Assembly (NCBI GenBank): GCA_965206745.1
Contig: OZ242220.1
Span: 1,152,001-1,216,000 of the forward strand
Source of the DNA: Nitrosopumilus sp.
Lineage (GTDB): Archaea; Thermoproteota; Nitrososphaeria; Nitrososphaerales; Nitrosopumilaceae
Reading direction: 5' to 3'
DNA: 64,000 nucleotides
The notes below the pieces were generated by a model, which was given only the letters and a program-made list of their open reading frames with translations, did not search any database and was not told the DNA's origin. Below, one piece after another: positions 1 to 64,000 of the stretch (positions are counted from its first letter, which is position 1; each line of letters opens with the position of its first letter). Both the position numbers and the translations under genes were made by a program.

Positions 1-309
1 TTGTATCAGATCTTACATCCAAAAGTTTCAATCAAGAAGAATCCACGCATCATAAGCGAGATGGAGGCAGATGTGTGGTTTGAGCCCGAATTGGTAATTG
101 AGATAGTCGCATCAGAAATTACGCTCAGTCCAATCCATAAAGCCGCAATGGGCGCAATACGAAAAGATACAGGGCTGGCTTTGAGATTTCCAAAATTCAC
201 AGGGAAGATCAGGCTGGAGAAAGCAGTGGAGGATGCATCAACCAATGAGGAGGTTCTCACGCTATACAAAGGACAGAAGAAGGTAGCACATGAGAAAAAT
301 TTAATGTGA
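1..309 (+). CDS. lig: ATP-dependent DNA ligase, C-terminal OB-fold part (5' truncated by window edge)
   Basis: DVWFEPELVIEIVASEITLSPIH and motif VI ALRFPKF..IR.EK of archaeal/eukaryal DNA ligase I. Confidence 0.93.
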   Translation: MYQILHPKVSIKKNPRIISEMEADVWFEPELVIEIVASEITLSPIHKAAMGAIRKDTGLALRFPKFTGKIRLEKAVEDASTNEEVLTLYKGQKKVAHEKNLM

Positions 310-376
310 TTTATGCTCAAAAAATATCCAAAATCATAGAGGATTTAAATTACCACGAGATATTTTCATTTATGTT

Positions 377-1030
377 ATGTATAGTGGAGAGCTTGAAGTT
401 CAAGCAAAAAGAAAGGCCATAGCAGTTTTACAAGACGAAATCAACAGAATTCTAAATGCGTCCAGAGAACTTGCAACGCTTCCTGAATTAATGATGAAAA
501 AGGACAAGGCAGGAATAAAAAACACGCTAGAGCAAATTTCAACAATCGAGGAGGAAGTTGAAAATTTGAGAAGGAAGATCACACGTGAAGTTGCAGATGT
601 GGGAGGATTAATCATGAACAGAGAAAATCTTTTGAACACAGCATACACGATGGATGAGATTGCAGGTTACATTACAGGCATCTCATTTAAGCTATCAAAT
701 GTAAAAATTACAACGCTAAAGAGTGCAAAGCTGGATACGGACATTACAAAATTGATTGAATTGGTGGTAGACGAAGTTTACAAACTAAATGAAATCATTC
801 GTAGTCTCAATACAAACACTGCAAATGCCATTGAATTAGCACAGGAAACACAGACAATTGAAAGAGAGATCGACATAAAATACAGACAGGCCACGATAAA
901 ACTCCTAACGGCAGTTACAAATACAAAAGAACTGTTGTTGATCAAAGATGTAATAGAGGGAATCGAGGAGATGTCAGATAAATGTCAAAGGGTTTCAGAT
1001 TCTTTCATACTGCTAGCACTAAGCCTGTGA
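377..1030 (+). CDS. DUF47 / PhoU-like phosphate transport regulator family protein
   Basis: All-helical 217 aa with two repeats of the IEEEVE..RR / IEREID..YR and D.IEE.SD patterns. Confidence 0.8.
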   Translation: MYSGELEVQAKRKAIAVLQDEINRILNASRELATLPELMMKKDKAGIKNTLEQISTIEEEVENLRRKITREVADVGGLIMNRENLLNTAYTMDEIAGYITGISFKLSNVKITTLKSAKLDTDITKLIELVVDEVYKLNEIIRSLNTNTANAIELAQETQTIEREIDIKYRQATIKLLTAVTNTKELLLIKDVIEGIEEMSDKCQRVSDSFILLALSL

Positions 1031-1120
1031 CCAAAGTCTCATATTTTTACTTTATTTTCAATTTTGAGCGGCGCTCCGCGTCACTAGAGAATTCATATAC
1101 AGACAGAAGGTTGCAAGTAT

Positions 1121-1657
1121 ATGAAAAGTGAGTTAATTGAAAACAGAATCATAGTATGGAATATCGAGGATTCAAAGAAACTTTTCAGCCAGGGATACTA
1201 TGGCAAGCCCATTGGAATTCCAAAACCAAAAATTGAAGAGATAGACGCACCCCTAATCCTAGATCTAATCGAAGGGCTGTACTTGTTGGAAAATAAAAAA
1301 ATTACGATTACAAAATCAAAACAAAGAATTTCCGTGGAGGGATTAATAGAGATATGCAAGAAGGAAGTTTTTGAGTTTGATAAAAAGTATCTAGTGTACA
1401 GGAACTTTAGAGACAAAGGATACATCATCAACCCTGGAATAAAATTTGGATGTGACTTTGCAGTTTATGAAAAAGGCCCAGGCATTGATCACGCCCCATT
1501 TTTAGTTCAAGTGTACACAAGGAGTGAATCAATATCATCAACAGCAATAGTTCTGGCAGGAAGATTGGCAACAACGGTCAGAAAACAATTCATTTTGGCA
1601 ATCCCAAAAGGCAAAGACAAGGTGGACTTTTTGGCGCTAGATTGGTGGAAAGCTTAA
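1121..1657 (+). CDS. endA: tRNA-splicing endonuclease, catalytic subunit
   Basis: LDLIEGLYL, YLVYRNFRDKGY, GIKFGCDFAVY, GPGIDHA, RLATTVRK: catalytic Tyr/His/Lys present. Confidence 0.92.
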   Translation: MKSELIENRIIVWNIEDSKKLFSQGYYGKPIGIPKPKIEEIDAPLILDLIEGLYLLENKKITITKSKQRISVEGLIEICKKEVFEFDKKYLVYRNFRDKGYIINPGIKFGCDFAVYEKGPGIDHAPFLVQVYTRSESISSTAIVLAGRLATTVRKQFILAIPKGKDKVDFLALDWWKA

Positions 1658-2037
1658 ACAGACTTTATGTGAGCTGCTATTTTATCATAAATTTCAAAAA
1701 GTTCTTTGGTGATTCCAAAAGCGATATGGTTGTCCCATTTACTTCTGATTCTGACTGCCACTTCTGTAGGCTCAACATAGATGGTGGCATCTTTGATGGA
1801 TTGTTTTGCTATCATTTCATTGAGTTCAGTGTCAGCGTTTAGTTTTGAGGCCAAACTTCCAGGGCCATCCCATTCCACCTTAACTATGGTCTTTGTTCCA
1901 AAATGACCCCTAGTGGCCAGTTTAGTTTTTGCAACATAGTTGGCAAACTCCAAACCAGCAGATTTTCTAACTATAAACTGGGCTTGAAATCTGTCTAGTG
2001 CGCCCCATGGAAGTGGATTTGTATCTTGCATTCCCAT
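1654..2037 (-). CDS. hypothetical protein
   Basis: 127-aa ORF with protein-like composition, 2 nt downstream of the upstream minus-strand ORF. Confidence 0.7.
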   Translation of the reverse strand: MGMQDTNPLPWGALDRFQAQFIVRKSAGLEFANYVAKTKLATRGHFGTKTIVKVEWDGPGSLASKLNADTELNEMIAKQSIKDATIYVEPTEVAVRIRSKWDNHIAFGITKELFEIYDKIAAHIKSV

Positions 2038-2039
2038 CC

Positions 2040-2279
2040 CTATCCCTTTTGAATAATTTGTATTGCGTCAATATTTGAATTCTTGAGATCAATACATCCT
2101 CGATTAGTCACCATTCTTGGTGTTTGGGCAAAATATCTACTATAATAATCGTCTCTTTCAATTTCATCAGTTCCAATCTCTTTAGATTCAGAATCTATGC
2201 CGATCTCTTTTAACATTGAAGAAAATTTCTCAGGCCATGATTGGTAGACAAATGTGTCTGATTCTGTATCATGCATCAA
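2040..2279 (-). CDS. hypothetical protein
   Basis: 79-aa ORF with a TTTATT box about 25 nt upstream; coupled to the next ORF. Confidence 0.65.
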   Translation of the reverse strand: MMHDTESDTFVYQSWPEKFSSMLKEIGIDSESKEIGTDEIERDDYYSRYFAQTPRMVTNRGCIDLKNSNIDAIQIIQKG

Positions 2280-2374
2280 AAATCATGAATCATACCCACA
2301 AATAAAGATATCAAGAAAAAATCAGGGCAGGGATCAATCAAAATAAATATCACAAAAGTTTTGTCAGTTCATCT

Positions 2375-4147
2375 ATGCTGAAATTTCAAGGCAAACTCGC
2401 ACTAATTACTGGCGGTGGTACAGGCATAGGCCAAGCAATCGCCAAGAGGTTCGTAGAAAACGGTGCCAGCGTAATCATCATGGGTAGACGAAGGGAGCCA
2501 TTAGATGAAACATCAAAGATGCTAGAGGGGATCATCTCTGAAAAAAATAGCGGGGCATCAGTCAGGATATTTTCAGGTGTGGATGTCGCAGATGAAGCTG
2601 CAATGAATGGAATGTTTGAATCACTAAGTAAAGACAGCATTACAATAGATTACCTAATTAACAACGCAGGAGTTTCAGGTCCCGTAACGTGTTTTGCAAA
2701 TGCGACAATGGATGAATTTAAAAGTACAATAGCAATTCACCTGACAGGTACGTTTTGGGGATCTGTTCAAGCATTAAAGGTAATGAAACAGGGCGCAAAA
2801 ATAATTACAATCTCAACATTTTTCACAGAGGAGCGACCATTAGAACAGAGGCCCTACAGGTTTAGAAGTCCATATACAGCATCACAGGGCGCCAAAAATA
2901 GATTGGCAGAGCTGATGTCTTGGGAATTGACAGAGAAGGGGATTATTTCAATTGCGACAAATCCAGGCCCCGTTCATTCAGATAGGATTTACAAGACGGT
3001 GTATCCAAAAGCCGCTGCAGAATTTATGAGGGTCAGTGGATTCGAAGATCTAGTTCCCACAGAGGTGGATGCAGCAAATAAAGAACTGTTGGCATTGCTA
3101 GGAGAGGACGAGGGAGTAATCAAAGAAGGAATTGCAAAAGCTGCTCAAAAACTGGCAAACGGTAAGGATGCCAGCAAGCTTGCAGAGACGTTTACAAACC
3201 TACTAAATAAGATTCAAACCATAGCTGAAAAAGTTCAAAACAACACATCGCATATGATTGCAAACCAAGAATTTCTATCACAGGAGCAGGTTTCAGAATC
3301 AGTTCTTAACTTGTGCGATGATCATATAGCAAAAATACTAAACGGCAAAGTGATTCCAGGGGACAGAGTGTTTTATCCTGTAAAACCTCACATCGGAACT
3401 ACAACGCCGGGAGTCCACCAACCTGACTTTGCAGGAAAAGCAGTTGTCTTTACAATTGATGCAACAGACAAAACAGATGCGCAGAGGGTTGAATTTTTGG
3501 CACAGCATGTTGAAAAGAACGGAGGCAAAGTAGCATGCTTTATCTCACAGACGACCCCGACAGAACTTCAAGAATACATCAGTGGCAAATTCCACTCACA
3601 TGTTGTAGATATTAAAAATGCCAAAGAGGTTGAGAGGTGGCTAAACACGGCCAGAACAAACATCGGAGAAGTTCTAGGAGTGGTTCACGTTACAGGAAGG
3701 TTGACTGAGGGCATAAAGTTAACAGAACTGTCACGTGCTCAATGGGAAGCACTAGTTGAGAAATTCATATCCACCCCTGCAAATGTGGCACAAAGGGCAC
3801 TAGAGCAGTTCGTACCGGGAGGAAACAGAGATCCTCGACTGTACAAAGATGCAAGGGGAGCAATCATGATTATCGGCCCCGACCTGCCAATTGGGAGAAA
3901 AGTGACCGGAACACAAAGGGCACAAATAGAAGTCTTTAGGGGGGCACTAAGGCCATTTACCACAACTGTAAACCAGGAGCTAAGCGATGTGCTAAAATCA
4001 CGGATCAGAATGTTTACAGTCCTCCCAGGTTCTGTAACAGGTTCAGAGCCAGATAACCAAAGAATTGCAGATGCATTTAACTTTCTAGTCTCGGAGAGCT
4101 CTGCCTCATCGTCAGAAGTGACCTTCTGTATAGACGAATCAAGATAA
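2375..4147 (+). CDS. Two-domain SDR oxidoreductase resembling the C-terminal half of bifunctional malonyl-CoA reductase
   Basis: TGGGTGIG, GRR (NADP-type), DYLINNAG, YRFRSPY (YxxRxxY), PGPVHSDR; second degenerate Rossmann domain in the C-terminal half. Confidence 0.85.
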   Translation: MLKFQGKLALITGGGTGIGQAIAKRFVENGASVIIMGRRREPLDETSKMLEGIISEKNSGASVRIFSGVDVADEAAMNGMFESLSKDSITIDYLINNAGVSGPVTCFANATMDEFKSTIAIHLTGTFWGSVQALKVMKQGAKIITISTFFTEERPLEQRPYRFRSPYTASQGAKNRLAELMSWELTEKGIISIATNPGPVHSDRIYKTVYPKAAAEFMRVSGFEDLVPTEVDAANKELLALLGEDEGVIKEGIAKAAQKLANGKDASKLAETFTNLLNKIQTIAEKVQNNTSHMIANQEFLSQEQVSESVLNLCDDHIAKILNGKVIPGDRVFYPVKPHIGTTTPGVHQPDFAGKAVVFTIDATDKTDAQRVEFLAQHVEKNGGKVACFISQTTPTELQEYISGKFHSHVVDIKNAKEVERWLNTARTNIGEVLGVVHVTGRLTEGIKLTELSRAQWEALVEKFISTPANVAQRALEQFVPGGNRDPRLYKDARGAIMIIGPDLPIGRKVTGTQRAQIEVFRGALRPFTTTVNQELSDVLKSRIRMFTVLPGSVTGSEPDNQRIADAFNFLVSESSASSSEVTFCIDESR

Positions 4148-4149
4148 GA

Positions 4150-4602
4150 ATGATAAAGTTCTCAGAGTTTAGAGTGGGTGATGCATTTTATTCCACATGC
4201 AGTATTTCAGACAAAGAGCTAGAAGAATATCTAAAATTTTCCAGAGTCAAAAACGCATTCTTGAAAGATAAAAGAGACGGTGGGCGACAACTAGTATCCG
4301 GAAGAGCAATCCTGTCAAGGATGGAGGGGGAATTTACCAGACTGACTCAGGTTTATGGAAATGATATAATTTTTCTTGGGACAGACGGGGATTCTCAATG
4401 GAAAAATAGGAACACCAGATTTCTCAAACCATTCTATACGGATCAGGTATTGAAATTGAAATTTACAATTTCACAAAAAGAAGACATTGATGAAGAATTT
4501 GGGAAAATTTTTGTTGATTATGAGGGGACCTTGCAAGAGGGCAAAATCATAGTAATATCAAAGAAGAATATCTACAGGATTAAAAAAGAGCCACCCAGAT
4601 AG
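4150..4602 (+). CDS. Hotdog-fold (MaoC-like) protein
   Basis: N-terminal FSEFRVGD, LVSG..IL, RFLKPFYTD..L pattern typical of MaoC dehydratase-like hotdog proteins; 2 nt after the SDR. Confidence 0.6.
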   Translation: MIKFSEFRVGDAFYSTCSISDKELEEYLKFSRVKNAFLKDKRDGGRQLVSGRAILSRMEGEFTRLTQVYGNDIIFLGTDGDSQWKNRNTRFLKPFYTDQVLKLKFTISQKEDIDEEFGKIFVDYEGTLQEGKIIVISKKNIYRIKKEPPR

Positions 4603-4611
4603 AATTCAAAA

Positions 4612-4674
4612 TCAATCTTCTGATTCTTCATCGTCTCTTCTTGACGGCCTTATAGGGACAAACATTATGGTCAT
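4612..4674 (-). CDS. putative 20-aa micro-protein MTIMFVPIRPSRRDDEESED
   Basis: Read manually: ATG 4674 to TGA 4612; TTAAATA box about 22-28 nt upstream, leaderless geometry. Confidence 0.35.
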   Translation of the reverse strand: MTIMFVPIRPSRRDDEESED

Positions 4675-4852
4675 ATGAAAGATTGATTTGTTTTGTATTT
4701 AACAGAGACGTACAAATCATACTTGAATTATTTCAACATGCAAGACAAAATCCAAGTTTCCGCGCATTATCCCGAGAGGCCAGTCAAGTCGGAGTGTTTC
4801 GAATTACTGTTCAGTCATATGCTTGAGGGAATTCCTCTTTAATCATCAAAAA

Positions 4853-5623
4853 TTAAATTCTTGAAAAAAATAATTCAAGTGAATTTTCAAATTGCTTATT
4901 TAATTTTTGAAGATGGGCCGTATCTACCAAAAGAGCCTGTTCATCAAACCAAGGTTTTGACAAATACAAATTCCTATTCATCTCAACTTGAATCCAAGGA
5001 ATCGGGTTATTTCCATATGTTCTGATAATACGCCCTCCATGAAACGGGTCATTTAGGGAGATGTCTTTTCTGCCTATGCCATAAGATTCTGAGATAGAGT
5101 CAGCTAAAAGTTCCAACATCTCTTGTGATGATGTTTCCCCATCATTGTTTGACAAACAAAACAACGGTCTCTTGTTGTTATTTCCATCTGGTGAAATTTC
5201 TGGCGCAACTGATGCCATAGAATGACAATCCAAACACAATTGTAAATCTAGTTTTTTGAGAGATTGTTCAATAGATTTATGATACGGGTTATAATACAAC
5301 TCGATCAGTAGAGTTCTAAGAGCATCATCAGGTTCCTTATTTTCAACATAGATTGGTTTCCGATAACAAGTCAAACTCTTGATCAAGCCGTCGGGATTAT
5401 CAGGAGGCATGTCTTGTAATGAACGATTAAGATCAACAAATGCGCGGGCAATATTTGTCTTGATTACACGTTGAACTTTATCCCCTAAATCATACAGATC
5501 CACTGCAAAAGGATCTGAATCATCAAACAGATCTTTGTGTGTAATAGACAAATGGCCTGCAAGTTCTGCAGGCTTTTGCATCCCACCGTGCGGAATTGAT
5601 AGCAATACAGGAAGTGTATTCAA
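4853..5623 (-). CDS. N-formylglutamate amidohydrolase family protein
   Basis: SIPHGG, DSDP, ARAFVDLNR, YYNPYH, LDCHSM, NDPFHGG, IQVEMNR.LY motifs intact. Confidence 0.9.
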   Translation of the reverse strand: MNTLPVLLSIPHGGMQKPAELAGHLSITHKDLFDDSDPFAVDLYDLGDKVQRVIKTNIARAFVDLNRSLQDMPPDNPDGLIKSLTCYRKPIYVENKEPDDALRTLLIELYYNPYHKSIEQSLKKLDLQLCLDCHSMASVAPEISPDGNNNKRPLFCLSNNDGETSSQEMLELLADSISESYGIGRKDISLNDPFHGGRIIRTYGNNPIPWIQVEMNRNLYLSKPWFDEQALLVDTAHLQKLNKQFENSLELFFSRI

Positions 5624-7252
5624 TTAAATGCCCTCTGCGATCCCATCACGCCTGACCTCTGCCACGCCATGAAATTCATTTTTCGATTGACATTTCATTA
5701 TTGCATGAATTGCACCATGATAAAACGAGTATCTGTCCTTTACAGAAATTTCATAGCCCATTTCCTTGAGATATTCAATTATTTCAGTACGAAATCCCCC
5801 ATCCTCAATGCTGACAGTGCCATTAATGGAGCAATGGAATCGGGGTTTCTCTATTGCAGTACTCATTGACAGATCCCCATCAATTAGCCTTGAAAGAAAC
5901 TGCGTGATGGTAGAGAAGATCCTCTGGCTGCCAGGACTGCCAAGCACCATCCAGAGCTTTGAATTGTTGAAGACCAAGGCAGGGGATACAGAAGTCCAAG
6001 GAATGGAGTTGGGTCTGACATAGAAAGGATGGTTCGGATTTGTGAATTCAAATGCAGACATGTAATTATTGTATAGAAACCCCAAGCCATCAGCTGCTGT
6101 CTTTGAACCATACACAAGTTCCACGGACTGGGTGATCCCTACTGCATTTCCTTGATCATCCATGGTGGAGAGATGGGTTGTGTCTTCGCCTCCAAAATCA
6201 GGATCTATCATCGGCAAAGTGGCATCCATCGAATTGTGTATTGATTCGGCCATCTGTTTTGCAAAGGATCTTTGGAGATGAACCTTCTCCTCAATTTGAT
6301 CATAGGTATGGCGGTTAAATGGCTGTTGCATTCTGTGCAGGAATGCCTTTCTGAAAGTTTCTGCAACAAAATGGTACGAGCCGGGTTTTGAGCTACGTAG
6401 AAACTTTGAAGGCAGATGGTTGAGCATCATCAATGTAAGTAGCAATGTATTTCCCGCAGCAGGAGGGGGCAGAGTGACGACTGAAACGTGACGGTATTTT
6501 CTGCTAATGGTCTTTCTTTGAATGGGTTCAGGAATATATGCCAAATCTTCTTCCTGAATCAACCCACCATTATTTTTCATGTCCTGGGCAATTTTTTTGG
6601 CAATTTCACCATGGTAAAAAATCTGATACCCGTATTTTGAGATCAATGTGAGTGTTTCAGACAGATCTTCTTGGATGAATCTATCCCCGACATCATATGG
6701 CACTAGGCCGTCTTTGAGAAAGTATTTTGCTCCAGATTTTGACTTGATCGAAAGGAAATTTTCCAGCTCCTTCTCTTGCAAATCATGTTGGAGTTGGGTG
6801 ATTTTGTATCCTTTTTTTGCAATGTGGATTGACGGCGCAACAATTTTTTGCCACTCTAAACTACCGTACCTTTCATGTAAAAATCCAATCAAGGCAAGAG
6901 TACTAGGAACAGTGGTTGCCTTGTATCCAAGACGACGATTTTTCTTGTTTGCATATACAGAAGAGTGAACCAGTGAGGGGGACCTGCTAGAACCGTCAAT
7001 TGCGTATGATTTTCCATCGACATGGATAATCCCCATAGATTGGCCTCCGATTCCAGATGCCTGAGGCTCACACACACCCAACGCAAGGGCAGTCGCACAG
7101 GCAGCATCAATGGCATTTCCGCCTTTTTTGAGCATGTCTACTCCAGCTTTAGTAGCATCAGAAAAGGCTGATGAGACCATTCCTTTTTTTGCAACAGAGC
7201 ATTTTTTGTCAGATGTCTGTTTGAACGAATTTTCTATCTGCTCGACGTTCAT
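5624..7252 (-). CDS. ggt: gamma-glutamyltransferase family (Ntn hydrolase), cytoplasmic
   Basis: GGNAIDAA, EPQASGIGG, TVPSTL, PPPAAG, autocleavage site ED/TTHLS, GSPGS, PRFH; no signal peptide. Confidence 0.92.
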   Translation of the reverse strand: MNVEQIENSFKQTSDKKCSVAKKGMVSSAFSDATKAGVDMLKKGGNAIDAACATALALGVCEPQASGIGGQSMGIIHVDGKSYAIDGSSRSPSLVHSSVYANKKNRRLGYKATTVPSTLALIGFLHERYGSLEWQKIVAPSIHIAKKGYKITQLQHDLQEKELENFLSIKSKSGAKYFLKDGLVPYDVGDRFIQEDLSETLTLISKYGYQIFYHGEIAKKIAQDMKNNGGLIQEEDLAYIPEPIQRKTISRKYRHVSVVTLPPPAAGNTLLLTLMMLNHLPSKFLRSSKPGSYHFVAETFRKAFLHRMQQPFNRHTYDQIEEKVHLQRSFAKQMAESIHNSMDATLPMIDPDFGGEDTTHLSTMDDQGNAVGITQSVELVYGSKTAADGLGFLYNNYMSAFEFTNPNHPFYVRPNSIPWTSVSPALVFNNSKLWMVLGSPGSQRIFSTITQFLSRLIDGDLSMSTAIEKPRFHCSINGTVSIEDGGFRTEIIEYLKEMGYEISVKDRYSFYHGAIHAIMKCQSKNEFHGVAEVRRDGIAEGI

Positions 7253-9426
7253 TTTTTTGCTTGTCCGTTTGATGCCAGTTTGTTTAACACCAGTGCCAAC
7301 AAGACACCTCTGTCAACCATGCTGTCTTTTAAAATATATTCATTGGGAGTTCTGTAATCGGTACCAATAGGACCCATTCCTCCAACCATCGAGATGTCTT
7401 GTAAGACGTTACATAGACTAGAAGTTGCAAACCTATGTGTGGATTTAACTTTTATGTCTGCATCCTCTGCAGTTTTCTGAATCAGATCATACAAGCTTGA
7501 GATTTTTTCAGAGTTTTCCACAGGATCTCTTGTAGCTTGTTTTGAAATATGAATATCCAATTTTGATTGATCTTTCTTTTTAGCAATCCTGTGTAATTCT
7601 GAATCAAACCTTTGCCCTTGTGCTAAATTTGAATATCGTGATTCTAAAGATAATTGCCCATACTGGGGGGATCTTCCAAAAGAGGTTCTTGCTCGAAATT
7701 CAGAGATGGTAATTCTAGCATCATCATGATCTTCGGAGACTTTCTTCCAGGAGACTATTTTCTTGCACATATCAGGGATCACATCTTTGATTGTTTCATC
7801 ATGACGCCTAACGTGGGTCAGATCAACATGATACCTAGTGATGCCAGAGCAAGATGTTACAATTCCGCCGTTTTCCAGTCCCCACTTTAGCTCAATAATG
7901 TTTTTTGAGATTTTTGCAGTATCATATACTAGCTGCTTGCTAAATCTTCCACCCAAGCTATCATCAGTGATTAGTAAGACTCCACATTTTAGGTTCTTGA
8001 GCTTTCTAGCAAAACGCAGGGATTTTAGTGCTGCAAGCATGGTCACCAAACCTCCTTTACTTTCAGCAATGCCTGAACCGTAGAGCTTGTTACTAATCTT
8101 GTAAAAAGGCGTGAAATCCTGATTGGCATACCAAGTATCAAGATGTCCCAAGAGCAAAACGTCGTTTTCCTCAGAGTCATGGTTAGTAAAATACAGCATA
8201 TTTCCAACATCAAATTCGTGGTATTCTTGAACGGTGAATCCGAGGGGTGAGAGTCTCTTGGTCATCATTGTGCCAAGTTTGTTGACATCCTCCAGATTAG
8301 TTACACTAGAGTTTACATTTACAAGATGTTCAAGCAGTGCTTCGTTTGTCGTTGCATGGCTTCTGATATGGCTTCGCACTATAGAGCGTAGTGGTTGCGA
8401 TTCAACATTCTCTGAAGATTCTTCATGTTTGTGGGATTCCCCAAAATAGCGCAAGGCTGCAACATCAAGCATTTTGTTGATTAGCGAATCATATGTGTAT
8501 CCGGCACTCTGGGCGGCGGCAAAAAAGGATCCAGTAAGACCCAAGCTGGCCATGGAATTTAGCTCCAGAACATAAAAATTCCCATCTGCATTCATTCGAA
8601 AATCAACGCGGGTGAAATCATTTAATCCCAATTTTTTAAATGCCGCAAGGGAGATCCTTTTGATTTCTGCGGTTTGTTCCTCTGTTAGCAGTGCGGGACA
8701 TATTTTATCTACAGGGGTCTGTTTTTTGTCACTGATGGTCTGAATGCGGTTTGGATCCCCATTAAGATCCATCTCCACGATTGGTAGAATCTCAATATTG
8801 TTGCCATTACCCAACAATCCAACTGCAAATTCTCTGCCAGCAATAAACTGTTCCACTAAAATCTCCTGAGAATATTTCTCCATCTGTTTTACAACTGCTT
8901 TGTGTAAATCATCCCAATTATCAACTACCTCCATTCCCATGGATGTGGATTCCATTTTTGGTTTCACGATTACAGGAAATACCAGATCATCAAAGGTATC
9001 ATCAGGTGATGAAAATACCCAGAAACCAGGAGTGGGAAGATTGTTTTTCTGTAACACGATCTTCGTCATCACCTTATCTTGGACAACTGCATGAGTTTCC
9101 GGACCAGAGCCAGTATATGGAATTCCCAGCATTTCAAGCATAGCAGGTACGTGTGTGTAGCGATTCTGCCCTTGGATTCCATAAGCCATGTTAAACACCA
9201 TGCCGGGCCTCTCCCCTGAAACAACTCTTGGCATGAAATTTTTCATGTCATCGATAAAATTCATCCCTCCTTCGATGATCTTTACAGAGTGACCCCCTTT
9301 TTCCAAGGATTTGGCAACTTTCTCTACAGTTTTGGTACTATAGTGCTCTTTAGTAACCATACCAAAGACATTGATCACGTCATTTTCATCAACTGATTTT
9401 TTGTTATAAACGATAGCTACTTTCAA
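7249..9426 (-). CDS. D-Ala-D-Ala ligase-like ATP-grasp domain fused to an M20/M25/M40 peptidase-like domain
   Basis: N-half: GIPYTGS, DKVMTK, FPVIVKP, LVEQFIAGREF, RVDFR, LELN; C-half: LLLGHLDT, LYGSGIAESKGG, GMGPIG...TPNEY. Confidence 0.88.
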   Translation of the reverse strand: MKVAIVYNKKSVDENDVINVFGMVTKEHYSTKTVEKVAKSLEKGGHSVKIIEGGMNFIDDMKNFMPRVVSGERPGMVFNMAYGIQGQNRYTHVPAMLEMLGIPYTGSGPETHAVVQDKVMTKIVLQKNNLPTPGFWVFSSPDDTFDDLVFPVIVKPKMESTSMGMEVVDNWDDLHKAVVKQMEKYSQEILVEQFIAGREFAVGLLGNGNNIEILPIVEMDLNGDPNRIQTISDKKQTPVDKICPALLTEEQTAEIKRISLAAFKKLGLNDFTRVDFRMNADGNFYVLELNSMASLGLTGSFFAAAQSAGYTYDSLINKMLDVAALRYFGESHKHEESSENVESQPLRSIVRSHIRSHATTNEALLEHLVNVNSSVTNLEDVNKLGTMMTKRLSPLGFTVQEYHEFDVGNMLYFTNHDSEENDVLLLGHLDTWYANQDFTPFYKISNKLYGSGIAESKGGLVTMLAALKSLRFARKLKNLKCGVLLITDDSLGGRFSKQLVYDTAKISKNIIELKWGLENGGIVTSCSGITRYHVDLTHVRRHDETIKDVIPDMCKKIVSWKKVSEDHDDARITISEFRARTSFGRSPQYGQLSLESRYSNLAQGQRFDSELHRIAKKKDQSKLDIHISKQATRDPVENSEKISSLYDLIQKTAEDADIKVKSTHRFATSSLCNVLQDISMVGGMGPIGTDYRTPNEYILKDSMVDRGVLLALVLNKLASNGQAKK

Positions 9427-9879
9427 TACATAATTACAGATTCAACAAGTAAAAAAACTAATCTGGACTAAATAATATTCAAACTGCCACGATGACAGGT
9501 ATTTTCACAGACGGCATAGTCAGAGGGTTTTTAGGATTTCTGACAAATTATGAAGAATTCCCCTCAATCTGCGGGTCATGAGATGATCTGATCTGTGAGG
9601 CACATAAAATATGGATTCCATTCAGATTCATAAAATTACCCATTTGGAGCTTGAGATGTAATCAATCAAATGGTTCTGCAATGATGTCTGTTATAATGCC
9701 CAGATTTTAGATGATGGTTTGAGGGTGGCTGTTTTTGCCATACAGGGCATTAGTAATTCTGGCCAAAGTCGCATTGTTGATTTCAGATCTTGCATCACCT
9801 GTTGCCCAGTTCTGCAGCGTTTAGCAAGTCTTGCAAGAATGGTTGATGTAAAACAATATCTTTAAATTAAAAAATATTT

Positions 9880-10641
9880 TTGCATGTTTCGTTGAACAGA
9901 AAGAATTTATCCATTCTTGTTATTTTGCTATCTGTCGGTATTGGTGTTAGTGTATTTCTGATGATTTTAACATCTTTTGAAGATACAGCTGAAATTTACA
10001 TTGAGGGAGATACGCTGTTTTATCATGGTGAAATTAATGAATCAAGCTATGAAAAACTAAAATCAATAACAGATGAGAATCCAAATGTCAGCACGCTTGA
10101 AATAGCATCTACCGGGGGGGATACAAAATCGGGCAAAGACATCGGAAAGATAGTGTTTGATAGAAAGCTAGACGTGGTTGTTGACGCAATTTGTTTTTCA
10201 TCATGTGCTAATTACATATTTCCCAGCGGAGTAGAGAAATTCATCAAGGAGAACAGTTTTGTTGGTTGGCATGGCTCAGAGTTCCAGTACGATGTTCTGT
10301 CTGAAATTTATGATGAATCCTCTGAAGTACTTTTAAAAAATGCGATAGCAGAGAGTTGTAACAATGATTGGTCATGTTCGATTAGTGATGAATATGTACA
10401 AAACGAGTACGAATTAATCATAAGCGGACTAGAAGATGAAGAGGGATTTTTCGATATGATTGGAATAGACAAAAATGTAACACTAAACGGGTTGTATACC
10501 CTTACGGATTCAGAATGCATTGGGTGGACTCATTCCATATCAGATATGGCCATGTATGGAATTGACAATGTGTCTTATTTGTCAGACATGCCATACCCCG
10601 ATGAGGCCATACTAGAGGAGTATGGCATTTGTCTGATTTGA
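9880..10641 (+). CDS. membrane-anchored exported protein with ClpP/crotonase-like domain
   Basis: N-terminal TM helix; YHGEI, IASTGGD, VVVDAICFSSCANYIF, FVGWHG pattern; acidic. Confidence 0.6.
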   Translation: MHVSLNRKNLSILVILLSVGIGVSVFLMILTSFEDTAEIYIEGDTLFYHGEINESSYEKLKSITDENPNVSTLEIASTGGDTKSGKDIGKIVFDRKLDVVVDAICFSSCANYIFPSGVEKFIKENSFVGWHGSEFQYDVLSEIYDESSEVLLKNAIAESCNNDWSCSISDEYVQNEYELIISGLEDEEGFFDMIGIDKNVTLNGLYTLTDSECIGWTHSISDMAMYGIDNVSYLSDMPYPDEAILEEYGICLI

Positions 10642-10893
10642 TGGTTCTGCACAATGTCAAGTCATACTTGTGAAATTCATCAAAGATTTCAGCGGAAAAA
10701 TAAATCACATCATGCAGACTTGGCCAAGGTCTGATGCACCACGTGCTATGAAAATAATGTTTGTATTTACACACATATTTTAGAGAACAAGTTACAGGAG
10801 AGCCGACTAGTCTCTCCCGCCCTTAGGCCATAAGACCTAATGAACAACATACATTACAAAATTAGTATAAAAACATAAAATAAGATATCGAGG

Positions 10894-11694
10894 CTAAAGA
10901 CCTAGTGGACCATTTCCGTATAGCGAATCAAAGAATAATTTTGCAGCGGCAATTAGAATGACAAGGGATACGAGGATTTGCAGATAACGCTCCTTGATAT
11001 CAACGGATAATCTTGCGCCAATCAATCCCCCAATAAAAGATCCAACAGATAGTAAGCCGGCTTGGAGAAAATCAGGATGGCCCAAAAAACTATGTACGAT
11101 GACACCTGACATTGATGCAAACAACAGAATCATTTGTGATGTTGGTGCGGCTTTTTTCATTGCCATTCCCATCCCAACCACCATCAAGGGCACAAATACA
11201 ACTCCGCCGCCGATGCCAAAAAATGACGAGATCATCCCTGCAAAAAAGCTTGCTCCAATTACAAGGACAATCATTTGTCTTGAGAGGGTCTTCTCTTTGG
11301 TCTCTAGTTTTTTTCTCAAAAATATGTATGCAGCAGATCCAATCAGCACAAACCCAAATAAAATCTTAAAAATATCTGGTGCAACATCAGTTGATACGAC
11401 TGCACCCAAAATCGTTCCAGGGATTGAGAGTAACCCAAGCTTGATGCCCAAAGAGTACTCTATGCGTTTTTGTTTTGAATAAGAGATCGTAGATGCAGTG
11501 GCATTGCTTAATGCGGCAAACAAACTACTGCTTGCAGCAACAGTCGGAGGAAATCCCAGAAATGTCAATACAGGAACAATGACTACCCCACCGCCGAGGC
11601 CAATCATAGAACCCAAAATTCCTGCTGCAAATCCCAACAGAACAAGCCATAGTTGATCAATCATCGTAATGCCAATCGTAGGATTTTCCAGCAT
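10894..11694 (-). CDS. Sulfite exporter TauE/SafE (TSUP) family membrane protein
   Basis: Duplicated GxxGxGGGV..VP motif, about 8 TM helices. Confidence 0.9.
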   Translation of the reverse strand: MLENPTIGITMIDQLWLVLLGFAAGILGSMIGLGGGVVIVPVLTFLGFPPTVAASSSLFAALSNATASTISYSKQKRIEYSLGIKLGLLSIPGTILGAVVSTDVAPDIFKILFGFVLIGSAAYIFLRKKLETKEKTLSRQMIVLVIGASFFAGMISSFFGIGGGVVFVPLMVVGMGMAMKKAAPTSQMILLFASMSGVIVHSFLGHPDFLQAGLLSVGSFIGGLIGARLSVDIKERYLQILVSLVILIAAAKLFFDSLYGNGPLGL

Positions 11695-11703
11695 ATAATC
11701 AAA

Positions 11704-12333
11704 CTACTTTACAATGATTAGTGTCTGTAAGACAGAGTTGTCCTTGAAAGTAATCTCTAAAGATATTTCAGAATCACCCAAATTATCAATTTTGGACTTT
11801 ATGTTTCTATTATCAGAATCACGAGAAAATGTGTGGGCAGCCTCCAGCCATGAAGAAATGGATTCATAGTCCTCAGATTTCTGATCTGCCCAACAGTCAC
11901 AGACAAGTGTCTCAATCACGGCTTCAAATACTGCAAAGACATCATCAGAATTGGATTCCAAAGTTGCAGTTTCAAGGTTGGTCACTGCCATGACAGGGGA
12001 GTAGAGATCACCTCCGATGTTGATGTTTCCAAGAGCATTTCCTTGGGAATCCAATACTGCAGTTGTGGTACAATATTCTACATTTATTGCGACCCCATTC
12101 TCAAAGTATGTGCAGTATCGATTTATCGTATGATCAGTTATTGCCACGGGTGTGGATACTGTAATGTTTTGCTGGGCCAAAGTATCTTGAATGTCATCAA
12201 TGTCGTAATAAGCAAAACCGGCATCGCCAATGGATGGGGGTTGAGGCTCAGTAGAGTTCTCATCCAGCAAAAAATATACAAAGACTGAGATCACGATAAC
12301 GGCAATTACAGGCACTACAAGGAGTTTGTTCAT
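11704..12333 (-). CDS. membrane-anchored hypothetical protein
   Basis: N-terminal hydrophobic anchor, acidic extracellular domain with Cys pairs (YCTYF, YCTT, VCDCW). Confidence 0.7.
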   Translation of the reverse strand: MNKLLVVPVIAVIVISVFVYFLLDENSTEPQPPSIGDAGFAYYDIDDIQDTLAQQNITVSTPVAITDHTINRYCTYFENGVAINVEYCTTTAVLDSQGNALGNINIGGDLYSPVMAVTNLETATLESNSDDVFAVFEAVIETLVCDCWADQKSEDYESISSWLEAAHTFSRDSDNRNIKSKIDNLGDSEISLEITFKDNSVLQTLIIVK

Positions 12334-12373
12334 GAATTACAAAAATTTTATTCAAAGATAAGGTTTTGCAATG

Positions 12374-12865
12374 CTAGATTGAAATTACGGTCAGTTTGGA
12401 GTCAGCGGTAATATTATTCTGCTCGACAAACCCAGAAGTCACCTCAAGAACATAGAATGCCTTGTTGTCAGGAACGATGCTTTGACAAGTTGCGATTTCT
12501 AAAGCGGTTTTACAGGGGGGAATGTCTTTTTCAATATGCACTACATTACCGTCATGATCAAACCAAATCATATCCAGGGGAAACTGCATGTTGAGCATCC
12601 ACAAAGAATACAAGCCGGGTTGGTCAAATACAAAGATCATTCCCTGATCATAAGGGAGTTGATCTTGAAACATCAGTCCCCTGACACGTCTAGGTTCGGA
12701 ATCTGCAATCTGTACCTCTAAAGCAATATCGTCTACCAAAATAGTGCCTCGTGGAAATTCAACTGATTCTAGTTTGCTATCACTTGGAAGGGTCAGCATA
12801 CCAATTACCCCAATAATTACGGCTGCAATCGTAATTGGAATTAATGCCTGTGCACGAGTTGTCAT
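12374..12865 (-). CDS. DUF192 domain protein
   Basis: EVQIAD..RRVRGLMF, GMIFVF, WMLNMQFPLDMIW, YVLEV; probable start MTTRAQ. Confidence 0.9.
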   Translation of the reverse strand: MTTRAQALIPITIAAVIIGVIGMLTLPSDSKLESVEFPRGTILVDDIALEVQIADSEPRRVRGLMFQDQLPYDQGMIFVFDQPGLYSLWMLNMQFPLDMIWFDHDGNVVHIEKDIPPCKTALEIATCQSIVPDNKAFYVLEVTSGFVEQNNITADSKLTVISI

Positions 12866-12904
12866 GATTAAATAGGTTCGAATCCTTTTAAAAACCAATA
12901 GAGG

Positions 12905-13255
12905 TCAGAATATGGAATTCTTAAAATCCTTGATTGCAGACAGGTTATTCTTTGTTTGATCCCCGACATCATGAAGCGTTGAGCCGTTGTACTTTTTGTC
13001 AAGATATCGCCCTGCAACTATCATCGGGCCGCCAATGGCACAAGTCACGCCAGTTGGCTCAGGCACCCATAACATCAAAAATCCAATCTTTTGGAGTTTT
13101 TTGCCTGGAGCAGAGGCTTTGTGAAGGGCCCCTAATGAGCTGGCAGTACGCTTATCATCAATGCTAGACACTTCAGTATACAGATTTGCCCTACGCTTGG
13201 CAGAATCAGAGAATTTCCGTAATTCGTCCAGACGTTCCTTTAGGGGGTCAACCAT
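12905..13255 (-). CDS. hypothetical protein
   Basis: 116-aa ORF with central hydrophobic PEPTG hairpin segment. Confidence 0.6.
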   Translation of the reverse strand: MVDPLKERLDELRKFSDSAKRRANLYTEVSSIDDKRTASSLGALHKASAPGKKLQKIGFLMLWVPEPTGVTCAIGGPMIVAGRYLDKKYNGSTLHDVGDQTKNNLSAIKDFKNSIF

Positions 13256-13388
13256 TCCAATCTTGATTTAAAAGAAAATAGTTAAGAAACATAGATCAAC
13301 TACGGTTACATTCAAGTCAACAAAGAGTAACCAAAATCAGCGAAAAGACACCCAATTATACTAGATTGTATACAGATACAAAAGACCC

Positions 13389-13853
13389 ATGAAATCTAAA
13401 AACTCTAAAAGGCTGGATTCGATCAAGGCGGCACATCAGTCAGAGAGGGAGCGCTCAAGTACAAGAATGGAGGATTATCTAGAAATAATCTCAGAGCTAG
13501 TAGAACTGAAAGGATATGCAACGACTCTGGACATATCAAGGTACATGAATGTGAGCGCGCCAAGTGTTACCAAAATGCTCCAAAGATTAGATGAGGGCGG
13601 ATTTTTAGAGTATGAAAAGTATCACGGAATCAATCTCACAGATAAAGGAACGCAGATAGCAGAAGGGATAAGACAAAAGCATGGAATACTGTTGGAGTTT
13701 TTTGAGATTTTGGGGGTAGGGTATGATACTGCCAATCAGGATACAGAGGGGATCGAGCATCACCTAAACCCAAAGACCATAAAACAGCTAAGAAAATTCA
13801 TTACTTTTCTAAAGGCAAACCCGAAAATCATTGAGAGTTTTAAAAATCTTTAA
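13389..13853 (+). CDS. DtxR/MntR family metal-dependent transcriptional regulator
   Basis: EDYLE.I, VSAPSVTKML.RL, LTDKG, KHGILLEFF, EGIEHHL. Confidence 0.93.
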   Translation: MKSKNSKRLDSIKAAHQSERERSSTRMEDYLEIISELVELKGYATTLDISRYMNVSAPSVTKMLQRLDEGGFLEYEKYHGINLTDKGTQIAEGIRQKHGILLEFFEILGVGYDTANQDTEGIEHHLNPKTIKQLRKFITFLKANPKIIESFKNL

Positions 13854-15672
13854 GATAAAGCTTGATGTCGTTTTGTGATGATGTAAAATCCATCAGAGTT
13901 CTTGCAGCATCAGAGCGTTTAGGAATTTTGATCTGTCCCTTTTTGCCAATCCTGACAGACGTGATGAACTTTTCATTAGCATAGATATCGGCATGCATCG
14001 AAGTGAAATCCCTGTTGACTGTGATAAGCAAAGCGGTTTTTGATTCTGAGAAGCTAAAGGGCAGGTCATTTGATGTTAATGACACATCATCAGATGTCTT
14101 TGCCACCACGTCAATATGGACTTTGAGATGCTTTTCAATCTGATCAATGTTTGAGCCACCTCTTCCGATTATTGATGCAATATATTGCTCATTGACCATT
14201 ACCTTGGCCCGATTATCAGAGAGAATTTCAACTTCAGCGCGAGGGTCATAGCTTCTAAAAGTTTCTTTGATCTTCTCTTCTGCTAGCTTTTCAATTCCAA
14301 CCTTATCTGCCTTCTTCCCTACAGGAACAATGACGTTTTCTTCGCCAAAGGTGTAAATTTCATGCTCCAAAACATCATCATCAAAATTCCTAATTTCAAT
14401 TACTGGTCTGGCCAAATCAGATTCAGTCATGCCAGTCGGGACTTTGACCTTTAACTCCAAATCATAGACTTTCTCAATCGCGCCGCCTTTAACAAAGACG
14501 ACAGTGTCCAGCACGTTTGGAATTATTCCAAGCTCGATTTTTCCAATAAAGCGTTGAATTGCATCAAGGGGGGAGTTTGCATGGACCACGCCTACCATCC
14601 CAACCCCAGTCAATCTCAAATCGGCAAAGGTCACAAAATCTTCTCGTCTTCTCACCTCATCAAAGATTGTATAGTCAGGCCTTACAAGCAGCAAAATATC
14701 AGCAGAATTATCAAAGCTTCCATCAAGCTTGCTGTATTGAGTCACTCCGGAATCAACTTGCAAGTCGCGCGGGGACTCGAATGTTTTGACTATTTTTCCT
14801 TTTTTGTGATAAAAGTTTGCAAGGCCAGATGCCAGAGTACTTTTTCCAGAACCTGGAGAGCCAGAGATGACGATTCCCTCGGCACTGTCAGAGAAACGCT
14901 CCATCAGTTTTTCAGAGATTGCATAGTCGTCAAGGGACAGCTTTACAATAGGATGAACGATTGTGATTTCAAAGGATTCAGAAAATGGCGGATAAGTTAT
15001 CGCAATACGATAATCCTCATGTTGTACCACAGATGCGCCAGTCTTAGAAATCTCCAGTGTGCTAGAGTCAGACATGTTTGCAACGTCTAAAATTTGAGAT
15101 GAGATCATTTCCAGGTAATCTCGTGACAGGGGCTCATCATTTAATTTTGTTAGTACAAACGCTCCAGGCTTGCCTTTTTTTGCCAACGGGCACTGGCTTT
15201 CCTTAAGATGTATACTCATGGTTTCAGGATCAAAAAATTTTAAAAATTCCAATGACTCATTTTTGAATTCAGGCTTGAGAAAGACGGCATCAATGCCCTC
15301 AGCCTGCGCCACCAAATACTGCACATTGTCAGAAGTGTACAAGACCGCATTACTTTGTTTGGCCATGTCAACTATCAGGGAGTCAATCCTACCGCTACTT
15401 GCAAGTTTCACGTCATCAGAAGACGGATGGGTTCCACTTACAGCAACAGTCAATCCGTGGCTTCCAGATAGTGACTTGAGCTTTTGAATTTTTTGAAGGC
15501 CTACGAATCCCTGTTCTTTTCTCTTTGATGCCTGAGATTGCAATTCATCAAAAACAGCCTGCGGGATGATAATTTCAAAATCCCTGATGCCGCCAGACTC
15601 TATTTGGGAAACTAGCTGGCCGTTAATTATTACGCTAGTGTCAGCTACAATTTTCGACAATTTTTTAATCAA
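13840..15672 (-). CDS. PIN-domain / P-loop ATPase / KH protein (PINA, Holliday-junction branch migration ATPase family)
   Basis: N-terminal PIN (VADTSVII, TSD), Walker A GSPGSGKST, ESPRDLQ, RPDYTIFDEVR, KH IIGRGG. Confidence 0.9.
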   Translation of the reverse strand: MIKKLSKIVADTSVIINGQLVSQIESGGIRDFEIIIPQAVFDELQSQASKRKEQGFVGLQKIQKLKSLSGSHGLTVAVSGTHPSSDDVKLASSGRIDSLIVDMAKQSNAVLYTSDNVQYLVAQAEGIDAVFLKPEFKNESLEFLKFFDPETMSIHLKESQCPLAKKGKPGAFVLTKLNDEPLSRDYLEMISSQILDVANMSDSSTLEISKTGASVVQHEDYRIAITYPPFSESFEITIVHPIVKLSLDDYAISEKLMERFSDSAEGIVISGSPGSGKSTLASGLANFYHKKGKIVKTFESPRDLQVDSGVTQYSKLDGSFDNSADILLLVRPDYTIFDEVRRREDFVTFADLRLTGVGMVGVVHANSPLDAIQRFIGKIELGIIPNVLDTVVFVKGGAIEKVYDLELKVKVPTGMTESDLARPVIEIRNFDDDVLEHEIYTFGEENVIVPVGKKADKVGIEKLAEEKIKETFRSYDPRAEVEILSDNRAKVMVNEQYIASIIGRGGSNIDQIEKHLKVHIDVVAKTSDDVSLTSNDLPFSFSESKTALLITVNRDFTSMHADIYANEKFITSVRIGKKGQIKIPKRSDAARTLMDFTSSQNDIKLYLKDF

Positions 15673-15723
15673 TGTTTGAATTATCCTACACCCTAAATTA
15701 CTTTCTCAAGTCAGGGTTCTCAG

Positions 15724-15915
15724 TTGATTCCAAAATGCCTCCTAAAACAGAGGGTTTTGATATGTGTGATACCAGCACTTGCCAAAGAAGAAAGCCAGAA
15801 TTTGGCAACAAAGCAACCAGAGGCATCTTGGGCAAATTACTGCCCACATATGGCCAAAGAGAGACATCTCGATTTGCAAGCCCCAAGGAATCCTCAAAAT
15901 GCAGATTACCCATAA
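15724..15915 (+). CDS. possible small hypothetical protein (frame ambiguous with 15672-16019)
   Basis: 63-aa TTG-start ORF about 28 nt after a TAAATTA box; an overlapping alternative frame is also open. Confidence 0.3.
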   Translation: MIPKCLLKQRVLICVIPALAKEESQNLATKQPEASWANYCPHMAKERHLDLQAPRNPQNADYP

Positions 15916-15993
15916 ACCTGCTTAAAGAAAACGAACTTTCAGGGCTAAAATACCTCACACTCTTAAAAAAATGGAGGTTTGAGGAGTTAAGGT

Positions 15994-16134
15994 ATGGAAC
16001 AAGCCCCAGTCAGAAATGAGGAATTTTACAAAAACTGTACCAAATATTTTGAATCTTTGCGCAAAAAAGGCATGACAGACTATGATTTTGAAGACGAATA
16101 TTATTTTACCATGCCTGCCATATCCAGCCACTAG
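15994..16134 (+). CDS. small hypothetical protein MEQAPVRNEEFYKNCTKYFESLRKKGMTDYDFEDEYYFTMPAISSH (46 aa)
   Basis: Read manually; GAGG/GGAG SD-like sequence upstream; fills the gap before tldD. Confidence 0.55.
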   Translation: MEQAPVRNEEFYKNCTKYFESLRKKGMTDYDFEDEYYFTMPAISSH

Positions 16135-16162
16135 ATAGCAGAAGATTTACGAACCACCACAA

Positions 16163-17587
16163 ATGGTACAAGTTATGGATTCAAAACTATGCGATCTTGC
16201 AGATAAGGCAGTCAGGTACGCACAAGAAATAGGAATCCAGTATTGTGATGTCAGGGCAGAGCATCAGAGACGAATGTCGGTTCTTTTGGAGAATGGTGAG
16301 ACAGAGCATGCCAGGATGGGTGATGATAAGGGAGTTGGAATTAGAATGATCAAAGACAACGTATGGAACTTTTGTTCCATAACAAATCCAGAGTCATTTG
16401 GGCAAATCAAAGATTTGATGGATAGTTCTATAAAAAATTCCAGAGGCGGGAATCAGAGCAGAATAGATCTGCATCCAAACGTTCCAAAAAAGATCAAAAT
16501 AGATTATCAATCAATCAGAAAACCAGGACTAGATGAAATGGTAGAAATAGGACTGGAGTGCAGTAAAATCATTTTGCAAGTTCCAAAGATAATCAAATCA
16601 ATTGTCAATCCATGGTATACATTAAACTCAAAATATTTTGTAAATTCAGAAGGCTCAGAAATACAGCAGAATTTCACAGATACAGTAGTAGAGATGATAG
16701 CAACTGCTCATGATTCAGGAATAACCCAAGCAGTAAACATTACAGAGGGAGGCAGGGGAGGACTGGAACAAATAACAAAGGAGGACAAGATCTATCAGAG
16801 CGCAAAAGAAATTGCCTCAAAGGCATCGCAATTAACTCAAGCAAAACCTGCTAAAGAAGAGAATGCAACAGTGGTGATGAATCCAGACTTTGTGTCACTG
16901 CTCACACATGAGATACTCGGACACCCATCAGAAGCTGATAGAGTACTGGGAAAGGAGATGGCATGGGCAGGGGGTGCATGGTGGAAAGGCAAGCTAGGAG
17001 AGAAGATAGGTTCTGAGAACCTAAACGTGTTTGATGACCCCACAATAAAAGAAAGCCTTGGATGGTATCAATTCGATGACGAGGGAATTGAGACTAGAAG
17101 AACAACCCTGGTTGAAAAAGGGGTTTTGAAGAACCACATGCAAAGCAGAGAGACTGCGCAGATATTCAATTCAGCGCCCACAGGAAACATGAGGGCCTCA
17201 AATTATCGATTCATGCCCCTAATACGCATGGCCTGCACATGTATCGGTAACGGGGATAGAGACGTAGAGGAGATAATAAAGGAGGTCAAATGCGGCTATC
17301 TAATTTCCAATATGAAGATCCCCTCAATTGACATGAAACGATATAATTGGAGCATATCGTGCCAGTATGCACAGAGGATTGAAGATGGAGAAATTACGGA
17401 TTTGCTAAGAGACGTGATAGTGATGGGAACAGCACCGGAATTCTTTGAATCCATCGACGCGTGCGGTAACGACTTTACAGTAAGACCGATAACTAATTGT
17501 GGCAAAGGTGATCCAATGCAATCAATGATAATGGGAAATGGCGGGCCTACAGTCAGAGGGACCGCAACGGTGAAGAGTGTGAATTAG
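16163..17587 (+). CDS. tldD: TldD/PmbA family metalloprotease (TldD type)
   Basis: HEILGHPSEAD zinc motif, FDDEG, GNMRA, CGKG.P.Q. Confidence 0.9.
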   Translation: MVQVMDSKLCDLADKAVRYAQEIGIQYCDVRAEHQRRMSVLLENGETEHARMGDDKGVGIRMIKDNVWNFCSITNPESFGQIKDLMDSSIKNSRGGNQSRIDLHPNVPKKIKIDYQSIRKPGLDEMVEIGLECSKIILQVPKIIKSIVNPWYTLNSKYFVNSEGSEIQQNFTDTVVEMIATAHDSGITQAVNITEGGRGGLEQITKEDKIYQSAKEIASKASQLTQAKPAKEENATVVMNPDFVSLLTHEILGHPSEADRVLGKEMAWAGGAWWKGKLGEKIGSENLNVFDDPTIKESLGWYQFDDEGIETRRTTLVEKGVLKNHMQSRETAQIFNSAPTGNMRASNYRFMPLIRMACTCIGNGDRDVEEIIKEVKCGYLISNMKIPSIDMKRYNWSISCQYAQRIEDGEITDLLRDVIVMGTAPEFFESIDACGNDFTVRPITNCGKGDPMQSMIMGNGGPTVRGTATVKSVN

Positions 17588-18181
17588 ATGAGCCAGAAAT
17601 TAGAGATCATCAAAGAAAGCGTGATCGAGTGTACAAAATGTGATCTTTGCAAGACGAGAACCAATTCAGTTCCAGGCAAGGGAAACTTTCACTCAGATGT
17701 GATCTTTGTGGGAGAAGCACCGGGCAGGAACGAGGATGAGGGCGGTGAGCCATTTATCGGAATTGCAGGGAAAAAACTAACAGAGGCCCTAGAAGAGGCA
17801 GGCATTTCAAGGGATGATGTCTACATCACAAACATTGTAAAGTGCAGGCCCCCAAAGAACAGAGTCCCAACCACAGTTGAGAGAGAGACATGCCAAGAAT
17901 ACCTAAAGCAGGAGATATCAATCATCAAGCCCAAGATAATTTGCGTGCTGGGAAATACAGCATTTAACTCGCTTTTGGGAGGCTCGGAGATAACAAAATT
18001 CAGAGGCAAGTTAGTCAGACGAGACGGCCAGTTATATTTTCTGACCATACATCCGGCAGCTACAATTTACAATCAAGAGTTGATCAAGGTCTTGGACAAA
18101 GACATTGTAAAATTGTTTGACTTGATCACAGAGTTAAAAGACAACAGAAAAGTGCAGATAGATATTGACTATACTTCCTAG
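17588..18181 (+). CDS. udg: Family 4 uracil-DNA glycosylase (Fe-S)
   Basis: CTKCDLC, GEAPG..ED..G.PF.G, NIVKCRPP.NR.P, HPAA. Confidence 0.93.
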   Translation: MSQKLEIIKESVIECTKCDLCKTRTNSVPGKGNFHSDVIFVGEAPGRNEDEGGEPFIGIAGKKLTEALEEAGISRDDVYITNIVKCRPPKNRVPTTVERETCQEYLKQEISIIKPKIICVLGNTAFNSLLGGSEITKFRGKLVRRDGQLYFLTIHPAATIYNQELIKVLDKDIVKLFDLITELKDNRKVQIDIDYTS

Positions 18182-18722
18182 AGGGTTTTATTCAAGAGAT
18201 ACATCTGTAGTAGCAAGAAATCTCTTGGGCAAAAAGATCATCAGGAAGATAGGCAGAGATGAGATTTCAGGCATAATCACAGAGACTGAAGCGTATGGAC
18301 ACAGCGATGATCCGGCAAGTCATGCATTTAGAAGGGTCACGGAGAGAAACAGGGCAATGTTTGATAAAGTGGGTTTGGCTTATGTCTATTTCACTTATGG
18401 AATGCATTTTTGCTTTAACATAGTTGCCAGAGAACCAAGAGAGGCTGCCGGAGCTGTGCTTATTCGTGCAATTGAACCCGTAAAAGGAGTCAAAATTATG
18501 CAAGAGAACAGAGGGATGCAGGATTTGAAAAATCTTGCCAACGGACCTGCAAAACTAGCCCAAGCTCTACACATTACAAAAAAACATTACGGTTTTGATG
18601 TTACAAAAAAATCAGAGATATACATTACTCGGGGGATAAAGTCGCAAAAGATCACAGCATCGCCAAGGATAGGAATCACCAAGGCAGCAGACAGGTTGTG
18701 GAATTTTAAAATAAATATCTAG
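18165..18722 (+). CDS. mpg: 3-methyladenine DNA glycosylase (MPG/AAG family)
   Basis: ITETEAY, DPASHA, YVYFTYGMH.C.N, AVLIRAIEP, NGPAKL, PRIGI. Confidence 0.93.
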   Translation: MTILPRGFYSRDTSVVARNLLGKKIIRKIGRDEISGIITETEAYGHSDDPASHAFRRVTERNRAMFDKVGLAYVYFTYGMHFCFNIVAREPREAAGAVLIRAIEPVKGVKIMQENRGMQDLKNLANGPAKLAQALHITKKHYGFDVTKKSEIYITRGIKSQKITASPRIGITKAADRLWNFKINI

Positions 18723-19354
18723 TCTTCTTTATTATTTTCATCCAAGGTCCACGGTGCAAACCTGCCAAGGATTCTTGCCCAGTCCAATCGCAGCAGCAAC
18801 ACAATAACTGCAGTCATCATCACTCCAAAGATTATGATTCCGATGTAGATCGGGGTGGCATCATCAATATTTTCAAGCAAAGGCTCTACCAAAGACAGTC
18901 CCAAATGGTGCGAGATAAATACAATTGAATAGCTTAGGACAATTTTTCCAGTAAGAGTGGCAATAAAGAATCGCTTGGGATTGTATCTTGCCAGTCCCAA
19001 TGGAACGTAGACCAGATCGTCGGGAATCGGGGTTGCAGCAGCAAAAAAAGCAGCTCCTGCGCCATACCGCTTGATTAGGCGCTCAAATGGACGCATCCTC
19101 TTTCGGGTTTTTTCATTGATTATCCTCCTTCCGCCATAACTGACATAGAAGATAATTTGCTTTGCGATAGTTGCGGCAATTGCAGAGACTAGCGCCAAAA
19201 TATGTAGATCATATTGATTACCTACGGACATTGTTGCAAGAAGCAAAAATCCAGGTAGCGGGACAAAAGGTATCAGAGAGCCAAAGAAGTTGACTAGAGC
19301 CAGAAGAGAGTAACCAACATCAGGCGCAAATGGAAAGATGTCAATAAAATCCAC
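18719..19354 (-). CDS. DedA/VTT (SNARE-associated) membrane protein
   Basis: PFVPLPG, AATPIPDD, GLARY...RFF..T..GK; probable GTG start at 19354. Confidence 0.82.
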   Translation of the reverse strand: MDFIDIFPFAPDVGYSLLALVNFFGSLIPFVPLPGFLLLATMSVGNQYDLHILALVSAIAATIAKQIIFYVSYGGRRIINEKTRKRMRPFERLIKRYGAGAAFFAAATPIPDDLVYVPLGLARYNPKRFFIATLTGKIVLSYSIVFISHHLGLSLVEPLLENIDDATPIYIGIIIFGVMMTAVIVLLLRLDWARILGRFAPWTLDENNKED

Positions 19355-19444
19355 AGATCTGACTTGTCTCAGGCTGTATTTAATTAAACCTAGAATGAGA
19401 GACTTGCAATTCATTAAAATATCATCTCTTTAGAACTCTATTGA

Positions 19445-19819
19445 TTGTCAAAGAAAGATTTTGAAGCGATTTGTAGTGCCATTGCAACAATTAGCCCATT
19501 TATCAGATTTATAGGCGTGATTGGGGAGAGTGGGAATTTGCGCGCATACAAACGAAGGCCGGAACTAGTTCCTCTTTTAAACGAAAAAAATACCCAGTAT
19601 CAATTCTCGCACATTGCAATGAAGACGGATTTGGAAGGATTTTTTGACAAGAATCTGGGCGAGGTCGAGTTTGTCTGGGAAGAGAGGAAGAAGGTTCAGA
19701 CGATCTCATTTGCAATTAAAAAATCAAGAGTATGGATATCAATCGATAAAAAAGTGATCAGAACAGAGATGTTGAGAATCATCGATTCGTGCTTGCCAAT
19801 TGTGAAAAAATATTCCTAA
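19445..19819 (+). CDS. thaumarchaeal hypothetical protein (profilin/roadblock-like fold)
   Basis: IRFIGVI...G.L...R..L.PLL, FD..LG.V.F....R.KV pattern of a paralogous AOA family. Confidence 0.6.
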   Translation: MSKKDFEAICSAIATISPFIRFIGVIGESGNLRAYKRRPELVPLLNEKNTQYQFSHIAMKTDLEGFFDKNLGEVEFVWEERKKVQTISFAIKKSRVWISIDKKVIRTEMLRIIDSCLPIVKKYS

Positions 19820-19941
19820 CGCATCAAATGACCGTATTGTAGAGCAGTTTAGATTCACATGACAGATGCCCCTACCATATATCCATCTTTAGTTCACAAG
19901 AGTCACCTAAACCATAAGTTTCTTCAGAAATTCTGCAAACC

Positions 19942-20715
19942 TTGGCAAGAAAATTAATGTTTTTTAGTGAAAAGCAACAAATTTCTTTAATGAATGATAA
20001 AACTAATTGGAAAATTAATTTTGTACTATCAGAAGAAATTAACTGTAGGGATCTTCCTTCATGCAATGATGTAGAATTTGATGTCATTACAAATAAAGCA
20101 AATCCAAAATCCATTACGGGGTTTGACATCATACTGAATAATATAACAAAAGACCAAGTTAGGCAATTAGCCACAAGCAAAGCTCAAAGAGTGACAGATC
20201 TGTTTGCATATCTTTCGTGTATAGCATTAAAATGCAAAATAAATGGAATTAGTGAAAAAAAACCATCTGGAGGTTACACTGTATCAAAGATATTGACTAT
20301 AGAATATAAAATTAAAAATAATATAGATATTACTATATTTAACCAAAAATTAACTGATGTGCTAAAAGGCAAAGATTTGAAATTAAATCAACAAATGGAA
20401 TACTTCAACAAGGCTTTAAATTCTATAACATTTGGAGATCCTGATTCAGCCATTAGAAATTTGTTTTTGATGTATGATGTTAAAGAACTACCAAAAGACG
20501 TGGAAAAATACGAATCACTTAGACATGCATTAAGTCATGACACAGTTTATCCATGTAATATTGAAAATATATCGAATAATTTTGGCAAGGATTATTTCAA
20601 ATTTACTGAAAAAGGACATTTTGATCATAGTTCAGAAAATAATAAAAATCATCTAACTGTAGAAGCAAATAATTTTCTAAATCAAGCAAAAAAAGAAATA
20701 AAAAAAATACTGTAA
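19942..20715 (+). CDS. HEPN-domain protein (ApeA/MauJ-like), AT-rich; true start probably ATG 19957 or 19990
   Basis: C-terminal helical domain with RHALSH (Rx4H) at 20521-20538, preceded by a YFNKAL...AIRNLF helix pair; beta-rich N-terminal domain. Confidence 0.55.
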   Translation: MARKLMFFSEKQQISLMNDKTNWKINFVLSEEINCRDLPSCNDVEFDVITNKANPKSITGFDIILNNITKDQVRQLATSKAQRVTDLFAYLSCIALKCKINGISEKKPSGGYTVSKILTIEYKIKNNIDITIFNQKLTDVLKGKDLKLNQQMEYFNKALNSITFGDPDSAIRNLFLMYDVKELPKDVEKYESLRHALSHDTVYPCNIENISNNFGKDYFKFTEKGHFDHSSENNKNHLTVEANNFLNQAKKEIKKIL

Positions 20716-20984
20716 GCCAATTCTGTCAACTAAAACCAAACTGTTACATCAAGAATCACATGCAAGCAAGAAACATCAGATTCAAGATTGAATAATTTTG
20801 AAATTATATAAAGAATAATATCCAAATTCACCATCGCACTCCATTTTGAAATCTAATTCAACTCTAATTCCAATATCTATTGAATTTCAAAAAAATGAGT
20901 TTTGATTAATATGTACATTTTTCTAGATTCTATCAATCTGACGGAATACAGTGATACAATCAAACCATTCAGTAAAAAGTAAAA

Positions 20985-21926
20985 TTATTTTTCATCCTCA
21001 TACAACCAGCACCGGACGTATCCTGTTTCGGTTTTAAATTTAGGAGGAAGTTCTTTGCATTTTTCTATGGCCAGAGGACATCGCTCGATGAATCTGCACT
21101 GGTTCGGGGCATCAAGTAAGCTAGGCGGAATGCCTTTGATGTATTTTGGAGTGTCGCCTTTCAAAGTTGGGATAGACTCCAAAAGTCCCTGAGTGTAAGG
21201 ATGCTTGGGATTTTTGTAAATTTGTTCTGAAGAACCAAATTCTACCATCTGCCCGCCATACATGATGCCAATTTTATCGGCAATTTCAGATAGGACCGCC
21301 AAATCATGCGTGATTAGCATAAATGACATGCCGTCTTTTTTGAGGGATTTTAAAAGATTGATGATTTGTGCCTGAATTAAAACATCTAATGCAGTAGTAG
21401 GCTCATCTGCAATCACAAATTTGGGTTTGAGTAGTAGCGCCATTGCAATTATCACCCTTTGCTTCATCCCTCCACTAAGTTCATGGGGATATTTTTTGAG
21501 AATATTTTCATCAAGACTGACAGAATTCATAGCATCAAGTATTGTCTTCTTTGAATCACCATTAAACGAATGGGCATTTAGAATCTCAACGAACTGCTCA
21601 TTGATTGTAAAAACAGGATCCAACGAGTTCATGGCCCCCTGAAATATCATGGATATTTTTTTCCACCTGTATTTGTCATTAAATTCAGATTCATCCAGAT
21701 CCAAAAGGGAGATGCCATCAAACGTGATCTGGCCTTTTGCAGTACCGCCTGAGAGCATCCGAATTAATGACAGGCCCAGGGTGCTTTTTCCGCATGCGCT
21801 CTCACCTGCAATTCCTATTGATTCCCCATCATTTAATTGAAAATCAACATCATCGACGGCGTAAACTGGCCCTTGAGACGAAGAGTACCTTGAAGATAAT
21901 CCGTCAACTTTTAGAAATGTCATCAT
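20985..21926 (-). CDS. Oligopeptide/dipeptide ABC transporter ATP-binding subunit (OppD/DppD)
   Basis: GESACGKST, YPHELSGGMKQR, IADEPTTALD, HPYT.GL, C-terminal CRF..RC...C..C. Confidence 0.93.
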   Translation of the reverse strand: MMTFLKVDGLSSRYSSSQGPVYAVDDVDFQLNDGESIGIAGESACGKSTLGLSLIRMLSGGTAKGQITFDGISLLDLDESEFNDKYRWKKISMIFQGAMNSLDPVFTINEQFVEILNAHSFNGDSKKTILDAMNSVSLDENILKKYPHELSGGMKQRVIIAMALLLKPKFVIADEPTTALDVLIQAQIINLLKSLKKDGMSFMLITHDLAVLSEIADKIGIMYGGQMVEFGSSEQIYKNPKHPYTQGLLESIPTLKGDTPKYIKGIPPSLLDAPNQCRFIERCPLAIEKCKELPPKFKTETGYVRCWLYEDEK

Positions 21927-22005
21927 TCTCTCAGATCCAAACTAGGATTTTTGTTTTGCACTAAGGGATATAAACAACATTATCAGAATGAAAAAGTCGA
22001 TTTAA

Positions 22006-22518
22006 ATGAAATTACCTATTTGTGGCTTTGATGCCAAAAACGCAGTTCTCTGTCCTCAATGTGAGAGCAAAGTCGAGTCAGGCACGCTGACAAAGGCTGA
22101 CGTGGAGGCATCACTGAATCTTGCAAAGATTGCAAAGTCAAATAAGGAGATTGAAAATTTCACATTATACTCATGTAAGGAGTTTGAGGGAAATTTCGTG
22201 TTATCTTTGGAAAAGAGAGATATCATGATAATTAGGCAAAGCAGGACCCTATATAGGATATTGCAAGATCAGTTCAAAGGAAAGATCTGGCTTGTGGAGG
22301 CAGATGAGACAGACAAGCGGTTCATAGAGGATTTGTTTTTTCCGACAAAAATTCTGTCAATTAACGCAGTCTGGGCACCAGGAAAGGTTCAAAAAACAAA
22401 AGCGGTCGTTTCAGGCAGATGGACTCCCAAATTCCCAATTGATACAGAAAAAGTCATACAGATAGTGAAAAATGCCCGAAACCTTGACATTGAGATAGAA
22501 TTTGAGGATAAGAGATAG
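22006..22518 (+). CDS. NusA-like KH / Zn-ribbon protein (archaeal, typically adjacent to aspS)
   Basis: N-terminal PIC.FD.K..VLCPQC; KH-like C-terminus. Confidence 0.7.
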   Translation: MKLPICGFDAKNAVLCPQCESKVESGTLTKADVEASLNLAKIAKSNKEIENFTLYSCKEFEGNFVLSLEKRDIMIIRQSRTLYRILQDQFKGKIWLVEADETDKRFIEDLFFPTKILSINAVWAPGKVQKTKAVVSGRWTPKFPIDTEKVIQIVKNARNLDIEIEFEDKR

Positions 22519-22522
22519 CACC

Positions 22523-23809
22523 ATGGTCTTCGTAAAAACGCACAACATCTCTGAATTAAACCAAGAATTGATTGGAAAGCAAGTAGTATTGGGAGGATGG
22601 ATTGAGGATCTTAGAAAGTTGGGAAAGATGTCATTTATCACCCTCAGAGACATCTCAGGGCTATCCCAAGTGATAGTCAAAGGAGAACTAAATGACAATC
22701 TTGGAGAGATCAATCGCCAAAGTGCAGTAAGCATCAAAGGAATAGTTCAAGAGACCAAAGCTCGTGACTTTGCCTTTGAGATTAAAGCAGAAGAGATACA
22801 AGTACTTGGAAAGGCGATTCACCCATTACCAGTCGATCCGATTGGAAGGCTAGAAAGTAACATCGATACAAGATTAAATCACAGGGCACTAGATATGAGA
22901 AATCAAAGAACGGCTTCAATCTTCAAGTTACGTCACCATGTTTTACAATCATTGAGAAAGACATTGTCTGATAAGAAATTCTTGGAGATTACAACGCCGA
23001 AAATTATCGGCAGTGCAAGCGAGGGAGGCGCAGATTTATTTTCATTGGATTATTTTGGAAAAACAGCATATCTTGCACAAAGCCCTCAACTATACAAGGA
23101 GCAGATGACCATAGGGCTAGAGAGAGTCTTTGAGATCTCAAACTTTTACAGGGCGGAAAATTCCCACACAGGAAGACATCTGACAGAATTTACCAGCATA
23201 GACATCGAGGCGGCATTTATGGACTATGAAGACGTCATGGATGTTTTAGAGTCACTGGTTGTGTCAGTTTACAGAGACATTTCAGAAAACTGCAAAGCAG
23301 AACAGGATGCAATTGAGCATGCCATAGAAATGCCATCAGCACCATTTGAGAGAGTAACATACACTCAATGTGTAGAAGAGTTGAAGAGTGCAGGAGAAAA
23401 ATTAGAGTTTGGGGACGACCTGCTTGACTCGCATTTAAGAATCATTGGTCAGAACCATCCGGGATTCTTCTTTCTGACTGACTGGCCCATGAAATTAAAA
23501 CCATTTTACATTAGAGAAAAGGACGAGGACCCAACATTGTCGCGTTCGTTTGATTTGCAGTATGGATTTTTAGAGTTGTCCTCAGGAGGAACCAGACTTC
23601 ACAATCCAGAGATGCTAAAGAACAGGCTAAAAGAGCAGGGGCTTGATCCGGCTCAATTTGCAGACCATCTTAAGACATTTGATTGGGGAATGCCACCGCA
23701 CTCAGGATGGGGTATGGGGTTAGACAGACTGATGAGCACGTTGATTGGAATTGATAATGTTCGTGAAGTTGTATTGTATCCACGAGATCCGGACAGGCTA
23801 AGCCCATAA
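22523..23809 (+). CDS. aspS: Aspartyl-tRNA synthetase, archaeal type (probably non-discriminating)
   Basis: OB fold GW....RKLG...F..LRD, LAQSPQLYK, YRAE.S.T.RHLTEF, GMPPH.G.G.G.DR. Confidence 0.96.
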   Translation: MVFVKTHNISELNQELIGKQVVLGGWIEDLRKLGKMSFITLRDISGLSQVIVKGELNDNLGEINRQSAVSIKGIVQETKARDFAFEIKAEEIQVLGKAIHPLPVDPIGRLESNIDTRLNHRALDMRNQRTASIFKLRHHVLQSLRKTLSDKKFLEITTPKIIGSASEGGADLFSLDYFGKTAYLAQSPQLYKEQMTIGLERVFEISNFYRAENSHTGRHLTEFTSIDIEAAFMDYEDVMDVLESLVVSVYRDISENCKAEQDAIEHAIEMPSAPFERVTYTQCVEELKSAGEKLEFGDDLLDSHLRIIGQNHPGFFFLTDWPMKLKPFYIREKDEDPTLSRSFDLQYGFLELSSGGTRLHNPEMLKNRLKEQGLDPAQFADHLKTFDWGMPPHSGWGMGLDRLMSTLIGIDNVREVVLYPRDPDRLSP

Positions 23810-23826
23810 AGGAGGTATTGTGAATC

Positions 23827-24060
23827 ATGACGCTATTCTGTAAACAATGCAATCAAAGAAGACTGCCAATCATATTTGCAAAAGACAAAGCCCCGCTGTG
23901 GCTATGTGAGGAATGTGAGAATTTTGCAGATGGCAATGATGTCATCATCAGAGAGCTAGCCAAGGATGAAAAGGATCAGAGAAATAGGAAACTAGACGAT
24001 TTTCAAAAAAACACAGCGCTAAACGGAGAAAAACTAAGAAGAAGGAAGGGCGTTAATTAA
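23827..24060 (+). CDS. small zinc-ribbon protein
   Basis: CKQC...WLCEEC; GGAGG upstream. Confidence 0.7.
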   Translation: MTLFCKQCNQRRLPIIFAKDKAPLWLCEECENFADGNDVIIRELAKDEKDQRNRKLDDFQKNTALNGEKLRRRKGVN

Positions 24061-24062
24061 TC

Positions 24063-24317
24063 ATGATCGAGCAAGCAGATGCTAAAAAAGTGGTGGAGGT
24101 AATTGGAAACAATTTGATCGGGGTATCACATGATTCAAGCAGCTTTGCAAAGTTGCCAGACTCGTTTTGGGGATACTTTGCAAGAGGCCATGACACAAAG
24201 GGAACATTTGGAGTCATCGTAACTTACTCCCAAGAAGGCAAAGACGTAGATGAATTGATAAAAATGTATGAGGAATGGGCTGCAAAAAACAAAGCAGAAT
24301 CAAAAGAGTCTACTTAG
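24063..24317 (+). CDS. hypothetical protein
   Basis: 84-aa ORF coupled to the previous gene. Confidence 0.65.
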   Translation: MIEQADAKKVVEVIGNNLIGVSHDSSSFAKLPDSFWGYFARGHDTKGTFGVIVTYSQEGKDVDELIKMYEEWAAKNKAESKEST

Positions 24318-24441
24318 TCTCTTTGAGCAGTTTGCGATATCCAGCACATTCCTTACAAATTGGTTTCCCCTTATACTTTGGATTGCCGTCAGTGATTTTC
24401 AGGGTTCCCGGAACGACTTTACAAATACAGCAATCGACCAT
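24310..24441 (-). CDS. small zinc-finger protein MVDCCICKVVPGTLKITDGNPKYKGKPICKECAGYRKLLKETK (43 aa)
   Basis: Read manually; CxxC...CxxC; TTTATTAA box about 25 nt upstream. Confidence 0.65.
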   Translation of the reverse strand: MVDCCICKVVPGTLKITDGNPKYKGKPICKECAGYRKLLKETK

Positions 24442-24481
24442 ATGTTTGGATTAAGGACGGGATTAATAAAAATTGGTAATT

Positions 24482-25495
24482 TTAGAGATTCTCTGTGATT
24501 TGTCGGGCAAACTCACTAGTGCTCTTATCTCCACCAATGTCTTTGGTTTTCACACCGGATTTTACCAAGTCAAAGATTGTGGATTCCAATTTTGCTCCGA
24601 CCTTGACGCACTTGGAATCACCATGTTTGTTTCCAAGCCAATCAAGCATCATCTTAATTGATAGTAAGAATGACGAGGGATTGGCAATGTTTTTTCCTGC
24701 AATGTCAAATGCGGCACCGTGCACTGGCTCAAACAATGCAAATTTGTCTCCAATGTTGGCAGCTGGGGCCATCCCTAAACCGCCGACGACTTGTGAGGAT
24801 TCATCAGATAAAATATCGCCAAACAGGTTAGTAGTAACTACAACATCAAACTGCTCTGGTTGCCGAATCAAGTTCATAGCGCATGCATCCACATACATTT
24901 GTTCAAATGCAATATCAGGATAGTCTGCAGAGACATCAGAGCATGCTTTTGCAAACATGCCATCAGTAACTCGCATCACATTTGATTTATGCACGCATGT
25001 TACTTTTCTCATAGAGTCACGCTGCTTGGCAGTTTCAAAAGCATATTTTGCAATTCTTTTTGAGGCTTTCTCAGAGATTATTCTCAATGCGACAGACGAG
25101 TCGCCCAAGCTGAATTCTTTGCCAGTATAAAGATCTTCAGTGTTTTCCCTCACTATCACCATGTCAATGTCATCACGCAATGCAGGCATGTGCGGGTATG
25201 ATTTTGCAGGTCTGATGTTGGCATACAAGTCAAGCATTCTTCTCAACACCACTATGACATCAGCTGCACTTTCACCAACAGGTGCCTTTAAACAAGCATC
25301 AGACTGTTTTATGGATTCAACTGTTTCATCAGGAAGTGCCTTGCCAGTCTCAGACAGTGCCCTGTCACCTGCAGATAACTTTGCAATATCAAATTTTAAA
25401 TCAAGTTTATCATGAATTGCATCCAAAACAGAGATTGCAGACTCTGATAACTCAGGCCCTATCCCATCGCCGGTAATTAATGAAATTTTATACAT
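24482..25495 (-). CDS. leuB: 3-isopropylmalate dehydrogenase (isocitrate/IPM dehydrogenase family)
   Basis: GDGIGPE, LYANIRP, RENTEDLY, HKSNV, NLFGDILSD, EPVHGAA.DIAGK; last gene of the ilv/leu operon. Confidence 0.85.
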   Translation of the reverse strand: MYKISLITGDGIGPELSESAISVLDAIHDKLDLKFDIAKLSAGDRALSETGKALPDETVESIKQSDACLKAPVGESAADVIVVLRRMLDLYANIRPAKSYPHMPALRDDIDMVIVRENTEDLYTGKEFSLGDSSVALRIISEKASKRIAKYAFETAKQRDSMRKVTCVHKSNVMRVTDGMFAKACSDVSADYPDIAFEQMYVDACAMNLIRQPEQFDVVVTTNLFGDILSDESSQVVGGLGMAPAANIGDKFALFEPVHGAAFDIAGKNIANPSSFLLSIKMMLDWLGNKHGDSKCVKVGAKLESTIFDLVKSGVKTKDIGGDKSTSEFARQITENL

Positions 25496-25536
25496 ATCAA
25501 AGCATCATATCAAAGGGAATTTTAGGTTTATCTTGC

Positions 25537-27045
25537 CTATTTTTCATCAAACATCTTTTTGAGCATGATTCTATTGATTGCATCGATGACTGCCTTGACA
25601 GAGGTGGTTACTATATCCTCACCAACTGACTTTGCAGAAACCTTGTTTCCCAATGGATCCTCAACTTTTACTGTAACTTCACACAATGCCCCAGAGCCAC
25701 CAGAGATAGATGCCAAACCGTAATCTTTTATCTTGATCTCAGAAATTTTGCCGGTAATTTTTTGAATCGCATTTAGCGCCGCATCCACCGGCCCGACCCC
25801 GTAGTCAGTCCCGATATGATCCTGGCCATTGATGTTTAGTTTCACAAATGCATAAGGCATGGTACCAATTCCAGTGGAGACTGAAAAACCAGTTAATTGG
25901 ACGATTCTTTCAAGTTCTTTATCACCCAAAACCTCGCTTGCCATAGATAGCAACTCCACATCAGTGATTAGTTCCCCCTGATCACCGAGTATTTTTACTT
26001 TTTCCAAGATCTGTTTTGCTTGATCGTCTGTAGGCGTTACGCCGTACTTCTTCAACATCGCATTCATTCCATGAACTCCCGCATGTTTTCCAACTTTGAG
26101 CCATCTTTTTCTTCCAACCAACTCAGGGCTGATTGGTTCGTAAGTGAGAGGGTTATTCAACACACCATGTGTGTGAATTCCAGATTCGTGTCCAAACGCA
26201 TTGGCCCCAACAATTGCCTTGTTTGGCTGTACTATAATTCCCACAGTCTTTGAGATGAATCTGGATGTTTCATAGATTAACTGTGATTTGATGTTAGTTT
26301 CATAACTTTGCTCATAAGGCAAACATTTGAGTGCCATAGAAAATTCTTCCAATGAGGCATTTCCTGCCCTTTCTCCAATTCCATTGATTGTAACATGAGC
26401 ACATGCAGCTCCTGCATGAATTCCAGACAAGGCGTTTGCAACTGCTAATCCAAAGTCATTGTGACAGTGGACACTTACCGGGAGTTTTGTAGCTTCAATA
26501 GCATCTCTGGTGAGTTCTGCCATGTATTGAGGTGTGGAATATCCGACAGTGTCAGGTATGTTGACTCTGTCAGCCCCTGCTTTTGCAACATCACCGAAAA
26601 CTTTTTTCAAAAATTCCCTATCTGTTCGTGACGCATCTTCGGCTGAAAACTCCACTTGCAGTCCACGCGATTTGCCATACTCTACTGCCTCAACTGCTTT
26701 TTGAAGTGCCTGATCTCGAGTCATGTGAAGCTTGTGCTCCAAGTGGATATCAGAAGTTGCAATAAATGTATGAATGTAATTTAGTCCCACATCAACTGCG
26801 GCATCAATGTCTTTTTTGGTAGTTCTGGCCAATCCAGCAATCTCACAGGACAGCCCTTCAGATGTAATCATCTTAACGGCTGTAGATTCACCATCAGAAA
26901 TTATCGGAAATCCAGCCTCAATTGCATCAACGCCTAACGCATCTAGTTTTTTGGCAATTGCTAGTTTTTGATCAGGCGATAGTGAAACCCCAGGTGTCTG
27001 CTCTCCGTCTCGTAATGTTGTATCAAAGATTCTAACGTTTACCAT
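25537..27045 (-). CDS. leuA: 2-isopropylmalate synthase (LeuA/CimA family)
   Basis: DTTLRDGEQ, HCHNDFGLA.AN, GIGERAGN, HESGIH, C-terminal regulatory domain GPVDA. Confidence 0.88.
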   Translation of the reverse strand: MVNVRIFDTTLRDGEQTPGVSLSPDQKLAIAKKLDALGVDAIEAGFPIISDGESTAVKMITSEGLSCEIAGLARTTKKDIDAAVDVGLNYIHTFIATSDIHLEHKLHMTRDQALQKAVEAVEYGKSRGLQVEFSAEDASRTDREFLKKVFGDVAKAGADRVNIPDTVGYSTPQYMAELTRDAIEATKLPVSVHCHNDFGLAVANALSGIHAGAACAHVTINGIGERAGNASLEEFSMALKCLPYEQSYETNIKSQLIYETSRFISKTVGIIVQPNKAIVGANAFGHESGIHTHGVLNNPLTYEPISPELVGRKRWLKVGKHAGVHGMNAMLKKYGVTPTDDQAKQILEKVKILGDQGELITDVELLSMASEVLGDKELERIVQLTGFSVSTGIGTMPYAFVKLNINGQDHIGTDYGVGPVDAALNAIQKITGKISEIKIKDYGLASISGGSGALCEVTVKVEDPLGNKVSAKSVGEDIVTTSVKAVIDAINRIMLKKMFDEK

Positions 27046-27530
27046 TACACACCACTTCTCTGCAATGCTGCAACACCAGTCCGTGCAACATCAAGTATTC
27101 CAAAGGATCTTGCCAATTCCTCAAATGCCTTGATCTGATCAGGAGTGGCAGTTAATTCCACCATGATTGAATTTTTTTTCACGTCATGGACTTTGCCTCC
27201 ATATGCGTTTGCCAATTTGTTAATCTCCATACTATCATTAGCATTACTGAGTTTTATCTTAAAAATACTAAGCTCACGAAATACTGTCTTGTGCTCATCT
27301 AAACGCTCAACTTTGACAGTGTCTATCATCTTGTCAAGTTGCTTTACTATCTGATCAATTTGTTTTTCATCACCATATGTGGTAATTGTCATCTTGGAGT
27401 AATCAGGATTCTCAGTAGTTCCCACAGAAATGCTATCAATATTGAAATTTCTTGCCCTAAAAAGATGCGTTATCTTAAATAAAATTCCAGGTTTGTTTTC
27501 AGCCAAAATAGAAAGAATCGCCCACATCAC
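27045..27530 (-). CDS. ilvH: Acetolactate synthase small (regulatory) subunit
   Basis: ACT domain ENKPGIL..I..LF..R.FNIDSI.VG, QI.KQL.K, ARTG..AL.R. Confidence 0.95.
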   Translation of the reverse strand: MMWAILSILAENKPGILFKITHLFRARNFNIDSISVGTTENPDYSKMTITTYGDEKQIDQIVKQLDKMIDTVKVERLDEHKTVFRELSIFKIKLSNANDSMEINKLANAYGGKVHDVKKNSIMVELTATPDQIKAFEELARSFGILDVARTGVAALQRSGV

Positions 27531-27537
27531 AAATCAC

Positions 27538-29235
27538 CTAAGAGGGTAAGATCATATCCGATAACGAAGTTCCAGGAGCTACGAATGGCAATACGTCTTC
27601 TTCGGGATCAATTGGAATGTCAATTACTGTTGCAACATCGCTGCTCAATGCAGTCTTGATTGCTTTGTCAAGTTCATCCATTGACTGTGCACGGATTCCT
27701 TGTGCGCCATAAGACTCTGCTAATTTAACATAATCAGGACAGCTGTGCTGTTCTACACCAATCATCCTCCTATCATAAAAGGTTCTTTGCCATTGGGCCA
27801 CCATACCCAATGTTGAATTGTTTAAGATAAATACGATTACCGGAATATCTTCCAATACTGCAGTTGCAAGAGAGTTTTCAGTCATGCTAAAGCTTCCATC
27901 GCCTGCAATATCCACAACTGGAACATCAGGCCTTGCAACCTTGGCACCAATAGCTGCTGGGAATCCCCAACCCATGGTGCCAAGTCCAGTAGAGCTAAAA
28001 AAAGTACCAGGCTGTATTACGTCATAGAACAGCGATGCCCACATCTGATGTTGTCCTACCTCAGTAGTTACAATGGATTCTTTTGGTAGCAATTCACGAA
28101 GTTTGCGTAGAATTTTAGCAGCTCCCATCTCACCCGGGTGGATTTTTAGGTTTTCCTTCCAATAATCTTTGGTTTCTTTGACATGCTTTATCCAGGGGGA
28201 TTCATCGGTTTTTTTAATTGCCTTTTGTAAAAGTATCTTTACCATGACTCTAAGATTTACTTTTACATCGCCAACAACTGCAATCTGGGCATTTTGATTC
28301 TTGCCAATCTCGGCAGGATCAACATCCATGTGAATAATTTTTAATCGTTTCTCAAAGGCTTCAAAAGTCCCAACGGATCTATCTGAAAATCTAGTTCCAA
28401 TAGCTAAAACACAGTCAGCTTCTGCCATCATTTTGTTAGCTTCTGCATGCCCATGCATTCCTATTGGACCTAATGACAAGGGATGGGTCTCAGGAAATGC
28501 CCCCTTGCCTTTGAAAGTGGTAACGACGGGAAGCATAAGGGTTTCTGCAACAGATTGTAATTCAGCAAAGGCAGATGAGATGATGGCCCCGCCACCAGCT
28601 AATATGATTGGTTTTTCAGCATGAAGCAACATCTCTATTGCTCTTTCAACATTAACAAGATCAGGATCAGCCCATGGATGATACCCTTGAATTTTAAATT
28701 CATCTGGAAAATCCATCGGTGCCTCATTGGTTTGAACATCTTTTGGGATGTCAATTAACACAGGTCCGGGTCTTCCAGTTTCTGCAATGAAGAATCCTTT
28801 TTTTACAACCTCCGGAATTTCCCCGGCAGTCCTTGGTTGGAACGCATATTTTACAGCAGGATTTGCCATCCCAATAATATCACTTTCTTGAAATGCATCT
28901 CTGCCAATCATGTTAACAGATACCTGCCCAGTTACTGCAATCATTGGAGCAGAATCTGCCTGTGCAGTTGCAATGCCAGTCAAAATGTTAGTTGCGCCAG
29001 GTCCAGATGTGGCAAAACATACTCCGGGTTTCCTGCTAACTCTTCCAAATCCATCAGCCATGTGAGATCCTGATTGTTCGTGTCTTACCAGAATATGTCT
29101 AATGTCACATCTAGCAAATTCATCATACATCGGAAGATTGGCACCGCCAGGCAACCCAAATACTTGTTTGACGCCTTCTTTTTCCATAGCAGTCATCAAG
29201 GCCTTTGCGCCAGTCATATTTTCCATTTTATTCAT
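27538..29235 (-). CDS. ilvB: Acetolactate synthase large subunit
   Basis: FGLPGGA, RHEQ, TSGPGATN, GRPGPV.ID.PKD, GDGSF TPP motif; GGTGA SD at 29248-29244 supports ATG 29235. Confidence 0.96.
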   Translation of the reverse strand: MNKMENMTGAKALMTAMEKEGVKQVFGLPGGANLPMYDEFARCDIRHILVRHEQSGSHMADGFGRVSRKPGVCFATSGPGATNILTGIATAQADSAPMIAVTGQVSVNMIGRDAFQESDIIGMANPAVKYAFQPRTAGEIPEVVKKGFFIAETGRPGPVLIDIPKDVQTNEAPMDFPDEFKIQGYHPWADPDLVNVERAIEMLLHAEKPIILAGGGAIISSAFAELQSVAETLMLPVVTTFKGKGAFPETHPLSLGPIGMHGHAEANKMMAEADCVLAIGTRFSDRSVGTFEAFEKRLKIIHMDVDPAEIGKNQNAQIAVVGDVKVNLRVMVKILLQKAIKKTDESPWIKHVKETKDYWKENLKIHPGEMGAAKILRKLRELLPKESIVTTEVGQHQMWASLFYDVIQPGTFFSSTGLGTMGWGFPAAIGAKVARPDVPVVDIAGDGSFSMTENSLATAVLEDIPVIVFILNNSTLGMVAQWQRTFYDRRMIGVEQHSCPDYVKLAESYGAQGIRAQSMDELDKAIKTALSSDVATVIDIPIDPEEDVLPFVAPGTSLSDMILPS

Positions 29236-29279
29236 TAAATTTCTCACCATAATTTTAATCTAGTAAATTTTTGAGCACA

Positions 29280-29339
29280 TTATAGCAGAGCAATAAGAGG
29301 CAAATTTTTGCCAAATTTTACTGTTAATTGCATACTCAT
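29280..29339 (-). CDS. putative leader peptide of the ilv/leu operon, MSMQLTVKFGKNLPLIALL (19 aa)
   Basis: Read manually; ATG 29339 to TAA 29280; 7 of 19 residues Leu/Ile/Val, clustered before the stop; TTTATTA box at 29375-29369. Confidence 0.6.
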   Translation of the reverse strand: MSMQLTVKFGKNLPLIALL

Positions 29340-29459
29340 TGAAATCAAACAAATAATCAACGTATAACTAATAAAGATTGTCTGAAAAATAATCAGAATT
29401 TGACTCTATTTGATGCATAAGACTTAAACCAATATTTTCTGAACTTGAAATGAACTGTT

Positions 29460-29864
29460 TTGAGCGATAATGCGGAGATCATACAAGTGATAGAGACGTT
29501 GTTTCAAGCAGGAATTACCAAGGATCTTTCAAAACTAAGAGACATCCATCTTAATGATTCAAAATTTTCTAGTTTTAGTGATTTGCCACCATATGATCTT
29601 AAAGATTATCAGACAACCATAGAACTTGAAGAATTAAGATTCATCAGCATATCAGATTATACATATGAAATTAAAAATCCAAAGATCAGCTTGTTTGGAG
29701 AAACAGCAGTTGTTGCTTTAGAATTGATTCAAAAAGGAATGCTGGTAGATAACAAAGCATACACCGGAGAGCACATGGTAATCACTGGGCGTGCAACATT
29801 TGTTCTAGTAAAACAATCAACATGGAAAATTGCGCATATTCATTTATCAAAGATAGACGGATAA
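29460..29864 (+). CDS. NTF2-like / SnoaL-like protein
   Basis: C-terminal GRATFVLVK...WKIAHIHLS signature. Confidence 0.8.
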   Translation: MSDNAEIIQVIETLFQAGITKDLSKLRDIHLNDSKFSSFSDLPPYDLKDYQTTIELEELRFISISDYTYEIKNPKISLFGETAVVALELIQKGMLVDNKAYTGEHMVITGRATFVLVKQSTWKIAHIHLSKIDG

Positions 29865-29882
29865 TTCAAAATTAAGAAAGTT

Positions 29883-30749
29883 TTATTTTATTTCGTTTGT
29901 AGTGGGTTTGCCTTGTTCAGGGTTGTTTGGTTTGTTTTTGGATGATTTTTGTCGGTTTTTTGGCTCCTCACTAACTAATTTTTGATATAATTTGAAAGCT
30001 TGATCAACATTTCGGTTACCGTGAACAATTTCTCTTACGGCTTTGATCATAGAGACAGGATGCTCTGATTGCCAGATATTTCTACCCATATCCACACCCA
30101 CAGCACCAGCTCTGATAGCATTGTAAGTTAACTGCATAGCATCACGTTCAGGGATTTTCTTTCCACCTGCAACAATGATTGGGACAGGGCAGGATTGAAT
30201 TACTTTTTCAAAGTCATCACAGTAGTAGGTTTTTACAATATGTGCCCCTTGCTCAGCTGCCACACGACATGCCAATGAAAGGTATCTAGCATCTTTGCCA
30301 AGGTCTTTTCCTACAGCAGTAACTGCCAAAACAGGCAGTCCATATTTTTCTGCTTCACTAACCAATTTTCCAAGATTTACAATAGTCTGATACTCGTATT
30401 TTGAGCCAACAAAAATAGACATTGCAAGGGCACTGGCATTTAGTCTGATTGCATCTTCGATGGATACGGTAATGTCCTCTTTGGATAAATCATCACCTAT
30501 AATACTTGAACCGCCTGAAACTCTCAAAACCATCGGAGTGTTAGTGGTTGCAGGAACAGATGTTCTTTGAATGCCTCTTGTAACCATCAAAGAATCACAA
30601 TATTTCAACAGGGGTACAATTACTTTTTTTGGGTTTTCAAGTTTTTCAGTAGGGCCAAGAAAGTATCCGTGGTCTACTGCCAACATCAACGCACGGTTAT
30701 TTTGTGGTTTAATGATACTGGAAATTCTGTTTTTTAATCCCCAATCCAT
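29883..30749 (-). CDS. lsrF: DhnA-type class I aldolase / LsrF-like thiolase
   Basis: MDWG.KNR, LAVDHGYFLGPT, GAHIVKTYY, PIIVAGGKK, GVDMGRNIWQ. Confidence 0.85.
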   Translation of the reverse strand: MDWGLKNRISSIIKPQNNRALMLAVDHGYFLGPTEKLENPKKVIVPLLKYCDSLMVTRGIQRTSVPATTNTPMVLRVSGGSSIIGDDLSKEDITVSIEDAIRLNASALAMSIFVGSKYEYQTIVNLGKLVSEAEKYGLPVLAVTAVGKDLGKDARYLSLACRVAAEQGAHIVKTYYCDDFEKVIQSCPVPIIVAGGKKIPERDAMQLTYNAIRAGAVGVDMGRNIWQSEHPVSMIKAVREIVHGNRNVDQAFKLYQKLVSEEPKNRQKSSKNKPNNPEQGKPTTNEIK

Positions 30750-30794
30750 ATTTCTTCGATTTTGAAGGAATGAAAATCCCTTCTTAAGCCTTTC

Positions 30795-31823
30795 TCATTT
30801 TGTTATGATTATCTTCATCGCATTTTCACCAGAACGTGCATGATCAAATGCCTTTTGAGAATCAGATATACGATATGTATGAGTGATTAATTGTTTAACA
30901 TTAATTTGGGATGATTCGATTAGATTTAGAGCTTGCCGAGTGTCTGAATCAGATGCGGCATAGCTAGTTACAAGAGTAATTTCCTTGGAGTAAATTTTAC
31001 TCATATCCAAATCTAATTTGGCGCCTTTTGACGGAACGCCAAACATCATTACTGTGCCACCCTTTCTAGTCAGATCTATTGCATCATCTAATGCTTTCAG
31101 ACTGCTTGTAGCAACGATTGCAACATCCACACCCAACCCGTCAGTGTTGTCTAGAATCTTTTGCCGCCTATTTTCATCCATAGAGGAGATAGATGCAGTG
31201 ATGTTGAATTTTTTTGCAAAATCTAATCTGAAATCATTTATATCAAGACAAAATATTTTTGAGAATTTTTTCACATGAGCAAGCATGACGTGCATTATTC
31301 CGGTAGGGCCAACGCCAAAAATTGCAACAGAGTCATCTTCACGATAAGAAAATTTCGACCAGGCCCTAACACAGCATGCCAACGGTTCAACCATTGCGGC
31401 TTCTTCAAAACTAAGGGAATCAGAAATTTTTAAAACGCCACCATGAGAAACGTTCCATGCAGGAACGACATACTCTTCAGATAGCCCACAGGGAGAAAGA
31501 TTGGTTTCATAATACTTTTGACACATTGTTTCATTGGCATGATTGCAAAAATGACAATCGTAGCATGGAACATGATGGTGAGTAAACACCCTATCTCCTT
31601 TTTTGAATTCCGTTACATCAGAACCAACATCCAATACCACACCTGAAGGCTCATGACCTAACCGCATTGATGGTTGGCCATATTGTCCAAAGACTTTTTC
31701 CAAGTCAGAGCCACAAATTCCACAAGCTTGCATCTGTACTAGTATATCACCAGATGTCAATTGTGGTTTTTCTGTTTCATCAATGGAGATAATTGACGAT
31801 CCCTTGACAAATGCGGTTTTCAT
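30795..31823 (-). CDS. Zinc-dependent alcohol/polyol dehydrogenase (MDR)
   Basis: CGICGSD, GHE, C..C.FC......C, GVGPTG. Confidence 0.9.
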   Translation of the reverse strand: MKTAFVKGSSIISIDETEKPQLTSGDILVQMQACGICGSDLEKVFGQYGQPSMRLGHEPSGVVLDVGSDVTEFKKGDRVFTHHHVPCYDCHFCNHANETMCQKYYETNLSPCGLSEEYVVPAWNVSHGGVLKISDSLSFEEAAMVEPLACCVRAWSKFSYREDDSVAIFGVGPTGIMHVMLAHVKKFSKIFCLDINDFRLDFAKKFNITASISSMDENRRQKILDNTDGLGVDVAIVATSSLKALDDAIDLTRKGGTVMMFGVPSKGAKLDLDMSKIYSKEITLVTSYAASDSDTRQALNLIESSQINVKQLITHTYRISDSQKAFDHARSGENAMKIIITK

Positions 31824-31855
31824 GGTAGGAGATTAGAAATTTGATTATAAGTAGA

Positions 31856-32149
31856 TTATACGCCTAGAATCTTCTTTAACATTACTCTGTAATCAACTTC
31901 AGTTTTTTCACTTCCAGTGGCAGGCAGTGCAAATACAAGTGTTGATTTTTCAGCCCTCAGTGCAGTCAGTTCATCGTTGATGGATTCTGTAATATCATCG
32001 CTTACCAAAACAAGGCCAACATCAGAGTCATCAGTCAAGGTCTTTATCTCTTCAAGGGCGTTTTGGGGATTCTCAGAGATTTTTCCAGGAATTCCGGCTA
32101 ATTGAAAACTAGTTACAAAGGATTTACTGCCAACAGTGAAGATTTTCAC
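31856..32149 (-). CDS. atpF: A/V-type ATP synthase subunit F (orphan)
   Basis: KI..VG....V..F.LAG..G, DVGLVLV, P..LP, LK.ILGV. Confidence 0.85.
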   Translation of the reverse strand: MKIFTVGSKSFVTSFQLAGIPGKISENPQNALEEIKTLTDDSDVGLVLVSDDITESINDELTALRAEKSTLVFALPATGSEKTEVDYRVMLKKILGV

Positions 32150-32237
32150 AGTTGTTAATTTTGTGGGTTCTAATTTAACCCTTTTTGGAGGAAGCAGATC
32201 AGGAAAGGTTGATTTAGTTTAAAAAACTAGTAAATTC

Positions 32238-32537
32238 ATGGCAGAAATTGACACACAAAAAGAGATCTACTTGTTCCTGCATGGAAGGATGGATCTTAAG
32301 GAAAAAGCCACAAATGCGTTAACTGCAAAAGGATTTGCAGGTGATAAAATCACGATGGCATCGCCAACCAAAGTTGGTAAAATAGGCGAATACATGGCAA
32401 TGCTGTGGATGCCCCCAAATCCAGATCACATAAAGATTCAACAAATTACCAAGGTGGAAGAAGTAGAACCAGAAGGAATGGTCGGTCTTTGGAAAGGTGT
32501 TTCGAAAGAGGATATCAGCACTATACCGCTAGAATAG
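32238..32537 (+). CDS. hypothetical protein
   Basis: 99-aa ORF with protein-like composition. Confidence 0.7.
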   Translation: MAEIDTQKEIYLFLHGRMDLKEKATNALTAKGFAGDKITMASPTKVGKIGEYMAMLWMPPNPDHIKIQQITKVEEVEPEGMVGLWKGVSKEDISTIPLE

Positions 32538-32540
32538 GCT

Positions 32541-32792
32541 TTAGCTGAATCCAGCACCAAAATCGCTACCTTTTTCCAAGACACCACTTGAATCGGAATT
32601 TTTTAATTTTCTATAAAGCAGTGCCTCATAGACCATCTTCAAAGCGCTTTCATCATCAAGATCACAGTCTTCTTTGATCTGATTTTTGTATTTTTCTAAT
32701 TTAGCAACATCTTGTTCATCAGGTGAAATATTATCATGAACCATGATATTTGCAATTTTTTCTATTTCAGAGTTTTGTTTGTCTTCATCCAT
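32541..32792 (-). CDS. hypothetical protein
   Basis: 83-aa acidic ORF ending in DFGAGFS. Confidence 0.65.
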   Translation of the reverse strand: MDEDKQNSEIEKIANIMVHDNISPDEQDVAKLEKYKNQIKEDCDLDDESALKMVYEALLYRKLKNSDSSGVLEKGSDFGAGFS

Positions 32793-32833
32793 GATTTTAG
32801 AAAGAATTTCTAGTTATTAACAAGTTCGAATAA

Positions 32834-33136
32834 TCATAAATCAGAAATTAGTGCTCCAAGAAAGTCAGAGAATTCGTCATCAGAGAAAATAATTTTCTCA
32901 ATTTTGTTTTCATTTATAGCAAGTTGTGCAGATTCAAGATGATAGCAAGTCATTTTATCATTTAATTTGCCGAAATAAAAGCCAGGACAGGAACAAAAGA
33001 GACCTTCAGGATCAATCCAATGCTCTTCATTTTTGCCAACCACAGTCCAAATTTTACGTCCGGTCGGCTCAAAGATGTGCAATTTAACTCGCTTTTCTGA
33101 AATGATGGATTGGGCTCGATCCACTTCTTTGTTCAT
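32834..33136 (-). CDS. SWIM zinc-finger protein
   Basis: FCSCPGF.....CYH. Confidence 0.8.
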   Translation of the reverse strand: MNKEVDRAQSIISEKRVKLHIFEPTGRKIWTVVGKNEEHWIDPEGLFCSCPGFYFGKLNDKMTCYHLESAQLAINENKIEKIIFSDDEFSDFLGALISDL

Positions 33137-33167
33137 AAGGGTTTAATCGCACATCTACAGTATAACT

Positions 33168-33920
33168 TTGATGTTGCTAACAAGAATTATCCCATCAAAG
33201 CCTGCACTAATTTTAGAAGGGGCAAAGAAAAGTTTGATAGTCACAGACATCCACATCGGATTTGAAAACAACATGGAGTCAAATGAGATTTTCATAGGCA
33301 AAAATTCAACAATCAACGAATCGATTCAAGAGTTATCAGATATGATAGATTCAGAAAGGCCAGATTCGGTGATTCTGTTAGGAGACATAAAATCAAGCAT
33401 CAAAAGCATAACAAGAAATGAGTGGGACGAGGTTCCGCTATTTTTTAAAAAAATTAGAGAGAAATGTGACGTGACGCTAATTCCGGGGAATCACGATTCA
33501 AACATACAGAAACTGGTACCAGATAACATTACGATGATCAGCTCTACAGGAATGGTTGAAGAGAATATTTTGTTGACACACGGTCATACGATGCCTTCGG
33601 AGAATTTTTCCCATGTAGATAAAATCATCATGGGACATATTCATCCAGTTTTCTTTCAAGAGGACTCCATAATTAATGGCCAAAGGGTGTGGGTGTCAAT
33701 TAAAACAGATAAAGAAAACATCTTTCCAAACAAAACAGGAGATATTGAGATAACAATCATTCCATCATTTAACAAATATTTTTATGCGACACATAAAAGA
33801 CAATATAAAAAATCCACATCTCCAATCATCAACAAAATAAAAGAAATTTCCAAAGCAAAAATAATCACACTTGATGGCACAATTATCGGCAATGAGTCAA
33901 ACATCAACCAAGTGATTTGA
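33168..33920 (+). CDS. Calcineurin-like metallophosphoesterase
   Basis: DIHIG, LGD, GNHD, THGH, GHIHP, PSFN. Confidence 0.9.
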   Translation: MMLLTRIIPSKPALILEGAKKSLIVTDIHIGFENNMESNEIFIGKNSTINESIQELSDMIDSERPDSVILLGDIKSSIKSITRNEWDEVPLFFKKIREKCDVTLIPGNHDSNIQKLVPDNITMISSTGMVEENILLTHGHTMPSENFSHVDKIIMGHIHPVFFQEDSIINGQRVWVSIKTDKENIFPNKTGDIEITIIPSFNKYFYATHKRQYKKSTSPIINKIKEISKAKIITLDGTIIGNESNINQVI

Positions 33921-34011
33921 TCAGATACAGTGCAGATCAAAAATTTCAAAAATGCACTCTGCAGAAAAGTCAGTAAAGTTGCTCAGAAAATGCTTGTATT
34001 CAGATTTAGAA

Positions 34012-37000
34012 TCAATCATATTTGTCATAAGGCTCGATTGGATCCTTTGTGGTATTATTATCTCTTAACCATTCCAATGTTTTTACAAAAGAATCAGCCA
34101 ACTCAATGGTAGTCAAGACAGGAATTCCTAATTCGAGTGATTTTCGCCTTATCAAGTATTCATCATCAAGCATTCCGACATATTTTTCCAAAGTGGACGT
34201 ACTTGGAATATTAATAATAAAGTCAATTTTCCGCTCATACAACAGATCAGATATGTTGGGTTTCCGCTCAGGTTCTGAAATTTTATGGACAATCTCAACT
34301 TGGCCGATCTTCTCCTCAAAGAATTCTGCTGTGTGTTCTGTTGCCAATATTTTGAATCCCAACTGCTTTAGTTTTGCAATAGTTGCAACTAACTTTTCCT
34401 TATTTTGCGCACCACCGACAGTTACAAGTGCAGATCCTTTGTCTGGAAGAGTGTATCCAACAGAGGTCAATCCTTTTGATAATGCGTCATAAAAGCTATT
34501 TCCAAAACATGCAGCCTCCCCAGTGGATTGCATTTCAACGCCCAATGCAATGTCGGCCCCCTCTAGTTGCATAAATGAGAATTGAGGTACCTTGATTCCA
34601 TAATTGGAGATTTTTTGCCACTTGTTTTCAGGTATTTTGGGCAGAGGCTTGTCCAATATGGCCTTGGCGGCAAGTGAAATCAGGTTTGTTTTGACCAGTT
34701 TTGATACAAAAGGCATTGAACGAGACGCCCTGATGTTGAGTTCGATCACATAGACGTGATCATCATGGATTAAAAATTGTAAATTAAACGGTCCTTTGAC
34801 GTTAAATGTTAATGCAATCTTTTTTGAGTATTCATTGATTGTCTCAATAGTTTTGTTGCTTAGACGCCATGGCGGAATGACCATCATGGCATCCCCAGAG
34901 TGAACGCCTGCACTGTCAATATGCTCCACAATTGCTCCAATGACAACCTCTTTGCCGTTACTTATGCCGTCTACATCAACCTCAAGAGAGTTTAGCATGA
35001 ACTTGGAAATGACTACGGGATGATCAGGGGACACGTCAGATGCCTCTTTGACATAGGTTTTTAGTTCTTCTTGAGACCAGACGACTTTCATTGCAGCACC
35101 AGATAAAACATATGACGGCCTTACAATTACAGGGAATTCGACATTCTGGGCAAAAGATTTTGCTTCATTTAGATTTGAAAATGCCTGCCACAATGGTTGC
35201 TGTATGTGAAGCTTGTCAAGCTCCGCACTAAATTTGGAACGGTCTTCGGCTCTGTCAACATCCTGTGCACTGGTACCCAAGATATTTACACCGTGTTGTG
35301 CAAGGTTTGGAGTTAGGTTGTTGGCAGTTTGTCCCCCAACGCATGTAATGATTCCTTTTGGGTGTTCAAATTCGATAATGTCCAGTATCCTTTCGTGGGT
35401 TAATTCTTCAAAATACAGTCTTGTGCAAATATCATAATCAGTTGAGACTGTTTCAGGATTACAGTTGACCACCGAGACATTTTTTTCCCCATTCTCTTGA
35501 AGACCCCAGACCATGTTAACTGTGCTCCAATCAAACTCAACACTGCTTCCGATTCTATACGGTCCTGCACCAAGTACAACAATTCCCTTTTCATCTGGAG
35601 GGATTACGACATCATTTGAGTATCCGCCATATGTCAAATACAGGTAGTTGGTGACTGCAGGCCATTCAGCGGCAAGTGTGTCAATCTGCTTGACAGCAGG
35701 AATTACGCCTAATTTCTTCCTCAAGTCACGTATTTGGTCAGGAGTTTTGTCTTTAGCACGTGCAATTTGCTTATCTGAAAAGCCTGTTTTTTTGGCTTCC
35801 CACATGAGGGATTCGTCAAGATTGGAATTGCTGATCTTTTCCTCAACCCTGACGATATTTTGTATCTTTTCCACAAACCAAGGATCGACTGTGGATAGTT
35901 TGTAAATTTGTTGGACTGAAATTCCCATCTTCAAAGCTATTGCAACATAATATAGAATATGATCATCATGGTGAGACAGTTTGTATTCAATCTCCTCTTC
36001 AGTGTATTTTTTTCCGTTTGAGCGATTCAGAACCAAGCCATCATTTCCAATATCCAGCATTCGAATTGCCTTTTGGAATGATTCCTCAAAGGTTCGACCT
36101 ACTGCCATCACCTCCCCTACGGATTTCATCGTGGGTCCAAGTCTTCTATTTACAAGCTCAAATTTATCAAAATCCCACCTAGGATGCTTACACACAATAT
36201 AATCCAGAGAGGGTTCAAAGCAGGCCGTAGTATTTTTGGTAATTCTATTAACAAGCTCAGATAAATTGTAACCTAGTCCAATTTTTGCAGACATGTATGC
36301 CAACGGATATCCGGTTGCTTTGCTTGCCAATGCAGATGAACGAGAAAGCCGAGGGTTAATTTCAATTGCAACGTATTTGTCAGAATCAGGAGCTAGCGCG
36401 TATTGGATATTGCATTCGCCAACTATTCCCACGTGTTTTGTGGCACGAAGTGCTGCAGAACGCAACATGTGGTATTCGTGATTGTCAATTGTTTGTGATG
36501 GTGCAACTACAATGTTATCACCAGTGTGGGCCTTCATGGATAGTACATTTTCCATATTGCAAACGATCACATTATTTCCATCATAATCTTGCATTACTTC
36601 GTATTCGATCTGTTTCCAGTGGCCAATGTATTCCTCAACTAGCACTTGGCCAACAAGACTTGCTTTGAGGCCACGCTCGACGATCTCATGTAATTCAATT
36701 TCATTATATGCAACACCGCCTCCCCGCCCTCCAAGGGTATACGCAACGCGAATAATTACAGGATAGGTTAGCTCTTTTGCAATCTTTTTTGCATCCTCAA
36801 AATTAGTTACAGTCTTACTTTTTAAAACAGGCACGTTTGATTCATTCATAGAATCTTTGAAAAGTTGCCTGTCTTCGGTTTTCTTAATGCCTGCAATCGG
36901 AGTCCCAAGTACGCTTACACCGTACTTTTTGAGTATGTCGGATTCATCGAGGTTAACTCCGCAATTCAGGGCAGTCTGCCCACCATATGCCAGCATTATT

Positions 37001-37254
37001 CCATCTGGGCGTTCCTTTTCAATAATGGATTCGACATACTCTGCATTTACTGGTAGCAGATACACTTGATCTGCAAACCTAGTGTCAGTCTGAATGGTGG
37101 CAATGTTTGGATTGATTAGTACGCTGCGGATTCCATCCTCATGTATCGCTTTAAGACACTGACTTCCAGAGTAATCAAATTCCCCGGCTTCACCGATTTT
37201 AATTGCACCGCTTCCCAATACAAGGATTTTCTTTAATGACTCATTTTTTGGCAA
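34012..37254 (-). CDS. carB: Carbamoyl-phosphate synthase large subunit
   Basis: GSGAIKIGEAGEFDYSG, two ATP-grasp domains, NPETVSTD, MGS domain. Confidence 0.97.
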   Translation of the reverse strand: MPKNESLKKILVLGSGAIKIGEAGEFDYSGSQCLKAIHEDGIRSVLINPNIATIQTDTRFADQVYLLPVNAEYVESIIEKERPDGIMLAYGGQTALNCGVNLDESDILKKYGVSVLGTPIAGIKKTEDRQLFKDSMNESNVPVLKSKTVTNFEDAKKIAKELTYPVIIRVAYTLGGRGGGVAYNEIELHEIVERGLKASLVGQVLVEEYIGHWKQIEYEVMQDYDGNNVIVCNMENVLSMKAHTGDNIVVAPSQTIDNHEYHMLRSAALRATKHVGIVGECNIQYALAPDSDKYVAIEINPRLSRSSALASKATGYPLAYMSAKIGLGYNLSELVNRITKNTTACFEPSLDYIVCKHPRWDFDKFELVNRRLGPTMKSVGEVMAVGRTFEESFQKAIRMLDIGNDGLVLNRSNGKKYTEEEIEYKLSHHDDHILYYVAIALKMGISVQQIYKLSTVDPWFVEKIQNIVRVEEKISNSNLDESLMWEAKKTGFSDKQIARAKDKTPDQIRDLRKKLGVIPAVKQIDTLAAEWPAVTNYLYLTYGGYSNDVVIPPDEKGIVVLGAGPYRIGSSVEFDWSTVNMVWGLQENGEKNVSVVNCNPETVSTDYDICTRLYFEELTHERILDIIEFEHPKGIITCVGGQTANNLTPNLAQHGVNILGTSAQDVDRAEDRSKFSAELDKLHIQQPLWQAFSNLNEAKSFAQNVEFPVIVRPSYVLSGAAMKVVWSQEELKTYVKEASDVSPDHPVVISKFMLNSLEVDVDGISNGKEVVIGAIVEHIDSAGVHSGDAMMVIPPWRLSNKTIETINEYSKKIALTFNVKGPFNLQFLIHDDHVYVIELNIRASRSMPFVSKLVKTNLISLAAKAILDKPLPKIPENKWQKISNYGIKVPQFSFMQLEGADIALGVEMQSTGEAACFGNSFYDALSKGLTSVGYTLPDKGSALVTVGGAQNKEKLVATIAKLKQLGFKILATEHTAEFFEEKIGQVEIVHKISEPERKPNISDLLYERKIDFIINIPSTSTLEKYVGMLDDEYLIRRKSLELGIPVLTTIELADSFVKTLEWLRDNNTTKDPIEPYDKYD

Positions 37255-37258
37255 TTAT

Positions 37259-38398
37259 TTATTTCTCCATTAGGTGTTTGAGCTCTTCAAAGACGAATTT
37301 GCAATCAAAAGGACCAGGTGCAGCTTCTGGATGGAACTGTACTGCAATGCAATTCTGTTGTTTGTGTTTAATCCCCTCAACTGTTTTATCATCTGCGTTT
37401 GTAAACCATAATTTGAAATCGGATCTTTCTATAGATTCAGGGGTTATGCCATACCCATGATTCTGACTTGTCACATATACTTGATTATTTTCTAAATTGA
37501 CACAGGGTTTGTTTTGACCACGATGACCATACTTTAGTTTGTAAGTTTCGGTGTTTCCCGCAATACCAATAATTTGTGCACCCAAACAGATACCAAGGGT
37601 AGGAACATTGTTTTTAATTAATTTTTTGGCAGTCTCAATCGTGTCAGGACATTTTTGCGGATCCCCAGGTCCGCTACTGAGAATAACACCGCAAGGATTG
37701 TAAGACATTATTTTTTCATAAGTGGTATTCCAAGGGACTAAAATTGCCTTGTAACCCAATTCACGAACATTTCTAATAATAGCATTTTTTGCACCTGTGT
37801 CAATTACAACGACAGATTTTTCCTCATTTCCATAGATTCGTGCTTCCTTTGTAGAGACTGCATCCATGAATTGTTCTGAATCATAGTGTTTTGCAGACTC
37901 TAGTTGTTTTTTAACGGATTCAACGTCTATCTCAGCATCAGAGACGACCAGAGCGGCCATCATCACTCCGCCAGTTCGAAGCTTTTTGGTTAATTCACGG
38001 GTATCGATTCCAGAAATGCCCGGCACCCCTTCATTGTTCATCCATTCATCCAAAGTCATCGAGAGGTTCCAATGGCTTGCAGTCAGGGATAGCTCATGTA
38101 CGACCAAGCCGCGAATCTGTATTTTGTCAGATTCAAAGAATTTTGAGATTCCATCATCATCAGCAATTGATGGATCAGGAATGCCATAATTCCCAACAAG
38201 CGGATAAGTCAAAGTAAGGATTTGGCCATTGTAGGAGGGATCAGTTAATGCCTCAGTATATCCAACCATCCCAGTATTGAAGACAATCTCTCCAAAAACA
38301 GACGTGGAATATCCAAAGCCCTGACCATCAAGAACGGTACCATCATCAAAAATGAGTTTTCCAAACTTGTTTGCGTGGCTTGATTTCTTTATAGTAAT
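37259..38398 (-). CDS. carA: Carbamoyl-phosphate synthase small subunit (start probably non-AUG, ATT 38398 or ATA 38392)
   Basis: KLIFDDGTVLDGQGFG...GEIVFNTGMVGY continues in frame upstream of the first ATG (38269); GICLG, QFHPE. Confidence 0.93.
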   Translation of the reverse strand: MTIKKSSHANKFGKLIFDDGTVLDGQGFGYSTSVFGEIVFNTGMVGYTEALTDPSYNGQILTLTYPLVGNYGIPDPSIADDDGISKFFESDKIQIRGLVVHELSLTASHWNLSMTLDEWMNNEGVPGISGIDTRELTKKLRTGGVMMAALVVSDAEIDVESVKKQLESAKHYDSEQFMDAVSTKEARIYGNEEKSVVVIDTGAKNAIIRNVRELGYKAILVPWNTTYEKIMSYNPCGVILSSGPGDPQKCPDTIETAKKLIKNNVPTLGICLGAQIIGIAGNTETYKLKYGHRGQNKPCVNLENNQVYVTSQNHGYGITPESIERSDFKLWFTNADDKTVEGIKHKQQNCIAVQFHPEAAPGPFDCKFVFEELKHLMEK

Positions 38399-38488
38399 TG
38401 TGACCCTCGTAAAGTCCGAGTTACTATGAATTTAAGTTTTATGCGTAAATAGAATTCAAATGGCTGATCGCAAGGTAAAATTGAGCAA

Positions 38489-39682
38489 TCAAAGAGCTTG
38501 GAACTCGTCGCTCCATTTATGATAAGCACGAATCATTTCAAGCGACACGCTAGGTTTTCGCCTCTCCATGATGTCTTTAAAATCAGCTGTGGTGAGTTCT
38601 CTTGGCTGAAGTGGCGCCTCACCTTCAACGGGTTCATGATAATCAGGGGCATCGAAAATTTCATGTACGGTCTTAATCTGGGCTGCCTGGCAGACATCTT
38701 TGATATCACTTGCACTATACCCATCAAATAATTTTGCCAATTCAGTATTGTTGACTTTGTAATTTTTACTCAGAGGGGCAGTGTATTGTTCAAACAGATT
38801 TTCCCTGGCTTCCAGAGTAGGCAATGATACGTAAATTCTCTTTTGGAATCTTCGAAGGAATGGCCAATCAAGACTCCAAGGCTTGTTTGTTGCGCCAATC
38901 ACATACAACATCAATTGTTTTCCCTTTCCATTGACCCCGTCCATCTCAGTCAAGAATTGGTTTTTAGTTCTAACTTCCCCCCCGACTTCGCTATTTCTAG
39001 AGCCTAACAAGGAATCAACTTCATCTACAAACAAAATAACGGGTTTGTTTTCTTTCTCAGCATACTGTCTTGCCATAGCAAATAATTTTGAAACATTCTT
39101 TTCTGCCTCACCAAGCCATTTGCTCATCATGGATGAGGCATCTACGTTTATGAAATATCCATCCATCTCATTTGCAGTGGCAGCTGCAAGCATTGTCTTT
39201 CCAGTTCCCGGCGGACCATAAAGCAACATTCCTTTTGGCCATCCAAGAGGAAACAGATGAGGTACTTTGGTAGGATATACGATTGATTCACGTAATGCTC
39301 TTTTGGCATCATCTAAACCAATTACCTGATCCCATGTGACATCAGGTTTTTCTTTCATTATTAGTTCTTCAAAATCATTTTCATTTTCTTGCCTCTGAAC
39401 AGATTTCTTTTGTTCATCTACAGATGCCTTTGGATCAACTGCAGGCTCAACGCCATGAGATTGCTGCAAAGATTGAATTCTATTATGGTAGGAGTTACAT
39501 CGTTCTTTGTAAATTTGATTCAGTTTGCTAGTCGGATAAAGCTGTAGTAATTTTACGAGTGAGTCTATTGCCTGCTGATAGTGGGTAATTGCCATTCCGC
39601 GCGCACCTTGGGAATCAAACTTGATGGCTTCAGAAGCATAACGGCTTGCTGTGTTTTCCAATTCTTGTGGGGCCAGACTCAT
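38489..39682 (-). CDS. cdvC: CdvC / Vps4 AAA+ ATPase
   Basis: N-terminal MIT domain (A..AIK.D..G....AI..Y..AI..L), GPPGTGKT, SKWLGEAEK, FVDEVD, RRFQKRIY. Confidence 0.93.
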   Translation of the reverse strand: MSLAPQELENTASRYASEAIKFDSQGARGMAITHYQQAIDSLVKLLQLYPTSKLNQIYKERCNSYHNRIQSLQQSHGVEPAVDPKASVDEQKKSVQRQENENDFEELIMKEKPDVTWDQVIGLDDAKRALRESIVYPTKVPHLFPLGWPKGMLLYGPPGTGKTMLAAATANEMDGYFINVDASSMMSKWLGEAEKNVSKLFAMARQYAEKENKPVILFVDEVDSLLGSRNSEVGGEVRTKNQFLTEMDGVNGKGKQLMLYVIGATNKPWSLDWPFLRRFQKRIYVSLPTLEARENLFEQYTAPLSKNYKVNNTELAKLFDGYSASDIKDVCQAAQIKTVHEIFDAPDYHEPVEGEAPLQPRELTTADFKDIMERRKPSVSLEMIRAYHKWSDEFQAL

Positions 39683-39691
39683 TTTAATTAC

Positions 39692-40177
39692 CTACGCAGT
39701 CTCCTCTTGAGAATTTTGTTGGTATTCTACGGTGTTAATGTCTGTCACAAAATTGGTTAAATTAATTGCACTTGTTTCATGCTTATTATAGTCAGGTCCA
39801 TCACGGTACTTTTTTTTAAAATCAGACTTGTCAGAGATATGGGCATGCATATCCTTGACCTTGTTAATAGAGTCCTCAGCTGAGATTATCAACTCGGAGA
39901 CCTCATCATCCAAATTTTCAAGGGAACTGGCAGTTTCGTTGATTATCAAGGCAAAATGCTTCAGAATCAAGCGCATCTCTTTTTTATCGGCATATTTGCA
40001 CAGCATAAAATCAGCAATTCCGACAATTTTGTTCAAATCCTGCAATTCTTCTAAAGAAAGCTTCTCAATGGCAGAGTCCTCAGATGGCCTTACTTTAGAT
40101 AGCTTTTTGTCAATTTTTGAGGAGATGGACCTAATACGTTCAATGTCTTTTGAAAAATCTCGTTTTTGATTTAGCAT
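39692..40177 (-). CDS. hypothetical coiled-coil protein co-oriented with cdvC
   Basis: 161-aa helical ORF between the CdvB-like gene and cdvC. Confidence 0.7.
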   Translation of the reverse strand: MLNQKRDFSKDIERIRSISSKIDKKLSKVRPSEDSAIEKLSLEELQDLNKIVGIADFMLCKYADKKEMRLILKHFALIINETASSLENLDDEVSELIISAEDSINKVKDMHAHISDKSDFKKKYRDGPDYNKHETSAINLTNFVTDINTVEYQQNSQEETA

Positions 40178-40178
40178 C

Positions 40179-40715
40179 TCAGGTATTGCATAATTTCAAA
40201 AAATCAAGATTAGGGTACTGCTTACTTAATTTAGAGCACGCCATCAATTTTACTTTATTAAGATTGATGGATGACTCTGAATTTGAGTGGCCAAAATCGA
40301 ATTTGGAGGTCATAAGAGCAGCAGAATCTATTGCAATACTGCCCAAATGGACAGATAACTCAGATAATTTTTGGCTACAGTTTGGAACAACATTAAACAG
40401 TTGTGCGCTGACGGTCCGGATCATGGGAATTACGGAAGGTAAAACTTCAGGGATATTTCCTATATTGGAGATTTGCTCCACGTTCTTTTTCACATAAAGC
40501 AGGGTTTCCAAGGAAAACACCACAAGATACTCTAGTTTCAAGGCGTCAACTTCAAGTTTGTCTGATTCATCAAAATCAAGGATCAAGTCAGCGTTTGATT
40601 TTTTTAATCGGATTCGCTTATCGAAGAGAACGCCGATGATATCATCTAAGAGATTTACAGAGTATTTCAATCTAGGAACAAGGGTCACAGAATGGGAGAT
40701 ATTTTCAAGTTCCAT
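40179..40715 (-). CDS. divergent ESCRT-III / CdvB (Snf7-like) paralogue
   Basis: LE.....VEQISNIGNIPEVLPSVIPMIRTVSAQLFNVVPNCSQKLSELSVHLGSI..DS and C-terminal ESSINL......SKLSKQYPNL follow the CdvB helical pattern; operonic with cdvC. Confidence 0.6.
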   Translation of the reverse strand: MELENISHSVTLVPRLKYSVNLLDDIIGVLFDKRIRLKKSNADLILDFDESDKLEVDALKLEYLVVFSLETLLYVKKNVEQISNIGNIPEVLPSVIPMIRTVSAQLFNVVPNCSQKLSELSVHLGSIAIDSAALMTSKFDFGHSNSESSINLNKVKLMACSKLSKQYPNLDFLKLCNT

Positions 40716-40779
40716 TGGGTTGACACAGTATTTTACCAACATAACAAATAGCACTTTCAGATTTCATATATGAGCACTG

Positions 40780-40826
40780 TGTATCAAATAATTTAGTAAC
40801 CACAGTTACACCTGCCAGCAGATACA
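40780..40826. promoter_or_regulatory. nested inverted repeats TGTATC...GTAAC-caca-GTTAC...GATACA in the divergent cdv/trmB promoter
   Basis: Inner palindrome 40796-40809; outer arms 40780-40785 and 40821-40826 share nearly the same centre. Confidence 0.35.
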
Positions 40827-40901
40827 ATTTTGATTTTTTTTGAGTATTTGTGTAAAGGAATTTAGCTCTCAATTTTACCTAATAATAAATCAAGGTTAAT
40901 C

Positions 40902-42062
40902 ATGGCAAATGAGCACGTTTTAACAGTCAGTCTTGAGGAATTTGGGTTAAGCAAGTACGAGGCACAGGCATATGTGGCATTAATCTCAAAAGGCACCATT
41001 TCAGCAGGGGAGCTGGCATATTATTCAGAGATTCCACGGACGAAAATTTATCCGACGCTACTGAAACTAGAAAATAAAAAGCTGGTAATTATTTCAAAAA
41101 GCAAGCCAATCATGTGCACGGCAATTGCACCAGAGGATGCTTTTGATGGCATAATTCATGAGCAAATCAACAAGGTAAATGCGATGAATGCGTTGATTTC
41201 AAATTTAAAGAAGACAAGTGAGGAAAGCAGGAAATCTAGGGGTTCAGAAGAAAAGAGGTATTTTCATATGAGTGCAAACAATGTCTTGCCACAGCTACAA
41301 ACAATGATTGACGGTTCAAAGTCATCAATCAAGATCATGACAGACCAGTGGGGATTAGGGCTATTAGCAGAATGCAAAGACCAGTTATTATCAGTATTAC
41401 GCCGCAATCTAGATGTCAAAGTTCTAGTATCACCATCACAGATCTGTTCTGAATCATTTAGAGTGATTCCAGACGAAGTGGAGATCAGAGCATCGGAGAT
41501 CACACAGAACTGCTTTATTTTTGATGAGACAGAGTTACTGATAATAAACAACAGCAACGGCAAAGGGGCCATTTTCTCATCTACAGAAATTCTAGGAACG
41601 AATCAAGAAAAAGTATTTTCAAATATCTGGAAGAACGCGACAAAAACCAAAGCTCTGGCAGACATGACAAAAACTGAAGCACAGGAGATTTACAAGATCA
41701 TCAAAATTGTCAACGAGACAGGTCTAATGTACTTGCTAAACTCGACAATGATAACTAAAAAACCGGAGGCAGACATGTTTAAACTTTTAGAAAAAAATGG
41801 AATAGCATTAAAATCAAAAACATTGGACGACATGATTGGAATGATGGATGCCGTGATGCAGATTACATGCTCAGGCCATGTTAATTTCGAGGCAAATACC
41901 AAAAACATCACAATAGAGTCAAAATTAAACAGCGGTCATTCACTGCCGTGGGCATCTATTTTAGATGGATGTCTTCAAAAACAGGGATACAAAACAAGAA
42001 CAGTGTATCAGAACAATTCGGCCAAAGGTGAAAAAATCCATATCAAAATAAGTAAAAATTAG
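40902..42062 (+). CDS. TrmB family transcriptional regulator
   Basis: FGLSKYEAQAYVAL, A.ELA..SEIPRTKIY..L..LE.K.LV; PLD-like effector domain. Confidence 0.92.
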   Translation: MANEHVLTVSLEEFGLSKYEAQAYVALISKGTISAGELAYYSEIPRTKIYPTLLKLENKKLVIISKSKPIMCTAIAPEDAFDGIIHEQINKVNAMNALISNLKKTSEESRKSRGSEEKRYFHMSANNVLPQLQTMIDGSKSSIKIMTDQWGLGLLAECKDQLLSVLRRNLDVKVLVSPSQICSESFRVIPDEVEIRASEITQNCFIFDETELLIINNSNGKGAIFSSTEILGTNQEKVFSNIWKNATKTKALADMTKTEAQEIYKIIKIVNETGLMYLLNSTMITKKPEADMFKLLEKNGIALKSKTLDDMIGMMDAVMQITCSGHVNFEANTKNITIESKLNSGHSLPWASILDGCLQKQGYKTRTVYQNNSAKGEKIHIKISKN

Positions 42063-42445
42063 AAGAAAGACAGAACACACCAAAAAGCTTGGGGCATTCA
42101 GTTTTTTGAGATTATCACAGGAGAGTCAGATGTGCTTTGAAGACAGATTTGCCCTCTACAAACATGTGTGATTCTTTTGCCAATTTTGCATAAATGCCGT
42201 CACGATGCCAGATTAACTCCATAGTAGAGAGGTTATCTTGGCAAAATATCTGTTTAATGCCTGCCCATCTAATTCTTCATCATGAAATAACAACGCAATG
42301 TCGAATTTACAACAGATGCCCATGTAAAACAGGTAAGAAGTGTACAGGATGTCTCGTTTTCACACCTGCAAAGCATCAACAGGCTCCATGAAGCACAAAA
42401 TTTCCAGGTCATCACCAATAAATAATTCCAATCAATGGATATAGC

Positions 42446-43051
42446 ATGCAAACGATTTCAATTGATTATATTTTGGAATGTATGAATGATGAAAGAAATT
42501 ATTTTGGAGATTTGTGGAAAATCTGCTTGAATGATAAAAAGAGGTTTAACCAAAGCAAATTAAAAGAAATTTTGAAAAAAATGGAAGTGTTAGGCCACAT
42601 AAAAAAACACGGATACAAAGATAACGCATACTATGAAAAATATTATCATTACTCATTTGAGGAAAACATCGGATTTATCAACAATATTATTTTCACATAT
42701 GAATCTAAGATAAATTCAGCGATAAAGAGATTAGAAAACAAAAAGATATTTTTAGACATATCAAAAGATCTCAATTCATACAAATTCAGCAAATATACAA
42801 AATTAGAGTACGAGTCATTGCTGACAAACATGGCAAGCATGTTTGAGTTGGCATCGTCAATTTTATGGACTAGAGAAAACAGCCAGGATGATCAATTAAA
42901 AAAAGAGATAGCAAATTGCTTTAAACAGATCAATGAGTTCACAGAAGGAATAAATCAGAGATTACTTGAGGGCAGAAAGACACAAGAGAGAATATTATTG
43001 CAGAGGGATTTTACCAGTAAAATTCCAAAAGCAGGGCACTTAAAAATTTAA
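42446..43051 (+). CDS. hypothetical protein with possible N-terminal winged helix, AT-rich
   Basis: 201 aa; FGDLWK...FNQSKLKEILKKME..GHI.K pattern. Confidence 0.6.
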   Translation: MQTISIDYILECMNDERNYFGDLWKICLNDKKRFNQSKLKEILKKMEVLGHIKKHGYKDNAYYEKYYHYSFEENIGFINNIIFTYESKINSAIKRLENKKIFLDISKDLNSYKFSKYTKLEYESLLTNMASMFELASSILWTRENSQDDQLKKEIANCFKQINEFTEGINQRLLEGRKTQERILLQRDFTSKIPKAGHLKI

Positions 43052-43066
43052 AATCAGCAAGTGTCA

Positions 43067-43174
43067 CTAGGGACATTTACTAAATCCCCACCATGCTTCT
43101 CTAGGGACAGATATCAAATCCCCCACACATGCAATATCTTCAAACCTTGAATCTAAAAAACTACCACAAGTCAT
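43067..43174 (-). CDS. possible micro-protein MTCGSFLDSRFEDIACVGDLISVPREAWWGFSKCP (35 aa)
   Basis: ATG 43174 in the non-overlapping tail of the antisense ORF 43067-43711; 3 Cys and a WW pair. Confidence 0.4.
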   Translation of the reverse strand: MTCGSFLDSRFEDIACVGDLISVPREAWWGFSKCP

Positions 43175-43217
43175 ATTTCTAAATACTAAAATCAGACTAA
43201 AATCAAGCATTAGAATC

Positions 43218-43673
43218 TTGATTGAAGAAAAACTCGAATCAATGGGAGTCAGACTTCCAAATCCACCCACACCGGCAGGATCATACGTACCAGCAACACG
43301 GACGGGAAATCTGCTATTTATCTCAGGCCAAATACCAATGAAAGATGGAAAGGTAATTTTTACAGGAAAGGTTTCAGATGACAATTTAGAGATCGCACAG
43401 AAATCCGCAAGAATGTGTGCAATCAATATTATTGCCCAGATAAAGAGAGAGATGGGAAGCTTGGACAAGGTTACAAAAATCGTAAAGATCTCAGGATTTG
43501 TAAATTCCATGCCAAATTTCACGCAACATCCCAAAGTCATCAACCCAGCATCAGATCTGTTCTTTGAAGTATTTGGTGAGAAAGGAAAGCATTCTAGAGT
43601 TGCAGTAGGAGTAGCCTGCCTACCGTTAGATTCAATGACTGAGATTGACGCAGTTGTAGAGTTTTCAGAATAA
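43218..43673 (+). CDS. RidA/YjgF/UK114 family protein
   Basis: P.PAGSYVP, LFISGQIP, VINPASDL..EVFGE.G.HSR.AVGV..LP. Confidence 0.92.
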   Translation: MIEEKLESMGVRLPNPPTPAGSYVPATRTGNLLFISGQIPMKDGKVIFTGKVSDDNLEIAQKSARMCAINIIAQIKREMGSLDKVTKIVKISGFVNSMPNFTQHPKVINPASDLFFEVFGEKGKHSRVAVGVACLPLDSMTEIDAVVEFSE

Positions 43674-43676
43674 ACA

Positions 43677-43720
43677 ATCTGGAAAACATATGGAAAGTAT
43701 ATGGAAAGCATCTGGAAATT
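43677..43720 (+). promoter_or_regulatory. four 11-bp direct repeats (ATmTGGAAAnn) abutting a TATA box
   Basis: atctggaaaac/atatggaaagt/atatggaaagc/atctggaaatt, then TTTAAATA at 43723-43730 and ATG at 43752. Confidence 0.6.
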
Positions 43721-43751
43721 ATTTTAAATAGATTTTTGAGATAATACGTTC

Positions 43752-43949
43752 ATGGTACAGATGTGTCGGGGAATATGTGGACGCATAAAAACAACATCAT
43801 TTGCAAATAATTTACGATATAAGGTTGGACAGAGATGGTGTTCATTGTGTGCATTATTTTTCTTTACCGAGGGAAGTACGTGTCCGTGTTGTAGAACAAG
43901 GCTCAGAACTAAAGCTAGGGGCAAAAAACATGAATTGCCCAGAATGTAA
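43752..43949 (+). CDS. small Cys-rich zinc-binding protein (AOA family)
   Basis: CRGIC, RY..GQRWCSLC, CPCC...LR; good TATA spacing. Confidence 0.75.
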   Translation: MVQMCRGICGRIKTTSFANNLRYKVGQRWCSLCALFFFTEGSTCPCCRTRLRTKARGKKHELPRM

Positions 43950-44091
43950 TCATGAAAAAGGAAGATGTGATTGTCTATGTTGCTGTCCAGCTTCAAAGAT
44001 AGGTTGCGTTTATTGCATTCTGCCAGTACTAGGATATAGACAGATCAAGAGAATTTTAAGAAGAAAAAGCACAGGGAAAGTTCAAGATTAA
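43930..44091 (+). CDS. small Cys-rich protein (53 aa) MNCPECNHEKGRCDCLCCCPASKIGCVYC...
   Basis: ATG 43930 overlapping the previous gene end; 9 Cys in the first 29 aa, basic tail. Confidence 0.5.
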   Translation: MNCPECNHEKGRCDCLCCCPASKIGCVYCILPVLGYRQIKRILRRKSTGKVQD

Positions 44092-44441
44092 AAAACAAAC
44101 CATGCATCTGAGTAAAGGATTCGCATGCAGAGAAGATTTCGTTGTTTATGTCAATTATAGTCTTAATTGCATCTACATCAGTATGTGCAAAATCGACTTT
44201 AAAAGTACGTGTCCCATCTGAAGAAACCAATGCGTTAAATTCAACATGGATTCAGGCAAGATTACAGATCATCTTAATCCAAACCCAGAATTATTGGACT
44301 GATGGAGCGCCAATATTGTGCCTGAATTTAGAATCATGACATCACTCTAGCAACACATATCACATCTGTCATTATTATATCAGCAAAGTCAAGGCCCGTC
44401 ATATTACCTAGATATTAATTTGAGAATTATACAAAATAAAC

Positions 44442-44825
44442 ATGCCTAGTTTTGAAGACATAAAATCACAAAAGTACATTTCACTTGAAACTTATCGAAA
44501 AAATAATCAACCAGTCAGAACTCCAGTTTGGTTTATAGTTAAAGATGATCTGATTTATGTTGTCACCAGAGAGCAAACAGGCAAAGCAAAACGTCTTAGA
44601 AATAACTTGCAAGTGAAATTTGCAGCGTGCACAATCAAGGGCAAGATCAGGGGAGATTGGATTTCAGGTACTGCCAAAATATTATCAGGGCAGGAAATTA
44701 AAGATGCCGTGAGGATGAGGGATGAGAGGTACGGATTCATGGCGAGGATTGCAAAATTTGCCAGCAAGAGTAAGGGAGAATTTTTTGCATTTACAATATC
44801 GCAAGATCATAATACAAATCTATGA
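44442..44825 (+). CDS. PPOX class F420-dependent oxidoreductase
   Basis: YISLETYRKN..PV.TPVWF, GK.KRLRNN..V..A.C...G. Confidence 0.88.
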   Translation: MPSFEDIKSQKYISLETYRKNNQPVRTPVWFIVKDDLIYVVTREQTGKAKRLRNNLQVKFAACTIKGKIRGDWISGTAKILSGQEIKDAVRMRDERYGFMARIAKFASKSKGEFFAFTISQDHNTNL

Positions 44826-44848
44826 GAGCCATGCGTGTAAAAGACAGA

Positions 44849-45331
44849 TTAGACCATTTTTTGTAGTCTTTGTTCTTGTCTTAACTTGTAGGCAGTCAGT
44901 CCTGCAAATCCAAAAATCATCATCAAGCCAACATATGCTAGAACTTGGCTGTGCTCTATCAAAACAGCAGATATCCCAGTCCCCACGACACTCGGGAGTA
45001 ATGATAGTGCGTAAAGCCACCATCCACAGCAACCAAGTGGGACTAGAGAAAAGAATGAGAAAAAAGAGGTGGCTGCAGTACTTCCAGTATTTCCTCCAAA
45101 TGTTTTTTTCTTCACTAAAAGTTTACATCCCAACAATTTACTTTTCTCAGATAGAAACATCTGCAACCCAATTCCTATACCAATTCCAACAATCACAATT
45201 GAATTTAGTTGAAATGCCGCATCGATGGCGGCAAGAGGTTCCAATGCAGGAGTTGTGATTACAACTACGGAAAGGTAAACTACAATGGAGACGATCCCTG
45301 CAAGAATTGCTTTTGAGATAGGCCTCATCAA
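44849..45331 (-). CDS. membrane protein with a vicinal Cys pair (GCC)
   Basis: About 4 TM helices, LGCKL and PLGCCGWW; overlaps the DUF3179 stop codon. Confidence 0.65.
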   Translation of the reverse strand: MMRPISKAILAGIVSIVVYLSVVVITTPALEPLAAIDAAFQLNSIVIVGIGIGIGLQMFLSEKSKLLGCKLLVKKKTFGGNTGSTAATSFFSFFSLVPLGCCGWWLYALSLLPSVVGTGISAVLIEHSQVLAYVGLMMIFGFAGLTAYKLRQEQRLQKMV

Positions 45332-46443
45332 TTAACACCATACACTAGAGTTTGTGGATGAAATGCAACCCATTCAAACCAAAATCCAGGCTCGATTGGC
45401 ATTCTCTGCAGTTGTTCTCCCCTATACGTACCAGAGACGGACAGTCCATCATAATTCCATTCAGATTTGGTCACAGAATCAAGGATCTTTCCATTCTCAT
45501 AAACAAAATCCAATGTTTCATCATCAACTAATCTTACAAAAGCACGAGAATTTTCAGGAAATAGTGAAACAAGCATTACAGGAGTTTGTCCTATAGAGTC
45601 ATTAACTATTACTTGAGACTCGATATCAGTCTGTCGGTAAGCTTTGTAAACATCATCTTGGTTAAAGCCGATGATTATGTCCTTTGGATGTAACCTATCA
45701 TCGTCATACTCTACGGGAAACAGGATTCGAGGTTCGGTGTAATAGTCACCATAAGGATCAGTGGCGTATGAGCGAATGTGTCCCGTATCAGTGGTCAGGA
45801 CCTCGGTATCAGGATGAAGTACCTTCCAATCACCCCAAGTAATAACATCAAACGGGATTAAATTTAGTTCGTACCCGGTTAACTCGCCCTTAACTGCAGT
45901 TCCAAGAGCTTGACTCCAGTAGGATTCAGTGTATCTATCATACATCAGCAAATTACTGTTGTATAATTTTCCAGATGTACCAAATTCTACTTCTTGACCA
46001 TCAATTACTCGCTCAAAAACTTGATTCGTATAGCAAAGCGGACAGTATGTTACAGAGACTGGGATGCCACCGACCCAATCATTGACAATTTCATGCCAAA
46101 CTAGAATAAAGATAGGATATGCCTTGGCCTCACCATTAATTTCCAACCCAATTACAGTATCAGCATCAGAGATGAAATGAGAATCTGAGACATTGGCAAA
46201 TTTAGGATTGTCAATAGATGGAATTCCATCTTTAGGCGGTCCTCCACTTTTTATTTTATCAAGTGGAATACTGTGCTTGACACCGTTTGTCTCCATAATA
46301 GTCAATTCTGAAAAAACAGATTTGGGTGAAGGGGCAGGGCCAGATGTTATGATTTTGGAGGCAGAATCACCAGAGAGAGACAAGGTCAATGCGGCAGTTA
46401 CAATACTAATTACAATGATTGGTGCAATTAACTTTAGATTCAA
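45328..46443 (-). CDS. DUF3179 family exported CxxC protein
   Basis: GGPPKDGIPSID.P.F, KAYP..IL.WHEIVND, VTYCPLC, FGTSGKLYNSNL.MYDR.T.S.W.Q, FWFEW.AFHP. Confidence 0.9.
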   Translation of the reverse strand: MNLKLIAPIIVISIVTAALTLSLSGDSASKIITSGPAPSPKSVFSELTIMETNGVKHSIPLDKIKSGGPPKDGIPSIDNPKFANVSDSHFISDADTVIGLEINGEAKAYPIFILVWHEIVNDWVGGIPVSVTYCPLCYTNQVFERVIDGQEVEFGTSGKLYNSNLLMYDRYTESYWSQALGTAVKGELTGYELNLIPFDVITWGDWKVLHPDTEVLTTDTGHIRSYATDPYGDYYTEPRILFPVEYDDDRLHPKDIIIGFNQDDVYKAYRQTDIESQVIVNDSIGQTPVMLVSLFPENSRAFVRLVDDETLDFVYENGKILDSVTKSEWNYDGLSVSGTYRGEQLQRMPIEPGFWFEWVAFHPQTLVYGVN

Positions 46444-46742
46444 CTATGAATGGTTTTAGTCTACAAATTATTAAAAAATTCTTCCAGTTTTAGATTTTAT
46501 TTAGTCAAATCTTTTTAATGAATTTCTAAAGCATTCATCCGTAAGCATGCACAGACCCGAAAGAGAGAGGATTGCATGGCATCACCCACTAGGACATCAA
46601 CTGTAGATATATCCACAGTTTAAAGAAATTTGAACTCAGATAGAAAAAACAATTTTGGCATTCTGTCAGAAAGGCAAGTATCCAATAGCATTGGCAGGAG
46701 TTTATCAGGGGAATTTTGTTAGTTATGAGAGTACTGACTAGG

Positions 46743-46812
46743 TTTACGGGAGCAGTATTTTGGGTAATTTTACAGGAGCAGTATTTTGGGTAATTTTACA
46801 GGAGCAGTATTT
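46743..46812. repeat. 26-bp tandem repeat, about 2.7 copies (tttacaggagcagtattttgggtaat)
   Basis: Copies at 46743, 46769 and 46795 (partial); one mismatch; no spacers. Confidence 0.85.
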
Positions 46813-46956
46813 CACATCAGATATGAAAAAGAATTCTCGGTTTCTCAGGCAAGACAGGAATGAGATCTTGTAATGGGAGTCGTACTTGTAATTATCATAG
46901 CAAAATCAAGAATGTCAATACCACACATGGTAAAAAGAATCTTTAGATTCTCATAG

Positions 46957-48111
46957 TTATTTTATTTTTTTATTTAACTCTGTAATGAATTGTTTTATTT
47001 TAGGTTTTGGAACAACTGCACCACATGCTTTGTCATGCCCGCCTCCAGAACCGCCAAGACTTGTTGCCAAAAGGTTTACAATTTTCCCCAGGTGAACCTT
47101 GCAGTTCTTTGAACCTCTAACTGAAACTGCATAGATTCCATGATCCACACGCTCTTTGTATGCAACACCGACGTCTTTTCCAGATAAACCCATAACAAAG
47201 TTAACTGCACCTCCGGCACCAGCATCTAGAATTTCCATATATCCAAGGTTACCCATTGTTTTCAGTCCCACCTTTACTTTGGCAATCATCTGAGAGAGCT
47301 TTTCCACTTGAATTTGGGCAAACTCAAAAGTATTTGGAATATCATGAGGGAATTTAGATTCTGCCAACTCTTCAACCAGATACTGTAAATAATCCGGTTC
47401 TTTTTGATGTCCAACAATATTGTACGTCATTACAGTCGCACTAATCAAAGCAAACTGTCTGTCATAAATTTGGAGCAATTTGGATCCGATTGGCCTATCT
47501 TCCATATAATCAGTAATAGCTGCACATGTTGCAACAAATGAGGCATGGTCGTTTAGTTTGGATTTGTATGCATTATAAACTTGAACGGTAGTGCATTCGT
47601 TGATGTCGTGAATGACCTTGACTTTGATTTTCTTCAAGGCTGTTACAACAGTAGGATCTATGTCATGATGATCAATGTAAGTAACTGAAACTTTGTTTTT
47701 TCTTAATTTTGTTAAAATATCAATAAATTCATCTTGTGTTTTTTTACTCAGACCCAGATCACAAATGAATAAAGACTTTAATTTTTCATCCAAAACAACT
47801 TGGTTCAATGCTTCCATTTGACCAGGATAATCAACGAGGATTGCGTCACCGCCGAATGCTTGACGTATAAGGGCAGCAGAACTAATGCCATCACAGTCTT
47901 CTTTATGAGAGATACAAATGGTTTTGATTCGTTTTGAGGTAGTTGTTTTTTTAGATGTTGCTTTCTTGGTTGTTTTTTTCACCGTGGTTTTCTTGGTTGT
48001 TTTTTTAGCTGTTGCTCTCTTAACTGTTTTTTTAACAGGGGTTTTCTTGGTTGTTTTTTTAGCTGTTGCTTTCTTGGTTTTAGAGGATACCAATACAGAT
48101 TCAAAAATCAC
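46957..48111 (-). CDS. DHH/DHHA1 phosphoesterase (RecJ/NrnA-like) with Lys/Thr/Ala-rich N-terminal tail
   Basis: H.EDCDG, DLG, YIDHH, SVRG, GGGHDKACG; N-terminal KKTTKK repeats. Confidence 0.88.
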   Translation of the reverse strand: MIFESVLVSSKTKKATAKKTTKKTPVKKTVKRATAKKTTKKTTVKKTTKKATSKKTTTSKRIKTICISHKEDCDGISSAALIRQAFGGDAILVDYPGQMEALNQVVLDEKLKSLFICDLGLSKKTQDEFIDILTKLRKNKVSVTYIDHHDIDPTVVTALKKIKVKVIHDINECTTVQVYNAYKSKLNDHASFVATCAAITDYMEDRPIGSKLLQIYDRQFALISATVMTYNIVGHQKEPDYLQYLVEELAESKFPHDIPNTFEFAQIQVEKLSQMIAKVKVGLKTMGNLGYMEILDAGAGGAVNFVMGLSGKDVGVAYKERVDHGIYAVSVRGSKNCKVHLGKIVNLLATSLGGSGGGHDKACGAVVPKPKIKQFITELNKKIK

Positions 48112-48140
48112 AAACCCTCATTTAAATGAAGAATGTGAAA

Positions 48141-48356
48141 TTAAGATTTTCTAAAAGGTTTTTTGATGTTTTGGTTTATCAATGAACTTGAGTCAAGATA
48201 TACATCATATAATGACAGCCCTTCCATTTGGGTTTGGTTATCTATTGCCTGAATTTTTTTAAGTTCTTCAGATGATGCATTTAGTACCAAGTCATCTAAT
48301 TTTTTCAAATGTTCTCGATCTCTGACGTTCATTAATTTTTGATCAAAAATTCTCAT
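48141..48356 (-). CDS. hypothetical protein
   Basis: 71-aa ORF; D...Q..G.S.YD pattern shared with 49615-49821. Confidence 0.6.
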   Translation of the reverse strand: MRIFDQKLMNVRDREHLKKLDDLVLNASSEELKKIQAIDNQTQMEGLSLYDVYLDSSSLINQNIKKPFRKS

Positions 48357-48449
48357 TTATGACCAAAAGTTGCCATATTAGACTAATTACTAAACTTCAC
48401 AGACATGATTTTAGCGAAAATATAATAGAAGATTTTCAATAGGCTCAAT

Positions 48450-49613
48450 ATGGAGACAAAAAATATCGGTCTGCGAGGAATTGAGGTTGCAGATACCAAA
48501 ATTTCAAACATAGATGGAGAGAAAGGCAAGCTCATTTATCGCGGATTTGACATATTAGATCTTACAAAAAATTCAACATTTGAAGAGACCGCATATCTGC
48601 TACTTTATGACAATTTACCAAACAAACAGCAATTAGACGAATTCAACGCAAAGCTCATTGACGCCAGATTCATCCCCAAGCAAATGCAAAAAAATATGGC
48701 AAACTGGAGAAAGGATGCAGATCCTATGGATATGCTTCAGGCCTTTGTATCGGCATTGGCAGGGTATTATGATGAGGAATTTTCAAGCAAGGAAGCAAGT
48801 TATGATAAAGCCATAAACCTCATTGCAAAAGTTCCCACAATCGTTGCCAGTTGGCAAAGAATCAGAAACGGGTTGAAAATAGTGGATCCTGATGCGTCAC
48901 TAAGTCACGCTGCAAATTTTCTATATATGATGTCAGGAGAAAAACCAGATCCGGAAGTAGAAAAAATCTTTGATGTGTGTTTAATTCTTCATGCTGATCA
49001 TACGTTTAATGCCTCAACATTCACAGCAAGACAGGTAGCATCAACTAGAGCACACATGTATTCTGCATCAAGTGCCGCAATAGGAGCACTTAGCGGTGAA
49101 CTGCATGGAGGAGCAAATACAGAAGTCATGAAAATGCTACTAGATATTGGCAAAGGGGGGGAAACAGACGTGTGGATTAAAAAAGAGATGGACGAAGGCA
49201 AAAAAATTATGGGGATGGGACATGCAGTGTATAAAACATATGATCCGAGGGCACAAGTGCTAAAAGAGTTATCAAGAAAACTTGCTGAGAAGACTAAAGA
49301 ACCATGGTTTGAGATAACAGAAAGGGTAGAAACGGTAACCAGATCAGAAATGAAACTGCGTAAAAATAAAGAGATTTATCCAAACGTGGATTTGTACAGT
49401 GCCTCGCTATATTACATGCTAAAAATTCCATTAGACCTCAACACGCCAATCTTTGCGATTGCACGAGTTGTAGGATGGGCCGCCCACATCATTGAGGAAA
49501 AATTTGCAGAAGCTGCGCCAAAACCTGCATTATACAGACCCAAAGCAGTTTATGTCGGAAAGTATTGCGGACCAGAAGGTTGTGAATACAAAACAATGAA
49601 TTTGAGAAAATAA
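48450..49613 (+). CDS. gltA: Citrate synthase
   Basis: GKLIYRG, LHADH..NAST, G.LHGGAN, MGMGHAVYK..DPR, PNVDLYS, R..GW.AH. Confidence 0.95.
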   Translation: METKNIGLRGIEVADTKISNIDGEKGKLIYRGFDILDLTKNSTFEETAYLLLYDNLPNKQQLDEFNAKLIDARFIPKQMQKNMANWRKDADPMDMLQAFVSALAGYYDEEFSSKEASYDKAINLIAKVPTIVASWQRIRNGLKIVDPDASLSHAANFLYMMSGEKPDPEVEKIFDVCLILHADHTFNASTFTARQVASTRAHMYSASSAAIGALSGELHGGANTEVMKMLLDIGKGGETDVWIKKEMDEGKKIMGMGHAVYKTYDPRAQVLKELSRKLAEKTKEPWFEITERVETVTRSEMKLRKNKEIYPNVDLYSASLYYMLKIPLDLNTPIFAIARVVGWAAHIIEEKFAEAAPKPALYRPKAVYVGKYCGPEGCEYKTMNLRK

Positions 49614-49614
49614 T

Positions 49615-49821
49615 TTAATTTCTCGTACTTAGCCAATCTTTAGCTTTAGAATTTACATCGTGTTTATACAACACTTCAAAAACCATATCGTAAAATGTTA
49701 TACCTTTTTTTTGTGCTTGACTATCAAGCCATTTGATTCCGTCTGCCAATTCTGGATCATGTTCGGAGAATTCTACTAACTCATCTACCATTTTTGAGAA
49801 GAAGGCGTGGGATTCAAGCAT
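49615..49821 (-). CDS. hypothetical protein
   Basis: 68 aa from ATG 49821: DPELADGIKWLD.QAQKKGITFYDMVFEVLY. Confidence 0.7.
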   Translation of the reverse strand: MLESHAFFSKMVDELVEFSEHDPELADGIKWLDSQAQKKGITFYDMVFEVLYKHDVNSKAKDWLSTRN

Positions 49822-50593
49822 ACGTACACATTTCAATCTATGATCATAAGTGAGGGATTCAAAATATATTAACAAAAGACCCCTTTTTGATTGACAATTA
49901 GACATTGTTTTTTATTCAGATGGAAATAGAAAGAGAATTTCACAGATAATTCAGACAAATAATACGAATTGTTAATCAAAGCAGGGAACATGTAAAAATT
50001 TACAAGGATAAAATTCCAAATCTGCAATTAAAATATGTTACACTGCGCATAGGATCATTTTGCAGAATCAAGATTTTCAAAATTTAAAATGAAGAATTGT
50101 GTTAAAATAAAACTAGTTGAAAACAGACATTTGATCAGTTGATCACAAATATAAAAAACAGGTGAATTAATTCAAAATCGAATTAGATTTATCAATTAAT
50201 TTAACACAAAAAAATTGAAAATGAAATTTAGGTTAATTTTATAGAGAGACATCTTAACAAACAACATGTTTGATGTAAAAAAGATCAAGTGCAAGAAAAA
50301 AGTCGATGGGATCTCACTTGTAGTTTGTAATGATACAGATTACCTGACAGGTAATGGAATGATTCAATTTCATTTACAGCACTTTATGCTCAAATAGAGT
50401 CATCTTGTGAGATTTTCAGAAAGATATAAAATTTGAAAATATTTCAAAAATTGCAAGATGAACATGGCTCAAAATAAGACATTCCATATTTTTAAAAATA
50501 TGATAAACAATTCAAAAAATTATGAAATTTTAGGAATAAACAGAAATAGTAAGGATTAGATTTATTTACTATACATTATGTCATGAATCAATT

Positions 50594-51283
50594 ATGGCAA
50601 GTATAGACAAAGCAGCTATAGTATTCTCAATTGCAATCGCACTAGTGGGTGTCGGTATTGCAGTTGCAGGAAATGCTGCAGACAATACTTCGTACACGAC
50701 TCCAATAAAGGCTGTAGAGAGTATTCCATCAGATGTGGTTTCAGCAGATCCAATAGATGCTGTAGAGCCAGAACAATTTGGTGCAGATATTGCAAACAAA
50801 GTAAAATCTGAGGACAGTATGATGGCCGAAAAAGCTGTACAAGTAGAAATAGAGATTTCAACAGATGAAAAGGAATCAGATGTAGAAATAGAGATTTCAA
50901 CAGATGAAAAGGAATCAGATGTAGAAATAGAGATTTCAACAGATGAAAAGGAATCAGATGTAGAAATAGAGATTTCAGTCGAAGTAACACACATTGTGGA
51001 TATCCCAGCAGGAACTTCAGTTCCAGGATGTGAAGTAGACAATGCATGTTTTGAACCAGCAGACATCACAGTGAATGTGGGAGACACAGTTGAATGGCTT
51101 AATGTCGACACAGCAGCTCATACGGTAACTAGCGGTAATCTAGCTGATGGCGTATCAGACATATTTGATAGCGGTCTAATTATAGCAGATGCATCTTTTC
51201 TAGCTACCTTCGATGATGTAGGCAGTTATGATTACTTCTGTGTGGTTCATCCTTGGATGGCCGGTAGTGTTACAGTGAAATAA
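50594..51283 (+). CDS. Blue (type-1) copper protein, plastocyanin/azurin family, membrane-anchored
   Basis: N-terminal TM; F.PA.ITV.VGDTV.W.N.D.AAHTVTSG; YFCVVHPWM Cu ligands (His, Cys, His, Met). Confidence 0.92.
   Translation: MASIDKAAIVFSIAIALVGVGIAVAGNAADNTSYTTPIKAVESIPSDVVSADPIDAVEPEQFGADIANKVKSEDSMMAEKAVQVEIEISTDEKESDVEIEISTDEKESDVEIEISTDEKESDVEIEISVEVTHIVDIPAGTSVPGCEVDNACFEPADITVNVGDTVEWLNVDTAAHTVTSGNLADGVSDIFDSGLIIADASFLATFDDVGSYDYFCVVHPWMAGSVTVK
50843..50977 (+). repeat. 39-bp perfect in-frame tandem repeat x3.5 (VEIEISTDEKESD)
   Basis: Identical units at 50843, 50882, 50921 and a partial unit at 50960. Confidence 0.95.
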
Positions 51284-51300
51284 CCAAAACTTTTCTTTTT

Positions 51301-52887
51301 TTATTTTATTTGATTTTTCCTTATCGTTCTATTATATGCCACACCAAATCTATGAGTCTCATCTCGAGCATATTGTAAAATTTTCAAAGAAGCATTGTAT
51401 TTGGGAATGATTAAAGGATTTTTGTGTTTAGGCAGATATACTTCTTCGTTTTCTTTTGCCAGAGATATACAAGACAGATCCAAGCCAAGGGATTCCAGAG
51501 CAGTGATTGCAGAACCAAGTTGCCCCTTACCACCGTCAATCACAATCAAGTCAGGAAGTTGAGAATTTTCTTCTAACAATCTATAGTATCGTCTCTTGAT
51601 GACTTCGCCAATCATTGCAAAATCATCTCGTCCAGATACTGTTTTGATCTTGAATTTTCTATACCCAGATTTGTTTGGAATGCCACCTACAAACCTAGAC
51701 ATGGAGCCAACAGCAAAATCTTCGCCATGATTGGAAATATCAAAACATTCAATGATATTTGGAATTACAGGCAGGCCAAGGACTTCTTTTAGTTCTACCA
51801 ATCCAGGATCCCCACCTTTAGAATGAATTAGTCGGATATTCTTCAAAATCAGATTGATGATGTCTTTTTTCTTGCCTCTTACAGGGGACAAAATTTGGAC
51901 ATTGAATCCAGATTGTTCCGATAATAAGGATTCTAACAATTTCCGATTTTCAGGTAATTCACTGACAAAGATGAATTTGGGGATTTTATGCGTAGAATAA
52001 TACTGATACAGAAAATTTGAAAAAGAGTTATCGCCAACTAAATCAAAAAAGAATTTGTCACTATCTCTAATCACACCGTTAATCATTCTAAAGTTCATCA
52101 CAGATGCGGACTGTTCCTGAATTCCTATTCCAAAATATTCCTCATCAGAATTTTCAACATATTCCATTTTTTGCTTAGTCTGCAAACTTCCAAGTCGAAT
52201 CAGAGTATCACGAATGTCCTTTGCACGTTCAAATTGCTGCAATTTGGCTGCTTGCTGCATCTCTTCTTCTAATTTTTTTGTAAAAACCTTGGTCTGATCT
52301 TTTCCTTTGAGTACGTCCTCTAATGCAGAGACATGCTTGGGGTATCTGTCCTGAGCATCTTTGAATTCACATGGACCCTCACAATTTCCCAAGTGATATT
52401 CCAAGCATATCTTTTTTGGAAGGGTTTTACAAATTCTAATTTGAAATGCCTTTCTCAACGTACCAATAGTTAGTAATTTTGAGCTGCCTTGTGTGAAAGG
52501 TCCAAAAACCTTTCCCTTTCCTAAAAATTTTCCGTCACGAGTTCGTCTTGAGACTAACAATCGAGGAAATTTTTCGTCAGAAATTCTAAGATACGTGTAT
52601 CTCTGTTGATCTTTTAATTCAATGTTAAATCGCGGCCTGTATTTTTTGATCATGTTTGATTCCAAAAGAAACGCTTCGCTTTCATTATCAGTTAAAACAA
52701 ACTCAATGTTAGAGATATTTTCTACCAGTTTTTGTGTTTTGTAATTTTGATTTTTGTTAAAGTAGGACTTGACTCGGTTTTTCAAATTTTTGGCTTTGCC
52801 AATATAGATAATTGTGCCATCAGAATCTTTCATCAAATAGATTCCAGGATCAGAGGGAATGGTAATTTTAGATATATTAAAAGTCAT
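51301..52887 (-). CDS. uvrC: Excinuclease ABC subunit C (no C-terminal HhH domain)
   Basis: GIY-YIG (PGIY.MK...IYIGKAKNL..R), UVR, ECFDISN, PDLIVIDGGKGQ, RDETHRF. Confidence 0.95.
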   Translation of the reverse strand: MTFNISKITIPSDPGIYLMKDSDGTIIYIGKAKNLKNRVKSYFNKNQNYKTQKLVENISNIEFVLTDNESEAFLLESNMIKKYRPRFNIELKDQQRYTYLRISDEKFPRLLVSRRTRDGKFLGKGKVFGPFTQGSSKLLTIGTLRKAFQIRICKTLPKKICLEYHLGNCEGPCEFKDAQDRYPKHVSALEDVLKGKDQTKVFTKKLEEEMQQAAKLQQFERAKDIRDTLIRLGSLQTKQKMEYVENSDEEYFGIGIQEQSASVMNFRMINGVIRDSDKFFFDLVGDNSFSNFLYQYYSTHKIPKFIFVSELPENRKLLESLLSEQSGFNVQILSPVRGKKKDIINLILKNIRLIHSKGGDPGLVELKEVLGLPVIPNIIECFDISNHGEDFAVGSMSRFVGGIPNKSGYRKFKIKTVSGRDDFAMIGEVIKRRYYRLLEENSQLPDLIVIDGGKGQLGSAITALESLGLDLSCISLAKENEEVYLPKHKNPLIIPKYNASLKILQYARDETHRFGVAYNRTIRKNQIK

Positions 52888-55703
52888 TTTTTCAATAATT
52901 TCTTCAGATATTTCCCCGTATAACTCCCAGGTGCCTTTGCAATATCTCGTGGCGTACCAACTGCTACGACTTTTCCACCCTCATCACCGCCCTCAGGCCC
53001 AAGATCGATTAGCCAGTCAGAATTTTTGATAACATCCATGTTATGCTCAATTACAATCACTGTGTTTCCAAGGTTGACCAGGCGATTTAAAACGTCCAAT
53101 AACTTTTGAACGTCTGCAAAATGCAGTCCGGTAGTGGGCTCATCTAGTATGTAGAGAGTCTTTCCAGTACCACGCTTTGATAACTCAGATGCAAGTTTCA
53201 CCCTTTGAGCTTCACCGCCAGAAAGCGTAGTTGATGACTGCCCAAGTTTGATATAGCCTAAACCAACATCATATATGGTTTGTAATTTGCGTTGAATCGC
53301 AGGAATATTTTCAAAGAAATTTAATGCCTCATACACAGTCATGTCTAAAATATCTGAAATATTTTTCCCCTTGTACAATACGGACAAAGTTTCGGTGTTG
53401 TATCTTTTTCCCTTGCATTCATCGCATTTTACATATACATCAGACAAAAACTGCATCTCAATTTGTTTTACGCCATCTCCATCACATGCAAAACACCTAC
53501 CATGAGCTACATTAAATGAGAACTGTCCAGGTGCATATCCACGCTCTTTTGATAAGGCCGTGTTTGAATAAAGTTCTCTAATGGGAGTAAATGCACCTAT
53601 GTAAGTTGCAGGGTTTGAGCGAGGGGTTCTTCCAATAGGCGATTGATCAATGGCAATCACCTTATCTACATTTTCCAGGCCTACAATATCCTTGTGCATT
53701 CCAGAGCGCACATTAGATTTGTAAAAATGATTTTCTAGTGATTTTAACAAAATATCATTAATCAGAGTGGATTTACCAGAGCCAGAAACGCCGGTGACAG
53801 AGACAAAAAGACCCAAGGGAATCTCTACATTGATGTCTTTTAGATTGTTTTCAGATGCTTTCCTTATAATTAGAGAGCCAGAATTATTACGAATTTTATC
53901 ATGGAGATTTATCAGAGAATTGTTTTTCAAATATGCACCAGTGACAGATTTGCTATCCTTGAGAATCCGATTTACAGTTCCTTCAAAAACCACATTTCCC
54001 CCATGTATGCCAGCTCCCGGACCCAGATCAATCATCCAGTCTGAATTTCGTATAACTTCCTCGTCATGCTCCACAACTATGACGGTATTTCCCAGATTTC
54101 GTAGCTTATTTAGCGTTTTAATGAGACGAGAGTTGTCCCTCTGATGCAATCCGATAGTAGGCTCATCAAGAACATACAAAACACCAGTCAAATTAGAGCC
54201 AATCTGGGTTGCCAGTCTGATTCTTTGGGATTCACCACCAGACAGCGTAGAGCTTAGTCTATTTAGTGTAAGATAGTTTAAACCAACATTCATCAGAAAT
54301 TCAAGGCGTTCTCGGATCTCTTTTAAGACATCTCTTGCAATGTGTTGTTCATTCGCAGTTAATTTTAGCGAAGAAAAGAAATCATAGCAATGATCAATTG
54401 ACATGTCACATACATCCATGATTCCCTTTTCATTGATTTTAACTGCAAGGGATTCAGGTTTTAGTTTTTTACCAGCACATGTGTTGCAAGGGGTGTCTCG
54501 CATGAATTGTTTTAGCCATTCCCTTTTTGATTCAGAATCAGTTTCCATAAAAATACGTTGTAGATTAACCAAAACGCCTTCAAATGCATTAGTTGACTGC
54601 CAAGACGAACCACCGGATTTGGAACGGTATGTAAAGTCAATTAAATCATCTGCACCATGCAAAATTATTTGGAGATGCTTTGGTTTTATCTTATCAAAAG
54701 GTGTCATCAAATCAAAGCCAAATTTTTTTCCAACTGCCCGCAGTGCTTGACGTCTAAATGCAGAGAATCTGCCACTCCATGGAACAATTGCACCATCCAA
54801 AATGGATTTGGTTTTGTCTGGGACAACTAAATCAGCATCAAATTCCATTTTTACACCTAGACCATTACAAGTTTTGCACATGCCAAATGGAGAGTTAAAT
54901 GAGAAGGATCTTGGCTCCAATTCACCCACAGTCAAACCACAATAGGGGCACGCATTATTTTGCGAGAAAATTTTTTCTGATTTCTCAGTTGCAATCATTA
55001 CGTCACCTTTAGACGCCTTGATGGCAGTCTGTATCGCCTCAAAAAGTCGAGATCTTTCGGACTTTTCAGTGGTGATTCTATCAACTACAATCTCAATATT
55101 GTGCCATTTTTGCCTGTCAAGTGGAGGCATTTCGTCATCTAGGCTCAAAATTTCGCCATTTAGGCGTATTCTAGAGTATCCGTCCTTTTTGATTTGCTCA
55201 AATAATTTTTCATATGTGCCTTTTTTCCTTTGAACTATGGGTGCCAAGATGAGGATCTTCTTGCCTGAAAAATCTTTGAGTATAGAATCACATATTCTTT
55301 CTATAGATTGTGTGGAAACTTTACGGCCACAGTTGGTACAGTAAGGAATCCCAATCCTTGCAAACAGCAATCTCATGTAATCATAGATTTCAGTAGTGGT
55401 TCCAACAGTAGAACGGGGATTCTTACTAGTGGTTTTTTGCTGGATGGAGATGGCAGGAGAAAGGCCTTCGATGGAATCAACGTCAGGTTTATCCATCATC
55501 TCTAAAAATTGGCGAGCGTATGCTGAAAGGGATTCAACATATCTTCGTTGGCCCTCAGCATAAATCGTATCAAATGCCAGAGTGGACTTTCCAGAACCAG
55601 ACAGCCCACTAATAACAATTAATTTGTTTTTTGGAATATCAATATCCAAATTCTTTAGATTGTGATGCCTTGCTCCGCGAACTTTTAACTTATTTTCTAC
55701 CAT
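52884..55703 (-). CDS. uvrA: Excinuclease ABC subunit A
   Basis: GARHHNLKN, GLSGSGKS, two ABC modules with LSGGE, zinc fingers. Confidence 0.97.
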   Translation of the reverse strand: MVENKLKVRGARHHNLKNLDIDIPKNKLIVISGLSGSGKSTLAFDTIYAEGQRRYVESLSAYARQFLEMMDKPDVDSIEGLSPAISIQQKTTSKNPRSTVGTTTEIYDYMRLLFARIGIPYCTNCGRKVSTQSIERICDSILKDFSGKKILILAPIVQRKKGTYEKLFEQIKKDGYSRIRLNGEILSLDDEMPPLDRQKWHNIEIVVDRITTEKSERSRLFEAIQTAIKASKGDVMIATEKSEKIFSQNNACPYCGLTVGELEPRSFSFNSPFGMCKTCNGLGVKMEFDADLVVPDKTKSILDGAIVPWSGRFSAFRRQALRAVGKKFGFDLMTPFDKIKPKHLQIILHGADDLIDFTYRSKSGGSSWQSTNAFEGVLVNLQRIFMETDSESKREWLKQFMRDTPCNTCAGKKLKPESLAVKINEKGIMDVCDMSIDHCYDFFSSLKLTANEQHIARDVLKEIRERLEFLMNVGLNYLTLNRLSSTLSGGESQRIRLATQIGSNLTGVLYVLDEPTIGLHQRDNSRLIKTLNKLRNLGNTVIVVEHDEEVIRNSDWMIDLGPGAGIHGGNVVFEGTVNRILKDSKSVTGAYLKNNSLINLHDKIRNNSGSLIIRKASENNLKDINVEIPLGLFVSVTGVSGSGKSTLINDILLKSLENHFYKSNVRSGMHKDIVGLENVDKVIAIDQSPIGRTPRSNPATYIGAFTPIRELYSNTALSKERGYAPGQFSFNVAHGRCFACDGDGVKQIEMQFLSDVYVKCDECKGKRYNTETLSVLYKGKNISDILDMTVYEALNFFENIPAIQRKLQTIYDVGLGYIKLGQSSTTLSGGEAQRVKLASELSKRGTGKTLYILDEPTTGLHFADVQKLLDVLNRLVNLGNTVIVIEHNMDVIKNSDWLIDLGPEGGDEGGKVVAVGTPRDIAKAPGSYTGKYLKKLLKK

Positions 55704-57651
55704 TTTTAAACTCAATCTCCTTTTCTATTCTTTTCATTCTATCCCTGCACTCAATTGCACGTTCAAAATCTAATTCATCAGAATATTTTTTCATCTGCGC
55801 TTCCAAATCAATTAGTTCATTTGTGAGATCATGAATTGACTTTAATTTTGAATCATCTAATGCAACTTCTTGCAAAGGCACAGATTTGACAATAGTTCTG
55901 GGAGTTATACGGTGTTCCTTATTGTATTGCATTTGTTTTTCCCTACGACGCCTAGTTTCATTCAGAGCGTTTTTCATCGATTGTGTGGTATTATCAGCAT
56001 ACATGATGACAAAGCCGTTCACATTTCTTGCAGCACGCCCACAGGTTTGAATCAAACTAGTAAAGTTTCTCAAAAAACCCTCTTTATCTGCATCTAAGAT
56101 CGCAACCAGAGAGACTTCGGGTATATCAAGCCCCTCTCGAAGAAGGTTGATGCCGACTAGTACATCAAATTCACCTAGACGCAGTTGCCTAATTATCTCA
56201 GTTCTCTGCAAGCCTTCTATTTCAGAATGCATGTATCTTACCCTAACGTGCTTCTTTGAGAGATACTCGGCCAGATCTTCGGCCATGCGTTTGGTCAAAG
56301 TTGTGACTAAAACACGCTCAGAATGGGCAGATCTTTTGCTAATCTCTTTGATCAAGTCATCCATCTGATCCTTAGTGGGCCTAATCTCAATTAGAGGGTC
56401 AAGTAATCCGGTAGGCCGCACCAGTTGTTCGACAATTTGAGATGAGGTTTTCTTCTCATATTCAGAAGGGGTCGCAGATACAAAAATAGTATTTCTGATG
56501 TATTTTTCAAACTCTTCAAACTTTAATGGGCGATTATCAAATGCACTTGGCAATCTAAACCCATATGTGATTAATTCGTTTTTTCTTGAGTGATCACCCT
56601 TGTACATTCCGTGAAGTTGAGGCAATGTGACATGGGATTCGTCAATCACTAAAAGGTAATCATCCCCAAAAAAGTCTATAAGACAAAATGCTTTCTCCCC
56701 AGATTTTCTCCCATCAAAGTGTCTAGAATAATTCTCAATTCCAGAACAATATCCCAATTCTTCAATCATTTCCAAGTCATACTTTGTTCTCATCTCAAGT
56801 CTCTGTTTTTCCAGTTCGTTTAATTCAGGTAGGCGCAGTTTTAACTCTGCCCTGATTGATTTGACTGCCTTTTTGCGAGCATCTTTTGCAATGAGATAGT
56901 GTTTTGCAGGATAAATTTTCATCGTGGATATTTGCTTCTTTTCTTTTAACGAAACAGGATCCAATATGGTGATTTTTTCCACTTCGTCTCCAAAGAGGGA
57001 AATTCTAACTAAATCCTCAGAGTAGGCAGGGATAACGCTGATAGTGTCACCCATTACTTTGAAATTTCCAGGAGCTGTTTCAGTGTCATTTCTCTCATAT
57101 CGGGCATCAATGAATTGCCGAATGATTTCATCTCTTTTGATTTGATCTCCAGTGTTAACCGTGATGGCCAAATCTTCCCAATCCTTAGGATTTCCCAGAG
57201 AATAGATGCAAGATACCGTAGATACAATAATCGTAGGCTCGCCAGAAAGCAGCATTGCAGTTGCTTCCAGTCTCATCTTTTCAATTTGTTCATTGATTTG
57301 GGTGTCTTTTTCAATGTAGGTGTCTGTCTGAGGCAGATAGCTCTCTGGTTGATAGTAGTCATAGTAGGATACAAAATATCCGACATTGTTTTTTGGAAAG
57401 AACTGTTTGAGTTCTGAGTAAAGTTGTGCGGCAAGTGTTTTATTGTGAGAGATTACCAGGGTGTTCTTTCCAGTTCTTGCAATAACATTTGCTACAGAGA
57501 ATGTCTTGCCACTTCCAGTCACGCCAAGCAGGGTTTGGATGGAGCCTTTCTGCACACCATTAACCAAGGAATCTATAGCCTGTGGCTGATCCCCTGTGGG
57601 TTCATAATCAGATGCCAATTCAAATGAGGAGACCTGTTCCAACATATCCAA
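55690..57651 (-). CDS. uvrB: Excinuclease ABC subunit B
   Basis: GDQPQAI, GVTGSGKT, YYDYYQPE, DESH, LREGLD.PEV, GRAARN, UVR. Confidence 0.97.
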   Translation of the reverse strand: MDMLEQVSSFELASDYEPTGDQPQAIDSLVNGVQKGSIQTLLGVTGSGKTFSVANVIARTGKNTLVISHNKTLAAQLYSELKQFFPKNNVGYFVSYYDYYQPESYLPQTDTYIEKDTQINEQIEKMRLEATAMLLSGEPTIIVSTVSCIYSLGNPKDWEDLAITVNTGDQIKRDEIIRQFIDARYERNDTETAPGNFKVMGDTISVIPAYSEDLVRISLFGDEVEKITILDPVSLKEKKQISTMKIYPAKHYLIAKDARKKAVKSIRAELKLRLPELNELEKQRLEMRTKYDLEMIEELGYCSGIENYSRHFDGRKSGEKAFCLIDFFGDDYLLVIDESHVTLPQLHGMYKGDHSRKNELITYGFRLPSAFDNRPLKFEEFEKYIRNTIFVSATPSEYEKKTSSQIVEQLVRPTGLLDPLIEIRPTKDQMDDLIKEISKRSAHSERVLVTTLTKRMAEDLAEYLSKKHVRVRYMHSEIEGLQRTEIIRQLRLGEFDVLVGINLLREGLDIPEVSLVAILDADKEGFLRNFTSLIQTCGRAARNVNGFVIMYADNTTQSMKNALNETRRRREKQMQYNKEHRITPRTIVKSVPLQEVALDDSKLKSIHDLTNELIDLEAQMKKYSDELDFERAIECRDRMKRIEKEIEFKNGRK

Positions 57652-57770
57652 TCATGAAAAACTGAACTTATAGCTAACGATTCAAAGCCTCAGGTTGCTA
57701 ATAACCAACTTTCCAAGATTTGTCCTCACTTGGATTTGCCTGTTCAAAGCAATGCAATATCAAAATAAAA

Positions 57771-58403
57771 TCACCAAATAGGCTCGTCAATCATCTTGAG
57801 TCCAGTCTCAGTCACTTCAAATCCCATAATCTTCAAAGTTTCAAGTGCGGTTGGAGAGTTTCGCTTGAGAATTTTTTGGGCCAAACTCAACCTATCATCA
57901 GGCCTCATGTGTTGGCCGATTTTGTATTTTCCATAAAGTGTAGTGGGAGTAACTTTGATCACACTGACAGCGTCTAAAACGCGCATTTCAGATTGTATTG
58001 GATCATATTGCCCCTCAGGCTGATACTTTTCCATCAGTCCATTGAGTGCGAGTGTTTTTTCTTCTCTATCAGATACAAGCAGAGCTGTTCCTTTGATCAC
58101 TATGCTGATGTACAGTGTATCTGCCAGAGATGCGTTGTGAGGATCCTCAAAATAAGAAGGTAGAAATTCTAATTCCCTATCTGCTTCAAATCCGACCTTG
58201 TTATTTCTAGAAATATTGTCTAATTTCTCACCCCTTACATGAGAATGCATGTAAATGGCATCATTAAGAAATACAAAATTCATCGGAATTATCTGTGGAA
58301 AACCACTCTCATCGATGCTTGCTACACGTCCAACATGTTCATCATGCAAAAATTCTTTTATTTTATCATGTGATTTAATCTGAAGAATTCCAGTTAGTTG
58401 CAC
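57771..58403 (-). CDS. Pyridoxamine 5'-phosphate oxidase-like flavin-nucleotide-binding protein (NimA/PaiB-like)
   Basis: VGRVAS.D..G.P.IIPMNFV, IYMHS...GEKL, Y.S.VIKG, GKYKIGQ. Confidence 0.85.
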   Translation of the reverse strand: MQLTGILQIKSHDKIKEFLHDEHVGRVASIDESGFPQIIPMNFVFLNDAIYMHSHVRGEKLDNISRNNKVGFEADRELEFLPSYFEDPHNASLADTLYISIVIKGTALLVSDREEKTLALNGLMEKYQPEGQYDPIQSEMRVLDAVSVIKVTPTTLYGKYKIGQHMRPDDRLSLAQKILKRNSPTALETLKIMGFEVTETGLKMIDEPIW

Positions 58404-58479
58404 AGATTAATCTAGAAAAATAATGTTATAAATCGATGTACAGAAACCCCTAAAATACAAGATAAAATGAAAAATCATC

Positions 58480-58698
58480 ATGAATGATCCGTATCTTGAT
58501 GAACTAAGGGAGGACTTTGAAGGATACTCCAACCAATTGAAAAAACTAAAAAGAAAATTACTAAAGGCAAATTCTCCTGAAATTCAAGCAAAGATTGTCA
58601 AGCAGATCGATTCAACTGCCAAGAAGATGGAGAATAATCAAAGGCAATCAGCAAAGGTGACAAAATCAAGAATCAAAGAAAGAAGATCAAGGAGATAG
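58480..58698 (+). CDS. small basic coiled-coil hypothetical protein
   Basis: 72-aa ORF, TAAAATA box upstream. Confidence 0.65.
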   Translation: MNDPYLDELREDFEGYSNQLKKLKRKLLKANSPEIQAKIVKQIDSTAKKMENNQRQSAKVTKSRIKERRSRR

Positions 58699-58700
58699 AA

Positions 58701-58808
58701 CTAGTCATCAGTATCTAGTTCTTTTACCATTGCCTGGATTTCTAAAATCCTACATTCCAATTCAGCACATTCCGTTTTCAAATCTGCACTCATGGAATAT
58801 AATTGCAA
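58701..58808 (-). CDS. possible micro-protein (M)QLYSMSADLKTECAELECRILEIQAMVKELDTDD
   Basis: Read manually; TTG 58808 or ATG 58793; TTTTAAAA box at 58838-58831; heptad pattern. Confidence 0.4.
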   Translation of the reverse strand: MQLYSMSADLKTECAELECRILEIQAMVKELDTDD

Positions 58809-58907
58809 AAACAATCAAAAGCAGACAACATTTTAAAACTTGACTTCTTTGATTCAAATTATTCATTAATGTAAATTGCTAAATTTGGGAGGGATTCAAC
58901 ATAATGA

Positions 58908-59321
58908 ATGTCTGAAATTGACAGAGAGCGAGAGGAAGCAACGGAGATGACATTGGATCTTTTAGAAGAATGGGGTTCGGCATCCAAATTCATCTGGTTT
59001 AGAGAATTACACAGAATAACTGATATCGACAAAGGATTGCTTCGAAATATTCTCAATGACTTGAAGAAATCAAAAGAGATCAAAGAGATGCATGGGACCA
59101 ACAACAGAATATTTTTCTGCCTCAAAAAATATTACATCAAATGCAGAGATGTGGAATTTAGATTCAAAGGCAAGCAAATAATGCTAAAGGATGGAAGCAA
59201 AACAAAGATCATTCAAGGTTCGACTAATGCGACAGAGAGGACTAGAAAGAGATTGGAAAAACAAAAAAACAAGCGACGAGCTAAATCATTTACAAAAAAG
59301 AAAAGACCCCACAAATCATAG
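58908..59321 (+). CDS. hypothetical protein, winged-helix-like with basic tail
   Basis: IWFRELHRIT.IDKG.L..ILNDL.K..EI pattern; K/R-rich C-terminus. Confidence 0.6.
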   Translation: MSEIDREREEATEMTLDLLEEWGSASKFIWFRELHRITDIDKGLLRNILNDLKKSKEIKEMHGTNNRIFFCLKKYYIKCRDVEFRFKGKQIMLKDGSKTKIIQGSTNATERTRKRLEKQKNKRRAKSFTKKKRPHKS

Positions 59322-59329
59322 AGGTCTTC

Positions 59330-59545
59330 TTACTGGCGTCTTGTAAAATTTGATTCTGCACGTTTTAGTTTTGCAGATTCTGCAACGTCTTCAGTCATGT
59401 CGTATAGATTATGCAATTCCATGTCAGGGGTCAATTCGTCCTCTTTCTCATCATCTAGATCATATTCAAGATCAGAAAGGAGACTTATATTTTCATCTAA
59501 AATATCAAGACATTTTCTTATCGATTCAGGAAGGTCTTCATCCAT
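59330..59545 (-). CDS. small acidic hypothetical protein
   Basis: 71-aa D/E-rich ORF. Confidence 0.55.
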   Translation of the reverse strand: MDEDLPESIRKCLDILDENISLLSDLEYDLDDEKEDELTPDMELHNLYDMTEDVAESAKLKRAESNFTRRQ

Positions 59546-59604
59546 GAGAAGACCTAGAACAAGGTAAACTAAAGGATTTGCTATACGTCATAGTATAGAA
59601 CGTC

Positions 59605-60711
59605 TTATTGTTTGGCTTTTTCACGCAATACAGGCATTACATGGCTTGCAAATTTATCAATAGAGCCAAAGTAATTCTTGCCCCAAAATCTAATTACAAA
59701 GTGGTTTACACCAGCCTTCATGAATCTTTCAAATGTCGGAATCACATCTTCTGGAGTACCAACAGCAGTTGATGAACGTGCTATAGCATCAGGGATTTTG
59801 GTTGCAGCATCCCTCATCTTTACAATCCAGCTTTGGTCAGACATTGAATATTCTGTAAAGTATTTTACAAAATCAAATCCTTCGATCTCCTTCAAGCCGT
59901 GAACCCTCAAAATTTCAGGCTTGAATAGACTGACTTTAACTGCCTCTTTCATCTTGGCCCAGGATGCTTCGGCATCATCAGAGAAATAGACATCAATATC
60001 TAATGCAAATTCAAAGTTGTCCTTTTCTTGCTGAGTTCTGTTGTTGGCATCCATTGAAACTTCGATCTGTCTTTTGTGATCTTCAAATAGTTCGGGAGTG
60101 TAACCTATTGGCAACCAGCCATCACCGAGCTTTCCAGTTAATGCAAGGGTTCGCTTACCTCCAGATGCCATGTAAGTTGGCGGATGTGGTTTTCTAATCG
60201 GAGAAGCTTGCAAGCATGCGCCTTCAAGCTGGTAATATTTTCCTTTGTAATTTACAGTATTGTCTGGTGTTGATTCGTATAATGTGTGAATGGTTTCGAT
60301 CTGCTCTTCCCACTTTGAAACAGGCTTTTCAAATGGAATGCAAAATTCTTTCAGATTCTGTGCTTCGCCTGCTCCAATTCCCAATATTGCCCTGCCCTTT
60401 GAAACTCTGTCCAGAGTGATTGCAGCCAGTGCAATGTTTGAGGGATGTCTTCTAATTGCATCAGTTACACAGGTTCCCAGTTCCACATTATTTGTAACGG
60501 CTGCAATTGCAGATAACATGACCCAAGGGTCAAGAACGGTTGCATTTTTCCATTGTGGGACATTTGTATGATCCATATAGAAGATTGAATCATAGCCAGT
60601 CTTATCAGCAAGCATGCATGCAGTTAAAATTTGATCCTCAGTATATCCGGCTCTTGCAACGTTTAGGCCATTTTGAATACCAAATTTTAGCTTCTTATCT
60701 GTCAAGTACAT
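59605..60711 (-). CDS. LLM-class (luciferase-like) flavin/F420-dependent oxidoreductase
   Basis: AD..GYDSI...DH, DPW..L.AIAA.T..V.LGT.VT, RHP, LD..S.GR.ILG.GAG, G..GDGW. Confidence 0.9.
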   Translation of the reverse strand: MYLTDKKLKFGIQNGLNVARAGYTEDQILTACMLADKTGYDSIFYMDHTNVPQWKNATVLDPWVMLSAIAAVTNNVELGTCVTDAIRRHPSNIALAAITLDRVSKGRAILGIGAGEAQNLKEFCIPFEKPVSKWEEQIETIHTLYESTPDNTVNYKGKYYQLEGACLQASPIRKPHPPTYMASGGKRTLALTGKLGDGWLPIGYTPELFEDHKRQIEVSMDANNRTQQEKDNFEFALDIDVYFSDDAEASWAKMKEAVKVSLFKPEILRVHGLKEIEGFDFVKYFTEYSMSDQSWIVKMRDAATKIPDAIARSSTAVGTPEDVIPTFERFMKAGVNHFVIRFWGKNYFGSIDKFASHVMPVLREKAKQ

Positions 60712-60804
60712 TTACGACAGATTATGAGAATAAAAAGTTTAGTCAAGCTGCCAATTTCGCACTTTATCAATAAAATAGAAGAAAAGTAAAAAATATTGAA
60801 TTTT

Positions 60805-61749
60805 TTACAAATTACCTGCTTTGATATCTTCAAGGCACTTTACGACATCGTTTTTGGATATTGGAATTGGGTTTGGATCCAAATGTCCCTTATCTGTCAT
60901 TACCGTATCTGCGGCTTCGGAGACATCAGTTTTGAGTTCCAATTTATCAAAACCCAGCTTTTCCATGGCCTCTTTGAATCTATCATAAAAGATTGACTTG
61001 TTATGTTTGTGTGCAACGGTAGTACAGGAGGACAGTGAATATCCATGAGGTACACCCTCATTTGAGAACACATAGGACAATGCATGTCCCAAGGTTGTAG
61101 AGCAATTACCAAATCCCATTCCAGACAACATTGATCCGTATGGATAGTTTTCTGGCTTGTCATTGATGATTGCGTCATACAGGATATCAAATGCTTGCTT
61201 GCACAGAGTTCTTGTCAAGTCATTGCCGAGCTTGCTATCATAGCCTTCAGTAGCTTGAGCACAAGCATCACAGACAGAGTTGTTTATGACTTGCTGTGGA
61301 GTTCCATCTAAAAAGTAGGAATCTACAACGGCCATATCGGCTAGAAATCTGTCCTCACGTAATAATTTCTTTTTACCATCAAACTTTAGAACGCAATAGG
61401 TTGTCATCTCAGCTCCAGTTCCAAATGTGGTTGGAATTAAGATTTTTTCTTTTTTCATCTCAGGTGCAGCATATTTTACTACATCCATAGAACTTCCACC
61501 ACCAAGTCCAATTAGACATGATGGGTCTTTGTCTTTGAATTGTGAAATAACAGCAGTTACGTCATCCATTGATGGTTCAGGTTTTACCTGGTCATACAAC
61601 ATGTAATCCGTAATTCCCATTCTTGCAATCCACTTGTCAGAAAGTTCAGGAGGAACTGTTGTAACAATTAGGGCATTTTTTGGATATTCTGTTTCACCAA
61701 GTGCATTTTCTCCAAATTTGATAACTTTTGGAATGCGTACTGTATTCAT
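60805..61749 (-). CDS. Iron-containing alcohol dehydrogenase; probable malonic semialdehyde reductase of the 3HP/4HB cycle
   Basis: GLGGGSSMDVVK, IPTTFGTGAE.T, D...QA.E, GHALS, VPHG; short AOA type next to an LLM gene, as recalled for the characterised Nitrosopumilus enzyme. Confidence 0.8.
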   Translation of the reverse strand: MNTVRIPKVIKFGENALGETEYPKNALIVTTVPPELSDKWIARMGITDYMLYDQVKPEPSMDDVTAVISQFKDKDPSCLIGLGGGSSMDVVKYAAPEMKKEKILIPTTFGTGAEMTTYCVLKFDGKKKLLREDRFLADMAVVDSYFLDGTPQQVINNSVCDACAQATEGYDSKLGNDLTRTLCKQAFDILYDAIINDKPENYPYGSMLSGMGFGNCSTTLGHALSYVFSNEGVPHGYSLSSCTTVAHKHNKSIFYDRFKEAMEKLGFDKLELKTDVSEAADTVMTDKGHLDPNPIPISKNDVVKCLEDIKAGNL

Positions 61750-62127
61750 AAATGAAGGGCAACATTGATTATTATTATATCTTCCAATTGAAAACGAGCA
61801 TTACATTATGCAAATTTCCTGAAAATATGACAAAGATGACTGTCTGTCTCACAGATACAGACATTCACCTTGGGTTAAAATTTGGATATCTGCCTAGATT
61901 TCAATGAACAGTAATTCGCATGAAAATAAGACACGCTCTGATCAAATATGGTGATCAGATCACCATTTGTGACCAAAGTCTCATCACACAAAGACATTTG
62001 ACCGCTGAGGAATTTTGTCTGCTTCAAGGCACATTAGCATATACCTAGAAATCACACCTAAAAACAGCCACAAATACAATATATGGATCCCCTCAAAGTT
62101 GGCAGATCCACCCAAAAAATTTGGAAC

Positions 62128-63204
62128 CTAGCAAAAATTTTGAGTAATGTACACTTTATCATCAGAGGAAATCACCACACCAATTCCTTCTCTGTCGTAT
62201 GTTGCTGTCAGAATATTTTTTCGGTGACCCGGAGAATCCATCCACCCATCGACTGTGGATTTAGTCAAGTCATCCAGAGAATTCCAATCATAAGATGTGG
62301 GTATGCCATTAACATGCCAGAATGTATCATACAGATTGTTTTGGAAGATATTTTCTGCAATGCCACTATAAATTAGATTTCCAACTATTTTGCGGCACTG
62401 ATATCCTACCGATGTACCCCTATCCGTAGGATCATATCCTTCAGGGGTTTGATGAGAAAAATAATCTCGCGTTGCCATGTCCCTGCTATGTTTTCTTGCA
62501 ACGTCAGATAATTGCCCATCCCAGGACAATGCCTTGAGATCGTTTTGGATACGATATTGATTAGTGAGACTGTGAACCTGCCTTTCCAATTCTCCTGCAT
62601 CAATTACGGGTTTGTTGTTAACAGGGTTATTTTCTTGAACTGTTTTAGGAATACCAGCAGTGTCATCTACTATGTCATCTGTTGTGGTTGGTTCAACTGG
62701 AGCAATCTGCTCACTGATGGTATCTGGAATACCAGCAGTGTCATCTATTGAGAGCGGTTCAACTGGAGCAATCTGCTCACTGATGGTATCTGGAATACCA
62801 GCAGTGTCATCTATTGGGAGCGGTTCAACTGGAGCAATCTGCTCACTGATGGTATCTGGAATACCAGCAGTGTCATCTATCAAGCCAGCTGGAAGTTGTG
62901 ATTTTATGAGGACAGGTTGTTGATCAATTATCTCCCTTATTTTTGATACCGTCTCTTTAGTGATATTTTTTGCTGTATTACTAGCATCCTGAATTATCTT
63001 GGGGGCATTTTGAATTGTCGTATCAAAAAATCCCTGATACCATAAAAAGAATCCAAATCCCACAATTAATACAAAAACAATCCCCACCATGACGGGTTTT
63101 GTTTTGTTTCCAGAATGCTTGGAATTTGGGTTATGGCCAACGCCATCATATCGATTGTCATATTTTCCTCCTACCCACCCTCTCCAATCATCAGGATCAT
63201 CCAT
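62128..63204 (-). CDS. CAP/SCP (cysteine-rich secretory) domain membrane protein with repeat stalk
   Basis: Single TM; LTNQYR....L..L.WD..L..VAR.HS.DMA...YFSH, AENI, WMDSPGHRKNIL, Y.TQNFC. Confidence 0.9.
   Translation of the reverse strand: MDDPDDWRGWVGGKYDNRYDGVGHNPNSKHSGNKTKPVMVGIVFVLIVGFGFFLWYQGFFDTTIQNAPKIIQDASNTAKNITKETVSKIREIIDQQPVLIKSQLPAGLIDDTAGIPDTISEQIAPVEPLPIDDTAGIPDTISEQIAPVEPLSIDDTAGIPDTISEQIAPVEPTTTDDIVDDTAGIPKTVQENNPVNNKPVIDAGELERQVHSLTNQYRIQNDLKALSWDGQLSDVARKHSRDMATRDYFSHQTPEGYDPTDRGTSVGYQCRKIVGNLIYSGIAENIFQNNLYDTFWHVNGIPTSYDWNSLDDLTKSTVDGWMDSPGHRKNILTATYDREGIGVVISSDDKVYITQNFC
62690..62880 (-). repeat. 66-bp in-frame tandem repeat x3 (IDDTAGIPDTISEQIAPVEPLP/S), plus a partial copy at 62648-62670
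   Basis: Units start at 62690, 62756 and 62822 on the + strand; near-identical. Confidence 0.95.
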
Positions 63205-63354
63205 TCTAATGATGTCAATGATGATCTATGTAACCTAAGTGATCTGTAAACCATTGAGAATTGCAAGTTCAACGCATCCATAAATCTCCTGCAACAAATT
63301 AGCAGGCCCTCGGAATTGCATTATTATTATATCTGAAATCACCTATGAAGAGGC

Positions 63355-64000
63355 ATGATAATACAAAATTTTGATGACTTGGCAACTACAGAGAAGAGAA
63401 AGGATTGTCTGGAGATTTTAGAGGCAGGACTGCAAGCAGCAAATCCAGAAAATATCATTCCAAAATTTGTGGCGCCAAGTGAAATCAAGGTTAACGGAAC
63501 CTCATTGAATCTTGGGAAATATTCAAGCATCTATTCAGTGGCCTTTGGCAAGGCAGGAGATACAATGACTAGGGCACTAAATGCAGTTGTCCAGATAAAA
63601 AGCGGAATCATAGTTATTCCAAAGGGCTCAAAATCAATAATCAAGGGTAAAAAATTCCAGATTTTTAATTCCAGGCATCCAAAACCGGATAAAACAAGTG
63701 TGAAGGCGGCAAAAGAAGTCATGAAATTTGTCCAAAACAGGCGCAGTGACGAATTAATAATTTTTCTGGTCTCTGGTGGCGGCTCTTCACTTTTGGCAAT
63801 GCCTGATGAAATTACCCTAGAAGACAAAGTTCACGTAACTGACGTTTTGTTGAAATCAGGTGCGACCATTCAAGAATTCAACTGCATTAGAAAACACCTG
63901 TCAAAAATCAAGGGAGGCAAGCTTGTTGAAAATATGAAATGCCAAGGCGTGAGTTTGATAATGTCAGATGTTGAAGGTGACGATCTTTCATCCATTGCAT
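63355..64000 (+). CDS. Glycerate 2-kinase (MOFRL / DUF4147), 3' truncated by window edge
   Basis: Not in the ORF track; read manually: AFGKAG, HPKPD..S..AA, FLVSGGGSSL, SGATIQEFN.IRKHLS.IKGG.L, IMSDVEGDD. Confidence 0.92.
   Translation, partial: MIIQNFDDLATTEKRKDCLEILEAGLQAANPENIIPKFVAPSEIKVNGTSLNLGKYSSIYSVAFGKAGDTMTRALNAVVQIKSGIIVIPKGSKSIIKGKKFQIFNSRHPKPDKTSVKAAKEVMKFVQNRRSDELIIFLVSGGGSSLLAMPDEITLEDKVHVTDVLLKSGATIQEFNCIRKHLSKIKGGKLVENMKCQGVSLIMSDVEGDDLSSIA

Follow-up and report, generated by a model that had tools for sequence, protein, structure and literature searches.

A stand-alone tandem-SDR protein as a candidate malonyl-CoA reductase of ammonia-oxidising archaea

Which protein reduces malonyl-CoA in ammonia-oxidising archaea (AOA), organisms that are among the most abundant microbes of oceans and soils, is the question raised by a gene for a 590-residue SDR protein in Nitrosopumilus sp. 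[quoted passage not shown] Literature from 2018 lists the malonyl-CoA, succinyl-CoA and acryloyl-CoA reductases and the succinic semialdehyde reductase of AOA without genes, the group behind other enzymes of the cycle still listed malonyl-CoA reductase without a gene in 2021, and a 2026 marker set has no malonyl-CoA reductase (MCR) marker for the thaumarchaeal variant. The premise of the initial annotation of this DNA, that the AOA malonyl-CoA reductase has no assigned gene, is still how the accessible papers treat it. Nmar_1608 carries a KEGG succinyl-CoA reductase label, which one paper calls incorrect.

The SDR gene occupies positions 2375..4147 (+ strand, ATG start) of the window, the stretch of 64,000 nucleotides that was analysed, and is followed on the same strand, after two bases (TAA GA ATG), by a translationally coupled accessory gene for a 150-aa MaoC-like hotdog protein (4150..4602, + strand, ATG start). 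Both ORFs and all of the motif strings quoted in the initial annotation were located in the translation as described. The Fe-dependent alcohol dehydrogenase ORF at 60805..61749 (− strand), considered here as context only, is equally real (Pfam Fe-ADH, E 7.8e-25) and is a candidate for the next step, from semialdehyde to hydroxy acid; the malonate semialdehyde reductase of AOA is reportedly, from a 2015 study by Otte, an Fe-ADH. The genome contains a single copy of the 590-aa gene, and orthologues range from 576 to 643 aa. Among the AOA flanking genes, no gene of the carbon-fixation cycle adjoins it. FGase and γ-glutamyltranspeptidase genes are neighbours within the window, and a convergent TauE/SafE permease gene is a neighbour in distant AOA.

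The AlphaFold model of the 590-aa protein (pLDDT 89.5) begins with a catalytic domain that has the Rossmann motifs of the SDR superfamily and matches Pfam adh_short over residues 7–203 (E 3.1e-39). A four-helix insertion, or lid (residues 205–299; 2987..3271, + strand), with model helices at 203–221, 228–241, 246–260 and 266–294, occupies the site of the 150-aa extra domain of MCR-C, and is followed by a second SDR-like domain (residues 353–590; 3431..4144, + strand; β/α structure at 355–578 in the model) that aligns with SDR4/SDR2 of MCR. This second domain is non-catalytic, lacking both a Gly-rich motif and a Tyr/Lys pair, and 17 of its 238 residues are invariant in an alignment of 32 AOA orthologues with identity down to 44%, on which all invariance figures given here are based. 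The helical insertion and degenerate second SDR domain proposed in the initial annotation are thus both present in the model and in its superposition on tandem-SDR MCR structures. The architecture is that of an MCR half-module, in which one chain carries a catalytic SDR and, behind it, a cofactor-less SDR-like domain, and is encoded by a stand-alone ORF of 590 aa, not as part of a four-SDR bifunctional chain (∼1,220 aa). By sequence, the protein is matched best in the PDB by two full-length MCRs, 8hjw and 8hi4, and the first 24 places of the Foldseek ranking all go to MCR structures (E 2e-29 to 1e-22), with single SDRs appearing from E 1e-14. Superposition with VIA on the MCR-N and MCR-C structures gives Z scores of 33–37 over 487–523 residues throughout (Z 36.8 with 518–523 residues aligned for MCR-C and Z 34.0 with 487 for MCR-N), compared with Z 27.1 over 256 residues for the best single SDR. 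These matches set the protein apart from ordinary FabG-like SDRs.

The Gly-rich dinucleotide-binding motif TGGGTGIG (residues 12–19; 2408..2431, + strand) has invariant T12, G13, G15, T16, G17, I18 and G19, and the invariant G37-R38-R39 after strand 2 (2483..2491, + strand) is the likely NADP 2′-phosphate site; R38 aligns with Roseiflexus MCR Arg616, which is named as an NADP+ ligand in the mBio 2023 paper. The segments VRIFSGVDVADEA (residues 63–75) and TIDYLINNAGVSG (residues 90–102) follow, with an invariant NNAG at 96–99. Thr148 (2816..2818, + strand), in STFFTEE (residues 147–153), is invariant and aligns with the catalytic Ser/Thr of MCR (Rfx Ser731/Thr165). It is separated from Tyr161 by the 12-residue loop FFTEERPLEQRP (2819..2854, + strand), which is flexible in the model (pLDDT below 50 at 151–153) and contains invariant E152, E153, Q158, R159 and P160. 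PYRFRSPY spans residues 160–167, and YRFRSPY corresponds to nucleotides 2855–2875, as previously stated. The segment YRFRSPYTASQGAK (2855..2896, + strand), with Y161-x2-R164-x2-Y167 followed by Q171 at Y+4 and K174 at Y+7, is by alignment the putative carboxylate-binding and catalytic motif and corresponds to Y731/R734/Y737/K741/Q744 of CaMCR; Y161, R162, F163, R164, P166, Y167, T168, Q171, G172 and K174 are invariant. In PGPVHSDR (residues 197–204; 2963..2986, + strand) residues G198–R204 are invariant, and R204 is equivalent by alignment to CaMCR Arg773, of which R773A and R773Q variant structures are listed among the MCR matches.

According to the mBio 2023 paper, YXXRXXY binds the malonyl carboxylate, the Tyr743–Arg746 pair protonates CoA-S− and mutation of the Y+4 Lys abolished the activity of Roseiflexus MCR. 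The same text describes YXXRXXY as conserved in SDR1, the aldehyde-reducing half, and we see it directly in our alignments of both MCR halves. The motif therefore does not identify the CoA-reducing half: the initial annotation was correct in that the 590-aa protein keeps YxxRxxY as in MCR-C, but its use as a signature of CoA reduction does not hold.

The SDR catalytic tetrad is Asn-Ser-Tyr-Lys, with Tyr and Lys spaced as YxxxK. In the 590-aa protein this classical arrangement is altered: Thr148 and Tyr167 are kept, Gln171 is found at Y+4, Lys174 at Y+7 and His122 (2738..2740, + strand) at the Asn position. The Lys-to-Gln change noticed earlier in YTASQ (residues 167–171) is real, Q171 being invariant in 32 of 32 AOA orthologues. 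The invariant K174 three residues further on (Y-x6-K) and the substitution of the tetrad Asn had been overlooked; His122, opposite the MCR-C Asn in the alignment, is also invariant, and His at this position is common to the bacterial type C domains described below. The CaMCR order K741/Q744 is the reverse of Q171/K174.

FabI/InhA-type SDR enoyl reductases have Tyr-x6-Lys spacing and no catalytic Ser. The Y167-x6-K174 spacing could therefore signal the missing acryloyl-CoA reductase, as an enoyl-thioester reductase of the FabI kind; this enzyme likewise has no AOA gene in the literature, the Pfam enoyl-ACP reductase model matches with E 5.5e-33 and a MaoC-type neighbour would fit enoyl-CoA chemistry. 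We nonetheless consider such an assignment very unlikely, since adh_short outscores the enoyl reductase model (E 3.1e-39), no FabI-type structure is among the Foldseek and VIA matches listed, and Thr148 and the dicarboxylate-holding Y161 and R164 are invariant, whereas a free carboxylate is absent from acryloyl-CoA. For this step the bacterial megaenzymes have a Zn-ADH-type reductase domain in any case, and Zn-ADH-type reductase genes are present in 41 of 41 sampled genomes of the order, with five in the genome studied here. The similarity of type C to FabI/InhA is the Lys at Y+7; type C differs in keeping the catalytic Thr, the Tyr/Arg dicarboxylate pair and the tandem MCR architecture.

The lid is shorter than the extra domain of MCR-C, at 95 residues compared with 150. 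In the mBio 2023 paper, the Rfx extra domain (ED) spans Leu783–Thr932 and is inserted into SDR3, and CoA is bound by Arg799, Lys807 and Lys919 from this domain and by Arg1164 from SDR4; hhalign is not trustworthy enough across the extra domain and SDR4 for equivalents of these four residues to be mapped. Lid lengths relative to classical SDRs were also derived from hhalign, which performed well for MCR-N and A′ and misaligned the lids of types B and C, and were dropped. Lid helix 1 (residues 205–222) has 12 of 18 residues invariant, compared with 0 of 53 in the middle of the lid (223–275). In the second domain, the hhalign alignment places the conserved patch FRGALRP (residues 521–527; 3935..3955, + strand), with invariant F521, R522, G523, R526 and P527, on the degenerate 'active-site' helix, where it may have a role in binding CoA.

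The 'hotdog' label of the 150-aa ORF is borne out by its best PDB matches, all of which are MaoC-like or other hotdog proteins. Foldseek, run on a model of modest quality (pLDDT 63.6), finds 44 matches with E ≤ 0.001, the best being 1q6w (E 1.5e-5, TMq 0.67) and 4ffu, and all among the matches listed have the hotdog fold; the Atlas neighbours are MaoC dehydratase clusters (0.91–0.95). Pfam and NCBIfam give no family at E ≤ 1 besides two chance-level rows. The (R)-hydratase motif of the MaoC family contains a catalytic Asp and His, and in S31-R32-V33-K34-N35-A36-F37-L38 of the 150-aa protein these positions are occupied by Val and Leu. The two-base gap, the common strand and the adjacency preserved in most Nitrosopumilaceae could be taken to indicate that the two proteins form an obligatory two-subunit enzyme. 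We regard this as the least probable of the explanations considered, given the replacement of these hydratase residues and the distribution of the gene: it is present in 100 of 201 genomes compared with 136 of 201 for the SDR gene, and in families f2, f5 and f3 in 0 of 5, 0 of 2 and 3 of 14, respectively, the last with stop codons and at a great distance from the SDR gene. Within the genus of the genome studied here, five genomes (G032, G105, G139, G160 and G131) contain only hotdog fragments beside an intact SDR gene and six have no match. The predicted complex of the two proteins scored 0.00 in two runs, a result that is no answer either way on binding. The partnership put forward in the initial annotation is unsupported as an obligatory one and, as its gene is often lost or decayed, the hotdog protein is, on genomic grounds, dispensable.

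The SDR gene is core in AOA, as the initial annotation had supposed: it is single-copy, occurs in every AOA searched and co-occurs with amoA. Searches of 201 genomes of the class recovered it from 136, which comprise all members of families f1, f2, f3 and f5 (135 of 135 plus the genome studied here), and from 0 of 65 genomes of the remaining families; amoA is found in 135 of the 201 and disagrees with it at a single genome (G193). Among 41 genomes of the order that were sampled separately, the two genes occur in the identical 12. The malonyl-/succinyl-CoA reductase of Sulfolobales belongs to the aspartate-semialdehyde-dehydrogenase family and uses covalent thiol catalysis. It would have the same reaction and pathway position as proposed here, and its action on both CoA esters is a precedent for a dual role, but its fold is unrelated to that of the 590-aa protein and the genome studied here has only two genes of the Asd/ArgC type. 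ALDH-superfamily genes are common in the non-AOA relatives (55 of 64), and 12 of 114 near-complete Nitrosopumilaceae yielded none.

Relatives of the 590-aa protein occur in bacteria. In Acidobacteriota, a domain of the same clade (support 100/100) is fused in eight of eight loci to a second YxxRxxY SDR module, A′, in proteins of ∼1,130 aa. The A′ module has a short loop (six residues) and a classical YxxxK and groups weakly with SDR3 in the tree (81/78). At loci L047, L051 and L052 the two-module ORF overlaps, or starts 16 nt after, a same-strand ORF of 1,034 to 1,940 aa, and at L049 the tblastn match starts 75 nt downstream of a 2,377-aa ORF. A domain scan of the upstream ORFs of L049, L051 and L052 found an AMP-binding ligase, a Zn-ADH-type reductase and an enoyl-CoA hydratase, which is the domain set of propionyl-CoA synthase. 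Proteins of a Deltaproteobacteria MAG (2,552 aa) and a Chlamydiota MAG (6,910 aa) and two further proteins combine type C with propionyl-CoA-synthase-like domains in one chain; P0125 (5,572 aa) aligns with the 590-aa protein over 604 residues with 34% identity. The bacterial type C domains share the Y..R.PYT..Q..K motif and the His with the archaeal protein and differ in being fused to a second catalytic SDR module, often together with ligase, hydratase and Zn-ADH-type domains. These fusions and operon-like loci place the type C family in malonyl-CoA to propionyl-CoA contexts. A literature search on Acidobacteria, propionyl-CoA synthase and MCR returned nothing on a bacterial type C operon.

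This context bears on the reading that the substrate is a different carboxylated carbonyl compound and the pathway an AOA-specific one outside carbon fixation. Co-occurrence with amoA fits any trait that the ancestor of AOA gained, the altered catalytic residues could mean new chemistry and the lack of an adjoining cycle gene in AOA points the same way. With bacterial relatives lying within malonyl-CoA to propionyl-CoA enzyme sets, and with all of the MCR malonate-binding residues being kept, we judge that reading rather improbable.

Which MCR half the protein resembles is less clear-cut. With the AOA profile, SDR3 of the two full-length MCRs reaches 85.4 and 83.5 bits and SDR1 reaches 74.5 and 71.4, whereas global profile–profile (hhalign) scores are tied (286.6 for MCR-N and 286.4 for MCR-C) and all four module types are about equidistant. 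A phylogeny of 63 catalytic domains contains four well supported clades, with the branching order among them not resolved and type C forming its own. The free tree joins type C to SDR1 weakly (77/44), and joining it to SDR3 instead, which the tree does not show, is not rejected by the AU test (p-AU 0.486). Judged from sequence, type C is a third lineage of tandem-SDR modules, alongside those from which bacterial bifunctional MCR is built. The 'stand-alone MCR-C-like' description accordingly survives in its first part, a stand-alone relative of MCR half-modules; its second part is only weakly favoured, because the profile scores are equidistant and the clade is a third one. Like MCR-C (SDR3–ED–SDR4; Chloroflexus, Roseiflexus, Porphyrobacter; PDB entries 8a30, 8j2c, 8hi5 and 6k8s), the protein is a catalytic SDR plus a pseudo-SDR, with an insertion directly after PGPxxxR, YxxRxxY, a catalytic Ser/Thr, the R773 equivalent, a long loop before the motif and an Arg at the NADP 2′-phosphate site, and superposes with Z 36.8 over ∼520 residues. 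Unlike MCR-C, which is half of a 1,220-aa chain, it stands alone, with ∼20% identity, the shorter lid, Lys at Y+7 instead of Y+4, His instead of Asn and a separate clade. It shares with MCR-N (SDR1–SDR2; PDB entries 8aew, 8hi6 and 6k8v), the malonate semialdehyde reductase, the tandem architecture, YxxRxxY, the catalytic Thr, Z 34.0 over 487 residues and an equal hhalign score; SDR1 in turn has a six-residue loop, small cover helices, a classical YxxxK and Asn.

The closeness of the MCR-N fit to the MCR-C fit, the hhalign tie and the weak join to SDR1 would suit a semialdehyde reductase like MCR-N, one that makes the hydroxy acid from succinate or malonate semialdehyde and uses YxxRxxY to hold the carboxylate. 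The motif and the Ser/Thr–Tyr pair perform exactly such a reaction in SDR1, according to the mBio 2023 paper, and succinic semialdehyde reductase has no assigned gene in the 2018 literature. This assignment is nevertheless unlikely in our estimation. Twelve loop residues lie between the catalytic Ser/Thr and the first Tyr, compared with 11 in SDR3 and six in SDR1 and A′; the profile scores are ∼11–12 bits higher on SDR3; and the lid is roughly double the published SDR1 cover helices in size. AOA have Fe-ADH genes of their own for the step, with the reported function given above, and in the bacterial fusions it is A′ that has the short loop and classical YxxxK expected of an alcohol-forming half. 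Moreover, a semialdehyde reductase would leave both acyl-CoA reductions without an AOA-wide candidate.

The 590-aa protein is the best available candidate for the missing enzyme of the AOA cycle, and we put at about even chances that it is a stand-alone type C, NADPH-dependent, aldehyde-forming malonyl-CoA reductase, probably acting on succinyl-CoA as well. This assignment follows from the MCR fold, the SDR3-leaning profile, the invariant malonate-binding residues and the SDR3-like loop length, together with the amoA co-occurrence, the bacterial propionyl-CoA-synthase contexts, the continued listing of the step without a gene and elimination, which draws on the retention of type C alone in AOA, the reported Fe-ADH and the ALDH and Asd/ArgC counts above. 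Weighing against it are the hhalign tie, the weak join of type C with SDR1, the service of YxxRxxY in aldehyde reduction and the loss of a Y+4 Lys essential in Roseiflexus MCR, the shorter lid, the AOA flanks without a pathway link and bacterial fusions that leave the thioester-reducing module, type C or A′, unproven. The suspicion that the gene had been proposed before is borne out in that Hallam 2006 flagged a Cenarchaeum SDR with matching features; within the searchable papers on the AOA malonyl-/succinyl-CoA reductase, no assay of a type C SDR is reported. The homology has been visible since 2006, and failed attempts may be hidden behind the 2021 listing without a gene.

For the substrate, the cofactor and every chemical step of a malonyl-CoA reductase of this type we infer the following course by homology with the Roseiflexus and Chloroflexus MCRs. 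TGGGTGIG and Arg38/Arg39 of the N-terminal Rossmann domain would hold NADPH, while Tyr161, Arg164 and Tyr167 would grip the malonyl (or succinyl) group by its free carboxylate and the flexible loop 149–160 and the four-helix lid (205–299) would shut over the substrate. Thr148 and Tyr167 would polarise the thioester carbonyl for hydride attack, and the Tyr161–Arg164 pair would protonate the leaving CoA thiolate. The proton relay would be rewired, the Lys sitting at Y+7, Gln taking its usual place at Y+4 and His standing for the tetrad Asn. The C-terminal pseudo-SDR domain would act as a scaffold and contribute to the pocket, and the malonate semialdehyde released would be reduced by a separate Fe-dependent alcohol dehydrogenase. 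A more far-reaching proposal, which we hold as possible but doubtful, is that a single stand-alone type C enzyme with the relocated Lys (Thr-Tyr-x6-Lys plus His) performs both thioester reductions of the cycle, of malonyl-CoA and succinyl-CoA, and was acquired by the AOA ancestor from a bacterial lineage in which this module belongs to hitherto unrecognised malonyl-CoA to propionyl-CoA megaenzymes (Acidobacteriota, Chlamydiota, Deltaproteobacteria).

Because genes for reductive steps of the AOA cycle are still listed as missing, pathway calls from genomes, metabolic models and marker sets work around the gap. The 590-aa protein offers a specific, single-copy candidate, universally conserved in the AOA searched, with a homologue of solved structure and named residues. 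A malonyl-CoA reductase of type C would provide a marker gene for the archaeal cycle, a compact oxygen-tolerant enzyme with which to make 3-hydroxypropionate and a case of an SDR working with its catalytic Lys shifted by one helical turn, and the bacterial fusions would hint at unnoticed 3-hydroxypropionate metabolism in Acidobacteriota and Chlamydiota. Should the dual role and bacterial origin also prove true, type C would represent a third independent solution for malonyl-CoA reduction in nature, and the 3-hydroxypropionate route would be far commoner in bacteria than has been recognised.

The 590-residue SDR protein is encoded on the forward strand (2375..4147) and is followed, after a gap of two bases, by a 150-residue ORF on the same strand (4150..4602). 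The motif strings quoted in the initial annotation were all located where it had placed them, with YRFRSPY at nucleotides 2855–2875. The source assembly of the window (1.86 Mb, 99.6% complete) contains a single copy of the gene, and the next SDRs share 29–34% identity with its product over the N-terminal domain only. The closest protein relatives of this genome are labelled Nitrosopumilus, where the 590-residue protein is named just 'SDR family oxidoreductase'. Beyond the pair, a reverse-strand run (4853–9426) comprises genes for an N-formylglutamate amidohydrolase (256 residues) and a gamma-glutamyltranspeptidase (542 residues), both assigned by Pfam, and a 725-residue ORF that looks, by eye, like a D-Ala-D-Ala-ligase-type ATP-grasp domain fused to a peptidase. 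In six of the eight distant loci of ammonia-oxidizing archaea (AOA) that were scanned (L025, L026, L030, L035, L037 and L041), a TauE/SafE-family permease gene is convergent to the SDR gene; the window has the 150-residue ORF and the amidohydrolase gene at this position, with no functional link evident.

Pfam assigns residues 7–203 to the short-chain dehydrogenases and nothing past residue 203, and every NCBIfam match to the protein lies far under its cutoff. The two best matches among sequences of solved structures are full-length bifunctional malonyl-CoA reductases (MCRs) from Chloroflexus (8hjw, E = 6e-39) and Roseiflexus (8hi4), with both of which the query aligns at SDR domain one and at domain three. 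These enzymes consist of an aldehyde-reducing half (MCR-N; SDR1–SDR2) and a malonyl-CoA-reducing half (MCR-C; SDR3–ED–SDR4). The AlphaFold2 model, calculated with 32 AOA orthologues as input (pLDDT 89.5, pTM 0.90), displays an N-terminal SDR domain broken by four helices (203–294) and a second SDR-like domain (355–578). Foldseek ranks 1–24 for this model are MCR structures throughout, led by C-terminal fragments together with full-length chains (E = 2e-29 to 6e-27) and continued by N-terminal fragments (E = 2.5e-25); ordinary SDRs appear from E = 1e-14 and span only one third of the model. VIA-align gives Z = 36.8 against MCR-C (518–523 residues, r.m.s.d. 3.0–3.5), Z = 34.0 against MCR-N (487 residues) and Z = 27.1 against the best single SDR (256 residues). 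The nearest structures are therefore those of MCR, and not the ordinary FabG-like SDRs that had been named at the outset as the result that would speak against the assignment. On this model, the protein is a free-standing form of the tandem module of catalytic SDR and pseudo-SDR that is found twice in bacterial MCR.

In the sequence alignment, Tyr161, Arg164 and Tyr167 correspond to Tyr731, Arg734 and Tyr737 of Chloroflexus MCR, Thr148 to the catalytic Ser/Thr, Arg204 to Arg773 of the Chloroflexus enzyme and Arg38 to the NADP+-binding arginine; all six are invariant in the 32 orthologues, at identities down to 44%. According to the Roseiflexus MCR structure paper, YXXRXXY is common to SDR1 and SDR3 and is the binding site for the substrate's malonate end, and the Tyr743–Arg746 pair protonates the CoA thiolate leaving group. 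The motif on which the initial annotation had built is thus real and meaningful, but, being shared by SDR1 and SDR3, it is not diagnostic of the CoA-reducing half as that annotation had taken it to be. The same paper states that the insertion into the SDR core decides substrate choice: SDR1 has a set of small cover helices there, and SDR3 an extra domain of 150 residues (Leu783–Thr932). The insertion in the 590-residue protein (205–299) lies at exactly the same site as the extra domain of MCR-C but has only 95 residues, of which helix 1 is nearly invariant (12/18) and the middle variable (0/53 invariant). Loop 149–160 contains five invariant positions and is modeled with low confidence, as would be expected of a substrate-gated element. 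Three deviations are family-wide: Gln171 at the position of the catalytic lysine, Lys174 three residues further on (a mirror of Lys741/Gln744 in MCR-C) and His122 in place of the tetrad asparagine. Domain 2 is without a cofactor motif, and 17 of its 238 residues are invariant, including the FRGALRP region (521–527).

The SDR gene is present in 136 of the 201 genomes sampled across the class and the archaeal amoA family in 135, tallies that include one unpublished genome (G132), without which each count is one lower, of 200. The SDR gene was found in every genome of families f1 (114/114), f2 (5/5), f3 (14/14) and f5 (2/2), as well as in the genome of the window, but not in the single f4 genome or in any of the 64 genomes of nine other families in this sample. 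The sole mismatch is G193 (97% complete), in which the SDR gene is present and amoA gave no match. Of 41 genomes in a second, order-level sample covering 20 families, 12 match both the SDR profile and amoA and the other 29 (16 families) match neither; 18 of these 29 are at least 90% complete. The expectation that the gene is core in AOA is thereby borne out. Among the 136, the gene is truncated by a contig end in G172. Two further copies look damaged: in G162 the match begins at residue 38 and contains one internal TAA, and in G143 it is split over two frames at residue 524.

The 150-residue ORF matches no family in Pfam or NCBIfam. Its model, of modest confidence (pLDDT 63.6), runs strand–helix–long helix–four strands, as hotdog folds do; in the PDB it is matched best by MaoC-like proteins (1q6w, E = 1.5e-5; 4ffu, HTD2, HadAB and PhaJ), and among named Atlas clusters those closest to the protein are MaoC dehydratases, so that the hotdog identity proposed earlier holds on this model. 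At the positions of the catalytic Asp and His of (R)-hydratases, the protein has Val33 and Leu38. The working partnership proposed along with it is not supported as an obligatory one: the hotdog gene occurs in 100 of the 201 genomes, as against 136 for the SDR gene (f1 96/114, f3 3/14, f2 0/5, f5 0/2), and the three f3 matches lie far from the SDR gene and contain stop codons. Among genomes of the window's genus, five have nothing but hotdog fragments beside an SDR gene that is itself intact, and six gave no hotdog match. Given these losses and decayed copies, the hotdog protein is an accessory, decaying companion and not a required subunit.

Bacterial relatives were sought among 1.84 billion cluster representatives, where full-length matches lie within giant proteins such as P0125 (5572 residues; 34% identity over 604 residues) and P0126 (5945 residues; 33% over 621). 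A motif scan located the AOA signature Y..R.PYT..Q..K ('type C') in these and also in proteins of 675–6910 residues, the usual partner being a second YxxRxxY domain with the classical lysine, termed A'; the named proteins with the signature are from Chlamydiota and Deltaproteobacteria MAGs. Species-representative genomes scanned with the 1135-residue P0139 yielded eight Acidobacteriota loci, all with type C N-terminal and A' C-terminal, and one Rickettsiales locus. At L047, L051 and L052 the C + A' ORF overlaps, or begins 16 nt past the end of, a same-strand ORF of 1034–1940 residues; at L049 the tblastn match begins 75 nt past a 2377-residue ORF, the ORF call there starting later. The three upstream ORFs that were scanned (L049, L051 and L052) contain ACAS_N, AMP-binding, ADH_zinc_N and ECH domains, which is the domain set of the propionyl-CoA synthase that serves the 3-hydroxypropionate bi-cycle in Chloroflexus. 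Type C modules, adjoining or fused to this set, therefore travel with enzymes that convert 3-hydroxypropionate to propionyl-CoA. The circumstantial case for a conversion of malonyl-CoA to 3-hydroxypropionate by the C + A' pair is accordingly strong; beside it, some other, unrelated AOA-specific role for the 590-residue protein, which the distribution would also fit, seems improbable.

The giants are of separate interest. At L047, L049, L051 and L052 and in P0125, P0126, P0152, P0170 and P0202, a synthase-like giant (ligase, Zn-ADH-type reductase and enoyl-CoA hydratase) lies directly upstream of, or is fused to, an MCR-like partner of two modules in reversed order, the longest fused chain having 6910 residues (Chlamydiota MAG). 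They could be an unrecognized megaenzyme leading from malonyl-CoA to propionyl-CoA.

Between the two reductions, overall similarity is evenly divided: hhalign scores the archaeal protein at 286.4 against MCR-C and 286.6 against MCR-N, with all module types about equidistant. The tree of 63 catalytic domains resolves four strongly supported clades (type C, SDR1, SDR3 and A'), the order of which is without support; AOA are nested within type C, with P0125 as sister (97/89). The free tree weakly joins type C to SDR1 (77/44), A' with SDR3 stands at 81/78, and the AU test does not reject type C with SDR3 (p = 0.486). Kinship with SDR1 would suit a semialdehyde reductase, a reading we consider unlikely, and four weaker arguments favour a thioester-reducing role of type C. 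The AOA profile scores 11–12 bits more against SDR3 than against SDR1, and VIA-align superposes about 30 more residues on MCR-C than on MCR-N; type C has a 12-residue and SDR3 an 11-residue loop from Ser/Thr to the first Tyr, as against six residues in both SDR1 and A'; A' keeps YxxxK, the classical motif of alcohol-forming SDRs; and AOA retain type C alone, their malonate semialdehyde reductase having reportedly been recognized by Otte in 2015 as an Fe-dependent alcohol dehydrogenase, a family of which Pfam identifies a gene at 60805–61749. We put at about even the chance that the 590-residue protein would act as a malonyl-/succinyl-CoA reductase. The Tyr-x6-Lys spacing suggests an enoyl reductase, hence an acryloyl-CoA reductase; the usual acryloyl-CoA reductases are Zn-ADH-type enzymes, and this reading, weakened because Zn-ADH-type genes occur in 41 of 41 order-sample genomes (five in the window's own genome), is very improbable.

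The Fe-ADH gene is adjoined on the reverse strand by a luciferase-like monooxygenase gene (59605–60711, Pfam), and at the Nitrososphaeraceae-type locus L031 such a gene (4985–6061) adjoins the SDR gene, which may be coincidence. Nearby, a reverse-strand ORF of 358 residues (62128–63204) carries DDTAGIPDTISEQIAPVEP three times before its C-terminal domain.

Two other candidate families fit poorly. ALDH-superfamily genes occur in 55 of 64 non-AOA relatives, and no PF00171 gene was found in 12 of the 114 Nitrosopumilaceae (G056, G100, G115, G020, G059, G086, G110, G135, G141, G148, G149 and G175; 97–99% complete, eight single-contig), so that ALDH-type enzymes cannot be universal in the AOA carbon cycle. 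Just two genes of the Asd/ArgC type are present in the window's own genome.

That the gene might have been proposed before is probably correct: Hallam et al. (2006) put forward a Cenarchaeum symbiosum SDR, 32% identical to Chloroflexus MCR in its N-terminal domain, as a tentative malonyl-CoA reductase, and by its description this is probably an orthologue. The AOA enzyme is listed as unidentified in a 2018 metabolic model and, still, in a 2020 MAG study; the 2021 papers of the Berg group assign no gene to the step they name; the N. evergladensis genome paper mentions candidates in its supplement; and, for the N. maritimus-type cycle, an MCR marker is lacking from a marker resource of 2026. The literature searched, where most subscription journals are missing, contained no enzyme assay of the protein, and a report elsewhere is possible. 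What is new here is structural proof, on a predicted model, that the protein has the architecture of an MCR module; a third lineage, type C, defined with its relocated lysine; a distribution that coincides exactly with that of AOA; and, in bacteria, a ligase/hydratase/reductase context. The 590-residue feature is real and non-trivial, a well-supported but unproven candidate, by homology, distribution and association, for a long-missing step of the thaumarchaeal 3-hydroxypropionate/4-hydroxybutyrate CO2-fixation cycle.

Follow-up and report, generated by a model that had tools for sequence, protein, structure and literature searches.

Three adjacent genes of a Nitrosopumilus genome, encoding a fusion of an ATP-grasp ligase with an M20-like domain, a GGT-family protein and an FGase-family protein, form a trio that is conserved across archaea and bacteria and whose ligase, judged by its residues, is not a D-Ala-D-Ala ligase. 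We tentatively read the trio as a cytoplasmic make-and-break module for a glutamate amide or short gamma-glutamyl peptide that may serve ionic/osmotic homeostasis, which we consider a serious possibility though short of probable. The genes are located in a stretch of 64,000 nt (contig OZ242220.1), in the following referred to as the window; respective coordinates are provided in Table 1. A preliminary description of this DNA had called the system a candidate undescribed one, and no published description or characterised function of the trio was found in the literature searched.

Table 1. Features of the trio locus and its surroundings (window coordinates).
Feature	Position	Strand	Remarks
Ligase::M20 fusion gene	7249-9426	minus	725 aa, TTG start
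GGT-family gene	5624-7252	minus	542 aa, ATG start
FGase-family gene	4853-5623	minus	256 aa, TTG start
ATP-grasp ligase domain of fusion	8437-9426	minus	residues 1-330
M20-like domain of fusion	7252-8403	minus	residues about 342-725
Upstream intergenic region	9427-9879	no strand	453 bp
Downstream intergenic region	4603-4852	no strand	250 bp
ORF of no known family	9880-10641	plus	253 aa, extra DNA at site
Left core flank: 590-aa double SDR gene and 150-aa gene	2375-4602	plus	Pfam
SDR gene alone	2375-4147		left core flank
Right core flank: TauE/SafE-family membrane protein	10894-11694	minus	Pfam

The three open reading frames are exact, and both junctions agree with the translational coupling that had been proposed for them. 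That is, the fusion's stop codon shares bases with the GGT start in an ATGA overlap (7252-7249), and the TAA stop of the GGT gene (5626-5624) abuts the TTG start of the FGase gene (5623-5621) with no gap. The flanks are gene-poor as described, given the two intergenic regions of Table 1. The upstream one is the presumed candidate home of the operon promoter; no ORF of at least 60 aa is wholly inside it, and two short ORFs of the minus strand, 115 and 112 aa long, extend into it from the region of the 253-aa ORF. A sigma-70 scan of this region is inapplicable to archaea. Between positions 4000 and 11000, no Rfam match was found with E-values up to 0.1. In run X3, a minority contig (depth 61 vs. 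442) has 48 bases of the downstream region (4733-4782) swapped for 405 other letters.

None of the three proteins contains a 19-residue window that reaches a Kyte-Doolittle value of 1.6, and the N-terminal windows are at most 0.47. Since these values are low, this crude hydropathy test gives no sign of a signal peptide, in line with the preliminary description, or of a membrane span; the GGT-family protein, without a hydrophobic N-terminus, thus looks cytoplasmic.

Using the fusion as query, we identified 80 related loci. The order fusion-GGT-FGase on the same strand is found in 51/80 loci; 12 loci, mostly at contig ends, hold fusion and GGT only, and 17 the fusion alone. The full trio is present in 19 of the 30 bacterial-labelled loci (Nitrospinota, Binatota, Gemmatimonadota, Chloroflexota, Fibrobacterota). 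When all neighbouring ORFs are clustered, only the families of the three genes are widely shared. The neighbourhood search proposed earlier thus yields a trio conserved across domains and phyla, with many marine bacteria among its carriers. The system is archaeal in the sense that it occurs in this archaeon, but it is not peculiar to archaea, most of its diversity being bacterial. Among 101 genomes of the genus, the fusion has a match in 42, the GGT in 41 and the FGase in 38; the complete set is found in 38 genomes (in G084 as remnants only), while 58 match none of the three. Copies with internal stops as well as remnant copies occur.

The neighbours had been considered core AOA genes, which is supported by the presence of the SDR gene in 97/101 and of the TauE gene in 96/101 genus genomes. 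The two genes are separated by 627 bp at the median (82 genomes) vs. 6752 bp here. That is, synteny confirms an insertion, and the trio is here the cargo of an insertion of about 6-6.75 kb at a variable site. The 253-aa ORF is outside the conserved module: it has no Pfam or PADLOC match, is found in none of the 100 other genus genomes, is absent from loci L021-L100 and has one paralogue (53%) elsewhere in its own genome. Horizontal acquisition, as had been suggested, applies to the site of this strain, though not in the sense of a recent import. The archaeal trio genes belong to a single deep clade, which is restricted to one family, the Nitrosopumilaceae, and the GC content is not distinctive; on these grounds the trio appears to be an accessory module of old age that is moved and recombined within the family. 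Ligase and GGT trees disagree, with three deep clades of the ligase, about 54% identical, being swapped before near-identical hydrolases.

This mobility is also what island cargo for antagonism or defence may show, i.e., the trio may act against viruses, or it may make an antimetabolite or bioactive peptide from which its hydrolases protect the producer. Its presence in about 40% of the genus, its variable sites and hotspot, the swapped clades with their disagreeing trees, the decayed copies and the fusion of ligase relatives to 7TM_transglut fit such a role. We nevertheless regard it as quite improbable: no PADLOC model matches one of the three proteins; the conserved neighbours include no exporter, immunity gene or precursor peptide; and the trio persists as such in five or more bacterial phyla, its active-site patterns being strongly conserved, which resembles housekeeping-type selection.

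With regard to the ligase, Pfam assigns residues 145-320 of the fusion to Dala_Dala_lig_C (1.4e-33, 116.6 bits). The AlphaFold2 model of the fusion (mean pLDDT 85.1; linker 331-341 below 50) reaches Foldseek TMt values of 0.81-0.84 against DdlB/DdlA (0.81-0.83 for DdlB), with 20-28% sequence identity between the ligase and solved Ddl chains. E27, Y29, K155, E159, S162, E192, R273, D275, R277, E288 and N290 are present in 72/72 family members, and the ATP/Mg/acyl-phosphate residues are retained as R273, D275, E288 and N290. Since the catalytic core is retained, we take the domain to be an active ATP-dependent carboxylate-amine ligase. It thereby shares both the ATP-grasp fold and these residues with DdlB and VanA, but differs from them by its fusion to an M20 fold, by scores below curated cut-offs and by replaced substrate-side hallmarks.

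The D-Ala site of DdlB is taken here to comprise a Glu-Ser-Tyr triad, a KY omega-loop and an NTxPG...SL segment. The triad's Glu is retained as E27, the position of DdlB S150 holds T, V or I, that of Y216 holds L, K or M, and NSMASLG stands in place of NTxPGMT in the 72 family members, i.e., none of the 72 retains S150, Y216 or the NTxPG segment. Alignments to solved Ddl place ELNSMASL as well as RIQTISDKK, the latter at the omega-loop position, just as the preliminary description had read them when it denied the ligase the Ddl hallmarks. The family-specific substrate-side set consists of NMAYGIQGxxRYTH, the extra R277, NSMASLG and the lack of a KY omega-loop.

That the ligase simply makes D-Ala-D-Ala (or D-Ala-D-X) for a polymer of the envelope was thus rejected, and we consider this reading next to impossible. 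The top Pfam, NCBIfam and PDB matches of the ligase are indeed Ddl, and some sources label its relatives 'D-alanine-D-alanine ligase'. The fusion scores, however, below the cut-off of every Ddl model in NCBIfam (NF002378 164.1 vs. 243; TIGR01205 152.8 vs. 245.65), and likewise below those of the Van models; the equivalents of S150, Y216 and NTxPG are missing; and the constant partners are cytoplasmic amidases rather than Mur or pseudomurein genes. In contrast to the setting of a Ddl, the window's 99.6%-complete genome offers no murein context and no D-Ala supply in terms of PF01168, the one racemase type searched for, which has no match there (the PF01168 control query matched in 11/14 genomes). 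The doubt cast earlier on a cell-wall role is therefore well founded.

The M20 part is supported by a Peptidase_M20 match of residues 424-714 (9.1e-10, 39.2 bits vs. a cut-off of 24.6) and by Foldseek TMt values of 0.79-0.80 to CPG2 over about 390 columns; its top sequence matches also belong to the CPG2/M20 glutamate carboxypeptidase group. It shares the whole two-lobed fold of carboxypeptidase G2, including the lid/dimerisation lobe, but differs from it by D to E, EE to DS, E to K and H to R replacements: GIADDKGG becomes GIAESKGG, TDEEKGS becomes TDDSLGG, and the Glu of FEP becomes Lys. The co-catalytic metal site of M20 peptidases presumably consists of His, Asp, Glu, Glu/Asp and His, complemented by a general-base Glu. 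Only the first metal-site His is mostly retained (60 of 72 fusions). The other metal-site positions hold E, S, K/G and R, and the general-base position D in 55/72; at the second-Glu position Glu is found in none of the 72, and at the last-His position 46 fusions have Arg, 16 have Gly and 3 have His. The domain is probably a non-catalytic binding or dimerisation module and not a peptidase. Because Lys and Arg occupy former metal-ligand positions, it would bind the substrate or product of the ligase or drive oligomerisation; the degenerate site could still hold one metal and some activity.

The operon had been described as one amide-forming domain packaged with three amide-hydrolase folds. This stands as far as folds are concerned, but as the M20 fold is without most catalytic residues, probably only two of the three are active hydrolases. 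That is, the system would probably consist of one ligase, one binding pseudo-peptidase and two hydrolases.

The GGT-family protein matches G_glu_transpept (3.7e-112, 376.2 bits; Pfam) and passes TIGR00066 (369.7 bits vs. a cut-off of 357.85). Its nucleophile Thr358 (codon 6179-6181) is retained in 59/59 trio-linked GGTs, across which also the pattern S88/R90, E378, Y397, A400, S442 is conserved. We aligned the protein to the GGTs of E. coli and B. licheniformis. E. coli R114, N411, Q430 and D433, which we take to line the gamma-glutamyl donor pocket, correspond to S88 (with R90 two residues on), E378, Y397 and A400. At the position of the replaced Asp, presumably the binder of the free alpha-amino group of the gamma-glutamyl donor, 41 of the 59 GGTs have Ala, 11 have Ser and 3 have Asp; a plain gamma-glutamyl substrate is thus not assured. 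The protein has no lid loop and carries, as does B. licheniformis GGT, a Glu at the position of E. coli N411.

Bacillus-type GGT, CapD and PghP-type zinc hydrolases cleave poly-gamma-glutamate. The trio GGT resembles the former two as a lid-less Ntn hydrolase with the said Glu, and its pairing with the zinc-hydrolase fold of an FGase-type enzyme parallels the combination of GGT/CapD with PghP, such that both enzymes would attack a gamma-glutamyl chain from two sides. In contrast to Bacillus GGT/CapD, the trio GGT looks cytoplasmic and has Ala or Ser for the donor-pocket Asp; in contrast to poly-gamma-glutamate systems, the trio has no PgsBCA-type synthetase, and the ATP-grasp enzyme is the candidate for synthesis.

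GGT is also the classical glutathione hydrolase, and the ATP-grasp half of bifunctional GshF is Ddl-like. A glutathione-like thiol cycle, in which the ligase would act as a GshF-like synthetase half and GGT would recycle a gamma-glutamyl thiol, therefore has to be weighed; a gshA is known from another AOA order according to PMC7554672. We hold this to be very improbable, since neither GCS2 (PF04107) nor Glu_cys_ligase (PF04262) has a match in the window's 99.6%-complete genome, four aligned positions of the donor pocket deviate from those of GGTs that use glutathione, and the trio GGT appears cytoplasmic by the crude hydropathy test. The thiol buffer listed among the earlier product options has thus lost ground, as the genome is without GshA of both families.

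The third protein is a member of the Pfam FGase family (1.5e-43, 149.9 bits) but fails the hutG model TIGR02017 (89.7 bits vs. a cut-off of 278.75). H12, D64, R67, H115 and H134 are retained in 47/47 family members and E214 in 46/47. It thus shares with HutG the Pfam family and the His/Asp/His/Glu set, but falls under the equivalog cut-off and always follows the GGT-like gene. HutG was rejected as an identity: in the window's genome, urocanase (PF01175) and histidase (PF00221) have no match, which extends genome-wide the earlier remark that no histidine-utilisation genes explain the FGase.

In the module that we favour, the ligase would join a small carboxylate and an amine using ATP, and the GGT-family and FGase-family hydrolases would cleave its product or trim its two ends. 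Given the partner enzymes across lineages, the product would contain glutamate with a gamma-glutamyl and/or N-acyl-glutamate linkage, e.g., gamma-Glu-Glu, a short gamma-oligoglutamate, or a gamma-glutamyl/X-Glu dipeptide. GGT-family and FGase-family enzymes also act on non-glutamyl substrates, so the step to glutamate leans on family names. The co-encoding of an ATP-dependent amide ligase with amide hydrolases extends beyond the 51/80 full trios, since other hydrolases occur where the trio is missing. Two loci that lack GGT and FGase, L078 and L080, carry directly upstream of the fusion a canonical M20 gene whose HxD, Asp, Glu-Glu and His motifs are intact; a hydrolase would thus be supplied in trans. 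A class-I GATase/Peptidase_C26 gene follows the fusion in L074, and an AbgT transporter together with a divergent GGT precedes it in L087. L080 further encodes an aminomutase of the KamA family that has Lys where lysine aminomutase (LAM) has Asp293 and Thr where it has Asp330, and protein P0160 is a ligase::KamA-like fusion with Arg at the Asp293 position. On the roles we assume for these LAM residues, we infer an acidic-substrate 2,3-aminomutase; the window's genome has no aminomutase. While the C26, AbgT and aminomutase links come from one locus or one protein each, these alternative partners all seem to point to glutamate amides. Ligase relatives are also fused to 7TM_transglut domains.

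The same enzymes could serve scavenging, i.e., the hydrolases would degrade imported or endogenous gamma-glutamyl or N-acyl amino acids and the ligase would re-capture or activate an intermediate. Such degradation would serve nitrogen or carbon supply. Two of the three genes encode hydrolases, the AbgT-family transporter is directly upstream in one bacterial locus, and a patchy, island-borne distribution fits a niche-specific nutrient trait. Still, we deem scavenging unlikely. The ATP-consuming ligase is the most constant member (80/80 loci, being the query), no uptake system is conserved with the trio, and all three proteins look cytoplasmic. Furthermore, the ligase retains some hydrolase partner where both GGT and FGase are missing, which a synthesis/turnover pair fits better.

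For the make-and-break module, a role of the product as organic anion, Mg2+/K+ counter-ion or buffer, or compatible-solute reservoir would follow from recurrent neighbours. Genes for transport of Mg2+ or other ions, from unrelated families, are found beside the trio in 24/80 loci, a count that overstates independence because of the relatedness among loci; identical queries place 2.9% of the positions of the window's genome within 9 kb of an ion-transport gene. Respective families are CorC/CNNM, CorA, Ion_trans and Na_H_Exchanger-CBS in archaeal clade B, and MgtE, MgtE_N-CBS, MscS-like, CDF, MgtC, MntP, CorA and CorC in Nitrospinota, Binatota and Gemmatimonadota; L086 adds a TrkA-type K+ channel. 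Clade A, to which the window's fusion belongs, has no such neighbour in any of its 14 loci, and neither has the window itself. The link is therefore lineage-specific and could partly be mere co-location in variable islands. The osmolyte option of the preliminary description gains from these linked genes.

N-acetylglutaminylglutamine amide (Ngg) is made by an ATP-grasp-type ligase. The proposed product would resemble Ngg and beta-glutamate in being a glutamate-based solute made on demand, some of these by ATP-grasp-type ligases, and the link or fusion of trio-ligase relatives to a putative acidic-substrate 2,3-aminomutase is a further parallel to such osmolyte pathways. Unlike these, the trio has no amidotransferase or acetyltransferase. 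Glutamates are, according to PMC1224877, established anionic osmolytes balancing K+. A more specific form of the module is a reversible glutamate condenser, i.e., the ligase would join cytoplasmic glutamate into short gamma-linked oligomers, the M20 domain would hold these, and the GGT-like and FGase-like enzymes would set glutamate free again for osmotic/cation homeostasis, which we rate as improbable.

The ligase might instead add residues such as glutamate to a protein C-terminus or side chain in a RimK-like manner, with the GGT-like and FGase-like enzymes as erasers. The M20-like domain would then recognise an acidic C-terminus; the CPG2-like fold binds C-terminal glutamate in active relatives. 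Two Nitrospinaceae loci, L082 and L093, have genes for RimK, a RimB-like Zn_protease and an AstE-like protein near the trio, and L082 and L096 hold a circularly permuted ATP-grasp with Alpha-E. According to PMC11957051, RimK/RimB and RloABC pair an ATP-grasp ligase with peptidases, Rlo includes an inactive peptidase-like domain, and its loss causes a hypo-osmotic stress phenotype. The trio resembles both in co-encoding an ATP-grasp ligase with candidate product-cleaving or -controlling hydrolases, and Rlo in its probable pseudo-peptidase. In contrast to RimK, the trio ligase is a Ddl-like ATP-grasp and its hydrolases are of Ntn and FGase type, not retropepsin-like; in contrast to both, the pseudo-domain is an M20 fold fused to the ligase. 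The conserved neighbours of the trio include no candidate target gene, and the nearest solved ligase relatives (Ddl, VanA, L-amino-acid ligase) act on free amino acids. To our knowledge, GGT-family and FGase-family enzymes are small-molecule amidases, which also speaks against protein tagging; we find it rather improbable.

Marine nitrification has two steps, which are performed by Nitrosopumilaceae and Nitrospinota; the trio is present in both groups, being an accessory module in about 40% of the genus sampled. Whatever the product, the fusion would represent a metallopeptidase fold that was recruited, probably as a non-catalytic partner, to an enzyme making the very bond which the ancestors of the fold cleaved, and the operon, encoding three soluble proteins, is directly testable. 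A glutamate-based anion, buffer or solute, if such is the product, would add a previously unrecognised component to the nitrifier cytoplasm and to the organic nitrogen released by these organisms and could explain strain-level differences in salinity or sediment tolerance. If the glutamate condenser, improbable as it is, holds true, the count of osmotic particles and the Mg2+/K+ buffering would shift within minutes with no carbon or nitrogen made or lost. This would be a previously unrecognised kind of homeostasis in the marine nitrifiers of both groups, wired to Mg2+ transporters, K+ channels and mechanosensitive channels in many lineages.

Three minus-strand genes had been placed here by the preliminary description, and we find open reading frames (ORFs) at exactly its positions: a fusion of a Ddl-like ATP-grasp ligase with an M20 fold, a GGT-family gene and an FGase-family gene (in the following, the trio). 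The reported coupling of the genes is reproduced as well, i.e., the TGA of the fusion and the ATG of the GGT gene share the ATGA at 7252-7249, while the GGT gene's TAA (5626-5624) directly precedes the TTG of the FGase-family gene at 5623. Signal peptides had been described as absent; accordingly, 0/3 trio proteins begin with a hydrophobic stretch or contain a window that resembles a membrane span. No Rfam family is matched within 4000-11000, PADLOC models give no match, and a sigma-70 promoter/terminator scan of the trio region, a model not applicable to archaea, yields no excess over shuffles. Short contigs from three sequencing runs, whose RNA nature is a guess, cover parts of 3/3 trio genes with 95-99% likeness; they are no evidence of transcription. 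One contig from run X3 (depth 61; main form 442) has 48 bases at 4733-4782 swapped for 405 other letters. Downstream of the trio, the intergenic DNA thus has a minority variant or a small insertion.

Features of the trio and its genomic site (window coordinates unless a genome contig is named)
Feature	Position	Strand	Length	Evidence or remark
Fusion	7249-9426	-	725 aa	ORF; Pfam Dala_Dala_lig_C 1.4e-33 + Peptidase_M20 9.1e-10
GGT-family gene	5624-7252	-	542 aa	ORF; Pfam G_glu_transpept 3.7e-112
FGase-family gene	4853-5623	-	256 aa	ORF, TTG start; Pfam FGase 1.5e-43
SDR	2375-4147			left core flank
TauE	10894-11694			right core flank
SDR-TauE interval	4147-10894 (G000:C1:1156144-1162897)			variable
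253-aa ORF	9880-10641	+	253 aa	N-terminal hydrophobic stretch; no family match

The trio forms a unit. Among 101 genomes drawn from the genus, the fusion is matched in 42, the GGT gene in 41 and the FGase gene in 38 genomes; all three are matched in 38/101 (counting G084, where GGT and FGase exist as remnants only) and none in 58/101. A scan of species-representative genomes identified 566 relatives of the fusion, the best 80 of which were taken as loci. Among these best 80, 51 carry fusion, GGT and FGase on one strand and in that order, such that the expected conservation across phyla holds. Another 12/80, most of them at contig ends, have fusion and GGT without FGase, and 17/80 the fusion alone. 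The whole trio is present in 19 of the 30 bacterial-labelled loci among the best 80, namely in Nitrospinota, Binatota, Gemmatimonadota, Chloroflexota, Fibrobacterota and one Woeseiaceae bin. When all 857 neighbouring ORFs were clustered, no fourth widely shared family emerged.

Decaying copies also occur. Short GGT and FGase remnants lie beside an intact fusion in G084:C55, and GGT copies with in-frame stops as well as one stop-bearing fusion copy are found among G097:C1:922471-924094, G042:C6:41434-43056, G071:C21:37789-39399 and G062:C51:2621-4765. Several genomes hold two GGT copies.

For the ligase half, the nearest solved relatives are Ddl (best E-value 8.6e-29), with a fold similarity of TMt 0.81-0.84 at 20-28% identity. 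Scores against curated Ddl models are far under every cut-off (164.1 vs. 243, 152.8 vs. 245.65). The residues K155, E159, E192, R273, D275, E288 and N290, i.e., the ATP/Mg/acyl-phosphate core, are invariant in 72 family members. The Ddl hallmarks are indeed missing, as the preliminary description had noted; instead, the family shows the pattern NMAYGIQGxxRYTH, an invariant extra R277, NSMASLG and no KY loop. The replaced positions are those that define D-Ala recognition in DdlB, and no PF01168 alanine racemase is found in the window's genome. Together, the invariant core, the replaced D-Ala positions and the missing racemase point to a Ddl-lineage ligase that is active and would use a different substrate.

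All ESM Atlas matches to the ligase domain were unnamed 'Ddl family protein' clusters. In close relatives of the domain, at 42-48% identity, the fusion partner is a 7TM_transglut membrane domain (P0170, P0177, P0180, P0185) or a KamA-like domain (P0160). The 7TM_transglut fusion is shared with the Rlo system, which is tied to hypo-osmotic stress (PMC11957051). Other arrangements are a stand-alone 348-aa relative in G054, with neighbours that offer no clue, and, in a genome from another family of the order (G028), a 654-aa protein with a SAM-methyltransferase domain N-terminal to a Ddl-like ATP-grasp domain (L020:4941-6905), which shares 33% identity with the window's ligase over residues 74-326 of the latter.

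The C-terminal half of the fusion is predicted to adopt the carboxypeptidase G2 (CPG2) fold including its lid lobe (TMt 0.79-0.80; mean pLDDT of the fusion model 85.1, linker 331-341 unstructured). When aligned with CPG2, the bridging Asp is replaced by Glu, the Glu-Glu pair by Asp-Ser, the next Glu ligand by Lys and the last His by Arg. The second-Glu position holds Glu in 0/72 fusions, the last His is retained in 3/72 only, and the first His is also gone in more distant fusions. The substituted pattern is itself conserved (E455, K457, D488, D489, S490, R692, E696). Judging from these residues, the pocket would no longer hold zinc and may bind an anionic ligand, and the M20-like half is probably non-catalytic. 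A complex prediction for this domain (342-725) with the GGT-like protein, made without control runs, scored 0.00 vs. a mark of 0.32.

The GGT-family protein clears the TIGR00066 cut-off by a small margin (369.7 vs. 357.85). Its Thr nucleophile T358 is kept in 59/59 trio-linked GGTs. At the positions of E. coli R114, N411, Q430, D433 and G484 we find S (with an R two positions further along), E, Y, A and S, a set conserved across these 59 proteins. The lid-loop stretch of E. coli GGT is missing, while the alignment with B. licheniformis GGT is gap-free. The FGase-family protein retains the His/Asp/Arg/His/His/Glu set of its family and scores far under the cut-off of the HutG equivalog (89.7 vs. 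278.75). Histidine-utilisation genes had been described as absent nearby, and urocanase and histidase are both without a match in the window's genome.

Next, we considered the genomic site. In 82 genomes, one contig carries both SDR and TauE, the core flanks of the trio; the gap between them has a median of 627 bp (<1.05 kb in 64/82), compared to which the 6752 bp in the window agree with the suggested insertion among core genes. Gaps range from 2 kb to 49 kb in 13 other genomes (36 kb in G095), and in two genomes the flanks are 1.4 Mb apart. The 49-kb insert, found in G069, contains the cluster, and a version of the cluster also adjoins TauE in G066, G060 and locus L056. Most trio-positive genomes carry the trio at other sites. 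Given the variable gaps and these other sites, the SDR-TauE site is a hotspot and the trio mobile cargo. The insertion borders show no terminal repeats (short two-copy matches only), no integrase is found among the flanking ORFs, and the GC content of the trio is not distinct from its flanks. A low-depth X3 contig was considered as an excision or circle junction and rejected, since it shares 23 + 19 letters only (4865-4887, 9864-9882) and is then unlike the window. The 253-aa ORF is strain-specific (0/100 other genus genomes); its 53% paralogue lies at G000:C1:1703101-1703859.

Of 251 genomes drawn across the phylum, 11 have full-length matches, all from the window's family (10/34 plus the window), while the 216 genomes of other families have none. 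The unrooted fusion tree gathers every archaeal row into a single starred clade of 44, opposite to 28 bacterial rows; one contig binned as Planctomycetota within this clade looks mis-binned. The archaeal clade splits deeply into the sub-clades A (15 rows including the window), B (19) and C (10) with ~54% identity between them. We favour a single old transfer into Nitrosopumilaceae because the fusion is broad in bacteria and confined to one archaeal family. The GGT tree shows a single archaeal clade too, but the ligase-clade labels are scrambled therein: its starred branches force at least 6, 7 and 4 changes for A, B and C, respectively, and the GGT of L034, whose ligase is of clade A, is sister to that of L040 with its clade C ligase. 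For L011-L019 and L021-L077, ligase clades of ~54% identity precede GGTs as alike as 85-89%. The scrambled labels thus indicate that ligase and hydrolase genes recombine between lineages inside the operon in a cassette-like manner. The contigs of loci L041, L084 and L098 were assigned to Planctomycetota, Phycisphaerales and Woeseiaceae bins, but their trio genes nest with short branches within Nitrosopumilus or Nitrospinaceae clades; here, binning errors are probable rather than recent transfers.

Ion-transport genes recur beside the trio. Archaeal clade B encodes CorC/CNNM, CorA and a voltage-gated-type channel between fusion and GGT, with a CBS-domain Na+/H+ exchanger nearby. In Nitrospinota and Binatota, MgtE, MgtE_N-CBS and MscS-like genes border the trio on either side, and a CDF family gene comes after it in several loci. 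Single loci add CorC (L068), CorA (L085), MgtC (L075), MntP (L097) and a TrkA-type K+ channel (L086). Overall, 24 of the best 80 loci, which are kin of each other, have such a neighbour (13/50 archaeal, 11/30 bacterial); when these queries are run on the window's genome, 2.9% of its positions are within 9 kb of a match. That the families are mutually unrelated argues against simple inheritance. In clade A, to which the window belongs, every locus is without an ion-transport neighbour. In G002, a 554-aa TnpB/IS605 OrfB-like gene (OrfB_IS605 + Cas12f1-like TNB; L018:6086-7750, minus strand) between fusion and GGT occupies the relatives' CorA place, and the sole CorC trace is an 86-aa remnant resembling the CorC start.

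Some loci show other partners. L078 and L080 lack GGT and FGase; immediately ahead of the fusion, they carry an M20 gene whose canonical motifs are all intact. After its fusion, L074 encodes a class-I GATase/Peptidase_C26, and L087 has genes for an AbgT transporter and a divergent GGT ahead of its own. Ahead of its M20 gene, L080 also encodes a KamA-family radical-SAM aminomutase (5313-6632) with Lys and Thr at the positions of Asp293 and Asp330, which bind the substrate in lysine 2,3-aminomutase; the KamA-like domain of P0160, fused to a 48%-identical ligase domain, has Arg at the Asp293 position. Loss of Asp for a basic residue at such positions is a mark of glutamate 2,3-aminomutase. Within the window's genome, we find no KamA-like gene, and both GshA families are missing. 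In Nitrospinaceae (L082: 509-7780, 13795-16284; L093; L096), the trio lies within a larger block with several amidoligase systems abreast. To one side of the trio, the block has AstE/AspA-like, RimK, RimB-like Zn_protease, MgtE, MgtE_N-CBS and ECF sigma factor genes as well as two MscS-like genes; to the other, it has a circularly permuted ATP-grasp with Alpha-E.

In the literature searched, which excluded supplementary tables of AOA genomes and the 2009 amidoligase-neighbourhood survey that may mention the module, neither the trio nor the fusion is described. ATP-grasp ligases with partner peptidases are an already known general kind; what appears new is the trio combination, the fused and degenerate M20 domain, the altered GGT and the linkage to ion transport.

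GGT, C26 hydrolases, CPG2-type M20 and FGase/PghP-type zinc hydrolases have a common target, i.e., glutamate amide bonds (gamma-glutamyl-X, acyl-Glu), and a gamma-Glu-Glu bond is both at once. Based on this common target, we propose that the trio would be a cytoplasmic module for synthesis and turnover of a glutamate-containing amide, in which the hydrolases would act on the product of the ligase. Candidate products are gamma-Glu-Glu, a short gamma-oligoglutamate or a related dipeptide. Glutamates are classical osmolytes that balance K+ (PMC1224877), and the module may serve anion, cation or osmotic balance.
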